Shown here in pieces: positions 1 through 64,000 of a DNA stretch of 64,000 nt (positions are counted from its first letter, which is position 1; each line of letters begins with the position of its first letter). The stretch is from Centroscyllium fabricii. Taxonomy: Eukaryota. Both the position numbers and the translations under genes were made by a program. The notes under the pieces are model-generated. The model searched no databases and was not told the origin of the DNA. It saw only the letters and a list, made by a program, of their open reading frames with translations. The stretch is from positions 9,734,001-9,798,000 of the forward strand of contig JBNRSN020000010.1 of assembly GCA_051313645.2 (NCBI GenBank), written 5' to 3'.

Positions 1-147
1 TTAAAAGGATGATAGATAGGTACATGGAGGGGAAGGAAGAGTAGGGGGGACAGAAAAAATCAGAGACGGACTAAGCACGGCACTAAATTGAGGGCCCAAG
101 GGCCGGTACAGTGCTGTATGTTCTATGTTCTATGTTCTATGTTCTAT
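1..147 (+). mobile_element. CR1 LINE 3' end with (GTTCTAT)n tail
   Basis: CR1-type 3' UTR (gataggtacatggagggg...gggccggtacagtgctgtat) ending in tandem gttctat repeats at about 120-147. Confidence 0.75.
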
Positions 148-149
148 CC

Positions 150-1410
150 AGTGACCGGTCTCTGACTCCAAGAGCGATCTGGAATACATTTTTCCCATCT
201 TGCTTCCTGGAAGGATGCTGGTCCATTATCCCAGTATTTTATGTATCTGCTGCATCTGCTGTGGCGATGCCACGTACCATACTTTTGCTTTAGACGTGTC
301 TTCCCTTATCGACAACCGAGGATTCCCCTCTAGCCTGGATGACAGGGCTATTGACTTTTTCAATTCGGTTTCCCGCACTGGTGCTCTCACCTCTTTCAGT
401 CTGCCCCGGAACTACATTAGGGTTCCCCTTGTCTTCACTTTCACCCCAGCAGCCTACCCATCCAATGGATCATCCTCCGCCATTTCTGCCACATCCAGCG
501 TGATCCCACCACCAAACATATCTTCCCCTCAACTACTTTCAGCATTCTGAAGGAAGCGCTCCATTCAAAACATCCTGGTCCACTCCCCAATCACCGCCAA
601 CAGCCCTTCCCCTTCCCACCGCACGTTCCCATGCAAGTACAGGAAATGAAACACCTGCCATTTTACCTCCTCCCTTTCCCATGTCCATGGCCCCGAACAG
701 CCCTTCCATGTATGAGATCGATATACTTGTGCTTCTTGCAATTATTCGCTGCTCACGATGCGGTCTTATTTATGCGGTGGAGTCCAAATCAGGATTGGTT
801 GACCACATTGCAGAACACTTCCGATCAGTCAATTGTGTGACACCAAGCTTCTTCAACTTTAATTTCTTCTCAAATCTCACACTGACCACTCCCTTATCGG
901 CCGCTTACACTTTTCCAACAAAGATCGAGGAACAGCACCTCACATTTTGATTAAGGCTTCTGGGCTGAACATCGAGTTCAACAATTTCAGATTATAAACA
1001 CGGAGCCTAATTTAGTTTTTTCATTATTGTTTTTAATTTTCTCTTTTTTTCTCTCGCATGAAATATATTGTGGATTATGCCATTGCCATTCACTCCTCAC
1101 CTAGATTCCTCTTCTGTATTTTTACTTATCCCATTGCCATCTCCTTCAGTTTGGACAATTAACCCAATATTCTTTAATCTCTCTTGTCTTTTACGCCATC
1201 ACAGGCCTTCCCTTTTTGTTGTTTGCTCTGTTGACAACCCCCGCGCCCCGCTTCTCCCAGCCTCTACACTTGCTTGAAGACCTGTTACAACAGTTTCATT
1301 TTTCCAGTTCTGAACAAGGGTCCTCGACATGATCTATTAACACTGTTTCTCTCAATATATATGCTGCCTGACCAGCTGGGTATTTGCAGCATTTTCAGTT
1401 TTTGTGTCAG
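150..1410 (+). mobile_element. Degenerate Penelope-like element: RT C-terminus, GIY-YIG endonuclease remnant and 3' pLTR
   Basis: ORF 681-950 reads IIRCSRCGLIYAVESK...IAEHFRSV...EEQHLTF, a decayed GIY-YIG domain of PLE type. It is followed by GLNIEFNNFR-like codons and a decayed hammerhead-like tail (ttctgaacaagggtcctcgac...tgctgcctgacc) at about 1305-1410. Confidence 0.75.
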
Positions 1411-1718
1411 AATAAATTCTCTTTGTTATACAACATCCTGGGGATGGATTTTAAAGCAGCAGACAGCGTTTCACTATATAATTCACCCGATATATATTAC
1501 AGATTACTATAATGCAGTGTACAAGTCCAGGGAATCACCGCTTTGTCAATTATTTTCGGGAAAACACCCCATTCCCATATAATCCGGGATTAAAGGAGCA
1601 GCAACAATTAAACAAAAATGTTCTTCAAACTTGAAAATGCCGGTCAATGAGCTCCAGGTGGCAATTCTGACCATTTGGGAATGTGTCCGGAGAGCAGCAT
1701 TTAAAGGCATCACACAGA

Positions 1719-2118
1719 TATAGAAACATAGAAACATAGAAACTAGGAGCAGGAGTAGGCCATTCGGCCCTTCGAGCCTGCTCCGCCATTCAAGAGATCA
1801 TGGCTGATCATCCAAACCCAGTACCCGTCCCTGCCCTCTCCCCACATCCCTATCGAGCCTGCACCGACACATATCCCACCCTATCCCCGTAACCCCACCT
1901 ATTCAATCCCCCTAACACTAAGGGTCAATTTATCCTGGCCAATCTACCTAACCCGCACATCTTTGGACTGTGACAGGAAACCGGAGCACCTTGAGGAAAC
2001 CCAGGCAGACACGGGGAGAATGTGCAAACTCCACACAGATAGTACCCGAGGCTGGATTTGAACCTGGGTCTCCAGTGCTGTGAGACAACAGGGCTGGCCG
2101 CTGTGCCACCGTGCCGCC
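1719..2118 (-). mobile_element. tRNA-derived V-SINE (HE1-like) with CR1-derived 3' tail
   Basis: Minus strand starts ggcggcacggtggcacag with A/B-box-like ggttcaaatcc, then the V-domain gtgtggagtttgcacattctccccgtgtctgc, a CR1-like 3' UTR and a (TTTCTATG)n tail. Confidence 0.85.
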
Positions 2119-2197
2119 AAGCAGTTTATTTAATAAAAACATTTACTGACACTCCTTGAATATATAGGGAGTTAGTTAGAGTTTGGTACATGCCAGT

Positions 2198-3657
2198 GAG
2201 GTTTGATTTTCGCGGGTTCAGCGGGACGGAAAATTGGCGGGTCAAATGGGAAAATAGATATAACCCAAGCGGGTCAGGACCCCGCTGTCAATCCGCTGTC
2301 ATGCACCTTTCCCGAATCTCGGGTCTGTCAGCGCTGAGCAGACCCGGCATGCAGCGGCGGAGGAGGCATTTCAGGTAATTCTCTCTTTGTTAACAAAGGG
2401 TTAACTATTTCCAGCTCTATTGCAGAGTACACCAGGTGGCTCTCGGGGTGCACGCTGCTCGGGGATCATGTCAGGACAGCTATAAATGTGCTATAAGGGC
2501 GCCCATCTCGCAGCTCCACACTTCAAAGCTCATGAACTGTTGCTTCCTGCATTTGGAAGACAGATTGAGCTTTATGCAGGTTTCAAGTGATGGAGCAAAC
2601 TCTCTACCGAATGTCCCTTCAATGGAACCACCTCTCTCACCATTGACGGTTTGCTTTTAACATCTCAGGTTCACCTCAGAATCCCACCATGATCAGCCTC
2701 AACACCAGCTGCAACAACAACAAAACCGCCCTGCTCCGCAACTCCTGATGCTGCCTAGCAAAGAGGGCATCAGCACCCGGCCACATTGCTGACCGGAACT
2801 CGAGGAATGGCTTCACAATGGCCAGATTTTCTTCACTTATCGGTGCACGTCCTGGATGTCAGATCACCTGCCAGGTTGCCACAGCAACAACATAAACCTC
2901 CCTACAATACCCAATTAATTCCTGTCATACATATCAACATTGGGGGCGGTAGTTATGTCCCAACATTTATTGAAAATAACTAAGCCACTTCCAACGATGC
3001 AAACGAATCTGTCGCAGAACGGCAAGTGTTGAACCTGCAGATTTCAAAACTTGACACCTCATTAACAGAAACTTGACATCGCATCGGTTAATCACACACA
3101 ATTGGCGAACGCTTGTGTGTTGTTATTCGGTATGATTAGACGAGGATGAGGGTAAATGTGAGAGGTGGCTTGGGAGATGTGGATGTGTTAATATAGATAG
3201 CGAGGGATGGGTGGAATTGGAAGTTATGTTGCTGTGAGTTTGAATATGCAGGAGTAGGGTAGGGAAGGCAGAGTGATGGACTTGATCGGCTTGAAGGCAT
3301 TTCCCTGTGAGCCCCACTGTGCAATGAGCAGCCAGGCTGTGTCGGTCTTTTCCGCCCATTGCAAGTGAACAGAGCCTCCCTGCGTGCTCGGGTTCCTTCC
3401 ATAAACATAAGAAGCGTGTTCTGGGAGAGTCTTAGTGCAGCAGTGTTCCTCTCTGCATATAATTTCAGTGATTGTATCACCTCACTATGGTAGAACACTG
3501 ACATCATAATGGTCAAACTCAATATGCGCGTCATCCAATGACGTCATCAAACCCGTTTCCGTCAATTCTCCAGAGCGAGGGCACGACCCGCCACCGACCT
3601 CTGCTGCACTCGACTCGCCACCGACCCGACTTTCAGTGATTGCTGTAAAATCCGACA
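2198..3657. mobile_element. Internally deleted PIF/Harbinger DNA transposon with Myb/SANT-like ORF2 remnant
   Basis: Minus strand 3300-3460 gives AERNTAALRLSQNTLLMFMEGTRARREALFTCNGRKRP, then after a frameshift AWLLIAQ, resembling the Harbinger Myb-like (NAIF1/MSANTD-type) N-terminus. Ends are degenerate (ggtttgatttt / aaaatccgac). A Gln-rich + strand segment may be the transposase N-terminus. Confidence 0.6.
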
Positions 3658-3711
3658 GAGAAAAATATATCCGATCCGAAGTTTGATTCCTTTTGTTTCT
3701 CATTCTGTAAG

Positions 3712-4360
3712 ACTGAGTAATAATAAACTGGGAGATTCAGGCTTGAAACACTTGTCTGCAGCTATGAGGAAGACGTACTGCAAAATACAAAATCTGCAGT
3801 AACTAGCAGACTGTGTGGAATTGTGCTAATAATAACGGGATATCCAACACAGAACATTATTATTAGTATCATTAATAGTGTTATTCATTAACGCTGGTGA
3901 TTTACTCTTATTCCTGTTATTGCTCTCTCTGATCCCCAAGCTATGTATTGTGGGGCTCACAGATTGTTGTGCCGAGCATCTCGCCTGATTACTTACGGAC
4001 CAGGACCTGAGTATTAATAAACTGTGAGATTCAAGAGTTAAACTATTTCCTGCTGCTCTGAGGTGCGCGGCCTATAAAATACCGAAACAGCAGTAAGCAG
4101 CAGACTGTGTGAGATTGTGTTTCTAATAACTGGATGTCCAACACTGAACATTATTATTATTATCTAAAATAGTGTTATTAATAATCTCTGGTGTTTACTC
4201 TGATACCTGTTATTTCTCTCTCTGAACCCCAGGCTGGATGATGTCGGTCACACTGATTCTTGTGCTGAGGATCTCCCTTCCGCACTCATTACAAAACGCT
4301 TACTGACGGGTCTGTCCCTGGAAACAAACCCCTTCACAGCCATCATCCCCTATTGTGCGG
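3712..4360 (+). pseudogene. NLR (NACHT-LRR; NLRC3/NLRP3-like) ribonuclease-inhibitor-type LRR exons, cluster 1
   Basis: Exon 3712-3798 (87 nt, ag/gt): LSNNKLGDSGLKHLSAAMRKTYCKIQNL. Exon about 3941-4092: LCIVGLTDCCAEHLA*...DLSINKL*DSRVKL, two stops. Exon 4233-about 4360: LDDVGHTDSCAEDLPSALITKRLLTGLSLETNPFT. The short introns resemble one another. Confidence 0.85.
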
Positions 4361-4760
4361 TGAGAGTGCAGCTACAGCGGCAATAAACTCATCCGCACGG
4401 ACTCACAGCGCTTCTTATGCAGCATATCCACGGTGGAATGTTCCCCAATGGTGCATTAGGGAAATGCACAGACAAGAAAGTCCGAGGGTGGTACTTTTTC
4501 TGAGCTGCAGTGGGATAATTACAATTGCACGCTTTATTTATGGGTGTCTCTCTCAATAAGGATCCAGCCTCTGTAAGGAATAACACCCTGTACAGTATGT
4601 CTCTCCGAGTGAGGTGTCTGACTCTAACAAATGTCCGTGTGCACATTGTGGGTCTCCCCGTGAGAAATCGGACTCTGTTACCAGTGTCACTGCGCACAGT
4701 TTGTGTCTATCCCAGTGAGGAGTTGGACTCTGTATAGTGTTCCTGTGTACAATGTGTGTC

Positions 4761-6455
4761 ACAGAAACATAGAAGATAAGAGCAGGGGTAGGCCATTCGG
4801 TCCCTCGATCCTGCACCGCCATTTAATGAGATAATGGCAGCAAATTCAATTTCAAAAACCTCTCCCTGCTTTTACTCCATAACCCTTGATCCTTTTAGCA
4901 TTAAGAAATATATCTAACTCCTTCTTGCATATTTTCTATGAATGAGCCTCAACGGCCTTTTGTGGAAGACAATTCCTGAGGTTCACCTCTCACTGGGTGA
5001 AGAAATTCTTCCTCATCTCTGTCCTAAATAGTTTACCCCTTATCTGTAGACTGTGACCACTGGTTCTGGAATCATCCACCACCGGGAACATTCTTTCTGC
5101 ACTAATCTGCCTCGTCCTGCTAGAATGTTACATATGTTTAATTAGATCCCATCTCATGCTTCTAAACTACAGCGAATATAAGCCTAATCGACCCATTCTC
5201 TCCTCATACTTCATTCCCGCCATCCCAGATATCAGTCTGGTAAATCTTTGCTGCACTCCCTGCATAGCAAGACAATCTTTCCTCAGATATGGCGACCTTA
5301 ACGGCACACAGTACTCAAGGTGTGGTTCACCAAGGCCCTGTACTACTGTAGCAATGCATCCTTGCCTGTGGAATCGATTCGTGTAGCTACGAATGATAAC
5401 ATACTATTTTCCTTCTTAACCCCCTCCTACAGCTACATGGCTAACTTCAGCGACTGGTGCAAAAGGACACTCAGGTCTCGTTGCAGGTCCTCTTCTCCCA
5501 ATCTATTGCCTTTCAGAAAATAATCTGCCTTCCTATATTTGGCATCAAAGTGGATAATCTCGCATTTATCCACGTTATACTGCATCTGCTATGCATCTGA
5601 CCAATCACGCAAACTGTCCAAATCATACTGGAGATTATGGGCATCATCCTTACAGGACAATAACCTAAACAGCTTTGTGTCCTCTGCAAACGTGGAGATT
5701 TTACATCTAGTTCCCTTGTCTAGATCATTATATATATTGTCAAAAGCTGGGGTCCTATAACCGATCACCACTAGTCACTGCCTGCTACTTGGAAAAAATA
5801 ACAGTTTATTCCAAATCTTTGCTCCCTGTCTGCCAACCATTTCCCTATCCAAGTCAATACCTTACCACGAAACTCATGTGCTTTATCTATACACGCTAAT
5901 CGCTTATGCGAGAAATTATCTAAAGCCAACTGAATGACCAGATACACCGCATCCACTGGTTCTCCATTATCTATTCTACTAGTTACATGTTCATGACATT
6001 TCAATAGAGTAGTCGAAGACGATTTACCTTTTGTAAATCCATGTTGAATTTGTTCAATGCTGTCACTGTTTTCCAATGCATTTCCTATTACATATTTCTT
6101 AATGCACTCTAGCATTTTCCCCACTACCGAAGTCAGGCTTACCAGTCTATAATTCACCATTTCTCTGTACCGCCATTTTTGAATGGTGAGGTAACATTAG
6201 CTGCCGTCCTCTCCATGTGAATTGTCCAGGTGTATTTGGAATTTGGAAGCTAACCAGCAATGCCTCTACTATTTCTAGGGCAACTTATTTAAGTACATTA
6301 TCATATAGTTCATCAGGCCCTGCTGATTTCTCGGCCTTCAATGCATAACATTTTCCAACAAAACGACCGAAAAAATAATGATTTCATTCATTTCCGCCCC
6401 CCCACCCCCCCCCCCCCCCCCATTAGGTCATACTTTCACCGATATCTCTGGGAGT
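4761..6455 (-). mobile_element. 5'-truncated CR1 LINE (RT remnant plus 3' UTR)
   Basis: ORFs 5771-6160 (NYRLVSLTSVVGKMLE, QHGFTKGKS) and 5589-5771 (ISTFAEDTKL, decayed FADD). Tail tttctatg-like at about 4765. Confidence 0.9.
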
Positions 6456-6728
6456 TTATCAGTGTTTGACCGAGTTATGAGTCTGATTTTGTAACAAATG
6501 TCCCAGTGTACAGGTGCGTTTCTCCCAGTGAGGAGTCAGGATCTGTAACAAGTGCCACTTCGTACAGTGTGTCTCTCCCAGTGAGGAGTCAAACTCTGTG
6601 ACAAGTGACACTGTGTAGAGTCTGTGTCTCTCCCAGTGCAGAATCAGACTCTTTAACACGTGTCCGTGTGTACTTTGTGTGTCTCTCCGAGTGAGGAGTT
6701 AGACTCTAACATGTGTCCCTGTGTACAG

Positions 6729-7320
6729 GAGCAAATACTGTGGATGCTAGAAATCCGCAATTACAACAGAAAACGCTGGAGAAACTCAGCAGGCCTTACA
6801 GCATCGGTGGAGAGAGAAACAACGTTGACATTTCAGATTGATGACCTTTCTTCAGCGCTGGAGAACGGCTCTGGCAGGTTAAAGGAAAATAAGCGCAGAC
6901 GAAAGTGTGGATTGAAAAACGTGAGAAAATATATATGACTAAAGAAGTTATAACATCGGCCTCTGCCACATTTATATATACATACTGTGTTTTCTCAATG
7001 AACACTTTCGTCTGGGGTTTCGTCTTTTTGTCTTCTTTTTCTTTTCTGTGCAAGACCCGTTAACAGCAATCCAGAATCATCCTGTGTTCTTTCAATTTCT
7101 CTCAAATCTCGTACTTTCCCGCATTCGAGTCTGTTGCTGAGCTTTCCTTTGCACTTTCAGCCCAGCTCCGACTATCACCAGCCCCTGCAAGCTTTAAAAT
7201 CAATATCCAATCCTGGCTTCTCCAGTTCCGAAGAAATGTCGTCGACCCGAAAATTCAACTCTGTTTCTATCTCCACCAATGATGCCTGTTATGCTGAGTT
7301 TCTCGAGCTTTTCATTTTGT
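6729..7320. mobile_element. Penelope-derived fragment with inverted hammerhead-like pLTR pair
   Basis: Minus strand about 6825-6860: CTGAAGA-aaggtcatcaatct-GAAA-tgtc. Plus strand about 7224-7262: agttCCGAAGA...gacccGAAAattcaact. Both are followed by the ctgtttctctctccac.gatgctg tail. Confidence 0.7.
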
Positions 7321-7594
7321 CCCTCTGTATGGTGCGTTTCTCTCGCAGTATGGAGCCAGAGTCTGTAGCAAGTTTCCCTGTGTTCAGGGTGTGTCTCCCC
7401 CAGTGAGGAGACAGAGTCTGTAGCAAGGGTCGCTGTGTACATTTTGTGTCTCCTTCAGTGAGCAGTCAGAGTCGTTAGCAAGTGTCCCCGTGTACAATGT
7501 GCTTCTCTCCCAGTGAAGAATCAGACTATGTAGGAAATGTTCCTGTGGACAGTGTGTGTCTCCCCCAGTTACGCGTCAGGCACTTTAAGGACTG

Positions 7595-7907
7595 TCCCTA
7601 CAACCTTCCGAGATCACTCCACGCCTCTGACATGTTCCACATTCTCGATTCCCATTGCTCCACTTTGGCGCCATGAGCTCCGCTGCCAGGGCCTTAAACT
7701 CTGATATATCGTCCCAAAGAAGCATCACAGCTCTACGTTTTTCTGCTCGTCCTTTAAAATTATTTTAAATACCTACCAGTTTCACCGAGCTTTGGGCCAT
7801 CTCACCTAAAATCTTTTTGTCTGACTCAGTGTAAAATATTTCTGCTAATGCCTTGTGTTGTTTCGTTATATTAAATTATCTACATAAATGCAAGTTATTG
7901 TTGTTGT
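7595..7907 (+). mobile_element. L2-type LINE 3' end with (TTG)n tail
   Basis: ccctacaaccttccgagatc...aaatacctacc...gagctttggg...ataaatgcaagttattgttgttg resembles the vertebrate L2 3' terminus. Confidence 0.55.
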
Positions 7908-8049
7908 CCCTCTGTTTTTTTAATAAAACTCCATCGCTTACTTCAGCAGGTCTCCTCGATATACCCAGTAACTGGCTTCATTGTTTTAATATCTTCAATA
8001 CACGTTCCGCTATAGTACATTCCAACTACTCCCTTTCTATGCAAGGACT

Positions 8050-8360
8050 CGGTCTGTTCCCTCTGGAGGAGGCCTCTGTCACTCACCTGTGGAGTTGGCC
8101 TCGGTCGATCCCCTGTGGACGAAGCCTCGTTCATCCGCAAGCGGAGGAGGACATTAAATATCCCCTTTTTTGTGTAAGGCTCGTTCGGTTCCCTCTGGAC
8201 GAGGCCTCGGTCGACACCCTTGGAGGAGGTCACTGTAAGTCTCCTCTGGAGGAGGCCACGGTTCGTCCCCGCTGGACGAGTTCTCAGTCACTATCCTGTA
8301 GACGATTTATTTGTCAGTCCCGTCTGGACGCGTCCTCGGCCGGTACCCAATGGAGGAGTT
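8050..8360. repeat. Degenerate ~27 bp GC-rich tandem repeat (ccctctggaggaggcctcggt core)
   Basis: The core cc(c/t)ctgga(g/c)gaggcc recurs about 8-10 times, e.g. 8059, 8191, 8242. It translates as repeated PLEEA in ORF 7853-8401. Confidence 0.7.
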
Positions 8361-8519
8361 CTGACAGTAAAATCTGCTCTGGGATCATTGCATTTTTCTA
8401 ATACACCTCCATGAAAATCAGGACAAGGGAGGCAGGCAATGAGGGAGAAACATGAAATAAAGAAAACATTCAGAATAGGAATGACAGGCAGGCAATGAGT
8501 GAAACACATGAATTCAAGA

Positions 8520-8790
8520 CAACATTCAGAATAAAAATAAAGATACAAACTACTGGAAATAGTCATTCGTTTAGGCAGAATCAGTGGAGATAGAGACACA
8601 GAGTAAATTTTACAGCCCGATGACCTTTCCTCAGAACATTGACAAAATCAGACAAAAGGTGATCGAGCTGAAAAATTAACTATATTTTTGTCTCTATCTC
8701 CACAGATGCTGCCTTACGTACAGAGTATATCCAGCATTTGCTGTTTTTATTTCAGATTTCCCACATCCAGTTCATTTGCTTTTGATGCAG
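8520..8790. mobile_element. Head-to-head pair of Penelope pLTR (hammerhead-like) fragments
   Basis: Minus strand gttCTGAGGAaaggtcatcgggctGTAA ends at about 8637, immediately followed by a + strand copy aaggtgatcgagctGAAA...ctccacagatgctgcc...atttcagatttcc. Confidence 0.65.
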
Positions 8791-9321
8791 CAAATAATGC
8801 CTGTTTCTTCAGGATGCAAAATGCAAAGTTAAACTGCTGAAAAAAGCCTAACACAAGCGTAGGAATAATAGAAGTCAACTTAATTTGGTTGCTGGCACTG
8901 TTTTGTGGGAATGCTGCAGGCTGGCTTTTGTGTGCGTATGTGTATGTGTGTGTGTGTGTGTGTGTTTCTGTGAGAGAGAGACAGTGAGTGACATACACAA
9001 AAGCTGTTGTTTATGCAGTGCTTCTCTGTGTTCAAGTTATCTGCCGTGTGCATTGGTTCTGCATCTCCTGTCTGAAAATAACACAAAGTATACACCATAA
9101 GGTTATACTGATTTATTCCAGTCGCGCTATTGTGGGATCTTACTTAGTCATTCTCTCAATAATTCTGTACAAAGTAAGGCTATATATATATATATATATA
9201 TCTCAAAACTTTTGATATTGTTTCTGCACTTGACATTATCGGGCAATGTTTTTGGTGAACTTCATTGCAGGTTATGCTGTGGGGTCTTACACGCCCGTTC
9301 AACCGAATCAAACAAGACAAT

Positions 9322-10155
9322 GGGCCATGTTTTCCTGTGCTCCAGAAGAGCTGCACCCCCACGAAGGGGGGTCAGAAATGCCTCGTATTGGTGCAGCTCG
9401 GGTGATTACCAGAAACGTGAATTTCCTGTGCTGATGGGCAAGGGGCTTCAGCTTCCTCCCCAGGAAGACCTTGCACTGATGATTTCCTGTAGTCAGCTGC
9501 TCAAAATGCGGGTGTATCACGTGGGGAAGCCTCTCTTTTGCTGCACATATAAAAAGGAGTCTTACAGGGCTGCAGGCATGGTTGTGAAGTGAAAAAAACA
9601 CGTTTAAATTTATTATTTTTTGATTCCTTTGGAGATATTTGTCTGTGGTCTTTCAGCTTGTGAATGGATAGGGTTTTATATCTTTTGGTGAAAGTGAAAA
9701 AAAATCGGGGCTCTGAGGCTCTCACACTTTCACCAAAAAATATCAAACCCTACCCATTTACAAGCTGAAAGACCACAGACAAATATCTCCAAAGGAATCA
9801 AAAAAAAAATAACTTTAAACGTGTTTTTTTCACTGGAGCAAAAAAAAACTAACATCGGAAAATCAGAAACTTTAAAAAACCATCTTCATAGAAACTGAAA
9901 AAAAACAAAAAAAAGGTGCTTCCCTACCCGATCTTCTTCATCCCGCAGGCCGATTCTGTGCTTCGTTCGGGGGTAAAGCCGACCTCAGTGGGCGTGGCTT
10001 GCACCCCGGACCAAAAAAAAGACGTCACCTCCGAACGTAAAAAAAACGGCATTTCCCACAGTGAATTGCCGCCGAAAAAAAAAGTACGTGCGCGTGCGCC
10101 GCGGGTGCTCGGGAGCACGCACCAGCGGCAAACGGGCCACAGGAAAACATGGCCC
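9322..10155. mobile_element. Non-autonomous DNA transposon (MITE, PIF/Harbinger-like) with internal palindrome
   Basis: Perfect 18-bp TIR gggccatgttttcctgtg / cacaggaaaacatggccc; flanks AAT/AAA. Absent from the paralogous unit near 12060. Internal inverted repeat 9588-9834. Confidence 0.85.
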
Positions 10156-11249
10156 AAAATATTGCTAAATCATGTATATGTTATATGTTTAAAATTATTC
10201 TAACAATAATCCATTTGACTTATTTCTGGACTGGGATTTATTGTTGAATGTGTTTGGGATGTCTCAGAGCAAAGCAGCATTTTGAGCTTTCCATTCATTT
10301 TATTCCACTCCAGGCAAACCACAGATAGGCAGAAACTTAGTTAACACAAGTAAAGTATATGTATCATTATTTATTCCTGATTTTATTTAATTATTTTCAC
10401 TCTCCCGGGCTTTCATTTCTTCTCAGCGACCGGGTTATTTCTCGGGCCTCATATTCACTTCTTCCTGTTTGATTTACCTCGCTGAGCATGGCCACAAAGC
10501 CAAGAAGGGACATCATCAACAATTGACACTCCCAGGCTGCACAAGTTTCATAATAACTGTGAGTGTACGATCCTGTAAATTGCAGAGTATGTGTGAGTGC
10601 GTCTGTATCTGCGTGAATGTCTGTGTTTCTGCAAATTGCAGAGTCTTATTGAGTATGTGTGTCTTGTAACTGTAAATGTTAGTTCAATATCGGTGCGAGA
10701 GAGACTGAGCGATGAGAGACAGACGGACAGTCAGTGAAAGAGTGAGAGTGAGAGATCGAGAGAGAGAGGCATGAAATCAAAAGGCAAGACGCAGAATAGA
10801 AAATCTGTTCCTGTAGGCCACAGACTGAAAGCATAAACTCCGAAAAAACTGTGTTTTGATTCTAGTTTTCCAAGACTGCAGTCATTCCTCTGCTGGCTGG
10901 TCAGGGTGTATGTTTACGAGTTTTTCAGAGAGAGACACACAGAGTGAGCAAAAGCAGCTGCTAGTTTGTGATGTGGTCTGATGTCTTATTACCTGCTGTT
11001 GTACTAAACCCAATAATTTAATTCTGGCCTGGTCCACATGAAATCCTGCTGTGTGTGACGCTATTGCACTTTATTTCACTTCACTTCACTTCAAAGCAGA
11101 AAGTCAAGAATTGAGAAACAAAAATGCCTCTGCGGAATATCTGACAGTAAAAAAAACTGCTCAGGGAAGATTCCATTCTATTTATTCCACACCAGGCAAA
11201 TCGAGACAGGGCAGGCAGGCAGTGAGTTGCATGAAGTCAATAAAACATG

Positions 11250-11490
11250 CAGAACTGAAATAAAATGCTGAAAATGCTCGAAATACTCAGCAGGTCAGAC
11301 AGAGACTGTGGAGAAAAAGAAACAGGGTAAGTATTTCAGATTGAGGGTCTTTTGTCACAAACTTTCCGTAATGTGATAAACGGTCATTGAGATGACATAT
11401 TAATTCGTTTGTCACTCCAGTGATGCTGCCTGAACTGTTGATATTTTTCGGGCATTGTCTATTTTTATTTTACATTTTCAGCATCCACAT
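11250..11490. mobile_element. Head-to-head Penelope pLTR pair (paralogue of 8520-8790)
   Basis: aaaatgctcgaaatactcagcaggtcagac...tttcagattgagggtcttttgtcac on the minus strand, then gtgataaacggtcattgagatgaca...gatgctgcctgaactgttga on the plus strand. Confidence 0.6.
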
Positions 11491-11885
11491 ATATTGGGTT
11501 TAATACAGATTAGAAGAACTGTGTCTGTAGGCCGCAAAAAGGAACTATTAGCTCCTGAAACGTGTCGGTTTTGCATCTGAACTACCAAACACAACAGGGC
11601 AATAAAATAAATCAACTTTGTTTCATTGCTAACAGTTTTGTGTGGCAATTGTGCAGGCTGGCCTATGCGTGTGTGTGAGAGAGAGGGAGAAAGAGAGAGA
11701 GACAGGAAAAACTCGTGTATGTGCAGGAATTACTGTTTTAAGGTTATGTGCCACCCACATTGGTATTGCATACCATGTCTGAGAAAAAACTAACCGTGTG
11801 CGCAATTAGGTTAATCTGATACATTACAGGCAGCACTGATATGGGATCTCACTTTGCCTTTCTTTAAAGGCTTTTATAATAATCA

Positions 11886-11944
11886 TATCTATATATCTAT
11901 CTATCTACCTATCTATCTATCTATATATATATATATATATATAT
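11886..11944. repeat. (ATCT)n/(AT)n microsatellite
   Basis: Direct reading. The paralogous position at 9181-9201 is (TA)n, and (TG)n lies at about 8940-8965. Confidence 0.9.
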
Positions 11945-12729
11945 TCATCAAGCATTTGATTTTGTACTGGCCTGCAATTTATACGGGAATGTTTGAGCGG
12001 TGTATAAGAGCATATCCTGCTATGGGATGTTACTCACGCTTTAATTCCCAATTCAAATAAGAGCAGTCAACGCTTTAGTAAAACCAAATTAGCTATATTA
12101 TATTACTTTTGATTTTATTATCAAAAAATAAATCTATTTGATTTTGTCTGGGTGGATATAATTGGGGAATGTGCTTGGGGTGTTTTCAGTGCAGAAGCTG
12201 CTGTGGGATTGTTCCTCTGAGTTGATTCCACTCCCCTCGAACCACAGACAGACATTTGCTTTACAGAAGTAAAGTATATATATCATTGTTACTTCTTCTT
12301 GTTAGTATTTACTTATTTTCACCAGTCTTCCCTGCCCCTTTCGCTGGTGCGTAGCTCAGCCCCGGCATGCCTGTTCGTCCCTCTCCATTCCCTCAGCACA
12401 CTCCTCCAGATCCTTGTGGTCCTGAGGTCCAGAGTCACTCAATGACTCACACAGCAGCCGAGCGGGCGAGCTGCACCCACCATCCCTTCCTTCCTGCACA
12501 ATGTGCTGCCTGCCTGGGTGTGTCTCTGAGCAGCCGAACAGCCTGTCTGTGAGCGGCTCCAGACAATGGTAACAGACAGCAGGCAGACGGCACCCCGCAC
12601 TGCAACAAAACCTGTTTGAATATACAAAGGACAGTTCACAGCAAAGCACAATTCCATTGCAAGTTGCTATTCCATTACAAATGTCTATTATATTGCAAAG
12701 CCATTCCATTGCAAAGTAATGTTCCATTT

Positions 12730-15240
12730 TGAAAAATGATGGTCATGGCCTTTGCTATTTCCTCTTTCGCTTCGCTTAACAAACTGCGATTCATTTCTCC
12801 GTAGGATGGGGTGTATTACTATTTTAAATCTTCTAAACACCCTAATACTGCCTCTCTCAATATGTTTATTTGACCTAATATTTCCAACTGCCCGCCCCTG
12901 ATAGCAATGTCTGCTTCGCCCTTCTACTTTGTGAAAACAGACACAAAATATTCATTAAGAAACATGCTGAAGTATGCCGCCTCCAACCAAAAGATTATCC
13001 TCACAATCTCTAACAGGCTCTACCCTTTCCTTACTTACCATATTAGACACATATATTTATAAAATTTATTTTGATTTTCCTTGATTTTGCTTGTCAAGAA
13101 TTGTTCCTGCCCTCTCTTTGCTTTCCAAATATAATTTTTTATTGCACCCCTGCACGTTCTGTACTCCTCCAAAAATTCCGAAGTATTTAGCGCTCGGTAT
13201 CTGTCATACGCCTACGTTTTTGTCCTTATCTTTTTCTTTATGTCTCTAGACATCCACGTGGCTCTACGTTTGTTAGTTCCACCTTTTTTCTTTAAGGGTA
13301 CTTGTTTGGACGGGACGCTTTGGATCTCCTCCTCAAAAATGCCTTCCACTACTTTGACACTGACCTTCCTTCAAATAAGTGTTTTAGTCCACTGTGGCTA
13401 AATCGCCGGAAAGCTTAGGGAAATTTACTTTTCACCAACTTAACATTTTTATTCCTGAGTTATCCGTGTCCGTTTCCATAACTACCTTAACTCAAATAGA
13501 ATTATTGTCTCTAGCACCAAAATGAACCCCCACTAATACACCTCTACCTGCCCAGCTTTATTCGCTGAAGCTAAGTCCAGAACCATTCCCTCCCGATTTG
13601 CGATTCCTACTTACTGACTAAAAATGTTCCGCTGGATGCATTTTAGGTATTCCGCACTTTCTATGCCCTTCACACTAAAGTTATCCCAGTTTTTGTTGGG
13701 TAGTTGAAATTACCTTCTATTACTGCCATTTATGTTTTGCACTTCTCACAAATTTGTTCACAATTTTGTTCTTCCCTTTCGCTCGCAATGTTTGTGGGTC
13801 TGATGTTCACTACCAGCAGTGTGAACACCCCTTTTTTGTTTTTCAATTCGTCCCAGATGGATTCCTGTGATGATCCCTCCAACATATCATCCCTCCTCAC
13901 AGCTGCAATAGCTTAATTAATCAACATCACCAACCCCCTCCAGTTTTACCTCCCCCTCTAACACGTCTGAAAATAAGGTAACCAGGAACGTTGAGCTGTT
14001 ATATCTGCCCCGCTTGCAGCCACGTCCGTAATAGCGATAATATCATACTCCGAAGTATTTAGCTGTGCCCTGTGATCATCATCCTTTTTGGCTTTATCCT
14101 TGCATTTGATGTATGAACCATTTAATACAGGGAAACCTCCTTGTCGATAAATATCTGGACATTGAATAATCTGTTCTTCCAATTTTCTTTCTTCTTTTAC
14201 TTTTTCCAATTACAATTTTTCTTCCCTCCCTCTTGACCCTATACTTAGGTTCCAATCCCCCTGACAAATTATTTTGAATCGTCACCAACAGGACCAGCAA
14301 TCCCTTCGCTAGAATTTTGGTCCCGTTCCCGCTGAAGTGCAACCGTCCGGCTGAAGAGGTCCCTTCACCCACAGAAACCGTTCCAATTACTCAGAAACCT
14401 AAAGCCCTCCTTCCTACAGCATCTCCCCAGCTACAAATTAATCTGCTCTATCTTCCTATTTCTGAACTCATTAGCAGGTGGCACTGGTGGTAATCTGGAG
14501 ATTACCCCTTTTGAGGTCCAGCTACTAAACGTCTTTCCTAACTCCGTAAACTCTGCCTGTAGGACGTCAAACCTATTCCTACATATGCCGTTGGTAGGGA
14601 TATGGACGAGGTCATCTGGCTGTTCACGTTCCCCCCTCAAATGCCCTTCAGCCATTCAGTGATACCCTTGACCATAGAACCAGGGAGCAAAACACCATCC
14701 TGGAGTCACGACTGCGGTCACAGAAACACATTTCTGCTCCCCTAATTATTTAATACCATATCACTATTACTCTCCCTCTCCTCCTCCTACCCCATCTGCG
14801 CAGCTGAGACTTCCATAGTGTTGTGGACTTGGCACGGTCTGTACCCACGAGCGGAAACATCGCCCGCACCGGTTCTCTGTATCGATAATTGATTCGTGAG
14901 CAAAATGTGCCCAGGAGACTCCTGGACTATCTGCCTGGTCCTTCTCTTCTGTTTGACGGTCACCCATTTTATCTCTGCCTGCACATGTTTAAGCTGCGGA
15001 GTGACCACCTCCAGAAACGTGCTATCCACGTAGCTCTCTGCCTGACGAATGCACAGCAGTGACTGCAGCCGCCGCTCCAGCTCCGTAACCCTGTGCTCGA
15101 GCAAATGTAGCTGCCAACACATCCAGCACATGTGCTCGTCCTGACCAGGGGAGGTGGTCAGGACTTCCCACATGGCACAGGATGTGCATGCCCTGGGTGT
15201 AAGCTGCCATTCCATACCTCTAATTAGCTTTTTAATCTAC
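12730..15240 (-). mobile_element. CR1 LINE 5' half: ORF1 (Cys-rich finger plus esterase/SGNH remnant) and ORF2 endonuclease
   Basis: ORF 14787-15215 CTSCAMWEV...HMCWMCWQL...LEHRVTELERRL (CR1 ORF1 N-terminus). 14431-14655 LVHIPTNGI (decayed VVHIGTNDI). 13958-14209 YDIIAITD (APE endonuclease). Confidence 0.85.
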
Positions 15241-16344
15241 TAAACTAGATGGAATAAACTTAAGAAAGCCAATTAAATACACTTACCATATAATCACCAA
15301 GCAGCTTTCCCCCTTGTACTGAGGTCACTTTTGACTTCTGACGTCACTCTTCGAGATTCTACCAATGTTGAGTTGGTGCCACCGCTGGCGCTTCGCCGAT
15401 CCTACCAGGTTCGCACTGCTGCCACTGCTGGTGTGCTGCCTTTCCTTCATTTTTTTCTAAAAATCGAACCATCATATATGCATCATGCCATTTGACTTTT
15501 ACAGATACCGACGTTATCGGGGAGTACTTGAGGTGTATTTCAGAGCATATCCTGCTTGTGGTATCTTACTCTCCCTTTAATTCCCAACCCACCCAAAACA
15601 TGTCGAAACGTTTGTGAAAGCTAAGTATATATATTAATTAAACATTTTAATTTATTACTTTCAGAATGATAAATCTAGTTGTTTTTTTCCTCGGCAGCGC
15701 TTTATTGGGGAATATGTTTGGGGTGTGTTCAGATCCAAAACTGCTGTGGCATCGTTCCGTTCAATTGAATCCACTCCTCTCAAATCACAGGCAGATAGAC
15801 ATTTCCTTTACAGTAATACATTATATATATTATCGTTACTAATTTTTGATAATATTTATTTCCTATTCACCCTACAGCTCTGCAAAACTCAGGGGGCGCC
15901 ACTGACCCTCTACATGCCTGCTCACCCCTCTCTAATCACCCTGTCCACTCCCCCAGCCCTGTGAACCTGAGCGCCACAGTCATTCGCTCACTCACAAAGG
16001 AGCCGAGCGGGTGAGCTGCACCCACCATCCCTTCCTTCCTGCGCCATGTGCTGCCTGCCTGGCTTGGCCCTGGATCACCTTGTCAGCGGCTCCTGACAAT
16101 GATCACACACAGCAGGCGGGCGACAACCTGCACTGCAACACAAGCTTCGCGCACATTTAAAATGACATTCCGCTGCAAAGCGCGATTCGTTGCAATTTGC
16201 TATTCCATTTCAAAGGCTATTATATTTCAAATTTGTATTCCATTGCACACACATTTGCAGCACAGATGGAGACCATTTCTCCTAACGAGCACCTACCGAC
16301 TTTCTGCAATACCGCGTAAGAAAGTCCCACTCCATCTAACTTGC

Positions 16345-19050
16345 CCGTAGCCTTGATTTTGTTCTCTTCATGTTATTATCCAATTCCCTTTTGAAATGTA
16401 CGATTGAATCTGCTTCCAGCACACTTTCAGGCAGTGCAGTCCAGATCCTAACCACTCGATGCATTAAAAAGCTTTTTCTCATCTCCCCCTTTGTTCTTCT
16501 GTCAATTACCTTGAAACTGTGTCTTCTGGATCTCGCCCTTTCTGCCAATGGGAACCGTTTCTCTCTATCTCCTCTCTCTAGAAAATGCTATATATTTAAC
16601 AGCTCTATCAAATGTCCTCTCAATCGCCTCTGCTCCAATGAGAACAATCCGAGCTTCTCCAGTCTATCCATCTAATTGAAGTCCCTCATCCGTGGAATCA
16701 TTCTTCTATATTTATTTTGAACCCTCTCTAAGACTTGCACATCCTTGCTAATGTTTGGTGGCAGGAACGGAACACAATACTCCAGTTGAGGTTGGAAATT
16801 TGTTTTCTACATTTACATCATAACGTCCATGGATTTGTACACTATGCCTCTACTTATGAGAACCAGGATCCTGTTAACTTTTTCTAATCACTTTCTCAAC
16901 CTTCCGTGCCACCGTCAACGAATTGTGCACATGTATCCCCCATGTATCTCAGCTCCTGAAGCCCCTATATATATATACCGTTCAGTTTCTATTGCCTCTG
17001 CTCTTTCTTCCTACGGACATGTAACTCTTTGCAATTTTATGCGTAAAATATCATCTATCACTTGCCTGCCTAATTCACAACCCGGCAAACGTCGTTCTGA
17101 AGACTAATACAGTCCTCGTCACTGTTCCATATACTTTCACGTTTTGTGGCATCTGCCCATTTTGCAATTGTGCCCTGTACACCCAACTACAAGACATTAA
17201 TGGGCCCTGTCTACCTGTGGCCCGATTGCTACGGGTGCGTGCTGACGTGCACCCGCGGCGCACGCGCACGTGATTTTTTATTTTCTCAGCTGAACTTCCT
17301 GTGGGAAATCCCGGGTTTTTTCGTTCGGTGGGGACGTCTTTTTTTCGGTGCGGGGTGCAAGCCACGCCCACTGAGGTCGGCTTTACCCCCGAACGAAAAA
17401 CAGTATTGGCCAGCGGGATGAAGAATATCAGGTAGGAAGCACCTTTTTTTAGTTTTTTTTACAGTTTCTAGGATGCTGTTTTTTTAAAGTTTCTGCCTGT
17501 TCTGCTGATAGGGTTTTTTTTTGCTAAAAAGTGAAAAAAAAACAAGTTTAAAGTTTCAAAAAAAATTATTCCTTTGGTGATATTTGTTTGTGGTCTTACA
17601 GCTTGTAAATGTGAAGGCTTATATATATTTTAGTGATAGTGAAAAAAATCGGGGATTTGAACGCGATGTCAGCCGCACTGAGATCGCGTTCAAATTCCCG
17701 ATTTTTTTTACTTTCACCAAAATATATATAAACCTTCACTTTTACAAGCTGTAAGACCACAAACAAATATCTCCAAAGGAATAAAAAAAAATAACTTTAA
17801 ACCTGTTTTTTTCACTTCTCAAAGCTGCCTGCAGCCTCTTAAGCCTCCTTTTTATATGGGCTGCAAAAGAGAGACTTCCCCACGTGATACACCCGTATAT
17901 TTAGCAGCTGCCTACAGGAAGTCTGCAGTGCAAGGTCTTCCTGGGGAGGAAGCTGAAGCCCCTTGCCCATCAGCACAGGAAGTTCACGTTTCTAGTAATC
18001 ACCAGAGCTGCACCCCCACGAGGCATTTCTGATACCCCTTCGTGGAGGTGCAGCTCTTCTGGAGCACAGGAAGACAGGGCCCAATATATATCAAGTACAT
18101 CTGTTATCATGGTATTGGCCTCTGGGTTACATCACATTAAATCCTCCGGCTGTACAATTAACAACCGTTCGCCACTATTGTGTTTCATGTCACTTAAACA
18201 ATTTCGTATCAACGCTGCCACTGTCCCTTTCAATAAATGTGAATTATCATTGCAGGCAATCATTTTTTGCGGCACTTTACCAAATGCCTTTTTGAAGTCC
18301 ATGTACACGACATAAACCACATTGCACTCCTAATCCCAATTGTTTACCTCATCAGAAATCTCAAGCCTGTTAGCGAAGCACGATTTGCTTTGAACAAATT
18401 ATTGCTGGCTGTCCTTAATTAACTCACATAAAGCAAGTGATTATTAATTTTGTCCCGGATTATCATTTCAAAACGCTTCCCCCTACCGAGGTTCAATTGA
18501 TTGGCCTGTATTTGCTAAATTTATCCTTATACCCTTTTCTGAAACAGAGTGTAACAATTGCAAATCTCCAGTCCTCTGGAAACACAGAGGATTGGAAGAT
18601 TAAGGCCAGTTGCTCCTCATTTTCCATCTTTACTAAACTCAGAATCCTAGGATGCACCCATCCAGTCCTGCTGAATTATTTACTTTAAGTACAGCCAGAC
18701 TTGCTGGTACCTTATCTTTATAAATTGTTAGCACATCCTGCATCACCTATTTCAGTTTGACTTTGGCAGTAACGTCTTGCTTTGTAAAGGCAGATGCAAA
18801 GTATTAATTAAATGCCTCATACATTCAGTCTGCCTCCATGCTTAGGTCGACTTTTTGGTCCCTAGTCTGCCGCAACCCCTCCTCTTACTATCTGCTTATT
18901 ATAGACCTGCCTATAGAAGACATTTGAGTTCGACTTTATTTTAGCTGCCAATGTATTGGCTTACACCCTATTTTCCCATTTTCTTCCCGTTTTCACTCCT
19001 CCTAAGAACCTTTTATATTAAAGCTGGTTTTCCTTGTATACTCAACTACA
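16345..19050 (-). mobile_element. CR1 LINE fragment interrupted by a MITE
   Basis: ORF 16336-16548 FLMHRVVRIWTALPESV (CR1 ORF2 C-terminus) and 18132-18320 VVYMDFKKAFGKVP. The sequence resumes after the MITE at 17202-18082. Confidence 0.85.
17202..18082. mobile_element. MITE, second copy of the 9322 family in opposite orientation
   Basis: TIR gggccctgtctacctgtg / cacaggaagacagggccc (1 mismatch); exact 3-bp TSD AAT (17199-17201, 18083-18085); internal palindrome 17529-17817. Confidence 0.9.
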
Positions 19051-19490
19051 TATCTGTCATCCACCCCCTTTTTCTGCTTCGTGTTCCTTTCTATCTCTTT
19101 CATCATCCAGCGAATGAGATCATGGCTGACCATCTGAATTCAGGACCCTATCCCTGCATTAGCAAACATTTCGCTTGATCCCTTTAGTCTTAAGGAATAT
19201 ATCCAACTCTTTCTTGAATATATCTATCAAATTGGCCTCCACCGCACTCTGTGGCAGTGAATTCCATAGGTTCATCACACTCTAGTGAAGATGTCCCTCC
19301 CCCTCCCTGTCCTAAATGGCATAAGACTTATCTTTTAACTATGACCCCTGTTTCTGGACTCCACGGTATTTGGGTGCACCTTCCTGCTACTAGTCTGTCC
19401 AGGGCTGACATAATATTTATTGATTTCGTTGACATCCACTCTCAATCTTCTAAACTCCAGTGAGTACAAGCCCAATCGTCACAATCTTTC

Positions 19491-21118
19491 AATGGAATTC
19501 AATTCAATTCAATGGTATTGTCATGGCAGTGTACGAGAACTATACAATGAAACGAATAACCGCCGCTCCCGAGATTATTGCAAATTATTTACATGCAATT
19601 GCATACAATAAAGAATATTTGAGGAGTGAATACAATGGAGTTTTGTGTTAGAGTTCAGGAGACTGAGAGCCCTGGGGAAGAAGCTGTTCTTGATGCGGGT
19701 GCAAATTGATCTGTAGCTTCTCCCGGAGGGCAGGGGGCGAACAGACTAGGGCTAGCGTGTGTGGTATCTTTAATAATGTTCCGAGACCTCCGTAGGCAGT
19801 GTTCCAGGTAGGTACATTCCATTGACGTTGCTCGGTGCCGCTGATTCTTTGCGCTGTTTTGACTACCCACTGCAGGGCCTTCCGGTCTCAAATGGTGCAG
19901 TTCCCATACCAGAATGTGATGCAGCTTGCCAGTATGCCTTAAATTGTGCAGCGGTAGAAGTTGTTGAGGATGCAGGATGTCAGCTTGGCCTTTTTCAGCT
20001 TCCTTAGGAAGTACAGGTGCTGTTGGGCTTTCTTAATCAGAGAGGAGGTGTTTACTAACCAGGAGAGGTCTTCCGAGATGTGGACACCGAGGAACCTGAA
20101 GCTGGACACCCTTTCCACCTCAGCACCTTGGATGAAGATGGGGGTGTGTCTTACGCCTTTAGACTTCTAGAAGATCACCAGGATGTCTTTGGTTTGCTAG
20201 CTGTTTACTGCCAATTTGTTGTCGGTGCACCATCCCACAAGGCGCTGAATCTCATCACTGTAGGCTGACTTATCGTTGCTGATGATCTGGACAACCACCG
20301 TGGTGTCGTCGGCAAACATGATGATCTTGTTGGAGCCATGAACAGCCGTCGCTAAAGAGGGAGTAGAGAAGAGGGCTCAGCACACAGACTTGTTGGCCCC
20401 CCGTGTTCAGGATAAGGGGGTGGAGAGGTGAGGTTGCCTAACTTCACAGACTGTGGCAGGATCCACATGCATTGGGAGATGTTCAGGCCAAGGGTGGCGA
20501 GTTTGAAAGACAACTTGCTTGGGAACATAGTGTTGAATGCTGAGCTGTAGTCTATAAAAAGCATTCTCATATTGGTGTCTTTGCTATCCAGGTGTTTTAG
20601 TGCAGAATGAAGAGCCGTTGTGATTGCACCTTTCGTTGATCTGTTTCCTCGCTAGGCCGACTGTGATTGGTCGAGGGCAGCGGGGACGCTGGCTTTGAAG
20701 TGGGCCAGGACCAGCCTTTCAAAACACTTCTTTATTATGTGTGTGAGTATGACAGGGCGGTAGTTGTTCAGGCACGTCGCGGCCATTTTCTTGGGCAATG
20801 TGATGGTGGTGGCGGCTCTGAAGCAGGTTGGGACAGCTGCCTTCGCCAGTGACATGTTGAAGATTTCGGTGAAGACCTCAGCCAGCTGGTCAGCACAGTC
20901 TTTGTGTGCCCGGTCAGGGATACCTTCAGATCGAGAGGCCATCGATTCGCTCACTCCACGTAGAGCACTTCTTACGTTGGAGGTGGACACTATTTGTAAC
21001 TGGTCTTCTGGAGATGGCAAGAGTTTGGTGCCTGGCTCCCCATTGTCCCTTTCGAAGTGAGCATATATGTTGTTGTGTTCCTCCGGTGGGGAGGTGTCGC
21101 TGGTCGGGGGGCTGGTGT
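19491..21118 (-). mobile_element. Rex1/Babar-type LINE, 5'-truncated
   Basis: ORFs give [14 protein letters not shown] and CADQLAEVFTEIFNMSL...CLNNYRPVILT, with MFADDTTVV read at about 20300-20320. (TTGAA)n tail at about 19496-19513; 6-bp TSD TCTTTC (19485-19490, 21119-21124). Confidence 0.85.
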
Positions 21119-21615
21119 TCTTTCCTCATGCTTCATTCCTGCCATCCCAGGTATCAGCCTGCTGAATCTTCGCTGCACTCCTTACATGGCAAGAACATTG
21201 CTCCTCAGATACTGCGACGAAAACGGCACACAATACTGGAGGAGCCGTCTCACCAAGGACCTGTACAGCTGCAACAAGACATTTTTTTTCCTTTACTCGA
21301 AACCTCTTGCTACGAATGAAAAAATACCATTTGCCTTCTTAAACATCTGCTGCACCTGCATGCGTCCGTTCAGCGGCTGGTGCAAAAGAACTCCCAGAAC
21401 GCGTTGCTCTTCCCCTTCTCCCTATCTCTTGTCATTCAAATAATAACCTTGCTTCCTATTTTTGCCATCAAAGTGGATAACATCACATATATCTACATTA
21501 TAGTGCATTTGCCATGTTACAGGTCAATCAACTAAACTGTACAAATCCTACTGGAGTTTCAAAACATCCCACTCACAGCATAGCCTCCCACTCAGCTGTG
21601 TGAAATCTGCAAATT

Positions 21616-22183
21616 TGTAAGGGTTGGGGTTCAATCCAATTGCAGAACACCGGAGTCTGTCTAATAGAAATAAAGTACCTTTATTCCTAAGTACCAAAAC
21701 ATATAAATATATCAATATACAGAGATCTTTAATCACAGTGCTTAAACAGTGAATGAATAAGTCAATAATCCCGAGTGCCGGTAAACAGCAGTTCACAAGT
21801 CCAAACCCAAGTTGAGGTGGTAGTAGAGACAAGGCCCAAGCCAGGTGCAGAGGTACTCCCAGTAATCCACAATCCAGAAGAGATGAATCCTTGTTCAGAG
21901 TTCAGCAAATAATCTAAATCGACAGAACTGGCAATCCAAAAACGACTGGAATAGAATTCAATATAATATACCAGTAACAGATATAGCAACACTGAACACT
22001 TCAACAAGTGACATGAAAATAACAATCCGACAAAGGCCAAAGGCCAGCAGGTGGTTTATATCCAGCTCTAGCTCAACAGTATACTTGGAGCTGGCCAATC
22101 AGGTGTGAGACATAACAACAGGTAATTAAATCCAATCACAGAAAAGAAGCATAGAAATTTAAAGAGACAGTCCACCCATGACA
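21616..22183 (-). repeat. 3' LTR of sushi-like element
   Basis: Direct repeat of 26717-27284 with about 12 substitutions by eye. Confidence 0.95.
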
Positions 22184-22269
22184 GAACCCCCCCCTTAAGG
22201 GACAACTCCTGACGTCCCCAAAAGCCCCAACAGCCGGTAACGGGTGGGTGGAGGGGTGAGGAGGAGGGA

Positions 22270-25200
22270 CTAACAATCCTCGGGACCCTCGTCAACTACC
22301 ATCTCCTCATCGGATTGAAAAGGATCCACCTGCTCTGCCGATTCAGGCCCCTCGTAATCAGGTGCCACTTTCGTGTCCAGGGCCTCTCGAATCAGAATGG
22401 GGTCGAAAACCTGTCCAGACGTCCTAGGAACCGCCGTCCCTTTTTTAGGCTGGCCAGGGTGTTTCTTGTGAAACTCAGAAATGAGCTGAGGGTCCATAAT
22501 ATGACGAGCAGGAACCCAGGACCTCTCTTCCGGGCCATACCCCTCCCAGTCCACCAGGTATTGAAGTCCCTTCCCTCGACGACGGGAGTCAAGTAGACGA
22601 CGAACCGTGTAGACTAATCCACCGTCGAGCATACGAGGAGGTGGAGGAGTTGCGGCAACGGGTACCAAGGCACTCTCCCGAGTAGGCTTGATGCGCGACA
22701 CGTGAAAAGTAGGGTGGACCCGCATGGATCTGGGGAGCTTGAGTCTCACCGCAGCAGGGTTTATGATTTTTTGCACCTCGAAGGGTCCGATAAATCGGGG
22801 AGCGAGTTTCTTAGATTCGACTTGTAGAGGCAGATCCTTGGTGGAGAGCCAAACCTTTTGCCCAACCCGATACTCCGGAGCCTCAAAATGACGACGGTTG
22901 GCCACAGGCGAGTATCGATCCACCGAGCGAAGCAACGACATCCGCACCTGATCCCATGTCCTGTGACACCGTTGAATGAAGTCCTGGACGGACGGACAGG
23001 ATACCTCCTTCTCCAGGTCTGGAAACATTGGAGGCTGGAATCCATACACGCACTGAAAAGGCGAAAGTCCGGTAGCGGAGCTGGTCAGCATATTGTGAGC
23101 ATACTCCACCCATAATAGTAACTGGGACCAGGAAGAGGGATTCTTGGAGACCATGCACCGAAGTGCCTTCTCCATCTCCTGGTTCATCCTCTCTGACTGT
23201 CCATTGGACTGAGGATGAAATCCCGACGACAGACTGACAGTGGCACCGATAAGACTACAAAATTCCCTCCAGAATATAGATGTGAATTGAGGACCTCGAT
23301 CGGAGACCACTTCCAGCGGAACCCCATGAAGAAGAAACACGTGCTGCAACATGAGTTCCGCTGTTTCCTTAGCAGAGGGCAGCTTGGGTAGGGGTATAAA
23401 ATGAGCCATTTTACTAAATCTGTCTACCACAGTCAGGACCGTGGTCAAACCCTTGGATGAGGGTAATCCGGTGACGAAGTCCAGGGCTATGTGTGACCAA
23501 GGACGATGTGGTACCGGTAGAGGTTGCAGAAGACCAGCAGGAGCCCGACGAGACAACTTGTGTTGCTTACAAACCTGGCATGCATTGACGAACTCCCGGG
23601 TGTCCTCCTACAGCGTGTCCCACCAGAACCTCCGCAAAATGACCTCCTTGGTCCTTTGTGCCCCAGGATGGCAGGACAACTTGGAAGCATGAGCCCACAG
23701 AAGGACATCAGGTCGAATGCTCGCGGGTACAAACAGACGGTCGAGAGGACAACCGCTGGGCCCACCCTGATCCCCCGCAGCTGCTCTCACTCTCTCTTCG
23801 ATCTCCCATGTGACCGCAGCAATAAGGCAGGGAGCTGGCAAAATAAGGTCCGATCCTGGAGTAGAACCCTCCTCCTTCAGGAATAGGCAGGATAGAGCAT
23901 CGGGCTTGACGTTGCGGGAACCAGGCCTGTAGGAGAGATTAAAATTAAACCTTGTGAAAAAGAGAGACCATCTAGCCTGGCGTGAGATTAGTCTCTTAGC
24001 CATACGTATGTATTTCAAATTCTTGTGGTCAGTCCAAACAAGAAACGGCAGCTTGGTCCCCTCCAGCCAGTGGCGCCACTCCTCTAAGGCCATCTTGACC
24101 GCCAGTAATTCCCAGTTTCCGATATCATAATTCATCTCCGCCGGAGACAGGCGCTTGGAGAAATAGGCACATGGATGAATCTTCTGGTCAGAAATCGACC
24201 TTTGAGATAAGATGGCTCCAACTCCCACATCAGATGCATCCACCTCCACGACGAACTGTCGATCCGGATCAGGTACCTGGAGAATGGGAGCAGAAGTAAA
24301 TTGGGACCTGAGCTCCTTAAACGCCTCCTCTGCAGCGAGAGACCACCTGAATGGCACCCTTGATGAGGTAAGCGCCAATAACGATGCTGCTACCGTGCTG
24401 TAGCCACGAATAAATTTTCGGTAAAAATTTGCGAACCCCAGAAACCGTTGCAGTTGCTTGCGAGTCTCTGGACTGGGCCAAGACGTAACGGCTGTCACCT
24501 TCTCAGGATCCATTCGCACGCTCCCCTGCGCAATAATATATCCCTGGAAGGAGACGGTAGATACATGAAACTCACATTTTTCAGCCTTGACGTGTAAGGA
24601 GTTTTCCAAGAGTCTTTGTAAGACCGTCTGAACGTGGTGCACATGCTCCTCCTGAGTTTTCGAAAATATCAGGATGTCATCCATATAAATGAACACAAAG
24701 CGATTTAGCTTGTCCCGAAGAACGTCATTGACCAGGGCCTGAAATACCGCCGGGGCGTTGGTCAGCCCGAACGGCATAACGAGATACTCGTAATATCCAG
24801 AAGGAGTGTTGAAGGCGGTCTTCCACTCATCGCCCTCCCGTATCCGGACCAGATGGTAAGCGTTGCGAAGGTCTAATTTTGAAAAGATGATTGACCCCTG
24901 AATCAACTCAAACGCCGAAGAGATAAGAGGAAGAGGATACCGATTCTTGACAGTAATCTCGTTTAGTCCCCTGTAATCAATACAAGGTCGGAGCGAACCG
25001 TCTTTCCTTCCTACAAAAAAGAATCCAGCCCCCGCTGGTGACGAAGAAGAACGGATGATCCCCGCTGCCATTGAGTCTCCGATATAGGTCTCCATGGTCT
25101 CCCTCTCAGGTGCAGATAGTGAATACAGGCGCCCCCTAGGTGGGGAAGAGCCTGGAAACAATTCAATGGCACAATCGTAGGGGCGATGTGGAGGTAGCGC

Positions 25201-25812
25201 CGAGGCTCTAGCCTTACTAAACACCTCCCCAAAATCATGATACTCGGTGGGACCCGCAGAAAGATCAGAAGTGGGAAGAGGTGTGACAGACTGGCGGATT
25301 ACGGTAGCTTGCTTCAAACAGATCTGGTGACAGGAGTGATTCCAACCCAAAATGGCTCCCATGTTCCAGTCGATGTGGGGATTGTGACGACGAAGCCACG
25401 TGTGTCCTAGAATAAGAGGAAGCCGGGGCGAATCCAGGATATGAAAGCGAATGCTCTCATGATGGTTTCCTGACAACAGTAAATGAATCGGCGACGTTTG
25501 ATGAGTCACCGTTCCCAGGAGGTGACCATCAAGAGCATTGGCAGAAACCGGTTGCGGCAGTCGACACCAGTCGATCCCCAATTGTGTAACCAGCTCCTCA
25601 TCAATGATATTGACATCCGCTCCCGAGTCAATGAAGATGGCGAACATCTGAGATCCTGAAGGAAGAAGAAGTCGGGCCTGGCACAAGGGTCGTGAATCAG
25701 AAGAGAGTCTAGTCGGAGTTCGGCTCACCAGTATGACTCCATCTACTGGTGAGTCCGGTCTTTTACCGGACACTGAAAAACAAAATGGCCGGCCTGACCA
25801 CAGTATAAGCAT
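22270..25812 (-). pseudogene. pol polyprotein (protease, RT, RNase H, integrase, chromodomain) with one premature stop
   Basis: FIDSGAD protease; [17 protein letters not shown]; [11 protein letters not shown] RNase H. HHCC is split by a TAG at 23608-23610 and continues in frame. Then SDRGPQF/NGQSER integrase and [15 protein letters not shown] chromodomain. Confidence 0.92.
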
Positions 25813-26699
25813 AGATTTTCCCTGCGGCGCCGACTCCGCTCTAATGGTGAGATGCCAGTGCGACCCAACTGCATCGGTTCGGGGCCCCCTGACGTAGCCG
25901 AATCTCTGGATGCTACGTATCCCTCCTGAACCCGCTTAGCTGGATGGCGAACCGTTGTTCCCAGCCTTCTCTCACGTTGACGTGCCTGGATCCGTAGATC
26001 GATCCTAGTGGCTAAGCTAATGATCTCATCCAAGGTGGAAGGGAGATCATGTGACACCAACTCATCCTTGATGTACCCTGCCAATCCGTGAAGGAAAACC
26101 TCACACAAAGCAGCCATGTTCCAATTGCTCAAACGAGCCTTAATACGAAAGTCAATAGCGTAATCAACAACAGCCTGATTACCCTGGCTCATGCTCATGA
26201 GACCTTCAGCCGCTTCAGCCCCAAAGGATACCTTGCCAAAAACCCTTCTTAATTCATTTGAAAATGTCCTGAACGAACTGCAAGCCTGAGTTTCTCTCTC
26301 CCACTCGGCTGTTCCCCAAAGTCGAGCTCTTCCTGAGAGATGGTTTATAACAAAAGCTACCCTTGCCTTTTCGCTGGCAAAGGTGCGAGGTTGTAAAGAA
26401 AAAAGGATAGAACAATTGGTAATAAATGGATCGCACTGTTCCCATTCACCGGCATAACGTTCCGGTACCCCGACTCGGGGCTCGGGTGTGATACTCTATA
26501 GGAGAGACATGGAAGTCGATTCCGATGTCGAGACCGGTTCTGATGTGGAAGAAGTCCCTGCCGGGTCCGATGCAGCTTGCGCCCTCCAGGCGGAGGTTAG
26601 CTGTTCCATTTTAGAAAACATCTCCCCAAAGGCCCGACCTTGGTGTGCTAGGGCGTACTCAATGAGTGCCAGACGTCTCGGTGTCTCCGCTGGGTCCTT
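25743..26699 (-). pseudogene. gag (capsid plus CCHC zinc knuckle), start apparently mutated, one premature stop
   Basis: The frame begins KDPAE (AAG where ATG is expected), has TAG at 26496-26498, then PERYAGE..., [34 protein letters not shown]. It overlaps pol, implying a frameshift. Confidence 0.85.
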
Positions 26700-26704
26700 G
26701 ATTG

Positions 26705-26715
26705 GTCGGATTGTT
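26705..26715 (-). promoter_or_regulatory. Non-tRNA (self-priming) primer-binding site
   Basis: Minus-strand aacaatccgac, 1 nt after the 5' LTR, is exactly complementary to gtcggattgtt at 27132-27122, which starts 29 nt downstream of the TATA start. Confidence 0.8.
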
Positions 26716-26716
26716 C

Positions 26717-27284
26717 TGTAAGGGTTGGGGTTGAACCCAATTGCAGAACACCGGAGTCTGTCTAATAGAAATAAAATACCTTTATTCCTTAGTACCAAAA
26801 CATATAAATATATCAATATACAGAGATCTTTAACCACAGTGCTTAAACAGTGAATGAATAAGTCAATAATCCCGAGTGCCGGTAAACAGCAGTTCACTAG
26901 TCCAAACCCAAGTTCAGGTGGTAGTAGAGACAAGGCCCAAGCCAGGTGCTGAGGTACTCCCAGTAATCCACAATCCAGAAGAGATAAATCCTTGTTCAGA
27001 GTTCAGCAAATAATCCAAATCGACAGAACTGGCAATCCAAAAACGACTGGAATAGAACTCAATATAATATACCAGTAACAGATACAGCAACACTGAACAC
27101 TTCAACAAGTGACATGAAAATAACAATCCGACAAAGGCCAAAGGCCAGCAGGTGGTTTATATCCAGCTCTAGCTCAACAGTATACTTGGAGCTGGCCAAT
27201 CAGGTGTGAGACATAACAACAGGTAATTAAATCCAATCACAGAAAAGAAGCATAGAAATTTAAAGAGACAGTCCACCCATGACA
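26717..27284 (-). repeat. 5' LTR of sushi-like element
   Basis: Direct repeat; minus-strand TATAAA at 27156-27161. Confidence 0.95.
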
Positions 27285-28149
27285 AAATTTGGAGATACTA
27301 CATCTAGTTCACTCGGCCCGATCATTAATATATAATCTGACCTTCTAGGGTGCTGGTGACGAAACTTGTTATATCCCACAAGTCACTGCCTCCCACTTGG
27401 AAAATGACTCTTATATTCCAACCCTTTGCTATCGATCAGCGAATCAGTTCTCTATCCAAATCAATAACTTGCCCCAATCCCACGAGCCTTTAATTTGCAT
27501 GCTAATCTCTTATGCGGGACTATATCAAATACCTTCTGAAAGTCCAAATACACAACATCCACTGGTTCTCCCTTATCTATCCTACCGGGTCCATCCTCAA
27601 AATAATTACAGAATATTAGTCAAGCATGATTTACCTTTTGTAAACAAATACTGACTTTTTTCCGATCCTGTCAACGCTTTTCACGTGCTCTGCTATTGCA
27701 TCTTTTATAATGGACTCTACCATTCCCCCTTACTGGTGTCAGGCTTACTGGTCTATAATTCCCCGCTTCATCTCTACCAACTTTTTTGGAATAGAGGAGT
27801 AACATTATCTAAACTCCAATTCAGGGGCGCAGTTCCAGGGTCTATTGAGCTCTGGAAGATGACCAGCAATGCAAGTGCTGCCTCCAGGCCCACTTCCTAA
27901 AGTACCCTAGGATGTAGTTTATCAGAACCTGGGAATTCATAGACCTTCAATCCCGTCTACTTCCCTATATACATTAATCGACCTTCAATGCCGTCTACTT
28001 CCCCATATCCCCAACACAATTTCCCTTCAAATACTGATTTATTTCAGTTCCTCCTTCTCATTAGTCACTATGAGCTCCGGCATATCCGTGAGCGTATTTG
28101 TGTCCTCCTTTGTGAAGAGAGAAAAAATATATTTATTTAATTATTCTGA

Positions 28150-31100
28150 CTACAAAAGCCTTTATAGTTATGTGAAGAGAAAATTATTGGTGAACGCAGG
28201 CATATGTCCCTTGCAGTAACAATCAGGGGAAATTATAATGGGGAACAAACAAATGGCAGCACAATTAAATACATTATTGTTTCTGTCTTCACAAAGGAGG
28301 ACACAAATAACCTCCCAGAGATGTCGGAGACATAGTGTCTAATAAGAGGGAGGAATTGAAAGAAATCAATATTTGTAGTTAAATTGTGTTCGGGAAATTG
28401 AGGGAATTGAAGGCAAATTAATCCCAACGGCCTGCTAATCTACATCGTAGGGTACTTAAGGAAATCGAGCTTGAAAAATTATTGGCATTGTTTGTCATCT
28501 TCCGAAATTCTATATATTCTGGAAAATTTCCCTTGGATAGAAGCATAGTTAATGTAACACCACTATTTAAAGAATGTGGCAGAGAGAATATGAGGAAGTA
28601 TAGAACGGTTATCGTGACATCGCTAGTGGGGAAAATGCCATCGTTCATTATTAAAGGTATAACAGCAGAGCACTTGGAAAGGAGTGTCAGGATCTGTGAA
28701 AATAAACATGTAATTAAAAAAGGTAAATCATACTTGATTAATATACTGGAGATGTTTGAGGATGTAACTGGTAGAATATTTATGGGAGAAACAGTGGATG
28801 TAGTGCATTTTGAATTTCAGAATGTTTTCGATAAGTTCCCACGTAATAGATAAGCGTGCAAAGTGAAAGCATATTTTATTGGGGGTGCGGTACTGACTAG
28901 GATGGAGGACTCGTTCGTAGACAGGAAGAAAAGTGTTGGAATAAACGGGCCTTCTTTCCAGTGGCAATCTGTTTCTAGTGGGATAACGCAGGGATCTGTC
29001 CTGCGACCCCATCTATTCACAATATATATTAATGATTAGAGGAGGGAACTAGATGTTATATCTCCAGGTTTGCAGACGGCTGAAACCTGGGTGAGCGAGT
29101 GTGCTGTGAGGAGGATGCTGAGAAAATCGAACATGATTTGAACAGGTTGGGTGATTGGCCAGAAAAACATCAGATGCAGTTTAATGTGGATACATAGAAA
29201 GTTATACACTTTTGTGGCAAAAACAGGTAGAAAAAATATTAAGTGAACGGCAATACGTTGTGTAAAGGGGAAGAACAACGGAACCTGTTGAGGCCCGAGA
29301 AATAGTGGATGCATTACTGATTATCTTCCAGGAATCGATGGAACCTGGAATTGAACCCATGGTTTCGAGTCCAGGTAAAGTGACCCCACTATTCAGAAAG
29401 GGTGGTAGGGAGTAATCGGGAAAAAGCAGACCAGTGAGCCTGACATCGGTAGTGGGGAAGATGCTGGAGTCCATAATAAAGTATGTAATAGCTGACCACT
29501 TGAAAATCAGTGGCAGGATCGTACAACGTCAACATTGAATTACAAAAGTTAGATCGTGCTTGAAAAATCTACTGGCAATTTTGGAGGATGCAACTGGGTA
29601 TATTAACCAGGGAGAACCAGTTGATGTGTTGTACTTAGACTTTCAGAAGCCGATCGATAAGGTCCGACACAAGAGATTTGCATATCAGGTGAGGGCACGT
29701 GGGATTGGGGGCAAGGTATTGACTTGAATTTAGAACTGGTTGGCGGACAGAAAGCTAGAGTAGGGTTAAATGGGTGTTTTGCCGAGTGGCAGGCAGTGAC
29801 TCGGGGGTAACACAGGGATCGGTCCTGGGACCGCAGCTATTCACAATATACATTAATGATTTAGAAAATGGAATTAAATGTAATGTCACCAGGTTTGCAG
29901 ATGACAGAAAGCTGTTACTGCTTTTCGGCTGCGAGGCGGATACCAGGAAGCTCCAGGATGATTTGGACACGTTGGGCGAGTGGGCTGAGACATGGCAGAT
30001 GCAGTATCATGTGGGCAAATGCGAGATTGTCCACTTCGGGGCAAGAATAGAAATGCCAACTATTATCTGAACGGCAATAGATTGGGAGAAGGGTAAGTAC
30101 AACGAGACCTGGTTGTCCTTGTGCACCAGTCACTGAAGGTGAGCATGCAGGTACAGCAGGCAGTTAAGAAGGGAACTGGTATGTTGGCCTTCATAGCGAA
30201 ATGGTTCGAGTAGAGGAACAGGGAGATTTTGCTGCAGTTGGTCAGGGCCTTGATGAGAGCACACCTTGAGTATTTTGTGCAGTTGTGGTCACCTTATCTA
30301 AGGAAGGATATTCTTGCCATGGAGGGAGTGCAGAGACGATTCACCAAGCTGATACCTGGGATGGCAGGAATGACGAATATGGTGAGACTGGCTAGACTGG
30401 GTTTCTACTCTCTGGAATTTAGAAGTTTGAGAGGGGATCTCATCGAAAGGTATAACATTTTAATTGGTCTGGAAAACATTGATGCAGGAAAAATGTTGCC
30501 GATGATGGGAGAGTCCAGAACCAGGTGTCATAGTTTAAGGATAAGGGGTAGCTCATTTAGGATCGAGATGGGGAGGAAAACCTTCACCCAGAGAGTGGTG
30601 AACCTGTGAAATTCTCTGCAACAGAGGGCGGTGGACGATAGTTCATTGAATATATTCAAGAATGTGCTGGATGTATTTCTTAAGGCTAGATAGATCAAGG
30701 GACATGGCGAGAAGGCAGGGACATGCTGGTGAGTTTGGATGATCAGCCATGATCTCATTGAATGGAGGAGCATGCTCGAGGGGCCGAGTGGCCTACTCCT
30801 GCTCCTATCTTCTTTGTTTCTATGTTTAACCTGGATGTCCATGTGCAGCAATCACGAAAGATATGCATGCAGTTGCATCAGGCTGTTAAGAAGACATATG
30901 TTATGCTTTCGTTGCTAGCAAGAGTTTTCGATTACAGGATCAAGGATAACTTGATGCATTTGTAAATGAGCGTGGTGCCAAAACACTTTGGGAGTTTTGT
31001 GCAGTTTAGATCGCCTTATCTGAGGAAGGATGTTCCTTGGTTGTGTCCTCGCGGCAGAGGACAACATTTACAGCCAGAAATGCTAAGGAACCAAGTTTCT

Positions 31101-33303
31101 ATGGACAAGCAGGGATTAAATAAAATTATTATTTGTAAAAATATTGCTTGAATAATTAACGGGACTGAAATTTGATAAGTTCCATGGTCCTGATAATCTG
31201 CATCACTAAAATATATTAAACGCTAAGAAACCTAGCGTCCAGTGAGAAGCAGGAATTAATGGAAATTAGAATTTGGAAAGATTATGTTGGGCAAATTAAT
31301 GGGTCTGAAAGCCGCAACATTCTACGGACCTGATAATCTGCATGACAGAATATTAAATGACAGCCATGGAAACAGTGGATGCATTGTTTGTCATCTTCCA
31401 AATTTCTATAGATTATGTAACAGTTACTGTAGATTGGAGATTGGCAAATGTAATCCCACTATTTAAATAGCAAGGAGAAAGTGATCAGGGACCTACATAC
31501 TGGTAAATTAACATCAGTAACAGGGAAAAAGCTAGAGTATATTATACAGAATATGATAACAGAACGCATGCACATTTTAACGGGAGTCGAAAAAGTCAGC
31601 TTGTATTTAAAAAGGGAAATCGTGTTTGACAAACCAATTGGTTTTTTTTAGAATTTGTCTGGATGAATATTTAAGAGACAACCAGTGGATGCGGCATACT
31701 TACATTTTCAGAATTCATTTGAAAAGTTTGCACATAAGAGGTTAGTATACGAATCTTAAGCAAATGGGAATGTGGTAATATACTGGCATGGATAAAAAAA
31801 TTGTAAACTGACAGGAAAAAGGGAGTCGGAATAAATGGGTATTTTTTGGCTGTCCGGTGGTGACTAGTCTGGTACCGCAGGGATCAGAGAGTGCCAAATA
31901 CATGACATAAGAAATATAACGTGGATAAATGTGAAGTTCTCCACCTCGTTGGAAAAACAATAAGGCAGGGTATTATTACATTGTTGATAGATCGGGAAAT
32001 GTTGATGTAAAATGGGACTTCGTGTTCCTTGTGCACCAGTCACTGACAGCAAGCATGCTGTTGCAGAAAACATTTGGGAAGGCAAACTATATGTTGGCCT
32101 TCATTCAAGACGATTAGAGACATCAGCAAATATATTTTACTACAGTTTGACAGGGCGTTATGCGACCACACCTGGAGTACTGTGTGCAGGTTTGGTCTCC
32201 TTAACTATGGAAGGATAAACTTCCCATGGAAGTAGTGCAGCGAATGCAGGACAGATTGATTACTATGATGGACTGTCGTATGAGAAGTGATTAGATCGTC
32301 TTGGCCAGTATTTAGTAGAGTTTAGAATAAAGAGAGGGCATCTCACTGAAATGTAGTCAATTCTGACTAGGCTAGACAGACTCGACGCAAGATGGATGTT
32401 TCCGCTGGCTGGGAAGTTTAGAACGACGGTTAATAGTGTCAGGCTACTGTGTAGGAAATTTAGGACTGAGGTGAGGAGAAGTTTCTTCAGTCAGAGGGTG
32501 GAGAATATTTGGCATTGTCTATCACAGAATGGCTGCGGAGGCCAATATTTGAATATAATTAATAAGAAGTTAGATAGATATATGGATACAAAAGGCATCA
32601 AGGGGTATGAGGCGAGCGAGGTATGTTGTATTGAGATAAATTATCAGCCATGATAATATTGGGCAAGAAATTACAGACTGCCCATATCGGAGTTAAGCTC
32701 TGCTGCGAGCACACCAGAGCTTAAACCCGCACGAAGCAGTCGGTTGCGCTGCTTCGGGTTTTCCGATGCCGGCCAGCGTGGGGGTTGGAGTTCCTGCGAG
32801 GTCCAGCGCAGAAAACATCGAACTAGGGTTTGCGTCCAGTAATTCGTTTTATTTTTAACTTTTTCTACGGACCAAGACCAGGATATTCTTCGCTGGGAAA
32901 AACTCAGTCGTAAGTATCCGTTTTTTTCTTGTAAATGTGTATTTTATTGATCTTAAATGTTTTTTTTCAGGTTTTGAATTGTTGATAAATTTAAAGACAG
33001 GTAATTATTTTTTAGACCTGTTGGTAGTTGAAAAATGTTCCTGTAATTTTTTTATTTTTTATTTGAAACAGGTTACTTGTGTTAGTTGGGGTAATGTTAA
33101 AAAAATGAGTAGTTTTTAAAATTTTATTTCTGAATTTAGATGTCTTTTGGGAAAAAAAGCCAACCTGATCATGGGCAGTGCAAGTGCAAATAGCAGGTAC
33201 GAAGGCTCCACTGCAATTTCTGGGTCAATGAATGGCAGTGCAGACTCGAAGACCGAATGGCCTAATCCAGCTGCTATTTTGATATATTTCTATTTTTCTA
33301 TGT
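28150..33303 (+). mobile_element. Cluster of nested + strand CR1 LINE fragments
   Basis: SGVTQGSVLGPQLFTIYINDL...FADD (29774-30070); LEYFVQLWSPYL...QRRFTKLIPGM (30229-30609); tail tttctatg at about 30817; further RT pieces 28482-28853 and 32396-32653. The final 3' UTR resumes at about 33227 after a MITE. Confidence 0.85.
32661..33226. mobile_element. MITE (Harbinger-like family B) in a CR1 3' UTR
   Basis: Ends gggcaagaaattacag / ctgcaatttctgggtc; flanks ATT/AAT; homologous to 51423-52165. Confidence 0.75.
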
Positions 33304-33829
33304 AGGTTGTCAATAGTAGTGGGGGAGCTTAGTCACATCTAGTGTACGTTTAAGTGTTACTTTTACCAGAATAACATGGTCATCTCAACAGCTGCAGGAG
33401 TGTTTAATATATCACTGGATTTCTTTAGCGGCCTATTCTGGAGGTGTTGCAGGATTCAGAGTCTATGAGGGGCAGGGCCAGGGCGTTGGCTGCCAGTGTA
33501 GCTGCTTCTATCATTTCTGCTGGAATACGTTCTGCACCAGTCATGACTGATTCCAGATTCCATTCGTAAATCATGTTTGTATTGTGCCTGCTTTTGCAAC
33601 TTTACAATATCAATTTCGCATATTTCTCTTTATCTGATATACCTGTCAAGAAAAACAATTTAACTCAGGTTGTTTGTTAAGTGACTGTAACTAATGCCAA
33701 TTATGGGTTAATTTGGTTAAACCCCTGGCGGATTGATGTGTGAATAAATATAGGTTCCCCTCTATTATATCAGCCACGCGCCAGTCAAAGTCTTTCATCT
33801 CCTACAGAATTCATCCATTTTCACTGGAA

Positions 33830-33899
33830 ATGGGGCGACCAGATTTTCTGCTGTTAAAAGAGATTTTCTACCCGATTCTCGCAGCTTTCGGTGTACCCG
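33830..33899 (+). CDS. GPR139/GPR142-like class A GPCR, coding exon 1
   Basis: ATG at 33830: MGRPDFLLLKEIFYPILAAFGVP+G, donor gtgagc at 33900; phase 1 matches exon 2. Confidence 0.85.
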
Positions 33900-34297
33900 G
33901 TGAGCCATTCTAACCACGTTGTTATTAATCGGTGTTATCCGTCTCACTGTTCAAGTCGTATGTTGAATAAGGTAAATGTTTTACTGATGTCTCCGCACTT
34001 TTCAAGTTGCCCATGATAGCATAACGTTACTGATGTTACAAACTTCTTTGTAGCTCCAACACAAGGATTTTAGCGGATCTCCGGACCGTTTCTCAGACCG
34101 TCCGGGTTAAATGCTGAAGCAGCTCATTAAAATATGTGGGTGGGATTCCCAGGTACTGATGCCAAAACTAATCCTGTTCGCACACTGCTCCGTGTTGATA
34201 ATCTCCCTGAATGGAGTATAATACTCTCCACCGCTATCTCCTTATAGAGCTCAATCAGATAATGGAATATTATTTATCTACACTCTCTTTCTTACAG

Positions 34298-35217
34298 CGA
34301 ACTTGGTGACAATCATGATTCTCTCTCGAGGAAACTGCGGTCTCTCCAAGTGTATCTCTGTCTATATGGTGGCCATGGCAACATCAGATCTGCTGGTCAT
34401 GATCTTCAATGTGATGGCGTATTATATTTTCAGTTATCATTTTCCATTTTCATTCCTGTCCCACACTCCCGTGTGTAAGTTCAATCTATATATGAATGCT
34501 GTTACCTTGGATTTGTCTGTCTGGTTCACCGTCTCCTTCACATTTGACCGATTTATAGTTATCTGCAGCCAGAAGTTTAAAGTAAAGTATTGCACCGAGA
34601 GAAGTGCGGCCGCGGTTATATCAGCGTTCACGTTGCTGAGTTTTCTAAAGGGCATCATAGCATTCATTGCATATGAACCTCAGCAAATAATTAGCAACGT
34701 GGAGTGGGGCTGTCAATCAAGTGTAGCTTTTTTTTCCTTATCTTCAGTGATAGCGTATCTCTGGTTTCACATCATATGGCTCGTTTGGCTTCCTTTTGCG
34801 TTAATGGCCTTGTTTAATTGTTTGACAGTCAGACGTATTTTTGTGGCCAGCAGAGCCCGCAGGGGACTCCGGTCTCAGAGTAGTAAGAATCAGAGCGATC
34901 CAGAGATGGATAATCGAAGAAAATCCATCATTTTGCTCTTCGCTGTATCGGGAAGCTTTATATTACTGTGGCTGACAACTGCCGTGACTTTTCAAATTAC
35001 CAGAATGACAAACATCAATTATTACCGAGGCGAACGCACAAACCCAGCGTATATCGCCACTGAAACTGGAGTAATGCTGAAGCTTTTGAGTTCCTGTACC
35101 AACACGTGTATTTATGCAGCGACCCAGAGGACATTTAGAGAAGAGCTGAAGAAGTTGCTGAAATTTCCATGGACACTGATTCTGAGATTGGTTAAACATG
35201 AAAAAAACTCGAACTAG
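34298..35217 (+). CDS. GPR139/GPR142-like class A GPCR, coding exon 2 (spliced protein 329 aa)
   Basis: Acceptor ctctctttcttacag. Open frame with hydrophobic TM segments, ANLVT (TM1), MATSDLLV (TM2), FTFDRF (DRY variant), WLVWLPF (TM5), SSCTNTCIY (NPxxY variant), stop at 35217. 70+920=990 nt with no disruptions. AATAAA near 35824. Confidence 0.92.
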
Positions 35218-36269
35218 AGCTTCTGTTGGGACATTTGAATTCCGTTCTAGATCATGTTCCAGCTTAGGTTTGCGTTATTTCTGCTAACAGCTACATTATG
35301 ATTGTGCTTGTAAAATCTCACAGCTACACGATTACATTTGGTGTCCAATTAGCATTTAACGCCAACAAGGGCTATGGTTCCGCAGTTCTTTCGCCGCGTA
35401 TCTCCTCCCAAACGAGATCATTCCCCCTTAAATATGAAAAATGGCAGTGATGAAGTGAAATTTAACAGAGAAATACAGTGGTTGATCAGTGAATTTAGTA
35501 CCTGATCATTTGAGGACTTTGATCAATTCTATCATATATTGACCGATCAGTTACTAATATTAGGGAAATATTTCGTCGTTTACAACGCCCGCTCTCTTAC
35601 CTTTTGTAACAGGATTGCTGAAAAAGTTGCTTGGACGGATTGCAGCTGCAAGTGCCGCATCACCCTTTCTCCTGCGATTAAGCAGCTGTCCCTCTGCCCC
35701 CTTCTCAGTGTTTTGATGTCTTAACATTTTTTAGAATGCTAACATGCGTTGCCTCTTTTCCACTGATGTTTTCCTGATGTTTCGAGTAATGAAAATTATG
35801 TGAATGCTGCCCCTCAAAATTAAATAAAGATTTAACTTGCTATTACTAAATGTATCGTGGCAAATCGGAATACCATTAAGCTGAATCAGTGATCATGTTA
35901 CCTGACAACAGAATGTAAGAAATAAGAGTGTATAATCCTAGCATTTCGGTCATAGATGAGTTACCGAACTTCAGGTATTAATGTGGAATAATCCACTGTA
36001 TGTGTTGGCGCACAGAGTGTGACAATACTCCATCCCCTTTTACCAACTTTTGTTAACCGGGTATCCCCAAGGCAAGGCGCTGTTTTCAGACATCCGTCCG
36101 GCAGCACTGCCGGCCTGATTTTGAGATGATTGATTGATCGGTGCACAGCTTTCAAGTCAGGAGTTGAGAAAATTAACTCGAATTTCTTTCGCCCGATAAT
36201 TTCCGTGCCTCTGTAGAAGCGGTTTAACAATTCTCCCTGCAATATATGGTTTGCAGAATTGAAGAGGGA

Positions 36270-38070
36270 TACATTGAACCGTAGACAAATAGGAGCAGGA
36301 GTAGGTTATGCGGCCCTTCCTATCTGCACCGCTATTCAATCTGATCATGGCTGATCCCCTAAATCAATAGCTGATACTTTATCTACCCATACAATTGATG
36401 CCTTTTGTTTCTTGAAATATGTCTAACTCCTTCTAAAATACATCCAGTGGCTTGGCCTCCAGAGCATTCTCTGTCAGATAATTCCACAACACCCTCTGAG
36501 TGAAGATATTTCTCCTCATCTCAGTCCTAAACGTCCTACCTTTATCCTGAGACTGTCAAGCCTCATTATAAACCGGGCAGCCAGGAGAAACATCCCCCCT
36601 GCATCTAGTTTGTCTAGCCCTGCAATAATAGTCTACTTTTCAGTGAGATCTACTGACATTCCTCTTACCTACTGTAAATAAAGTCGTAGTCAACGCAATC
36701 TTTCCTCATACGACAGTCCATCCGAGGAATCAATTTGGTGAAACTTCGCTGCACTCAATCTATGGCAAGTCAGGAGATCATAATTGCACACAGTACTCCA
36801 GTTGTAGTCTCGACAAGGTTCTGTATAACTGCAGAAAGACCTACTTACCCCTATACTCAAATCCTCTTGCAATGATGGTCAACATACCATTTGCCTTCCT
36901 AACTGTTTTTTGCACATGCATGTTTGCTTTACGTGACTGGTGTACTATGATACCTACGTGATATATCAGCATTTCCCAATCTCTCACCATTTAGATAATA
37001 CTCTGCCTTTTTGTTTTTCCTACCTAATTGGATAAATTCACATTTATGCAAGTTAAGCTGCATCTGCCATTTATTTGCCCACTCACGTAACTTGAATAAA
37101 TTGCCTTGAATCTTGATCACGACTCCCAAACTGATCTAGTTTCGTCTCGTCAGTCAACTTGGAGATATTACATTTGGTTCTCTCATCAAAAGCATTGATA
37201 TATATATTGTGAATATCTGTGGAACAATCACTGATACCTGCGGTACCCCACCCGTCTCCACCGTACACCATGGAAATATACACATTTATTCCAACTGTTT
37301 GTTTCCTGTCTGTCATAACATTTTCAATCCATGCCGATATATTCCTCCTATCCCATGTGCTTTAAATTTGCACACTAGCCTCTTGTTTGGGACTTTATCA
37401 AAGGCCGTCTGAAAATACAAATACACCCCATCCACTGGTTCTAATCTGTCGGTTCATACAGTTACATTGTCAAAAACCTCCAGTAGATTTGACAAATAAT
37501 ATTTCCCTTTCATAAGTCCATGTTGGCTTTATCTAATCCCGTTGATATTTTCTATGTACACTGTAATTTCTTCCTTTATAATAGACTCTAGCATTTTCCC
37601 TACTACTGATGTTAGGACAACCAGCCTACTAGTTCCCTGTGTTTCCTCTCTATCCTTTTTTAACTAGAGGGGTAACGTTTGCAGCACTCCAATCTGCAGG
37701 AAATGTTCCATTCTCTGTAGAATTTTGGAAGATAACAACCATTGGATTCTGTCAATTTCCTGATAACGCAGGTGATAGCAGAGGAATTGGATAGGAAAAC
37801 ACAAATTAAGAGGAGGTACTTTAAAGGTTGGAAGTGTTCCGTTGAGAAATGTGACTGGACCAAGTGGGCCATATCATAGGTAGTTGAGGGGAGTAAGGGT
37901 CGAAATTGCAGAGTCTCGGAGGTCAAAAAACCTTCCAATTATTCTCAGTTCGGGGAGAGCAGCCACGGTAGTGGTGGATTGGAAATACTACACCTCTGTC
38001 AGAAAAATCGAGAGGGATAAACCTGCCAACTAGATGGCAGGCAGCTTAATGACGCACAGAAACTTGTAGA
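36270..38070 (-). mobile_element. CR1 LINE fragments (minus strand to about 37750, then a short plus-strand piece)
   Basis: CR1 3' UTR at about 36280; LREWANKWQMQLNLHKCE (36929-37129); ISKLTDETKL. Confidence 0.8.
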
Positions 38071-38076
38071 GACAAT

Positions 38077-39100
38077 GGGCCAGAAATACGCGTCCCCACG
38101 GGTAAGTACACAATGGCCCAGAAATTAGACTCTCCCGTTTATGCGGGTGCTAGGACCATGCGGTCACCTAACGCACCGCACCATAATCGGACATTTTTTA
38201 CGAATAAACCTTCCTGCGTTCTCCGCCCCGTTCCTGGGCTGCGTGGCAGTCCAGCCACGCTAGGAGCGTAATATATGCGCTGCCGTCGTGCCTGCATTGG
38301 AGTGAAGCCCCGCCCACTGATCCCTAATTTAAATACAAAACGCCCCCTGCTTCACAGTCGAACTTCGTAGGAAGCAGTGACGTGAGGCCTCGATTAGGAC
38401 CACGCCCACTGCTGCACACACAGACTCGGCAGTGAGCAATGCGGCCAGAGCAGATTTTCAACGGTGGTAAGTATCAGCGATTTTTTCTCTAATTTTTTTA
38501 AATTATCTAAATATTTAAACATTTCTGAAGTTAAAGTTTAAAAATAAGCGATTTGGAACAGATAGCAGTGTGTTTAACAATTGAAATTCAGATATTTATA
38601 ATTAAAAACAAACGTTAACACCCAATTTAAATGATAGCGATCTGGCCACATAACTCAAAAAAATTGATAAAACTTAAAATTAAAGGTAAAAAAGTCACTT
38701 ACCTTGTTTAAGAACGCACTGCTCTCACCAACGCACAGCTAACGACTGCTTTTTTCCCGTGATGCTCCAAGCGCATTTGCCCACAGATGTACGCACAGAA
38801 TCACAACGATAAACATCGGGATTTTTCGGTGCAATTCTTGTGTGCGTTCCATGCTGAGTCCTCTTCTGCCTCAGCATCGGAAAGCCCGCATTCATGCGCA
38901 TTCCCCGTGCAATAGCTGGCACGGGGTATTAGGCTCCATTCCTGCGGGTGCTAATCGTGGGATCGATCGGAATTTCTGGCCCTTTATTTTAAAAAGGTGA
39001 TTTCTTTACATGAGTGTGTGTACTCCCGCATCGGCCCAACGAAACTGGCGTCTCCGTGCAAGCACTGTTCATGCGCGGTGAACCCTAAATTCCATTCCCT
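38077..39100. mobile_element. Nested MITEs: inner 38115-38982 within an outer GGGCC-ended element
   Basis: Outer start aat|gggccagaaata. Inner ggcccagaaatt ... aatttctggccc. The outer dyad cgggtaagtacaca / tgtgtactcccg is split by the inner element. The outer right end is uncertain. Confidence 0.6.
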
Positions 39101-40639
39101 CAAATGAATGTGTTCACAGGTCGAACACATGTGCCGGACAGCCAGCGCCTATGCCTGGAACTTATGGTTTCTCCATGTTTCACCGGGATTTTGTTCGTGG
39201 CTTTGTTTAAGGGGCTAATGGTAGATAAGCCAATTATATGTTTCTGAGCTGCCCTGCCCGCTATGCGTTTGTTAATCGCATTTCCACTTCCTGATTCTGA
39301 GCTCAGCATTTATTGAGCGGTAATAAAGATAAACAAGCAGATCAGTAGATTGTTAAAAGGAAAACCAATGCTTATGAACAGAAGCTAAAACTATAAGATA
39401 AAAAGAATCCTGCAGAAGATAAGTGTTACTGTGAATGCAATAGAGGTTTGCAATTACAGGGGTGGAAGGAATGGACACATCGAGTGAACAATTCGAAAAA
39501 AACACAATTTTTGTCAATACCCCTTTAACTCCCACCCTTGCACTTATCGAGATTATATTTTGACGAATCAAAAGGATAATGCTCACCAGCCTTAGATATT
39601 GAAAATACTTGCTCCATGCCCTGTTGCTTGCCGATGTATCATGTTTTCACCGTCCGAAGCAGAGAGATACTGCAGTGATTTAAAATGCACTGCGGGTGTT
39701 CTTCCACTGGACGGGCTCTTACGTGAGGGAGCTGGCTTACTTGACAACACTAGTTATATCTTTCCCGGTGTTCCTAATCTCCCAACAGATCAGCACATTT
39801 CTATTGTGTAATCTGGGCATAATGAATTTTAAAATAAGCCTGCGTGCTAGGCCCATCCTGTTGGATGTTCGTAATCATTTTTTATCTGGACTTCTCAGTG
39901 TCCCCCTTTGTCCTGGAGGTATTTAAGATGGTCTATTCCTAACTAGACATATCGGCTTCCTGCTGTGGATGGTCTGTGCAAATAAATTTCAGGTGCTTCA
40001 ATCGGAGGCCCGATTGCTTCTAATACATAATTGCTTAAGCTTTGTGTGCTTTCAGCTTTCTAGACAAGTCTGCAGTCTTTGTAATACACAGCCTCTTACT
40101 CCACGGTGATATTTACAGGCCTGGTATCATGGGGCTGACTGTGTCCATTTTGTCCTGCCCTGGATTTTTAAATTTCGTCCAAACAGGGTTTCTTTGATAA
40201 ACCAAATAAATCTTCTGCAGTGGAGGCATGACATTTTTTGAATCATTTCAGTCCCCTCTAGGACACTGAAACTTGCTTGAGGTGTCCAATCAAGGACAGC
40301 AACATTTCTGACCCCACAACTAACCTTGCAGTGTATTTATCTATCCACGACCTCACGACACTAGCATTCCCCCAATAAAATGAGAAAGACATTTTGGCAT
40401 ACCAGAAGAATCCGGAGACATCAAATACTGTAACTTACATCAATATACAATTGCACAGGTGGTCCAACACCCCTGCACCACTTCGCACGTTACAACATTG
40501 TTACATTCAAACGCAAACCTTATTAACATAGCAAACGGAAGTGAAAATCTTTATTAAAAATAACAAAACGGAATGAACGATCTATATTAAAAATAGTAAA
40601 GGAAAACTGACATCACCCTATGTTGATATGACACAGAAC

Positions 40640-41059
40640 TCACGCGGCTGTTTCATCAGACCGAGTATACTGGTCCTCCCATACCCTTTGTGCCCTAACC
40701 ACGACTTCGCGCCGCCATTTCCTATACAGAATGTAAACCAGGTAGAGGACGATTCCAAGCAGAAATATTACAAGCAAGTCTGATGCCAGATGAATCCATG
40801 AGGGGTCCTCGATATTCTCAACGATGTCGCACCAGGGTGGGGTCTTAATACTTAGAGAATCGGCCCCTAACTGGAATGCGTTTCCTTGCAGTGTGTAGAA
40901 TTGCTGTTGTGACACTACTACGACTTTTAATATTTTACTGCGGTGTTCTGTGAGAGGGAGGATCTAGTAATCTAATTGGTATATATACTTTTTGAGGTCT
41001 GTAAAGTTCTCTTTGACAGTTAGGTGAACCGTGGAATGATAAGTAATGGGGACAACTCG
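40640..41059 (-). pseudogene. env/fusion-glycoprotein-like C-terminal remnant (heptad-like segment, Trp-rich stretch, TM, basic tail)
   Basis: Extending ORF 40640-40915 upstream through one TAG (40964-40966) gives RVVPITYHSTVHLTVKENFTDLKKYIYQLDY*ILPLTEHRSKILKVVVVSQQQFYTLQGNAFQLGADSLSIKTPPWCDIVENIEDPSWIHLASDLLVIFLLGIVLYLVYILYRKWRR. The family is inferred from architecture only. Confidence 0.5.
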
Positions 41060-41561
41060 TTACAGTGCCACTTCAACTTCTGAACACTTCTAATAAATCT
41101 TTATTCATCCGTCTCTTCTCTGAGGAGAAGTAACCAAGTGTCTCCACTCTATTCACATAACTGAAGTCCCACTTCACTGGAACCGTTATTGCAAATATTT
41201 CCTGCATCCCATTTAAAGCTTTCATATCTTTGTGAATTTGCAGTCCACCGGCTCATCAGAATACCTTGCTTTTGTACTCCACGCCTCTCTTTATGAAGCA
41301 AATGATCGCTTATGCTTTTTTAATCGCTTTCGCAATCTGCCTTCCACCTTCGAAAATTTGTGCACATATACTCCCAGGTCTCTGTCCATGTAACTCTTTT
41401 AGCATTGTATCCTTTTATTTCAACACGTAATTCCTGCCAAAATTGTATCACTTCACACTTTATTGCGTTAATTTTTTTCTATCCCGTGTCTGCCCATTCC
41501 ACCTTTCCGGCTATGTGCGCTTGAAGTCTATTACTATGCTCCTCGCTATTTGCTATGTGCC

Positions 41562-44500
41562 TGTGGCAGGACCACTGAGTGACTGTCATTACTTTACATA
41601 ACTCCCTATGTCGATGTTCTAACATAAGCCAAAATCTGCACCATTGTGTTCGGTTTTCCTGCGTTTATAATATAATGTTTGCATATGTGTGATTTGGCCC
41701 TTTAAGAGCGTGGGAAACGCGGGAAAACGTGACGACGTCACGTCGCAAACCAGGGGCTGCCCAAGCCGTCCGTGCAGTTTTTTCTTGAATTGAAGACCTG
41801 TTTGATTGTGCTCCTGTGTAGATCGCCGTTTTTGTCGCAGGAGTTCATCAATTCCTACATTGGCAAATGACGTGCCAAATGACTACCTGGATTCAGAGGT
41901 TTAAACTTGTAATTAAAGGTTTTTATTACGCTAGAGCATGGCAGTGAGTTAACACAGATCAACCTTCATTCGTCCCCGACGCAGCACTTATGAGCAAAAG
42001 TCAAACCCATGGGGCCAGGGGTGATTATCAGTGGTTATACCTGCAGATTAGTCCAGAGTATTAACAAGCAATGCAAAGGGGAACACACACATATTTCAAC
42101 TTGTAAAAACAGGCAATTCAAAGAAGAACACACAGATATTTCAGCCAGTACAAACAAGCAATATGAAGGAGAAGAAACAATTATTTCATAACTGTAACAA
42201 CGCTTATGTGAAAGTTTTCACAAAGTAAGTACACAGAATTGAATTAAACGCCGTTTCGGTAAAGCTACCACAGCTCTTTGAGCATAAAGCACCGAGTGGT
42301 TTATCCAGGTCGATGGCCAGTTCACGCTTCAGATCATCGATGCAGATCAGACCAAATATCTGAACGTGGTCTCTGTAATCGAGTGCTCTGCTGCCTCTAA
42401 GATCGTCAGCCTCCTCAAGATTCGCCCTATGGAGCACAAGTATGAAACCCTCAAAGAGTAGTTACTGCAGGCCGTCAGGATCGCAAACTCGGAGCGTACC
42501 CGTCGATTCCTCACTGTGCGCAGTCTCGGGGTATCCAAAACTTCAGAGCTGATGAGTCAAATGCTCACACTCCTGGGTTCCAAACCGGAATGTTCCATCT
42601 TTCGAAAAATATTCCTCAGTCATCTGCCTGAACAGGAACAATCTGCCCTGGCCTGAAGCAAATCTGATGACTGTGCCGCACTCCCTGCGGAGTCTGACAA
42701 CATTTTCACAGTACCTCGGCAGTACTGAGCAGACATGAGGCACGCATCCCCCAGAGATGCCGCCACAGCTCGTCAGCATCCTGGGCTGTGTTTCTACCAC
42801 TTGCAGTTTGGCGTGAAGGTGAAGCATTGCCACCCTCCATGCCGTCTTCCCCCGCAAAAGAACGAGCAACTTACACCGCGATCACTGACAAACTTGTCTA
42901 GCAGGAACCCCGCGGCTGCGATGGTGTCGAAAAAGTGAGAAAATTGCTGCTCCACACTGATAATCCCTCCAATTATTGTTTTATGCGTGACAACGCTGCA
43001 CAGTGCAATATTTTACCCGCATCCACCCTCGATGTGCAAACGGATATTTTGGCCCCACTGTTGAAGTGACCAATTGTTGAGCAATTGGTACCTTCGGCAG
43101 AACGCGAGCGGAGGTATTTCTCGTGGGGCAATTTATTAACTGCGAATTTGTTATGGTCAAATTTTCCCAGTCCCACCTCACAGCATATTTCCTGTGTGCC
43201 AAATGCCTCCTGCTCGATGTTAGGAATCGGCGGCTGGTCAGCAAAGCAACTTTCAATCTCTCCCATGTTACCGCACTAACACTACATCATGCAACGTTTG
43301 CTGTGTACTGCAGCTCCTGATTTGTTCGCTCGCCTCCTTGTGAATTCCCAGCTCTGATAAGAACCACATTCTCCTCCACATTCACCAAACATGGTGAGGA
43401 ACATCACATTACCAACAATTTCCCCCCCATCGACGAGCGGTCCCGGCGTGTCGAACCTGCCAAACTGGCAGTCGAAAAGTCAGACCTTGCAATCATCGAA
43501 TGATTAGGGCTTATTCGTTGTTTGGATAGCCCCTCGTATTCAACTCTGCACATCGTCCCGAAGCCTGGCGTTGGATGGCGGCCATGCAGTGATTATGGAC
43601 AACTTATTGACGCCACCACGCCTGAGCGGTAGCTAATCCCACACATTCAGCATTTCTCTACCAATTTTGAAGGGAACACTGTGCTCTCAAAGGAGGACCT
43701 CGTCCAGTGTTACCAGCCGGTCCCAGTTCATCCACAAGACGTCCCCAAGAAGGCAGTCATCACCCCATTTGGGTTAAAGTACATCGACAGTCTTTCCAAT
43801 GCCGGATAGATTCGGTGATGCAGGTCCTCATGTTCCTCTTTGTCCACCTAGATGATATTCTAATTCCCAGTCATTCTAAGGTATAACATAACTGTCCCCT
43901 ACGTACCCTTTTTCAGTGCCTCTCCCAACAAGGTCTAATAATCAAACCGCCAAGTGTCAGTTTGTTCTGCACGAAATTGATTTCCTGGTGCATCGCCTCA
44001 CCTCAGAGGAAGCAGTACTTTTACCTTCGAAGGTGAAGGTGGTAATGTAATTTTACCGCCCGCAGAACATAAAGGTACTTTAGGAATTCCAAGGCACGGA
44101 AACGTTTTACCACCTTTACGTGCCTAATGCAGCACTGCTCATGCAGCATCTGTGTGAGGCCCTCAAGGGCAAGACTGGCAAGAACCCGGTAGACTGGACG
44201 CATGACATTGCCTGAGTTTTCACCAACAACAAAAGTGATTTTGCCAAGCCGACAATGCTGGCATACCCGCTGCCAAGAGCCACCATCACACTCACCACCG
44301 AATTCTCGATTAATCAGTCAGTGCGGTTGAACAGTAATGCGTGAGTGCGACGTGGCAGCCATTGGCATCTTCAGCAATCAACCATGCCAGAACAAGAGAG
44401 CATAAAGGACGTTCCACTGGTAGTTTATCGCCCTTTTTCTGGCCATACAACATTTTCGGTTTCTAATCGTAGAACGTCCTTTCACCGCGTTGGTGGACCA

Positions 44501-46272
44501 TAAACAGTTAACGTTTGCTGTGCCCAAGACCGCCGAAACGTGACAGGCCCGACACCAGCGGCAACCGACCGACATATCCGATGTCACCATGGATATACAG
44601 CATATGGCCGGTGAGGAGAACATGGTGGCAGACTGCCTCTCACGCGCAGTCATCAATATGGTTCATTTGTGCATCGATTGAGCCGTCATGGCAGCAGATC
44701 CAGCATCTGCCCAGGAAGATCATGCTGCTAGCACGGTCATCACTGGCATCCAGCTGGCTGTCATCAAGTTTAATTCGGCAGGCAACACGCTGTTGTGTGT
44801 TGTTTCTCTCCAGTATTCTTGCCCTGTTGTGCAGGTCGTTTAGCACCGCAAGTGGTTTGGCACCAAACATGAGTTCTCCCATCCAGGAATGAAGGCCTCC
44901 CAGAAACTGATGTCAACAAAATTTGTATGACATGACATGAATAAAAATGTCTGCGACTGGGCCAACAACTACGTTGTCTGCCAAAGGCCATGGTTCAGCT
45001 CCCCATCAAAGCTCTGTTGGCCACTTTCACAGTTCCGAGCGACCTTTTTACCATGGCAACCTGGAATGGGTAGACAACTACCACTGTCCCAAAGTTTTTC
45101 ACGCATCCTGTCCATGGTTCAATGCACCACTAGATAGCCGGCGGGGCTCCTTCTGTCATCCACTACTTCAGCCTACATGGTCAGGGCATTAATTATTTGC
45201 GCTGTATCGCCCGTTTTGGCATGTCCACAGATATTTCGTCCGACAGGGAAAGGCAATATTCTTCTGAAATGGGGAATGCAGTAGCTCAAGGATCCGGTGT
45301 CAAATTGCACCGCACAACAGCCTACCACCCACAGTCGAATTGCCTGTTTGAATGCTTCCATCGTCATTGAAAGCCGTGTTGAAGGCATGCCTACAGGATG
45401 GTGGATGGGTAGACAAGCTACCATTGGTCTAGTTAGTTGTTTGCATGCCCCCCAAATAAGTCCTTAACTCTTCATGAGTCGAAGAGGTTTACTGTCAGCT
45501 GCTGTGATTTTCTGTGGATGCCATAACAGCATCAGCGGAGCCGTCGTCCGTGCCTGCCCAGCTTTCTAGTCACCGAGATATGGCCAGATGTTTTGCACCG
45601 GTGCCCACTTTGAGTATGAATTATCTCCCATGACGCACATGTGGATCTGCTCAAGGTGTCATGTGCTGGTCCCTTCCACGTGTTAGAAGCAGGGGACAAT
45701 AACTTCACAGTCGACGTCGGTGCTAAACCAGACCACATCTAGTATTGCCTCTTAAAGTTAGCACATTTAGACACCAACCACGCCATCGGCACAATACAAT
45801 GCCGAGGTGGGTTCAGCCGCCCATCATTGTTACGACAGAGCAAGTACAACCACCCACCAGACCACCAGCCGCCCAGCAGCCTCCGCCTATATAGCACATG
45901 AGTCGTTTTGACAGGCTCGTCAGAACCAGCACTGCTGAATTTGTCTGTCAAAGCAAATTCTGGGGGATGCATGTTGCAGGACCTTGGAACGACTCTGGCT
46001 AACTCTGCATAATAACTTTAACGATGTTCTAACATCAGCCTAAACCTGTACCATTTAATTAGGCACCACCGTGTTTTGTATATATGTGTTTCCATGTACG
46101 GGGCGTGGCCCATTTAAGAGCGCGGGAGAACGCCAGCAAAAGTGATGACATCACGTCTCAAACTATGGGGCTGCTCAAGCAATCCCTTCAGCTATTTCTT
46201 CAAGTAAATTCCTTTTTCATTGTGCTCCTGTGCAGAATTCCGTTATTTCGTAGGAATTCGTCAATTTCTACG
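41562..46272 (+). mobile_element. Heavily degraded Gypsy LTR retrotransposon, CsRn1-type
   Basis: About 300-bp diverged LTRs at 41562-41859 and 45972-46272; 4-bp TSD TGCC; PPT-like tgggggatgc. gag NAVSVKLP and CHCC motif CFYHLQFGVKVKHCHPPC; decayed RT (HLDDILI), RNase H (LVDHKQL) and integrase (TTAYHPQS). Confidence 0.85.
41870..42220 (-). mobile_element. Possible solo LTR inserted in the Gypsy leader, with ~45-bp triple repeat
   Basis: Minus-strand AATAAA near 41922 and tgtgaaa at the right end; three units aca(a/g)gcaat...ga...atttca at 42064-42188. Confidence 0.35.
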
Positions 46273-48689
46273 TGCCGAAGTTGTGTGTTAACATCAAGAT
46301 AAATCACTAATATGTATATATAGACAAACATTTCACCTTGTATCAACCTCTGGGGATCACCACTGTATAGTTTCCTCCATTCCGAAGAACAACTATTAAC
46401 TAACACTCTCTGTTGCCTGTCACATAGCCAATTTCGTATCTATACAGCCACTGTCACTTTTATTCAAAGTGCTTAAACTTTTCTGGCAAGCTTATTATCT
46501 GGCACTTTATCAACGCCTTTGGGACCTCCATATATACCACAAAAACCGCATTGCCTTCATCAACACTCTCTGTTACCTCATCAGTATACTGAATCAAGTT
46601 AGTTAAACACGATTCGCCTTTAACAAATCAATGCTGGCTTCACTTAATTAATCAACACTTATTACTGTTAATTTTGTCCCAATTATCACTTCTGAAAGCA
46701 CTCTCACTACTGAGGTTAAAAGCCGAGTCCTGTAGTTACTGGGTTTACCCTTGCCCACTTTTATGTACAAGAGTGTAACATTTGCAATTATTCAAACCTC
46801 TGGCACCATCCATGTATCTAAAGAGCAGTGGCAGGTTATGGCCAGTACCTCTGCAATTTCCACGTTTACCTCGCTCTACATTTTATGATGCATTCCAGCC
46901 AGTCCAGTTGACTTATCCATAAGAACAGCAAAGCTTTCTTCACCCTCCTCTAACAATTTGTATCCCATCGAATATATCAACTACCTCCTATTTCAAAATG
47001 ACTTTGGCAGCATATTCTTCCGTGGTGAAGACTGATGTATGGTACTCATTTAGTACCTCCGCCATGTGTTCTGCCTCCATAAGAAGGTCCTGCTTTTGCT
47101 CCCTAATCGCCCATAATCCTCCCCTTACTACGCGTTTAATATTTATGTGCCTCTGGAAGAATTTCTGGATTACCTTTCATGTTAGGTCTCAATCTATTCG
47201 CACAGACTCTCTTTGTCTCATTTCCTTTTTCGCATCCCCTCTGAACGTTTTATAGTCATTCTAGTTCTCGCTTGTAATCTCAACCTGATATTTTTCACAC
47301 ACACCCTATTTCTGCATCATATTACGTTTACTCTCTTTCTCTTTTGACATCTAGGGAGCTTTGACTTTTGTTGTCCTACCTTTCCCCCTCGTGAGAATGT
47401 ACCTTTACTGTACCTGAACCATCGACACTTTAATGGCAGCCCTTTGTGCGATTTACAGTTTTGCTGTCAATCTTTGATTCCAATTTACCCGGCGCAGATC
47501 CGGTATCAATCAACCGAAAATGGTCCTATTCAATTAGATTAGTTTGCACTAGATTTCTCCTATAGCTAATCAAAACCTTATGCGAGGGGAACTGTTCCAT
47601 ACGCATTATCCTACCGATATTTTAACCACCTCCAATCCCAGACAGAGATCCAGCAATGTCTCCTTCCACGTTGGGTTGGCAATATACTGGTCAAGGCAGT
47701 TCTCCTGCAAACACTTAATTGAGGAAATTATCATCTCCAGTTTATTTTCATCTTGTAATAACGCAGATATGCACACACACAATCGCAAATCTATCAGAGC
47801 CGGGTCTTGTTTCAGTTTATTTCTCCACCACCTTTCTGTGTTCCTTAAGGTTGGATGGAAATGATCTTGGAGATTCTGGATTAAAACTGCTGTCCGTGTT
47901 TCTGAGGAACTCAGTGTAAAATACAGTTGTTTGGTATGTACCGTATTGTGTTAGATTGTGTTTAACATAACTAGATGTCGAACATTGTACATTGTTATTC
48001 GTATCATTAATCGTATAATTAATAAACACTGAGCTACCATGATAATTATTCAGTCTCACCCTCTCATATCGCCAGGCTGGCGGACAACAGTCTCAGAGAT
48101 TCTTGAGGCAGGAATCTTGTCTCCACTCTCGGTACAAACGGGTCACTGACAGGGCTGTACCTGGGTCATAATATATTGGGAGATTTAGGAGCGAAACGAC
48201 TGTCTGAGGCTCTGAAGAACCGGAGCTGTCAATACAGAAACTGTCATCGTGTGAGTACATTGTCATTGGATGTCCCAATTAATTATCAGCATAACTAATT
48301 CTATTACAACACAGGCTAACAAGATTCGATCTGTACATATTGAAGATTATAATTATTAGCACCAAATATACAAATATGCCTCTTTTATCCATGCTTTTTC
48401 TTCCCCTCTGATGCCCAGTCTGACTGATAATGGACTCACGGATTCTTTTGCCGAGGATCTCAACACTGCACTTCATTAAAACCGATCACTGATGGAGCTG
48501 AACCTGAACAGTAATAGTGTAGGAGATTCAAGAGGAAATCTACTGTCTGCTTCTCTAACGAACACTGAATGTTAATACAGAAACATCGGTAAGCACTGGA
48601 TGGTGTGAGATTGCCTTCATAACACGTCGATTTTTAAAGCTGTTCAGCATTATTACTATTAGCGATATAATTATGAATCAACATTGGAT

Positions 48690-51600
48690 GTTCTATGACT
48701 CGTTTCCGAATCTTTTCATGTTCCCGTTTGTCATTGTTTGCTTTGTAGTCTATGTACAAATTTATGCCTTTTTTAAGTTTCAGTTTTGACTTTCGCTAGT
48801 ACGTTCTTGCCTTTTGATTGGAATTTATTGCTCTTGCAAACTATTGATCACGATCAAAATTTTCTCCAGTTCATTTTCCCTATTTCCAAACCGACCCCCT
48901 CAAAACCAACTTTTTAGCTAACGATTACTTTGGTCTTTCACTTACTAATGCACATCTCAATCTTTATCCTAAAACTTATTGTATATTGATCGCTGTTGCC
49001 TCGATGATCCCCTGAGCAAACTTTTCATAACTGACTTAGTTCATTGCACATTTCTAGGTCCAGCAGTTATCCCTCTCTTGCTGTGGTTACTACATACTTG
49101 TTAATAAATGAGTCCTTAACACACTATAGAAATTCCATCACCGTTTCACCTTTGTTTACCTCTTCCCAGTTGTGGGTAGTTGAAATCTTACATATCAGTT
49201 ATTTTGTGTCTCTCAATCACTTCATTGATTTGTTTACCTATGTCTTCCTCCTCCTCACCTCCACAATAAGGTGATCTGTACGCTACCACATTGGTGCAAT
49301 CGTTCCCTTTTAATTCAGCTCAATCCATATCGATTCTGTTTCAAATGTTCTTTTATGAATGTCCGTTTATTCTACTGCCATTATGTTAAAAATAATTAGT
49401 ACAGCCGCTACACCCCTTATTCCGCCCTGACATATCTAAATATGTTATGCCCTGCAAAAAAAGTGTGGCAGTCCTGTTCTTTATTTAGCCATATTTTGGT
49501 TATAGTTACTAAATCTGTTTCTTCGCTATGTGTTAGTGCCTCCAGTTCCCCGTTTTAATTTGGACGTTGTTTAGATTGCTGTACAACCAATGTAATTATT
49601 TTTGATTAGTCAATCCGTTCCCGTTATTTTAACTGGTGATAATTATTCTGATCTATATAAACAAATTTTTCAGGTGCCGGACAACATTGTGAAGCATTAT
49701 AAAGATACAAGCTGCACATTGGCTTGCAAAAGATAAATATAATTTGACTAAACTTTATTTCAGTAATAGGAGGGTTCTGACGGGGGCGTTGCGAAGTGCG
49801 AGGCAGACTTAAATGGGTTTAGAATGCATGTGCGCAATACTATGGTAAGGTTGGTGAGCTGACAATACAAGAACACATATGGTATTATGATATAATTGTA
49901 TCATATAAGGGCAATGACAGAGACTGGCACAGCCAAGTGGAGGGACGGGCACTTAATTTTGCTGCTACAATCTATGCCCGAAATGTAATGAAGGATAAAA
50001 TGATGGCGTGTGGCAGTACTTAAAAGGGATGACGTGGTTGTGGGATCAAATATATAATATTTGTTAAGAATTAACGAAACAGAGGAGTTATTCTGCAGCC
50101 ATTTGAATACTATAAACCACCAAATGGGGGAAAGAAGATAGAGGAGCAAATTTGCATGCAAATTCTAGAAGGACGCGTGTTTTTTAGACGAGTTATTATG
50201 AGGGACCAGAATTGTCGTAATGTATTTTTGGAAAATGACTGTTAAGAGAAGATGGCGAGGATTTCCTGAAATGTGTAATGATAACGCTCTTGAACATATT
50301 TTCAGCCAATCCGGAAGGAAACCGTGATGGGTCTAGGTTTGGGGAATATACTGGAGCAAGTATTGTCAAGTTTGTTAAGCGCAGATTTAGTTGGAATAAC
50401 CTGATCGAGTTTGTTGATAAGGTAGCAGAGGAGCTCTGTATGAGGTAACAGCGAGGTTGGTAGATTGCAGTGGTGTTTACGTTGTGTATATGCACGTTGT
50501 AAATGTGTTTGATAAAGTACCCCCTAAATAGTCTTGCTGGTAAAATTGAAGCACATGAGATAACAGGGACAGAAGCAGAATTTACACAACATTGGTTGAG
50601 GATATAAAGGAGAACGCTGAGCTGACTGGCTATTTTTCAGACTGAAATAAGTTATACACTGGTGTTCCCCGTGATTCAGAATGTGGATGACTGTTGTTTT
50701 CGATATACGTTAATGATTTGAACTTGGGGTACCGAGCTCAGTTACGAAAGTTGCTGATTGAATGCAACTTTGAAGTGTCGTTGACAGAGATGAAAATAGT
50801 AACATATTTCAAGAAGATATAGATACGCTGCTGAGATGGGCGGCACATAGTAGATTAAATGCAATACAGAAAAGTGTGAAGTGATAGGGAAACTAAGGTA
50901 TGATAATACTTGATAAATTGTACAATTTTAAAGAGGGTGCAGGAACAAAGTACCTAGGGGTTTTGATGCACAATTCATTCAATGTGGCAGGGAAGGTTAG
51001 CAAAGAAGTTGATAAACACATGGTTCCCTGGGCTTTACAAATAGAGGTATAGAATACAGGAGTGTTTTCTAAACCTGTATGAAACTATGTCCTGGCCCCA
51101 GCTTCAGCAATGTGTCCAACTCTGGCCATTGCATTTTAGAGAAGGCATTGGGAAGGGTAAATACGATATTTACTAGAATGGGTCCAGGGATGACGGAATA
51201 CAATTACTTGGACAGAATGGAGAAGCTGTGGTGGATATCCTTGGAGCAGAGAAGGCTAAGAGGAGATTTCATGGAGGTATTTCAAATCATGAAAGATCTT
51301 AATAGATTTTTTAAGGAGAATCTGTTTCCAGTGGCATCATGGTCAGTAACCACAGGATCAATACATAATGTATTTGGCAAATGACCCATAGTGGACAGGA
51401 GGAAATGTCCAGCGAGATGCATGGGCCAGAATTCCCAGTCTGCCAATATCGGGTTTAAGGTCTGGTGCAGGCGCACCAGAGATTAAAGCCACAGGAAACA
51501 GCCGCTGCGCTGCTCCGGGGTTTACTATGCCGGCCAGCGGCGAGGGGGGGCGGGGTGGATTCCGTGCGTGGACAAACGCATGAAGCAGAGAACTTGCGTT

Positions 51601-52370
51601 GCGTCCAGACATTCCGATTTAAAAAATGTTTTTCTATGGACCAAAACCAGGATATAATACGTTGGGAAAAATCTGTCGTAAGTATCCGATTTTATCTGAT
51701 AAGTGTGTATTTGATTGATTTTAAGTGTTGTTTTTTTCAGGTTTTTAATTGTTGTTAACTTTAAAGAGAGGTAAGTATTTTTAGACCTGTCGGAAGTTGA
51801 AAAATGTTTCCGTAAATTTTTATTTTTTCTTTAAAATAGGTTATTTGTGTTAGTTGGTGTAATGTAACAAAATGTAGTGTTTTACATTTTTTTAATTTTT
51901 TTTTAGATGTCTTTTGGGCAATCTCTCTGTGGAAGTTTTCAACAGAGAATTAGTTCCACTGATTGGCTCCCTGCCAATCAGGTGGTCTCCAAATCCATAT
52001 GGCACTAATTACGCCCTTCAGATGCCCATGAAGCTCGCAGGGAGCTCTTACAAGCTGGGCTAACTGCAATTTCTGAGGGCAAAAAAGCAAACCTGAATAT
52101 GTGCAGTTGAAGTGCGTTAAGCAGTTACTGCACCTGCACGAAGGTTCCACTGCAATTTCTGGGCCGTAGTTTCCTATGCACTGCTTGAACTGGTGATGGA
52201 CGCACATTCAGTAATAACTTTCATTTCGATTATTAATTGAAAATGAATAAATATTGTCGGGCTCTCAGGAAAGAGCACGGCTTGCGTCTAATTGGATAGC
52301 CCCTTCACAGAGCTAGCACAGACATGCTGGGCAGAATGGCTGCCATCCATATAATTCTATGATTCTCTAT
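48690..52370. mobile_element. Old CR1 fragments (minus about 48690-49600; plus about 49750-51420 and 52170-52370)
   Basis: WISLEQRRLRGDFMEVFQIMK (51079-51384) and an attctatgattct tail near 52355. Confidence 0.7.
51423..52165. mobile_element. MITE (Harbinger-like family B)
   Basis: gggccagaatt ... ctgcaatttctgggcc; long homology to 32661-33226; subterminal hairpin at 51451-51490. Confidence 0.75.
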
Positions 52371-53492
52371 GTTCAACTGTATTTATTCCCTATCCGTTAG
52401 CCATCTTTAATGCTTGCCTCTGTCTGATCTTTACACTGATTTCGCATTTTAAATTATTTAGGTGTATGATATTTCTACAGGACATCACTCTCCATCCATC
52501 TTAATATGTTAAATCTTTCACAAAGCCCAATATACCCACTCCACTACGACTCTGTTCGAATTGCAGTTCAGGTGGAGAACATCCCAGTGCTACTTGTCTA
52601 TTCTGTCCCAGTACTCATGCTGGGGTCCTGTGAAATGCAACCCTTCCCTCCACACTGCTCTGATTATGGTACATATGGACTCCATCACAGTCGTGCTGCT
52701 CCATCCTGTCCCTGTACTGGTGCCAGGATCCCGCGGAATGCAATCCCACCCTCGCATACCACTCTTCTGCACACATAAATGTAATGATATTCTGGGATTG
52801 ATTTATTAATATTTGGTTCAAATTTGTATTTGAATATTAACCCCAGTCTACCTGTTGTTTTCGCTGCTGTGTATTCTTTGTATTTTCTACTTAAACATCA
52901 ATCTGTTGCAGGCTGGGGAAGAACGCGTTCAGTTCCACCGGAAAGAAAAGCCGCAGCTGGTGCAGGAATCAAGATGTGGTCTGAGCGTGGAGATGTGATC
53001 AGTTCGCTTTCTGTGTAATGCTTGACGCATCAGAAAGTTGTCGTCTCCTGCTATGAACTTAATTTGTCACATTATATGAATACTGTTGAACAATTTTATG
53101 CATTTATTATGTAATTTTCTGTCTCAGTATAAGATGATGGTTGTTACATAATTATTAGTTTGGTCTTACATACAATATCTGTGTCAATGCATGAACATAG
53201 TACTTGTTACATGAATATTATTCATCTCACAATAGGAAGTTACTGGCTTCAATGTAAGACCATAGTAAGTCTCCTCATGTGTTCATTAGTCATATCATAT
53301 CAGCAGTAATGATCTCTTTCATTGAATATTAAATGTAAACACCACTAGTCACATCATATGACAATTAATCATCACATTATCCCCCTAATAGGGTTACCGT
53401 ATTCGGTCACACAGGTCCAAAGTCGAAAATTTTATGATATCTTGCCCGCAATTGGCTTATCCATCGATCAGCAGAACTGTTTGTACACTGCA

Positions 53493-53869
53493 GCGGCACG
53501 GTGGCACAGTGGTTAGCACTGTTTTCTCACAGCACTGGAGACCCGGGTTCAAATCCAGACACGGGTACTATCTGTGTGGAGTTTGCACATTCTCTCCGTG
53601 TCTGCGTGGGTTTCCTCCCACAGTCCAAAGATGTGGGGGTTAGGTTGATTGGCCATGATAAATTGACCCTTCGTGTTAGGGGGGTTGAATATGTGGGGTT
53701 ACGGGGATAGGGTGGGATATGTGTCGATGCAGGCTCGATAGGGATCGAGGGATATGGGGAGAGGGCAGTGGCGGGGTACTGTGTTTGGATGATCAGCCAT
53801 GATCTCATTGAATGGCGGAGCAGGGTAAAAGGTCCTAATGGCCAACTCCTGATCCTAGTTTCTATGTTT
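53493..53869 (+). mobile_element. tRNA-derived V-SINE (HE1-like)
   Basis: gcggcacggtggcacagtggttagcact...ggttcaaatcc, V-domain, CR1-like tail ending tttctatgttt; homologous to 1719-2118. Confidence 0.9.
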
Positions 53870-55401
53870 AAAAAAAAACTGCTGTTCGGTCTGATTATCC
53901 CATGCAAACACCCAATACTAGAATCAATCTGGAGATCAATAATACCACACAGCATTACACCACAACACCCATCTCCTTTATCCTAGCTTCCATACCCGAC
54001 GAAGCCAAACCTTTCCCCAGGCTCCACAGCTGTGCCGATTTAGACGTTGTGTGTATTCAAAGCGGGGGAGAAGCATCTGGGACGGCGCCGAAAAGCTCGA
54101 GTGTCTTCGCCGGAAGCAAGTGCAAGCGAAGTGCAGGCAGTGCAAGAATAGCACGTCAACCCAGGCCCCCACCCGACCGCCTCTTCAACCACCGTATGCC
54201 CCAACTGTGACAGAGACTGTGGTTCCTGCATTGAACACATCTGTCACCTGATAACTCATTTTAACGTGGAAGCAGTTCATCCTCGGTTGCGGGGGATTGC
54301 CTAAGAAGAAGACGATACTCAAGAATTGTCTTGGTAGATTTTTGAATATGAAAGGAAATAAAGGGGTATGGTTGTAGTGTAGGAAAGAAGAGATGAGGCA
54401 GAAGATGTGCCATGATCTTACAGAAAGTCTGTGCCGACTAGAAGAATCAAGTGGCCTATACTTGCTCCTATTTCATTTGTTCTTATGGCGGATGTGGATG
54501 TTGAACCCCAATAATCTTAACATCAGTCTTTGCCAAGGTACCACATGTTAGATTACTAGAGAACATAACAAGTAAATAATTAGTGGAGGACACCAAACTG
54601 ACAGGTTAGTCCACAGATCCCCGCGTTTGGTGGGGTTTGGAAATTACAAACCTGACCAGCCAATTTAAAGGTAGAGCATAACACACATAATCTAGATTTC
54701 TATTTTACGATGCCTAATCTCTTTGCAGTACGATTGTAAACATAAGTATCTGTTAGACGCAAAGAGCAATTGTTGCACATCAAAATTAGTCGTACAACAA
54801 TTTAGAGACTTTAGCATCTCCGATAATGAAACAGTAACTGTAACAAAGCAAACCGACAGATTTTTATTCGAGGGACATTACATTGGCTGCTGATGCTGAA
54901 TGTCCTATTACAGTGTCCCGGACTGTGAGGTGGTTATGATGGTGAACTCTGTGAATACATCATTTGAAACACCTTTGAAACATGCCGGTAGTTTGTGATT
55001 TCCGCGAATGCGCTAAATCCTGATATTACGATCTTGCCTTGAAAGATCAACTGCACTGCCTGCGTAAAACCATTTGTGGGTACAGAGTTAGGCTGTTTGT
55101 CCAGCACCTACATAGCAATTACGGCCGCGTTTCTTCTGGTTGCTGAAAGCAAGTGAAGCAACCTGTTTCACATCGGAAAAGAAGAACTGCAGTGGAAGAA
55201 TCACCACTTTACATTTCCCCGATACCAAGACAAACCTGGAATTGCGGCGTTTACAATCTGCATAATCAATTTTGATTGGAAATGATTATTTCGCCCTTAC
55301 GAGTTTTCTTAACAAGTCCATGAAGCAATTTTAGGGGAAAAAACAGTGAAAACATCTGTGACTTGCAATAAAAAAGATTCCCGTGCATTGGTGGAGATAA
55401 T

Positions 55402-56300
55402 GAGCCAGGTTTTCCGATCGCTAATTGTGATTTGGAGCTCGGGTGTACGCGCACCCGAGCTCCAAATCGCATGATGTGGAGTTGCCGGTGTTGGACTGGG
55501 GTGGACAAATGCAAGAATTCACATCACCAGGTTATAGTCCAACAGTTTTATTTGAATCACATGCTTTCTGAGCACAAGTGTTGTGTGACTACTTGCAAAT
55601 CGCATGAAGCAGCCGCTTGCAGATGCCCATGCATTTCCGAAGGAGGCCAGCGATGGGGGCGGGGGTGAGCTGCTGCGTTGATCAACGCAGGAGCCTGCGC
55701 ACCACGAGGTGCGCAGTAAATTTACGTTGTTCTTTTGAAGATTTTCAGCGGGGTATGTATTGATGATTCTATGCTTGAAAATAACAGTCGTAAGCACCCG
55801 TTTTTAGCAGGTATGTCCTTATTTCATTGATTTTAAGTGTTCTTTGAGGTTTATAATTTGTGTTCACATTAACGACAAGTAAGTGTTCTTCTAGGCCTGT
55901 TAAAGAGTGTAAGCATTTTTTCTAAATGTTTATTTTTTCTTTGAAATAAGTGTTTTATATTAGTTGGAGTACTGCTAAAAAATGTGGTTTTAAAAAATAT
56001 ATTTTTTTGAGTATACATGTGAGTTGGAAGATCTCTATTTTCAAAAGTTACACAGATTTCTCCGTGTAAGTATTGAATGGAGGATTGCTTCCATTGATTG
56101 TCTCCCTGCTGATCACGTGATCTCATGGGAGATTTCGAACTAATTGCGCCATTCATTAGCACAAGCATCCCGCACAGAGCTCTGCAAAGCAGCACTACTC
56201 GGAAGTTCAAAGTGCAAAAATTCAAAACGGAAAAAGTGCTGGGTAAGTGCAAATAGGAACACTGCACTCGCACGAAGGCTACAGGGCTAATCTCTGGCCC
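55402..56300. mobile_element. MITE (Harbinger-like, distant family B relative)
   Basis: gagccagg ... tctctggccc; TSD AAT/AAT (55399-55401, 56301-56303); near-perfect hairpin at 55427-55470. Confidence 0.75.
55475..55595 (-). mobile_element. Short Penelope pLTR insertion with inverted end
   Basis: Reverse complement of 57400-57500, followed by a short re-inverted piece gtgttgtgtgactacttg; flanked by the 12-bp duplication CAAATCGCATGA (55463-55474, 55596-55607). Confidence 0.75.
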
Positions 56301-57059
56301 AATGTGTCAAACAGACTCCTCGTTTAAAAGTAGGTGACTGCAGAGTTGTTTGAATTGATTTGCTGCAGATACAGAGGACAATAATCGCTTTGATCATGTG
56401 GGTAGTCTGTGTGAAGCGTAAACATTTTTACAGTAAAAACAACCTACACACAGACGATTTGCTGGGTTGAGGCTGATTTAGTAATAGCAAATCTACATTC
56501 CGCAGGATTACGTGAAGGAGACTTTTTTTCCTCGACCGAGCTTCATTGGATTTACGTAGGAAGTTGAATAAGAAAGTAAAATAAAAGGACCATCTGACAG
56601 ATTTCAGGGCCAAATTCTGTCCTTTCCACTAATAATTGTTCAAACAACATACTGCAACCATACAAGGAAAAGTGTTTTAGTCTGTCACCTATTTAAAGGA
56701 TATATTTTAATCTTGAAAATTAACATTGAATATATAGCGCGTAATGTCTTTCTGAAGTGCAGCCACATTACATGTAGGAGGTATAACACATTCATAGTTA
56801 TTTACTGAACACCATAACATGAATATTTTAACATAGGGACTAATACATTGTGCGTTTGATGGAACACATGTCGATTTATGAAATAGGTCCAAGCCCCGGT
56901 TTAATTATAAGGTTTTAAACGGCTTCAGTCTTTCAAATATTTAGTTGGAGCAATTTTCTGTTCATCACGGATTAAATTTCGGACAAGCTGTTGGACAATT
57001 TCTAAACCGTGACTATCTGAAGTTAATAATTAGTCAAAGAAGGGGAACGTTTCTATTGT

Positions 57060-57245
57060 AGCTCCTTTGGTGGAAACAAAAATCAAATAAACTGTAACTT
57101 AACAAAAAACATGAAAGTAAAATTAACAACTTATATTAAAACCCTGCTGCTGGGGGGTGATGATGCACTCCAGTCCCTGTGATGCCCACTGGTCTTGGCA
57201 GGCCTCGAGCATACCAGCGGACATTGCTTGCTCCATCTACAGGAC
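57060..57245 (-). mobile_element. Tx1/L1-like LINE 3' end
   Basis: Minus strand reads MEQAMSAGMLEACQDQWASQGLECIITP followed by a T-rich 3' UTR, resembling a Tx1-type ORF2 C-terminus. Confidence 0.5.
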
Positions 57246-58623
57246 AATATTTACACCTTTCATTGCGCTGATTATCTCTCTGCCGAGGTGTGATTCAGGC
57301 CAGTTAGAAAAATTACCTGTAATCATCTAGCATTGTTTTGTGACCATAAATGCTGTGCTGATCTGCATTTTTTCACTTCAGCTGAAGAAGGCACAGTGCT
57401 CCTAAAGCTTGTGTTTCAAATAAAACTTTTGGACCGTAACCTGGTGTTGTATGACTTTTTACATTTGTCCACCCCAGTCCAATACCGGCAGCACCACATC
57501 ATGTCTACTATCGACAGCACAAATTGACTGCTCCAAGTGGAGAGGATCTCCAAGAAGATCGCGCACATCGACACAATCATCCACTTTCTACCCAGATGAA
57601 ATAAAGCAGCCAAGATCACGAAAGGACTACAGATAACGAACCCACTCAAGTCGCCCTACAAAACAAACTATGCTGAGAGACTCTGCCGTCGTACCTCTTG
57701 CAAACATATCAAAAATCTCGTACACCAGCTCAGCAGCAGATGCTGCAACCTCGAAACCAAAATAGAGTTCATGTTCACATTCTGTGCTGTGGACAGAGCA
57801 GGCGAGCTACGAGACACCGCCAAACAGACGAGGCAACATAACTATACTGCCTAAATGCACATCAAGCAAAGTATGCTTGAGAAGCTCGGCATGACCACCA
57901 GCAGCAGCCAAGCCTCCCGCGGCACCACGTTTGAAAGCACAGCGAAGACAACCATCAACGTGTCTGACCTCACCCTTCATTAAGACGAAATCGAAGTTCT
58001 CAGCGGAGGGCTCAATTTCTGCTCCAACACCAAAATGGACCACAGAGGAATTAATGGGGTCAATGCGTCTCTGGGAATTCTTCCATAGATCCCAAGATGT
58101 CAACAGCGAACCCAATGAGACAATCAAAGATCCGGTGCAGCAGACAGAGTTATTCGAAGTGCAGCAACCGAGGAAGAAAGAGGCAAATTGTAACCCTCCA
58201 GAGGGCCGCTGCCCTAAGCCTGACATGTATGCTCAAGCTGTCAGGAGATGCATTAATGCCAGATTCATTATGCACAATCACATGACGGAGCAGAATGTCA
58301 CCTTTGCACAATGCAATTCCATCCATGCTCTCAAGACTAACCGCATCATTGTCATGAAACCAGCAGACAAAGGAGGAGCCATCATCATATAGAAAAGAAT
58401 GAACTATTGCAAAGAAGCATACCGATAACTGGACAACCAAGAACACAACAGTTACACACAGTTCTGACCAAAGAACGCAACTGCCAACGCAGCAGACTGA
58501 AAAAGACCTTCGATACTGAGCTCCAGAGTATCCTACGCGCACTTAACACACGTACTCATTGTGTGGGAGACATCTACTGCCTCCCAAAAATACACAAAAC
58601 CAACACACCCAGATGCCCTATCG

Positions 58624-58876
58624 CAGTGGTCTCCAACCGGCGGTCCTCGTCACCCCCCTCCCCCCGCTGAGAGTTAAAATCCTCGTCACCCCCCCCCCCC
58701 CAGCTGAGAGCAAAAATCCTCGTCAGCACCCCCCCCCCCCCGAGAGAAAAAAACCTCGTCAGCATCCCCCCCCCTGCTGAGAGTAAAATTCTCCATCAGA
58801 AGCCCCCCCCACCGGTCCGCGAAGAAATTGACAAGCCCAAAACGGGCCGCGAACGCACAAAGGTTGGGGACCACTG
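58624..58876. mobile_element. hAT-type MITE with internal C-tract tandem repeat
   Basis: TIR cagtggtctccaacc / ggttggggaccactg; 8-bp TSD CCCTATCG/CCCTGTCG; it interrupts the PLE RT frame (PRCPI|VSG). Confidence 0.9.
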
Positions 58877-59291
58877 CCCTGTCGTATCAGGCAGCAGAAC
58901 CCTGAGTGAGAAACTCTCCGGACATGTCGATGGCATTGTGAAACCCATTGTACAGGGGAATCCCTGCTTCTGTCGTGACACTAGAGAATTATTACAGAAA
59001 CTCAGCACCCACGGATCAGTTGATCCAGGAATACTGCTGGCCACGATGGATGTCTCGGCACTCTACAGCAGTATTCCCCACGATAACTGCATTGCTGCGA
59101 CAGACTCAGTACTTAACAACAACAGCCCATCTCCAGACACCATTCTACAATTCATCCGCTTCATCCTTCACCACAATGTGTTCACCATCGATAACCAGTT
59201 TTTTACCCAAACACACGGAACAGCCATGGGCACAAAGTTGTAAAACAATATGCCAATATCTTCATGCACAAGTTTCAGGAAGGCTTCTTCG

Positions 59292-59835
59292 CTGCACAGA
59301 ACCTCCAACCAAAGCTGAAGAAAGCCAGGCTGTCATCCGGCATCCTCTCCAACTTCTACCGCTGCACAATAGAAAGCATACTGACAAGCTGCATCACTGT
59401 CTGGTATGGAAATTGCACTATCTCGGACCGGAAAACCCTGCAGCGGGTAGTCAGAACTGCCCAACGAATTACCGGTACACAGCTACCGTCAATGGAAAGC
59501 ATCTTCCTCAAACGCTGCTTACGGAGTTCTATGAACATTATTAAACACCCCACACACCCCAGCCACAGTCTGTTCGCCCCCCTGCCCTCCGGGAGACGCT
59601 ACAGAGCAATTTGCACCCGCACAACTAGATTTCAGAACAGCTTCTTCCCCAGGGCTGTCAGACTCCTGAACTCTAAAAAGAAACTCCGGTACCTGCACGC
59701 CTGATAATGTACTTTACTGTATGCAATTTGCATGTAATTTATTTGCACTACTGTCGGGAGAGTCGAGACTTCGTCTCGTTGTATTGTACTAGTACTCTGC
59801 AATGACAATAAAACTTGAATTGAATTGAATTGAAT
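59292..59835 (+). mobile_element. Rex1/Babar LINE 3' fragment inside the PLE RT
   Basis: NFYRCTIESILTSCITVWYG...LPSGRRYR...NSFFPRAVRLLN, AATAAA and a (TTGAA)n tail; same family as 19491-21118. Confidence 0.9.
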
Positions 59836-62405
59836 ATTATTCGATGATGTATTCCTGCTAAGGACTCACGCGAAGAATCATTTAAAAGACAACATGATAA
59901 CATCAACAAATTCCAACCCACCATCAAACTCACCATGTACTACTCGTCAGAGTCGGTTTCGTTCTTGGACACATGAATATCCATCAAAGATGGACAGCTC
60001 AGCACTTCACTCTACTGCAATCCCGCGGACAACCTCACGATGCTCCACTTCTGCAGCTTCCACCCTAACCACGTTACATAAGTCAACCGCTGTGGACAAA
60101 CCCTGCAAAAGCACAATATCTGCTCAGAAGAGGAGGAACGCAATGGACAACTGCAGACGCTGAAAGACGCACTCATAATATCGGGATATGTCACTCGACT
60201 CGTTGATCGACAGTTCCGATGGGCCACAGCGCAAAATCGGATCGACCTCCTCAGAAGACGAACAGGGGCACAGACAACAGAGTACCTTTCGTTGTCTTGT
60301 ACTTCCCCTGAGTGGAGAAACTACGTCATGTTCTTCACTGCCTCCAACTTGTCATCGATGATGAGGAATAACTCGCTAATGCCATTCCCACACCTCCACT
60401 TCTTGCCTTCAAACAGCCACCTAACCTCAATCAGACAATTGATTGCAGCAAATTAACCAGCTTTCAGGAGAACAGCTGCCATGACACCACAGAACCATGC
60501 CACTTCAAGCTCTGCAAAACAGGCCAGACATTCAACACAGATACCATCATCACACGTGAGGACGCCACCCACCACTTACATGGTGCATACTCAAGTGACT
60601 CGGCCAACGTTGTCTACATCATAATTGCAGGAAAGAATGCTCTGGAGCATGCTACTTTGGCGGGAAGATGCAGACACTGCAACAATGGATAAATGGACAC
60701 TGCACAACAATCGCCAAGCAGGATTGTTCCCTCCCAGTCGGTGAACACTTCAGCAATCAAGGATATTCAGCCTCCGGTCTTCGGGTAAGCATTCTCCAAG
60801 GTGGCCTTCGAGACTCACGACAACACAAAATCGTCCAGCAGAAACTGATAGCCAAACTCTGCACTCAGGAGTACGGCCTCTAACGGGTTCATGTCAGACT
60901 AAATGTAACCCCACCTGACGAATAGTAATCTAGACTGGAGTAGTTGTTGTTTTGTTCTTTCTACGCACATGTGGCTGGACCTGCTCTGATTTCATGCAAA
61001 ACACACAATTTTATTTTTTATTGCAAGAAGTCACACAACACCAGGTTATAGTCCAACTGTTTTATTTCAAATCACAAGCTTTCGGGGCGTAGCTATTTCA
61101 TCACTTGTGTAAGATTCATTTAAACATAGCATATATAGGAGGGAGAGAGAAGTGTAATCTTTCAAACATCACACCTCAGCAGAGAGACATACAAAGCAAC
61201 CAAAGGTGCTTTAACATATTTTAACATATCAGTCAGGCATCAGGCTGTCATCAATGAGATGTAGTCACAAAGGGGCAAATGTTGCATTCTGTTCTGTTTG
61301 TTGATTGATTTGTTTATTTTTGGATTTTTTCAGAAAGCCCCCAGTAAGTGCAACATTTGACGACTTGTGACCCGACCTCATTGTTCTTTGATGGACTATT
61401 TTGCTGACTGACCAGTTTGTACTCCTTCCATGGCAAGACCATCATTCCTCAGATAACGCGATCAAAAGTGCATAGAATATCATCATCATCTAATCACCAT
61501 TAATACAATCAGCCTTTCACTGCCAACGCAGCAGGGGACAAACAGCCTGATATTATGTAAAATATGCTTTCGAGTGTATAAACCAAAGGTGGACATTTCG
61601 GTCATTCAATAATGTTTGTAGGATGAGGGGAGCATTCTTAAGGGGATATTTTGCGAGGTTTATCGCCTTGCCTATCATTTTTCCATTAATGGCATGTTGG
61701 CTTTGCTGGCAAGGTCAGCATTATTGCTCATCCCTAATGGCACTTTGGACGTTGGTGGTGAACCACTTCAGCCTGTGTGGTGAAGGTACTCTGTGGTACA
61801 TGAGAACGTCATCGGAGACAGGTTTGAATGTGAAATATGGGTTCAGCGCCAGTGAGACTGCACACCAGGAGCAGAGCATGGATATGTGCCCCTGTGACAA
61901 ATCTACTGAACGGTGCTCCGGGTGCTCTGTGACGTTGTTACTGGCTGCTGTGTGATTGGCTCCTGTCTTCATTGTGATTTCACCTGTAGAGAGGATCCAC
62001 CCCTGGTTACGCTCCATCAGTGGTGAGAGACTGCAGGCGGAGCTGGAGTTGGCAGCAGATATTGTGTGTCATTGCAGCCCCTATAAATAGGAGTAAGGAA
62101 ATTTAAGAACAATTTAACATTAATTCATGTATTCAACCAAATGACATTAATGATAAATATATTCAAATTAACTATATTGTTAGTCGTAAAATTAGTCCCA
62201 TTGCTTTTGAGTCATATATTCCAGAATTAACGAGTAATTTAATATTCAAATATTCCCTGAGAGAGCATTTTCTCAGGAAGAAGTAGAGCGCAATTTCGAA
62301 TCATCACCCCACTAACTGCGCCTCGAGAAAAGTCGCTGGAATCACAGAGCAGTTCTGATGGAACCAACACTCTCACTAAGCAAGCCTGGATTAATCAGGA
62401 AGCAT

Positions 62406-64000
62406 TGTGGCTACACGCCCACCAGGACCATCGAATCCGCCTCGGGAGTACTGCGGGGCACGGCCCCGCCCATCGGGTGACGTGTTGACGTCACCGCGAC
62501 TTCCGGGGTGATGACGTTACCAACCGCGGGCTCTTTAAATAAGCCTGTCCCAGGTAGCTCAGTCTCTTCGCTACCTGGCCCCTGCAGAGTAAAGCAATAA
62601 ATGAGTGTTATCTAATCTCACTGTCTCCAGAGTGGTTCTTCAGGCCTGCATGCACTACAGTGGTGACCCCGTACTTGGAACGACATCCAAGAGAACAAAA
62701 CGAAGCAGTTGCTGCAGGACTGAGGGCCAAGCTGCCTCAGTACACTACCCACCAACATGCCATCAGGGAGCCAAGCAGCGCGACCTCAAAGACTGGGCCA
62801 GAACTCCGGCCAAAAAACAACTCTGCCAGAGTTCTTGGAGCTACGCCCAGCGGCCTGGTTCCTCTGCATCGAAAACACCTACTGCATCCAAGGCGTTCAC
62901 GGGGACGATCGCTACAACCTGCTCTTCGCGGCCCTATCACAGACCACGTTCGACTGAATGTAGCCCACGATACAGCGCGCACCAACCGCAGGCAGGTATG
63001 AATTCCTTAAGGCCGCGCTGCTAAAGAAATTCACCCCCTCCCAATTTGAGCGCGGCTGCCAGCTCATTAACCTCCCCGAACTGGGGGACTCAGAACCATC
63101 GGACCTCTGGGCCCAAATGGAAGCGCTGAATTGCGACTCAGCCACCATTAAGCGCACGTTGTTCCTCCTCAAACTGCCTCCCTCCGTCAGACCGGCTCTG
63201 ACGACCCTCTACCACTACAGCGGAGAACAACTGGCTGAGGAGGCCGACAAGCTGATGAGGGCCGAGCGCTCCCGCTCTGCCACGTGCAAACCCGCTGCCA
63301 CGGCACTGGAGCCCCACCACGCGCACCCCAGGTCCGACCCCAAGTCTGAACCCAGGCCAACGCGACCCCGCAAAAAGCTGTGCACAACAGGCCCCGGCTG
63401 GTGTTACTATCACACCTGATTTGAAGCCAAAGCGCAGCGCTGCATCCAGCCCTGCACCTTCAAACCCCAGCCCAGCTCAATCCCCACCATGTCCGTAGGC
63501 CGCTCTGGAGCACTGCTCTTCGTCACGGACAGTGGCTCAGGCCTCCGCTTCCTCTGCGACACAGGCGCGCAGCACAGCATCGTGCCAGCCGCCCCCGCAG
63601 AAACCAAGCAAGGTACCCAAGTCCCACCACTCGAAGCCGCAAACGGCTCCGAAATAGTTACGTACGGCACCCGCAAGCTCACCATCAAGCTGGCAGGCCA
63701 CACGTACCTGTGGGACTTCATCACAGCCCAAGTCAAACTACCCCTCCTCGGGGCAGATTTCCTCTGCGCCCACGGCCTCCTGATCGACGTGACCCGGCGC
63801 CGACTGGTCGACATCCATAACATGTCGACCATCCCGTGCTCCACAGGGCCGGCACATCAGGCCCACGCAGCGTCCCACTGCCGATTCAGGAACTCCGACA
63901 TGTACGGCACGCTCCTCGCAGAGTTCCCAGTCCTCACCAACCCCACCTTCACAGCCCGCATGGCCAAGCATGGGGTGGAGCATCACATCAACACCACAGG
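62406..64000 (+). mobile_element. Gypsy LTR retrotransposon, CsRn1-type, 5' part (truncated by window end)
   Basis: LTR TG..CA at 62406-62659 with tttaaata and aataaa; PBS TGGTGACCCCG at 62661 (tRNA-Trp-like). gag LPEF..PAAWF, CHCC motif CYYHT*FEAKAQRCIQPC, protease FLCDTGA, LLGADFL; several premature stops. Confidence 0.9.

What the first reader, a model, noticed from the sequence alone, without database searches (positions are those of the whole stretch)
39100..41060. Orphan env-like gene end, possible accessory region, PPT and LTR: remnant of an enveloped or complex retroelement
Seen on the minus strand: a ~140-codon frame with one stop encodes a helical heptad-like stretch, a Trp/Pro-rich segment, a ~20-aa TM helix and an RKWRR stop-transfer tail. 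About 1.1 kb of unassigned sequence follows, then a purine tract AAGGGTGGGAG (39539-39529) and LTR-like sequence with AATAAA (about 39310). Known: TM subunits of viral class I fusion proteins end this way, and complex retroviruses put accessory genes between env and the 3' LTR. No CX6CC or immunosuppressive motif lies in the preserved part. Inference: this is an ERV or env-carrying LTR element, possibly related to foamy-like viruses or lokiretroviruses (whose env resembles mononegavirus F). It matches none of the Gypsy elements in the window.
Basis: partly seen in the sequence, partly recalled or inferred. Interest (0 to 1): 0.7.

Follow-up and report, generated by a model that had tools for sequence, protein, structure and literature searches.

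The report
Snakehead-like shark retrovirus, F-type envelope
This is the broken tail end (envelope C-terminus, polypurine tract and one LTR) of an old copy of an abundant endogenous retrovirus family, probably in a cartilaginous fish, whose polymerase is closest to snakehead retrovirus and whose envelope is predicted to fold like paramyxovirus and foamy-virus fusion proteins rather than like ordinary retroviral envelopes.

Summary
The env-like end is real (41083-40640, minus strand; 47% identical to an open 790-codon env elsewhere in the genome), but the landmarks are misplaced. Other copies give the whole family: coiled-coil Gag with zinc knuckle, in-frame UGA before pol, RT, tether plus RNase H, integrase, env, tRNA-Arg primer site, 4-bp target duplication. 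RT is snakehead-retrovirus-like (33 of 44 residues, against 22 for a lokiretrovirus), so it is a clade Huo/class III ERV, not a lokiretrovirus or foamy virus. A low-confidence env model matches paramyxo-/pneumovirus F and foamy Env, with a likely Ig-like N-terminal domain. Young sister subfamilies have LTR pairs 98-99.5% identical and env dN/dS near 0.1, likely reflecting spread by reinfection. The clade is known from elephant shark; this envelope type for it was not found in print. This scan noted similar elements in two other genomes. Side lead: one distant env copy looks host-preserved.

The parts
40640..41083 (-). 3' remnant of env (residues 643-790 of a 790-codon relative): end of the ectodomain, heptad-like helix, W/P-rich membrane-proximal segment, TM helix, short tail; broken by stops
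   Evidence: tblastn 47% identity, E 1e-34; blastp E 9e-26; translation
40727..40783 (-). Predicted transmembrane helix, followed by RKWRR at 40723-40709
   Evidence: Kyte-Doolittle 19-residue mean 2.5; aligns with the TM of the open relative
40260..40639 (-). Non-coding spacer between env stop and polypurine tract (about 380 nt; 382-440 nt to the LTR in young copies)
   Evidence: no shared ATG ORF of note in window, 7 old and 13 young copies
40251..40259 (-). Polypurine tract directly before the LTR
   Evidence: G-rich purine run then TG in the window and in the env-linked copies
39192..40250 (-).
   Evidence: match boundaries; ends and 4-bp target duplications of solo LTRs; 76.5-81.9% identity to 11 other LTRs, which are 85-92% alike
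41084..41400 (-). Unrelated DNA abutting the truncated env; looks like a CR1-type LINE fragment (label recalled, not tested). The 5' nine-tenths of the provirus is missing here
   Evidence: family Gag, Pol and env find nothing else in the window except the Gypsy pol at 26-30%; DNA similarity to relatives stops at 41082

Best explanation
The stretch is the decayed, 5'-truncated 3' end (env tail, spacer, polypurine tract, 1.06-kb LTR) of one copy of a multi-copy endogenous retrovirus family that is likely of the snakehead-retrovirus (Huo/class III) lineage and whose envelope is predicted to be an F-type (paramyxovirus/foamy-like) class I fusogen. Shown from other copies: gag (coiled coil, capsid region, CCHC knuckle), an in-frame UGA, pro-pol with RT, tether, second RNase H and integrase, then env with signal peptide, R-x-R-R site, fusion-peptide-like stretch, heptads and TM; primer site complementary to tRNA-Arg; 4-bp target duplication. 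Inferred: Gag-Pol made by stop readthrough; Env cleaved by furin, trimeric, fusing membranes by F-like refolding, with an N-terminal Ig-like domain as the likely attachment module; germline spread by reinfection, because env stayed under purifying selection between proviruses. This copy is dead and decaying close to neutrally.
Against: No SnRV, lokiretrovirus or foamy row was in the tree; the placement rests on by-eye motif counts over 44 residues and moderate support (84/92). The env model is weak (mean pLDDT 47, pTM 0.36), TM-scores are low, and Pfam Fusion_gly was not hit. The Ig domain has pLDDT mostly under 60 and Pfam Ig_3 only E 0.009-0.3. SnRV reads through UAG, this family has UGA. 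SnRV has a 136-residue Env tail and 3' ORFs; here the tail is about 25-30 residues and no 3' ORF is shared. The young copies tested were chosen for open env frames, which biases dN/dS somewhat; the 841-codon subfamily gave 0.38 on few changes. gag/pol are not in the window, so their link to this copy is through sibling loci.
Confidence: 0.82

Rival explanations
1. It is a lokiretrovirus, the first in cartilaginous fish.
For: F-like env with RxRR site, tether plus second RNase H, coiled-coil region before capsid, NCBI names 'NYNRIN-like' for nearest Pol hits; 0 of 6 chondrichthyan genomes were positive in the original screen, so a gap exists.
Against: All lokiretrovirus RT rows seen have PLSRWPM-like and RCPFGY motifs; this family has LPQGF like canonical retroviruses, 22/44 identity to Loki-Lch against 33/44 to SnRV. 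The coelacanth hit P0010 is not Loki-Lch. A degenerate DNA pattern for the Loki motif has 0 matches in the genome.
Confidence: 0.05
2. It is a separate, unnamed deep retroviral lineage near but not within the SnRV group (or a recombinant: SnRV-like pol with an env taken from an epsilon-, foamy- or loki-like virus).
For: Long stem (0.59) and only 84/92 support for its neighbours; UGA readthrough, short Env tail and no 3' ORF differ from SnRV; walleye epsilonretrovirus Env models are among the best BFVD matches (E 6.5e-12); env-pol swaps are frequent in anamniotes.
Against: RT and RNase H motifs, Arg primer and coiled-coil Gag all agree with SnRV (last two recalled for SnRV); SnRV Env itself could not be compared.
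Confidence: 0.1
3. It is a foamy-like (clade Tu) ERV or an env-carrying Gypsy element.
For: Foamy Env is an F-type match; integrase has a GPY-like C-terminal module (weak SH3_Tf2-1).
Against: Gag has a CCHC knuckle and is in frame with pol; RT scores MLV E 3e-51 > foamy 2e-40 > Ty3 5e-32; dual RNase H; Gypsy rows are excluded 100/100; no bel-like ORFs.
Confidence: 0.03

Closest known systems
Snakehead retrovirus and SnRV-related ERVs (clade Huo/class III; CmiERV lineage I of elephant shark, PMC4422223, PMC6001957)
   Same: RT core 33/44 identical and RNase H motif alike; gag-pol readthrough; about 11 kb; tRNA-Arg primer and coiled-coil Gag (recalled for SnRV; the 1996 paper was not held)
   Different: UGA rather than UAG; Env tail about 25-30 residues against 136; no shared 3' ORF; SnRV Env fold not compared
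Lokiretroviruses (PMC7947760)
   Same: Env related to Mononegavirales F with RxRR cleavage; tether plus RNase H
   Different: RT signature motifs differ; env here about 790 codons with a likely Ig-like N-terminal domain; not reported in 6 chondrichthyan genomes
Foamy virus Env (PMC11468914) and paramyxo-/pneumovirus F
   Different: Conventional N-terminal signal peptide, no large inserted receptor-binding domain evident; host element has a zinc-knuckle Gag in frame with pol
Gamma-type Env with IgV-like receptor-binding domain (bioRxiv 10.1101/2024.03.17.585361; 10.1101/2021.11.23.469661)
   Same: An Ig-like domain at the N-terminus of the envelope
   Different: No CX6CC, no immunosuppressive domain; fusion core predicted F-type, not gamma-type

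Membership tests
Retroviridae (ERV) | LTR-PBS-gag-pro-pol-env-PPT-LTR with short target duplication | tested here: met
   (in sibling copies; the window holds only env end, PPT, LTR)
Retroviridae (ERV) | Tether domain plus second RNase H | tested here: met
   Pfam RT_RNaseH then RNase_H in one frame
SnRV-related / clade Huo | RT closest to snakehead retrovirus | tested here: met
   33/44 by eye vs 22-26/44 for four other references; motif level only
SnRV-related / clade Huo | Phylogenetic grouping with SnRV or CmiERV lineage I | tested here: inconclusive
   no reference row available; groups 84/92 with coelacanth and frog Pol that share the LDISNGFW motif
SnRV-related / clade Huo | tRNA-Arg primer binding site (feature of SnRV recalled) | tested here: met
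SnRV-related / clade Huo | gag-pol stop readthrough | tested here: met
   single in-frame UGA; SnRV has UAG; readthrough itself inferred
SnRV (complex genome) | 3' ORF and long Env tail | tested here: not met
Lokiretrovirus | RT in the Loki clade (RCPFGY, PLSRWPM-like motifs) | tested here: not met
Lokiretrovirus | Env similar to Mononegavirales F | tested here: met
   (low-confidence model); Pfam PF00523 not hit
Foamy viruses / clade Tu | Gag without CCHC knuckle, Pol expressed apart from Gag, accessory ORFs before the 3' LTR (recalled) | tested here: not met
   zf-CCHC, in-frame gag-pol, no shared ORF
Gamma-type Env | CX6CC and immunosuppressive domain | tested here: not met
   absent from the full env frame, by inspection
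Ty3/Gypsy | RT in Metaviridae, single RNase H | tested here: not met
Class I F-type fusogen | Furin cleavage, trimer, membrane fusion | not testable with these tools
   RxRR and heptads seen; activity untested

The most novel reading that the evidence does not exclude
The F-type fusogen is the ancestral retroviral envelope, kept not only by foamy and lokiretroviruses but also by snakehead-like (and walleye epsilon) retroviruses; cartilaginous fish carry several such lineages, some infecting the germline recently with an Ig-tipped F protein, and at least one F-type env has been domesticated as a host gene.
Probability: 0.4. Interest if true: 0.8.

Novelty: new variant of a known kind. Interest (0 to 1): 0.5.

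Why it matters
Retroviral envelopes are usually sorted into gamma- and beta-types; F-like ones were known only from foamy and lokiretroviruses. An F-like env on a canonical, SnRV-type polymerase, in several shark and skate lineages, widens that class and bears on which envelope the first retroviruses had. Thousands of env-like candidates, near-identical LTR pairs and purifying selection point to recent germline infection in a large genome. A selectively preserved env copy is a candidate for a captured fusogen or restriction factor in cartilaginous fish. The window copy itself is an ordinary dead fragment.

Tried and rejected
Lokiretrovirus was my first reading and was dropped after reading the published RT rows. 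Single-sequence fold of the env C-half failed (pLDDT 37). Pfam and single-sequence PDB searches of env found no fusion-protein family. ESM Atlas did not hold two env sequences; a bamboo-shark homologue gave one unnamed chordate cluster at 0.82, a lead only. The first tree of 128 rows did not finish; 64 rows (FastTree) and 38 rows (IQ-TREE) were used. Accessory ORF: 3 of 10 young copies have no ATG ORF of 50 codons from env stop to LTR end, the rest share none beyond a 51-codon frame in 3; old LTR ORFs do not exceed shuffles in a shared place. Expression: no RNA holder listed; contigs of four coded runs show many 85-99% alike copies in other samples but say nothing on transcription. No paper on an F-type env in SnRV-like or shark ERVs was found in searches; subscription papers are mostly not covered, the SnRV genome paper was not held, and bioRxiv supplements were not seen.

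Full report
Observation. On the minus strand a frame from 41059 carries one TAG and ends at 40640; it encodes a helical stretch, a W/P-rich segment, a hydrophobic helix and RKWRR. A DNA search of 39100-41060 in the 7.2-Gb own genome gave 63 matches from 40 of 2914 candidates. Eleven loci extend into the env side; most others start at window 40250 or further in and stop near 39199. In these copies the unit starts with TG right after a G-rich purine run and ends with CA; 5 of 7 solo copies have an exact 4-bp target duplication, one has a mismatch, one has none. The LTR is therefore 40250-39192 and the polypurine tract 40259-40251. The purine run at 39539 is a conserved internal LTR motif; the AATAAA near 39310 is private to this copy (0 of 11 others), whereas 6 of 11 have one about 184 nt from the LTR end. 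The window LTR is 76.5-81.9% identical to 11 siblings that are 85-92% alike, so it is old or an outlying branch.

What is missing here. Family Gag, Pol and Env find only the env tail (41083-40643, 47%, E 1e-34) and the unrelated Gypsy pol in the window; similarity to relatives stops at 41082. The copy is 5'-truncated.

The family. Flanks of 11 env-side loci, 20 integrase loci and 13 open-env loci were mapped. The order is LTR, primer site, gag (coiled coil, capsid region, CCHC knuckle), protease (DTG), RT (YVDD), tether, second RNase H, integrase, env, about 390 nt, PPT, LTR (Pfam). A single in-frame UGA precedes pol in 10 of 10 young copies checked and in 4 old ones; readthrough is inferred. 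Primer sites are the exact complement of the 3' ends of genomic tRNA-Arg(ACG) (3 of 3 loci called) and tRNA-Arg(UCG) (1 of 5 loci called cleanly). An env search had 11,401 first-look candidates; about 31 of the 108 scored lie in stop-free frames of 787 codons or more (counted by eye). Six of 10 such loci gave LTR pairs, 98.0-99.5% identical, 1.6-1.7 kb long, four with readable 4-bp duplications. Env dN/dS is 0.10-0.17 among five pairs of these copies (dS 0.09-0.16), 0.08-0.12 between subfamilies, 0.38 in two pairs of the 841-codon subfamily, and 0.72 between the window fragment and an old sibling. Low dN/dS between proviruses is the usual sign of spread by reinfection (recalled reasoning); the copies were chosen for open frames.

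Which retrovirus. I first read it as a lokiretrovirus, since these have F-like env and a dual RNase H (PMC7947760, parts 1-3 of 4 read) and were absent from 6 chondrichthyan genomes (supplement rows). Two earlier notes of this scan warned that shark elements with such an env can have a non-Loki polymerase, so I read the published RT rows (supplement passages). Over P0004 residues 11-54, counted by eye, identity is 33/44 to SnRV, 26 to WDSV, 24 to ZFERV-2, 22 to HERV-L and 22 to Loki-Lch; the family has LPQGF where Loki rows have CPFGY, and its RNase H resembles that of SnRV. A pattern for the Loki motif has no match in the genome. The IQ-TREE tree (38 rows chosen from 130) puts the family (100/100) in a retrovirus clade (100/100) apart from Gypsy, outside the gamma/epsilon-like clade, next to coelacanth and frog Pol (84/92); no SnRV or Loki row was available. 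SnRV-related ERVs are known: clade Huo (PMC6001957, PMC8922424, passages) and CmiERV lineage I of elephant shark (PMC4422223, part 1 of 2). An Arg primer and coiled-coil Gag in SnRV are recalled from its 1996 description, which was not held. Differences from SnRV: UAG readthrough (PMC13517186, passages), a 136-residue Env tail and 3' ORFs (PMC12193657, passages); no shared ORF lies between env and the LTR end here.

Mechanism. Shown: anatomy, copy structure, selection signal. Inferred: tRNA-Arg-primed reverse transcription, PPT-primed plus strand, integration with 4-bp duplication, readthrough Gag-Pol, furin-cleaved trimeric Env that binds through the Ig-like domain and fuses like F, and germline colonisation by repeated infection, followed by solo-LTR formation and decay, of which the window copy is one product.

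Side lead. The genome holds at least four lineages of this env type. One copy of a distant lineage keeps an 851-codon frame with 36 synonymous to 8 non-synonymous private changes, while three siblings decay neutrally and its own integrase is broken: a candidate captured env, untested for orthology or expression.

Verdict. Real feature, landmarks partly misread; a dead fragment of a snakehead-retrovirus-like ERV family with a predicted F-type, Ig-tipped envelope. New variant of a known kind; interest 0.5.

Noticed in passing
G000:C933:116220619-116223170 (-), L146:1459-4011: A single open 851-codon env frame of a distant paralogous lineage (28% to the window's family). Against three siblings 84-90% alike, its own changes are 36 synonymous, 8 non-synonymous, 0 stops, while siblings show 11:30:2, 32:48:8, 14:33:5 and 6-12 frame-breaking indels. 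Its neighbouring integrase is broken and Gypsy elements sit on both sides. Candidate host-captured F-type env.
   Followed up: partly
P0160 (GCC29952.1, Chiloscyllium punctatum): An open 739-aa env of a related lineage annotated as 'Ig-like domain-containing protein'; 45% to the L146 frame. Possibly another preserved env; orthology untested.
   Followed up: no
L156, L158, L021, L029: Pol-less derivatives: gag followed directly by env in 2 of 3 copies fetched of the 841-codon subfamily (one with LTRs 99.4% alike) and in two old copies; likely mobilised in trans.
   Followed up: partly
L056, L108, L154, L158 (primer sites): Subfamilies use at least four different primer sites; two match tRNA-Arg(ACG) and (UCG) genes, the other two look like further Arg isoacceptors (recalled, untested).
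   Followed up: partly
BFVD hits: Env models of walleye epidermal hyperplasia virus 1 and walleye dermal sarcoma virus rank 3rd and 10th, among F-type proteins, hinting that epsilonretrovirus Env is also F-type.
   Followed up: no
L136-L145, L161, L171: A further degraded env lineage, 39-46% to a Mustelus protein, with its own pol remnants.
   Followed up: no
window 21616-27016 (-): Near-complete chromovirus-type Gypsy element, LTRs 97% alike, gag, protease, RT, RNase H, integrase, chromodomain.
   Followed up: partly
window 34222-35217 (+): Single-exon 331-codon rhodopsin-family GPCR frame (Pfam 7tm_1, E 9e-20).
   Followed up: no
P0130, P0144, P0145: Env pieces of this family are spliced into predicted sawshark gene models (cadherin-related 5, Niban 1, zinc finger), probably annotation chimeras.
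   Followed up: no
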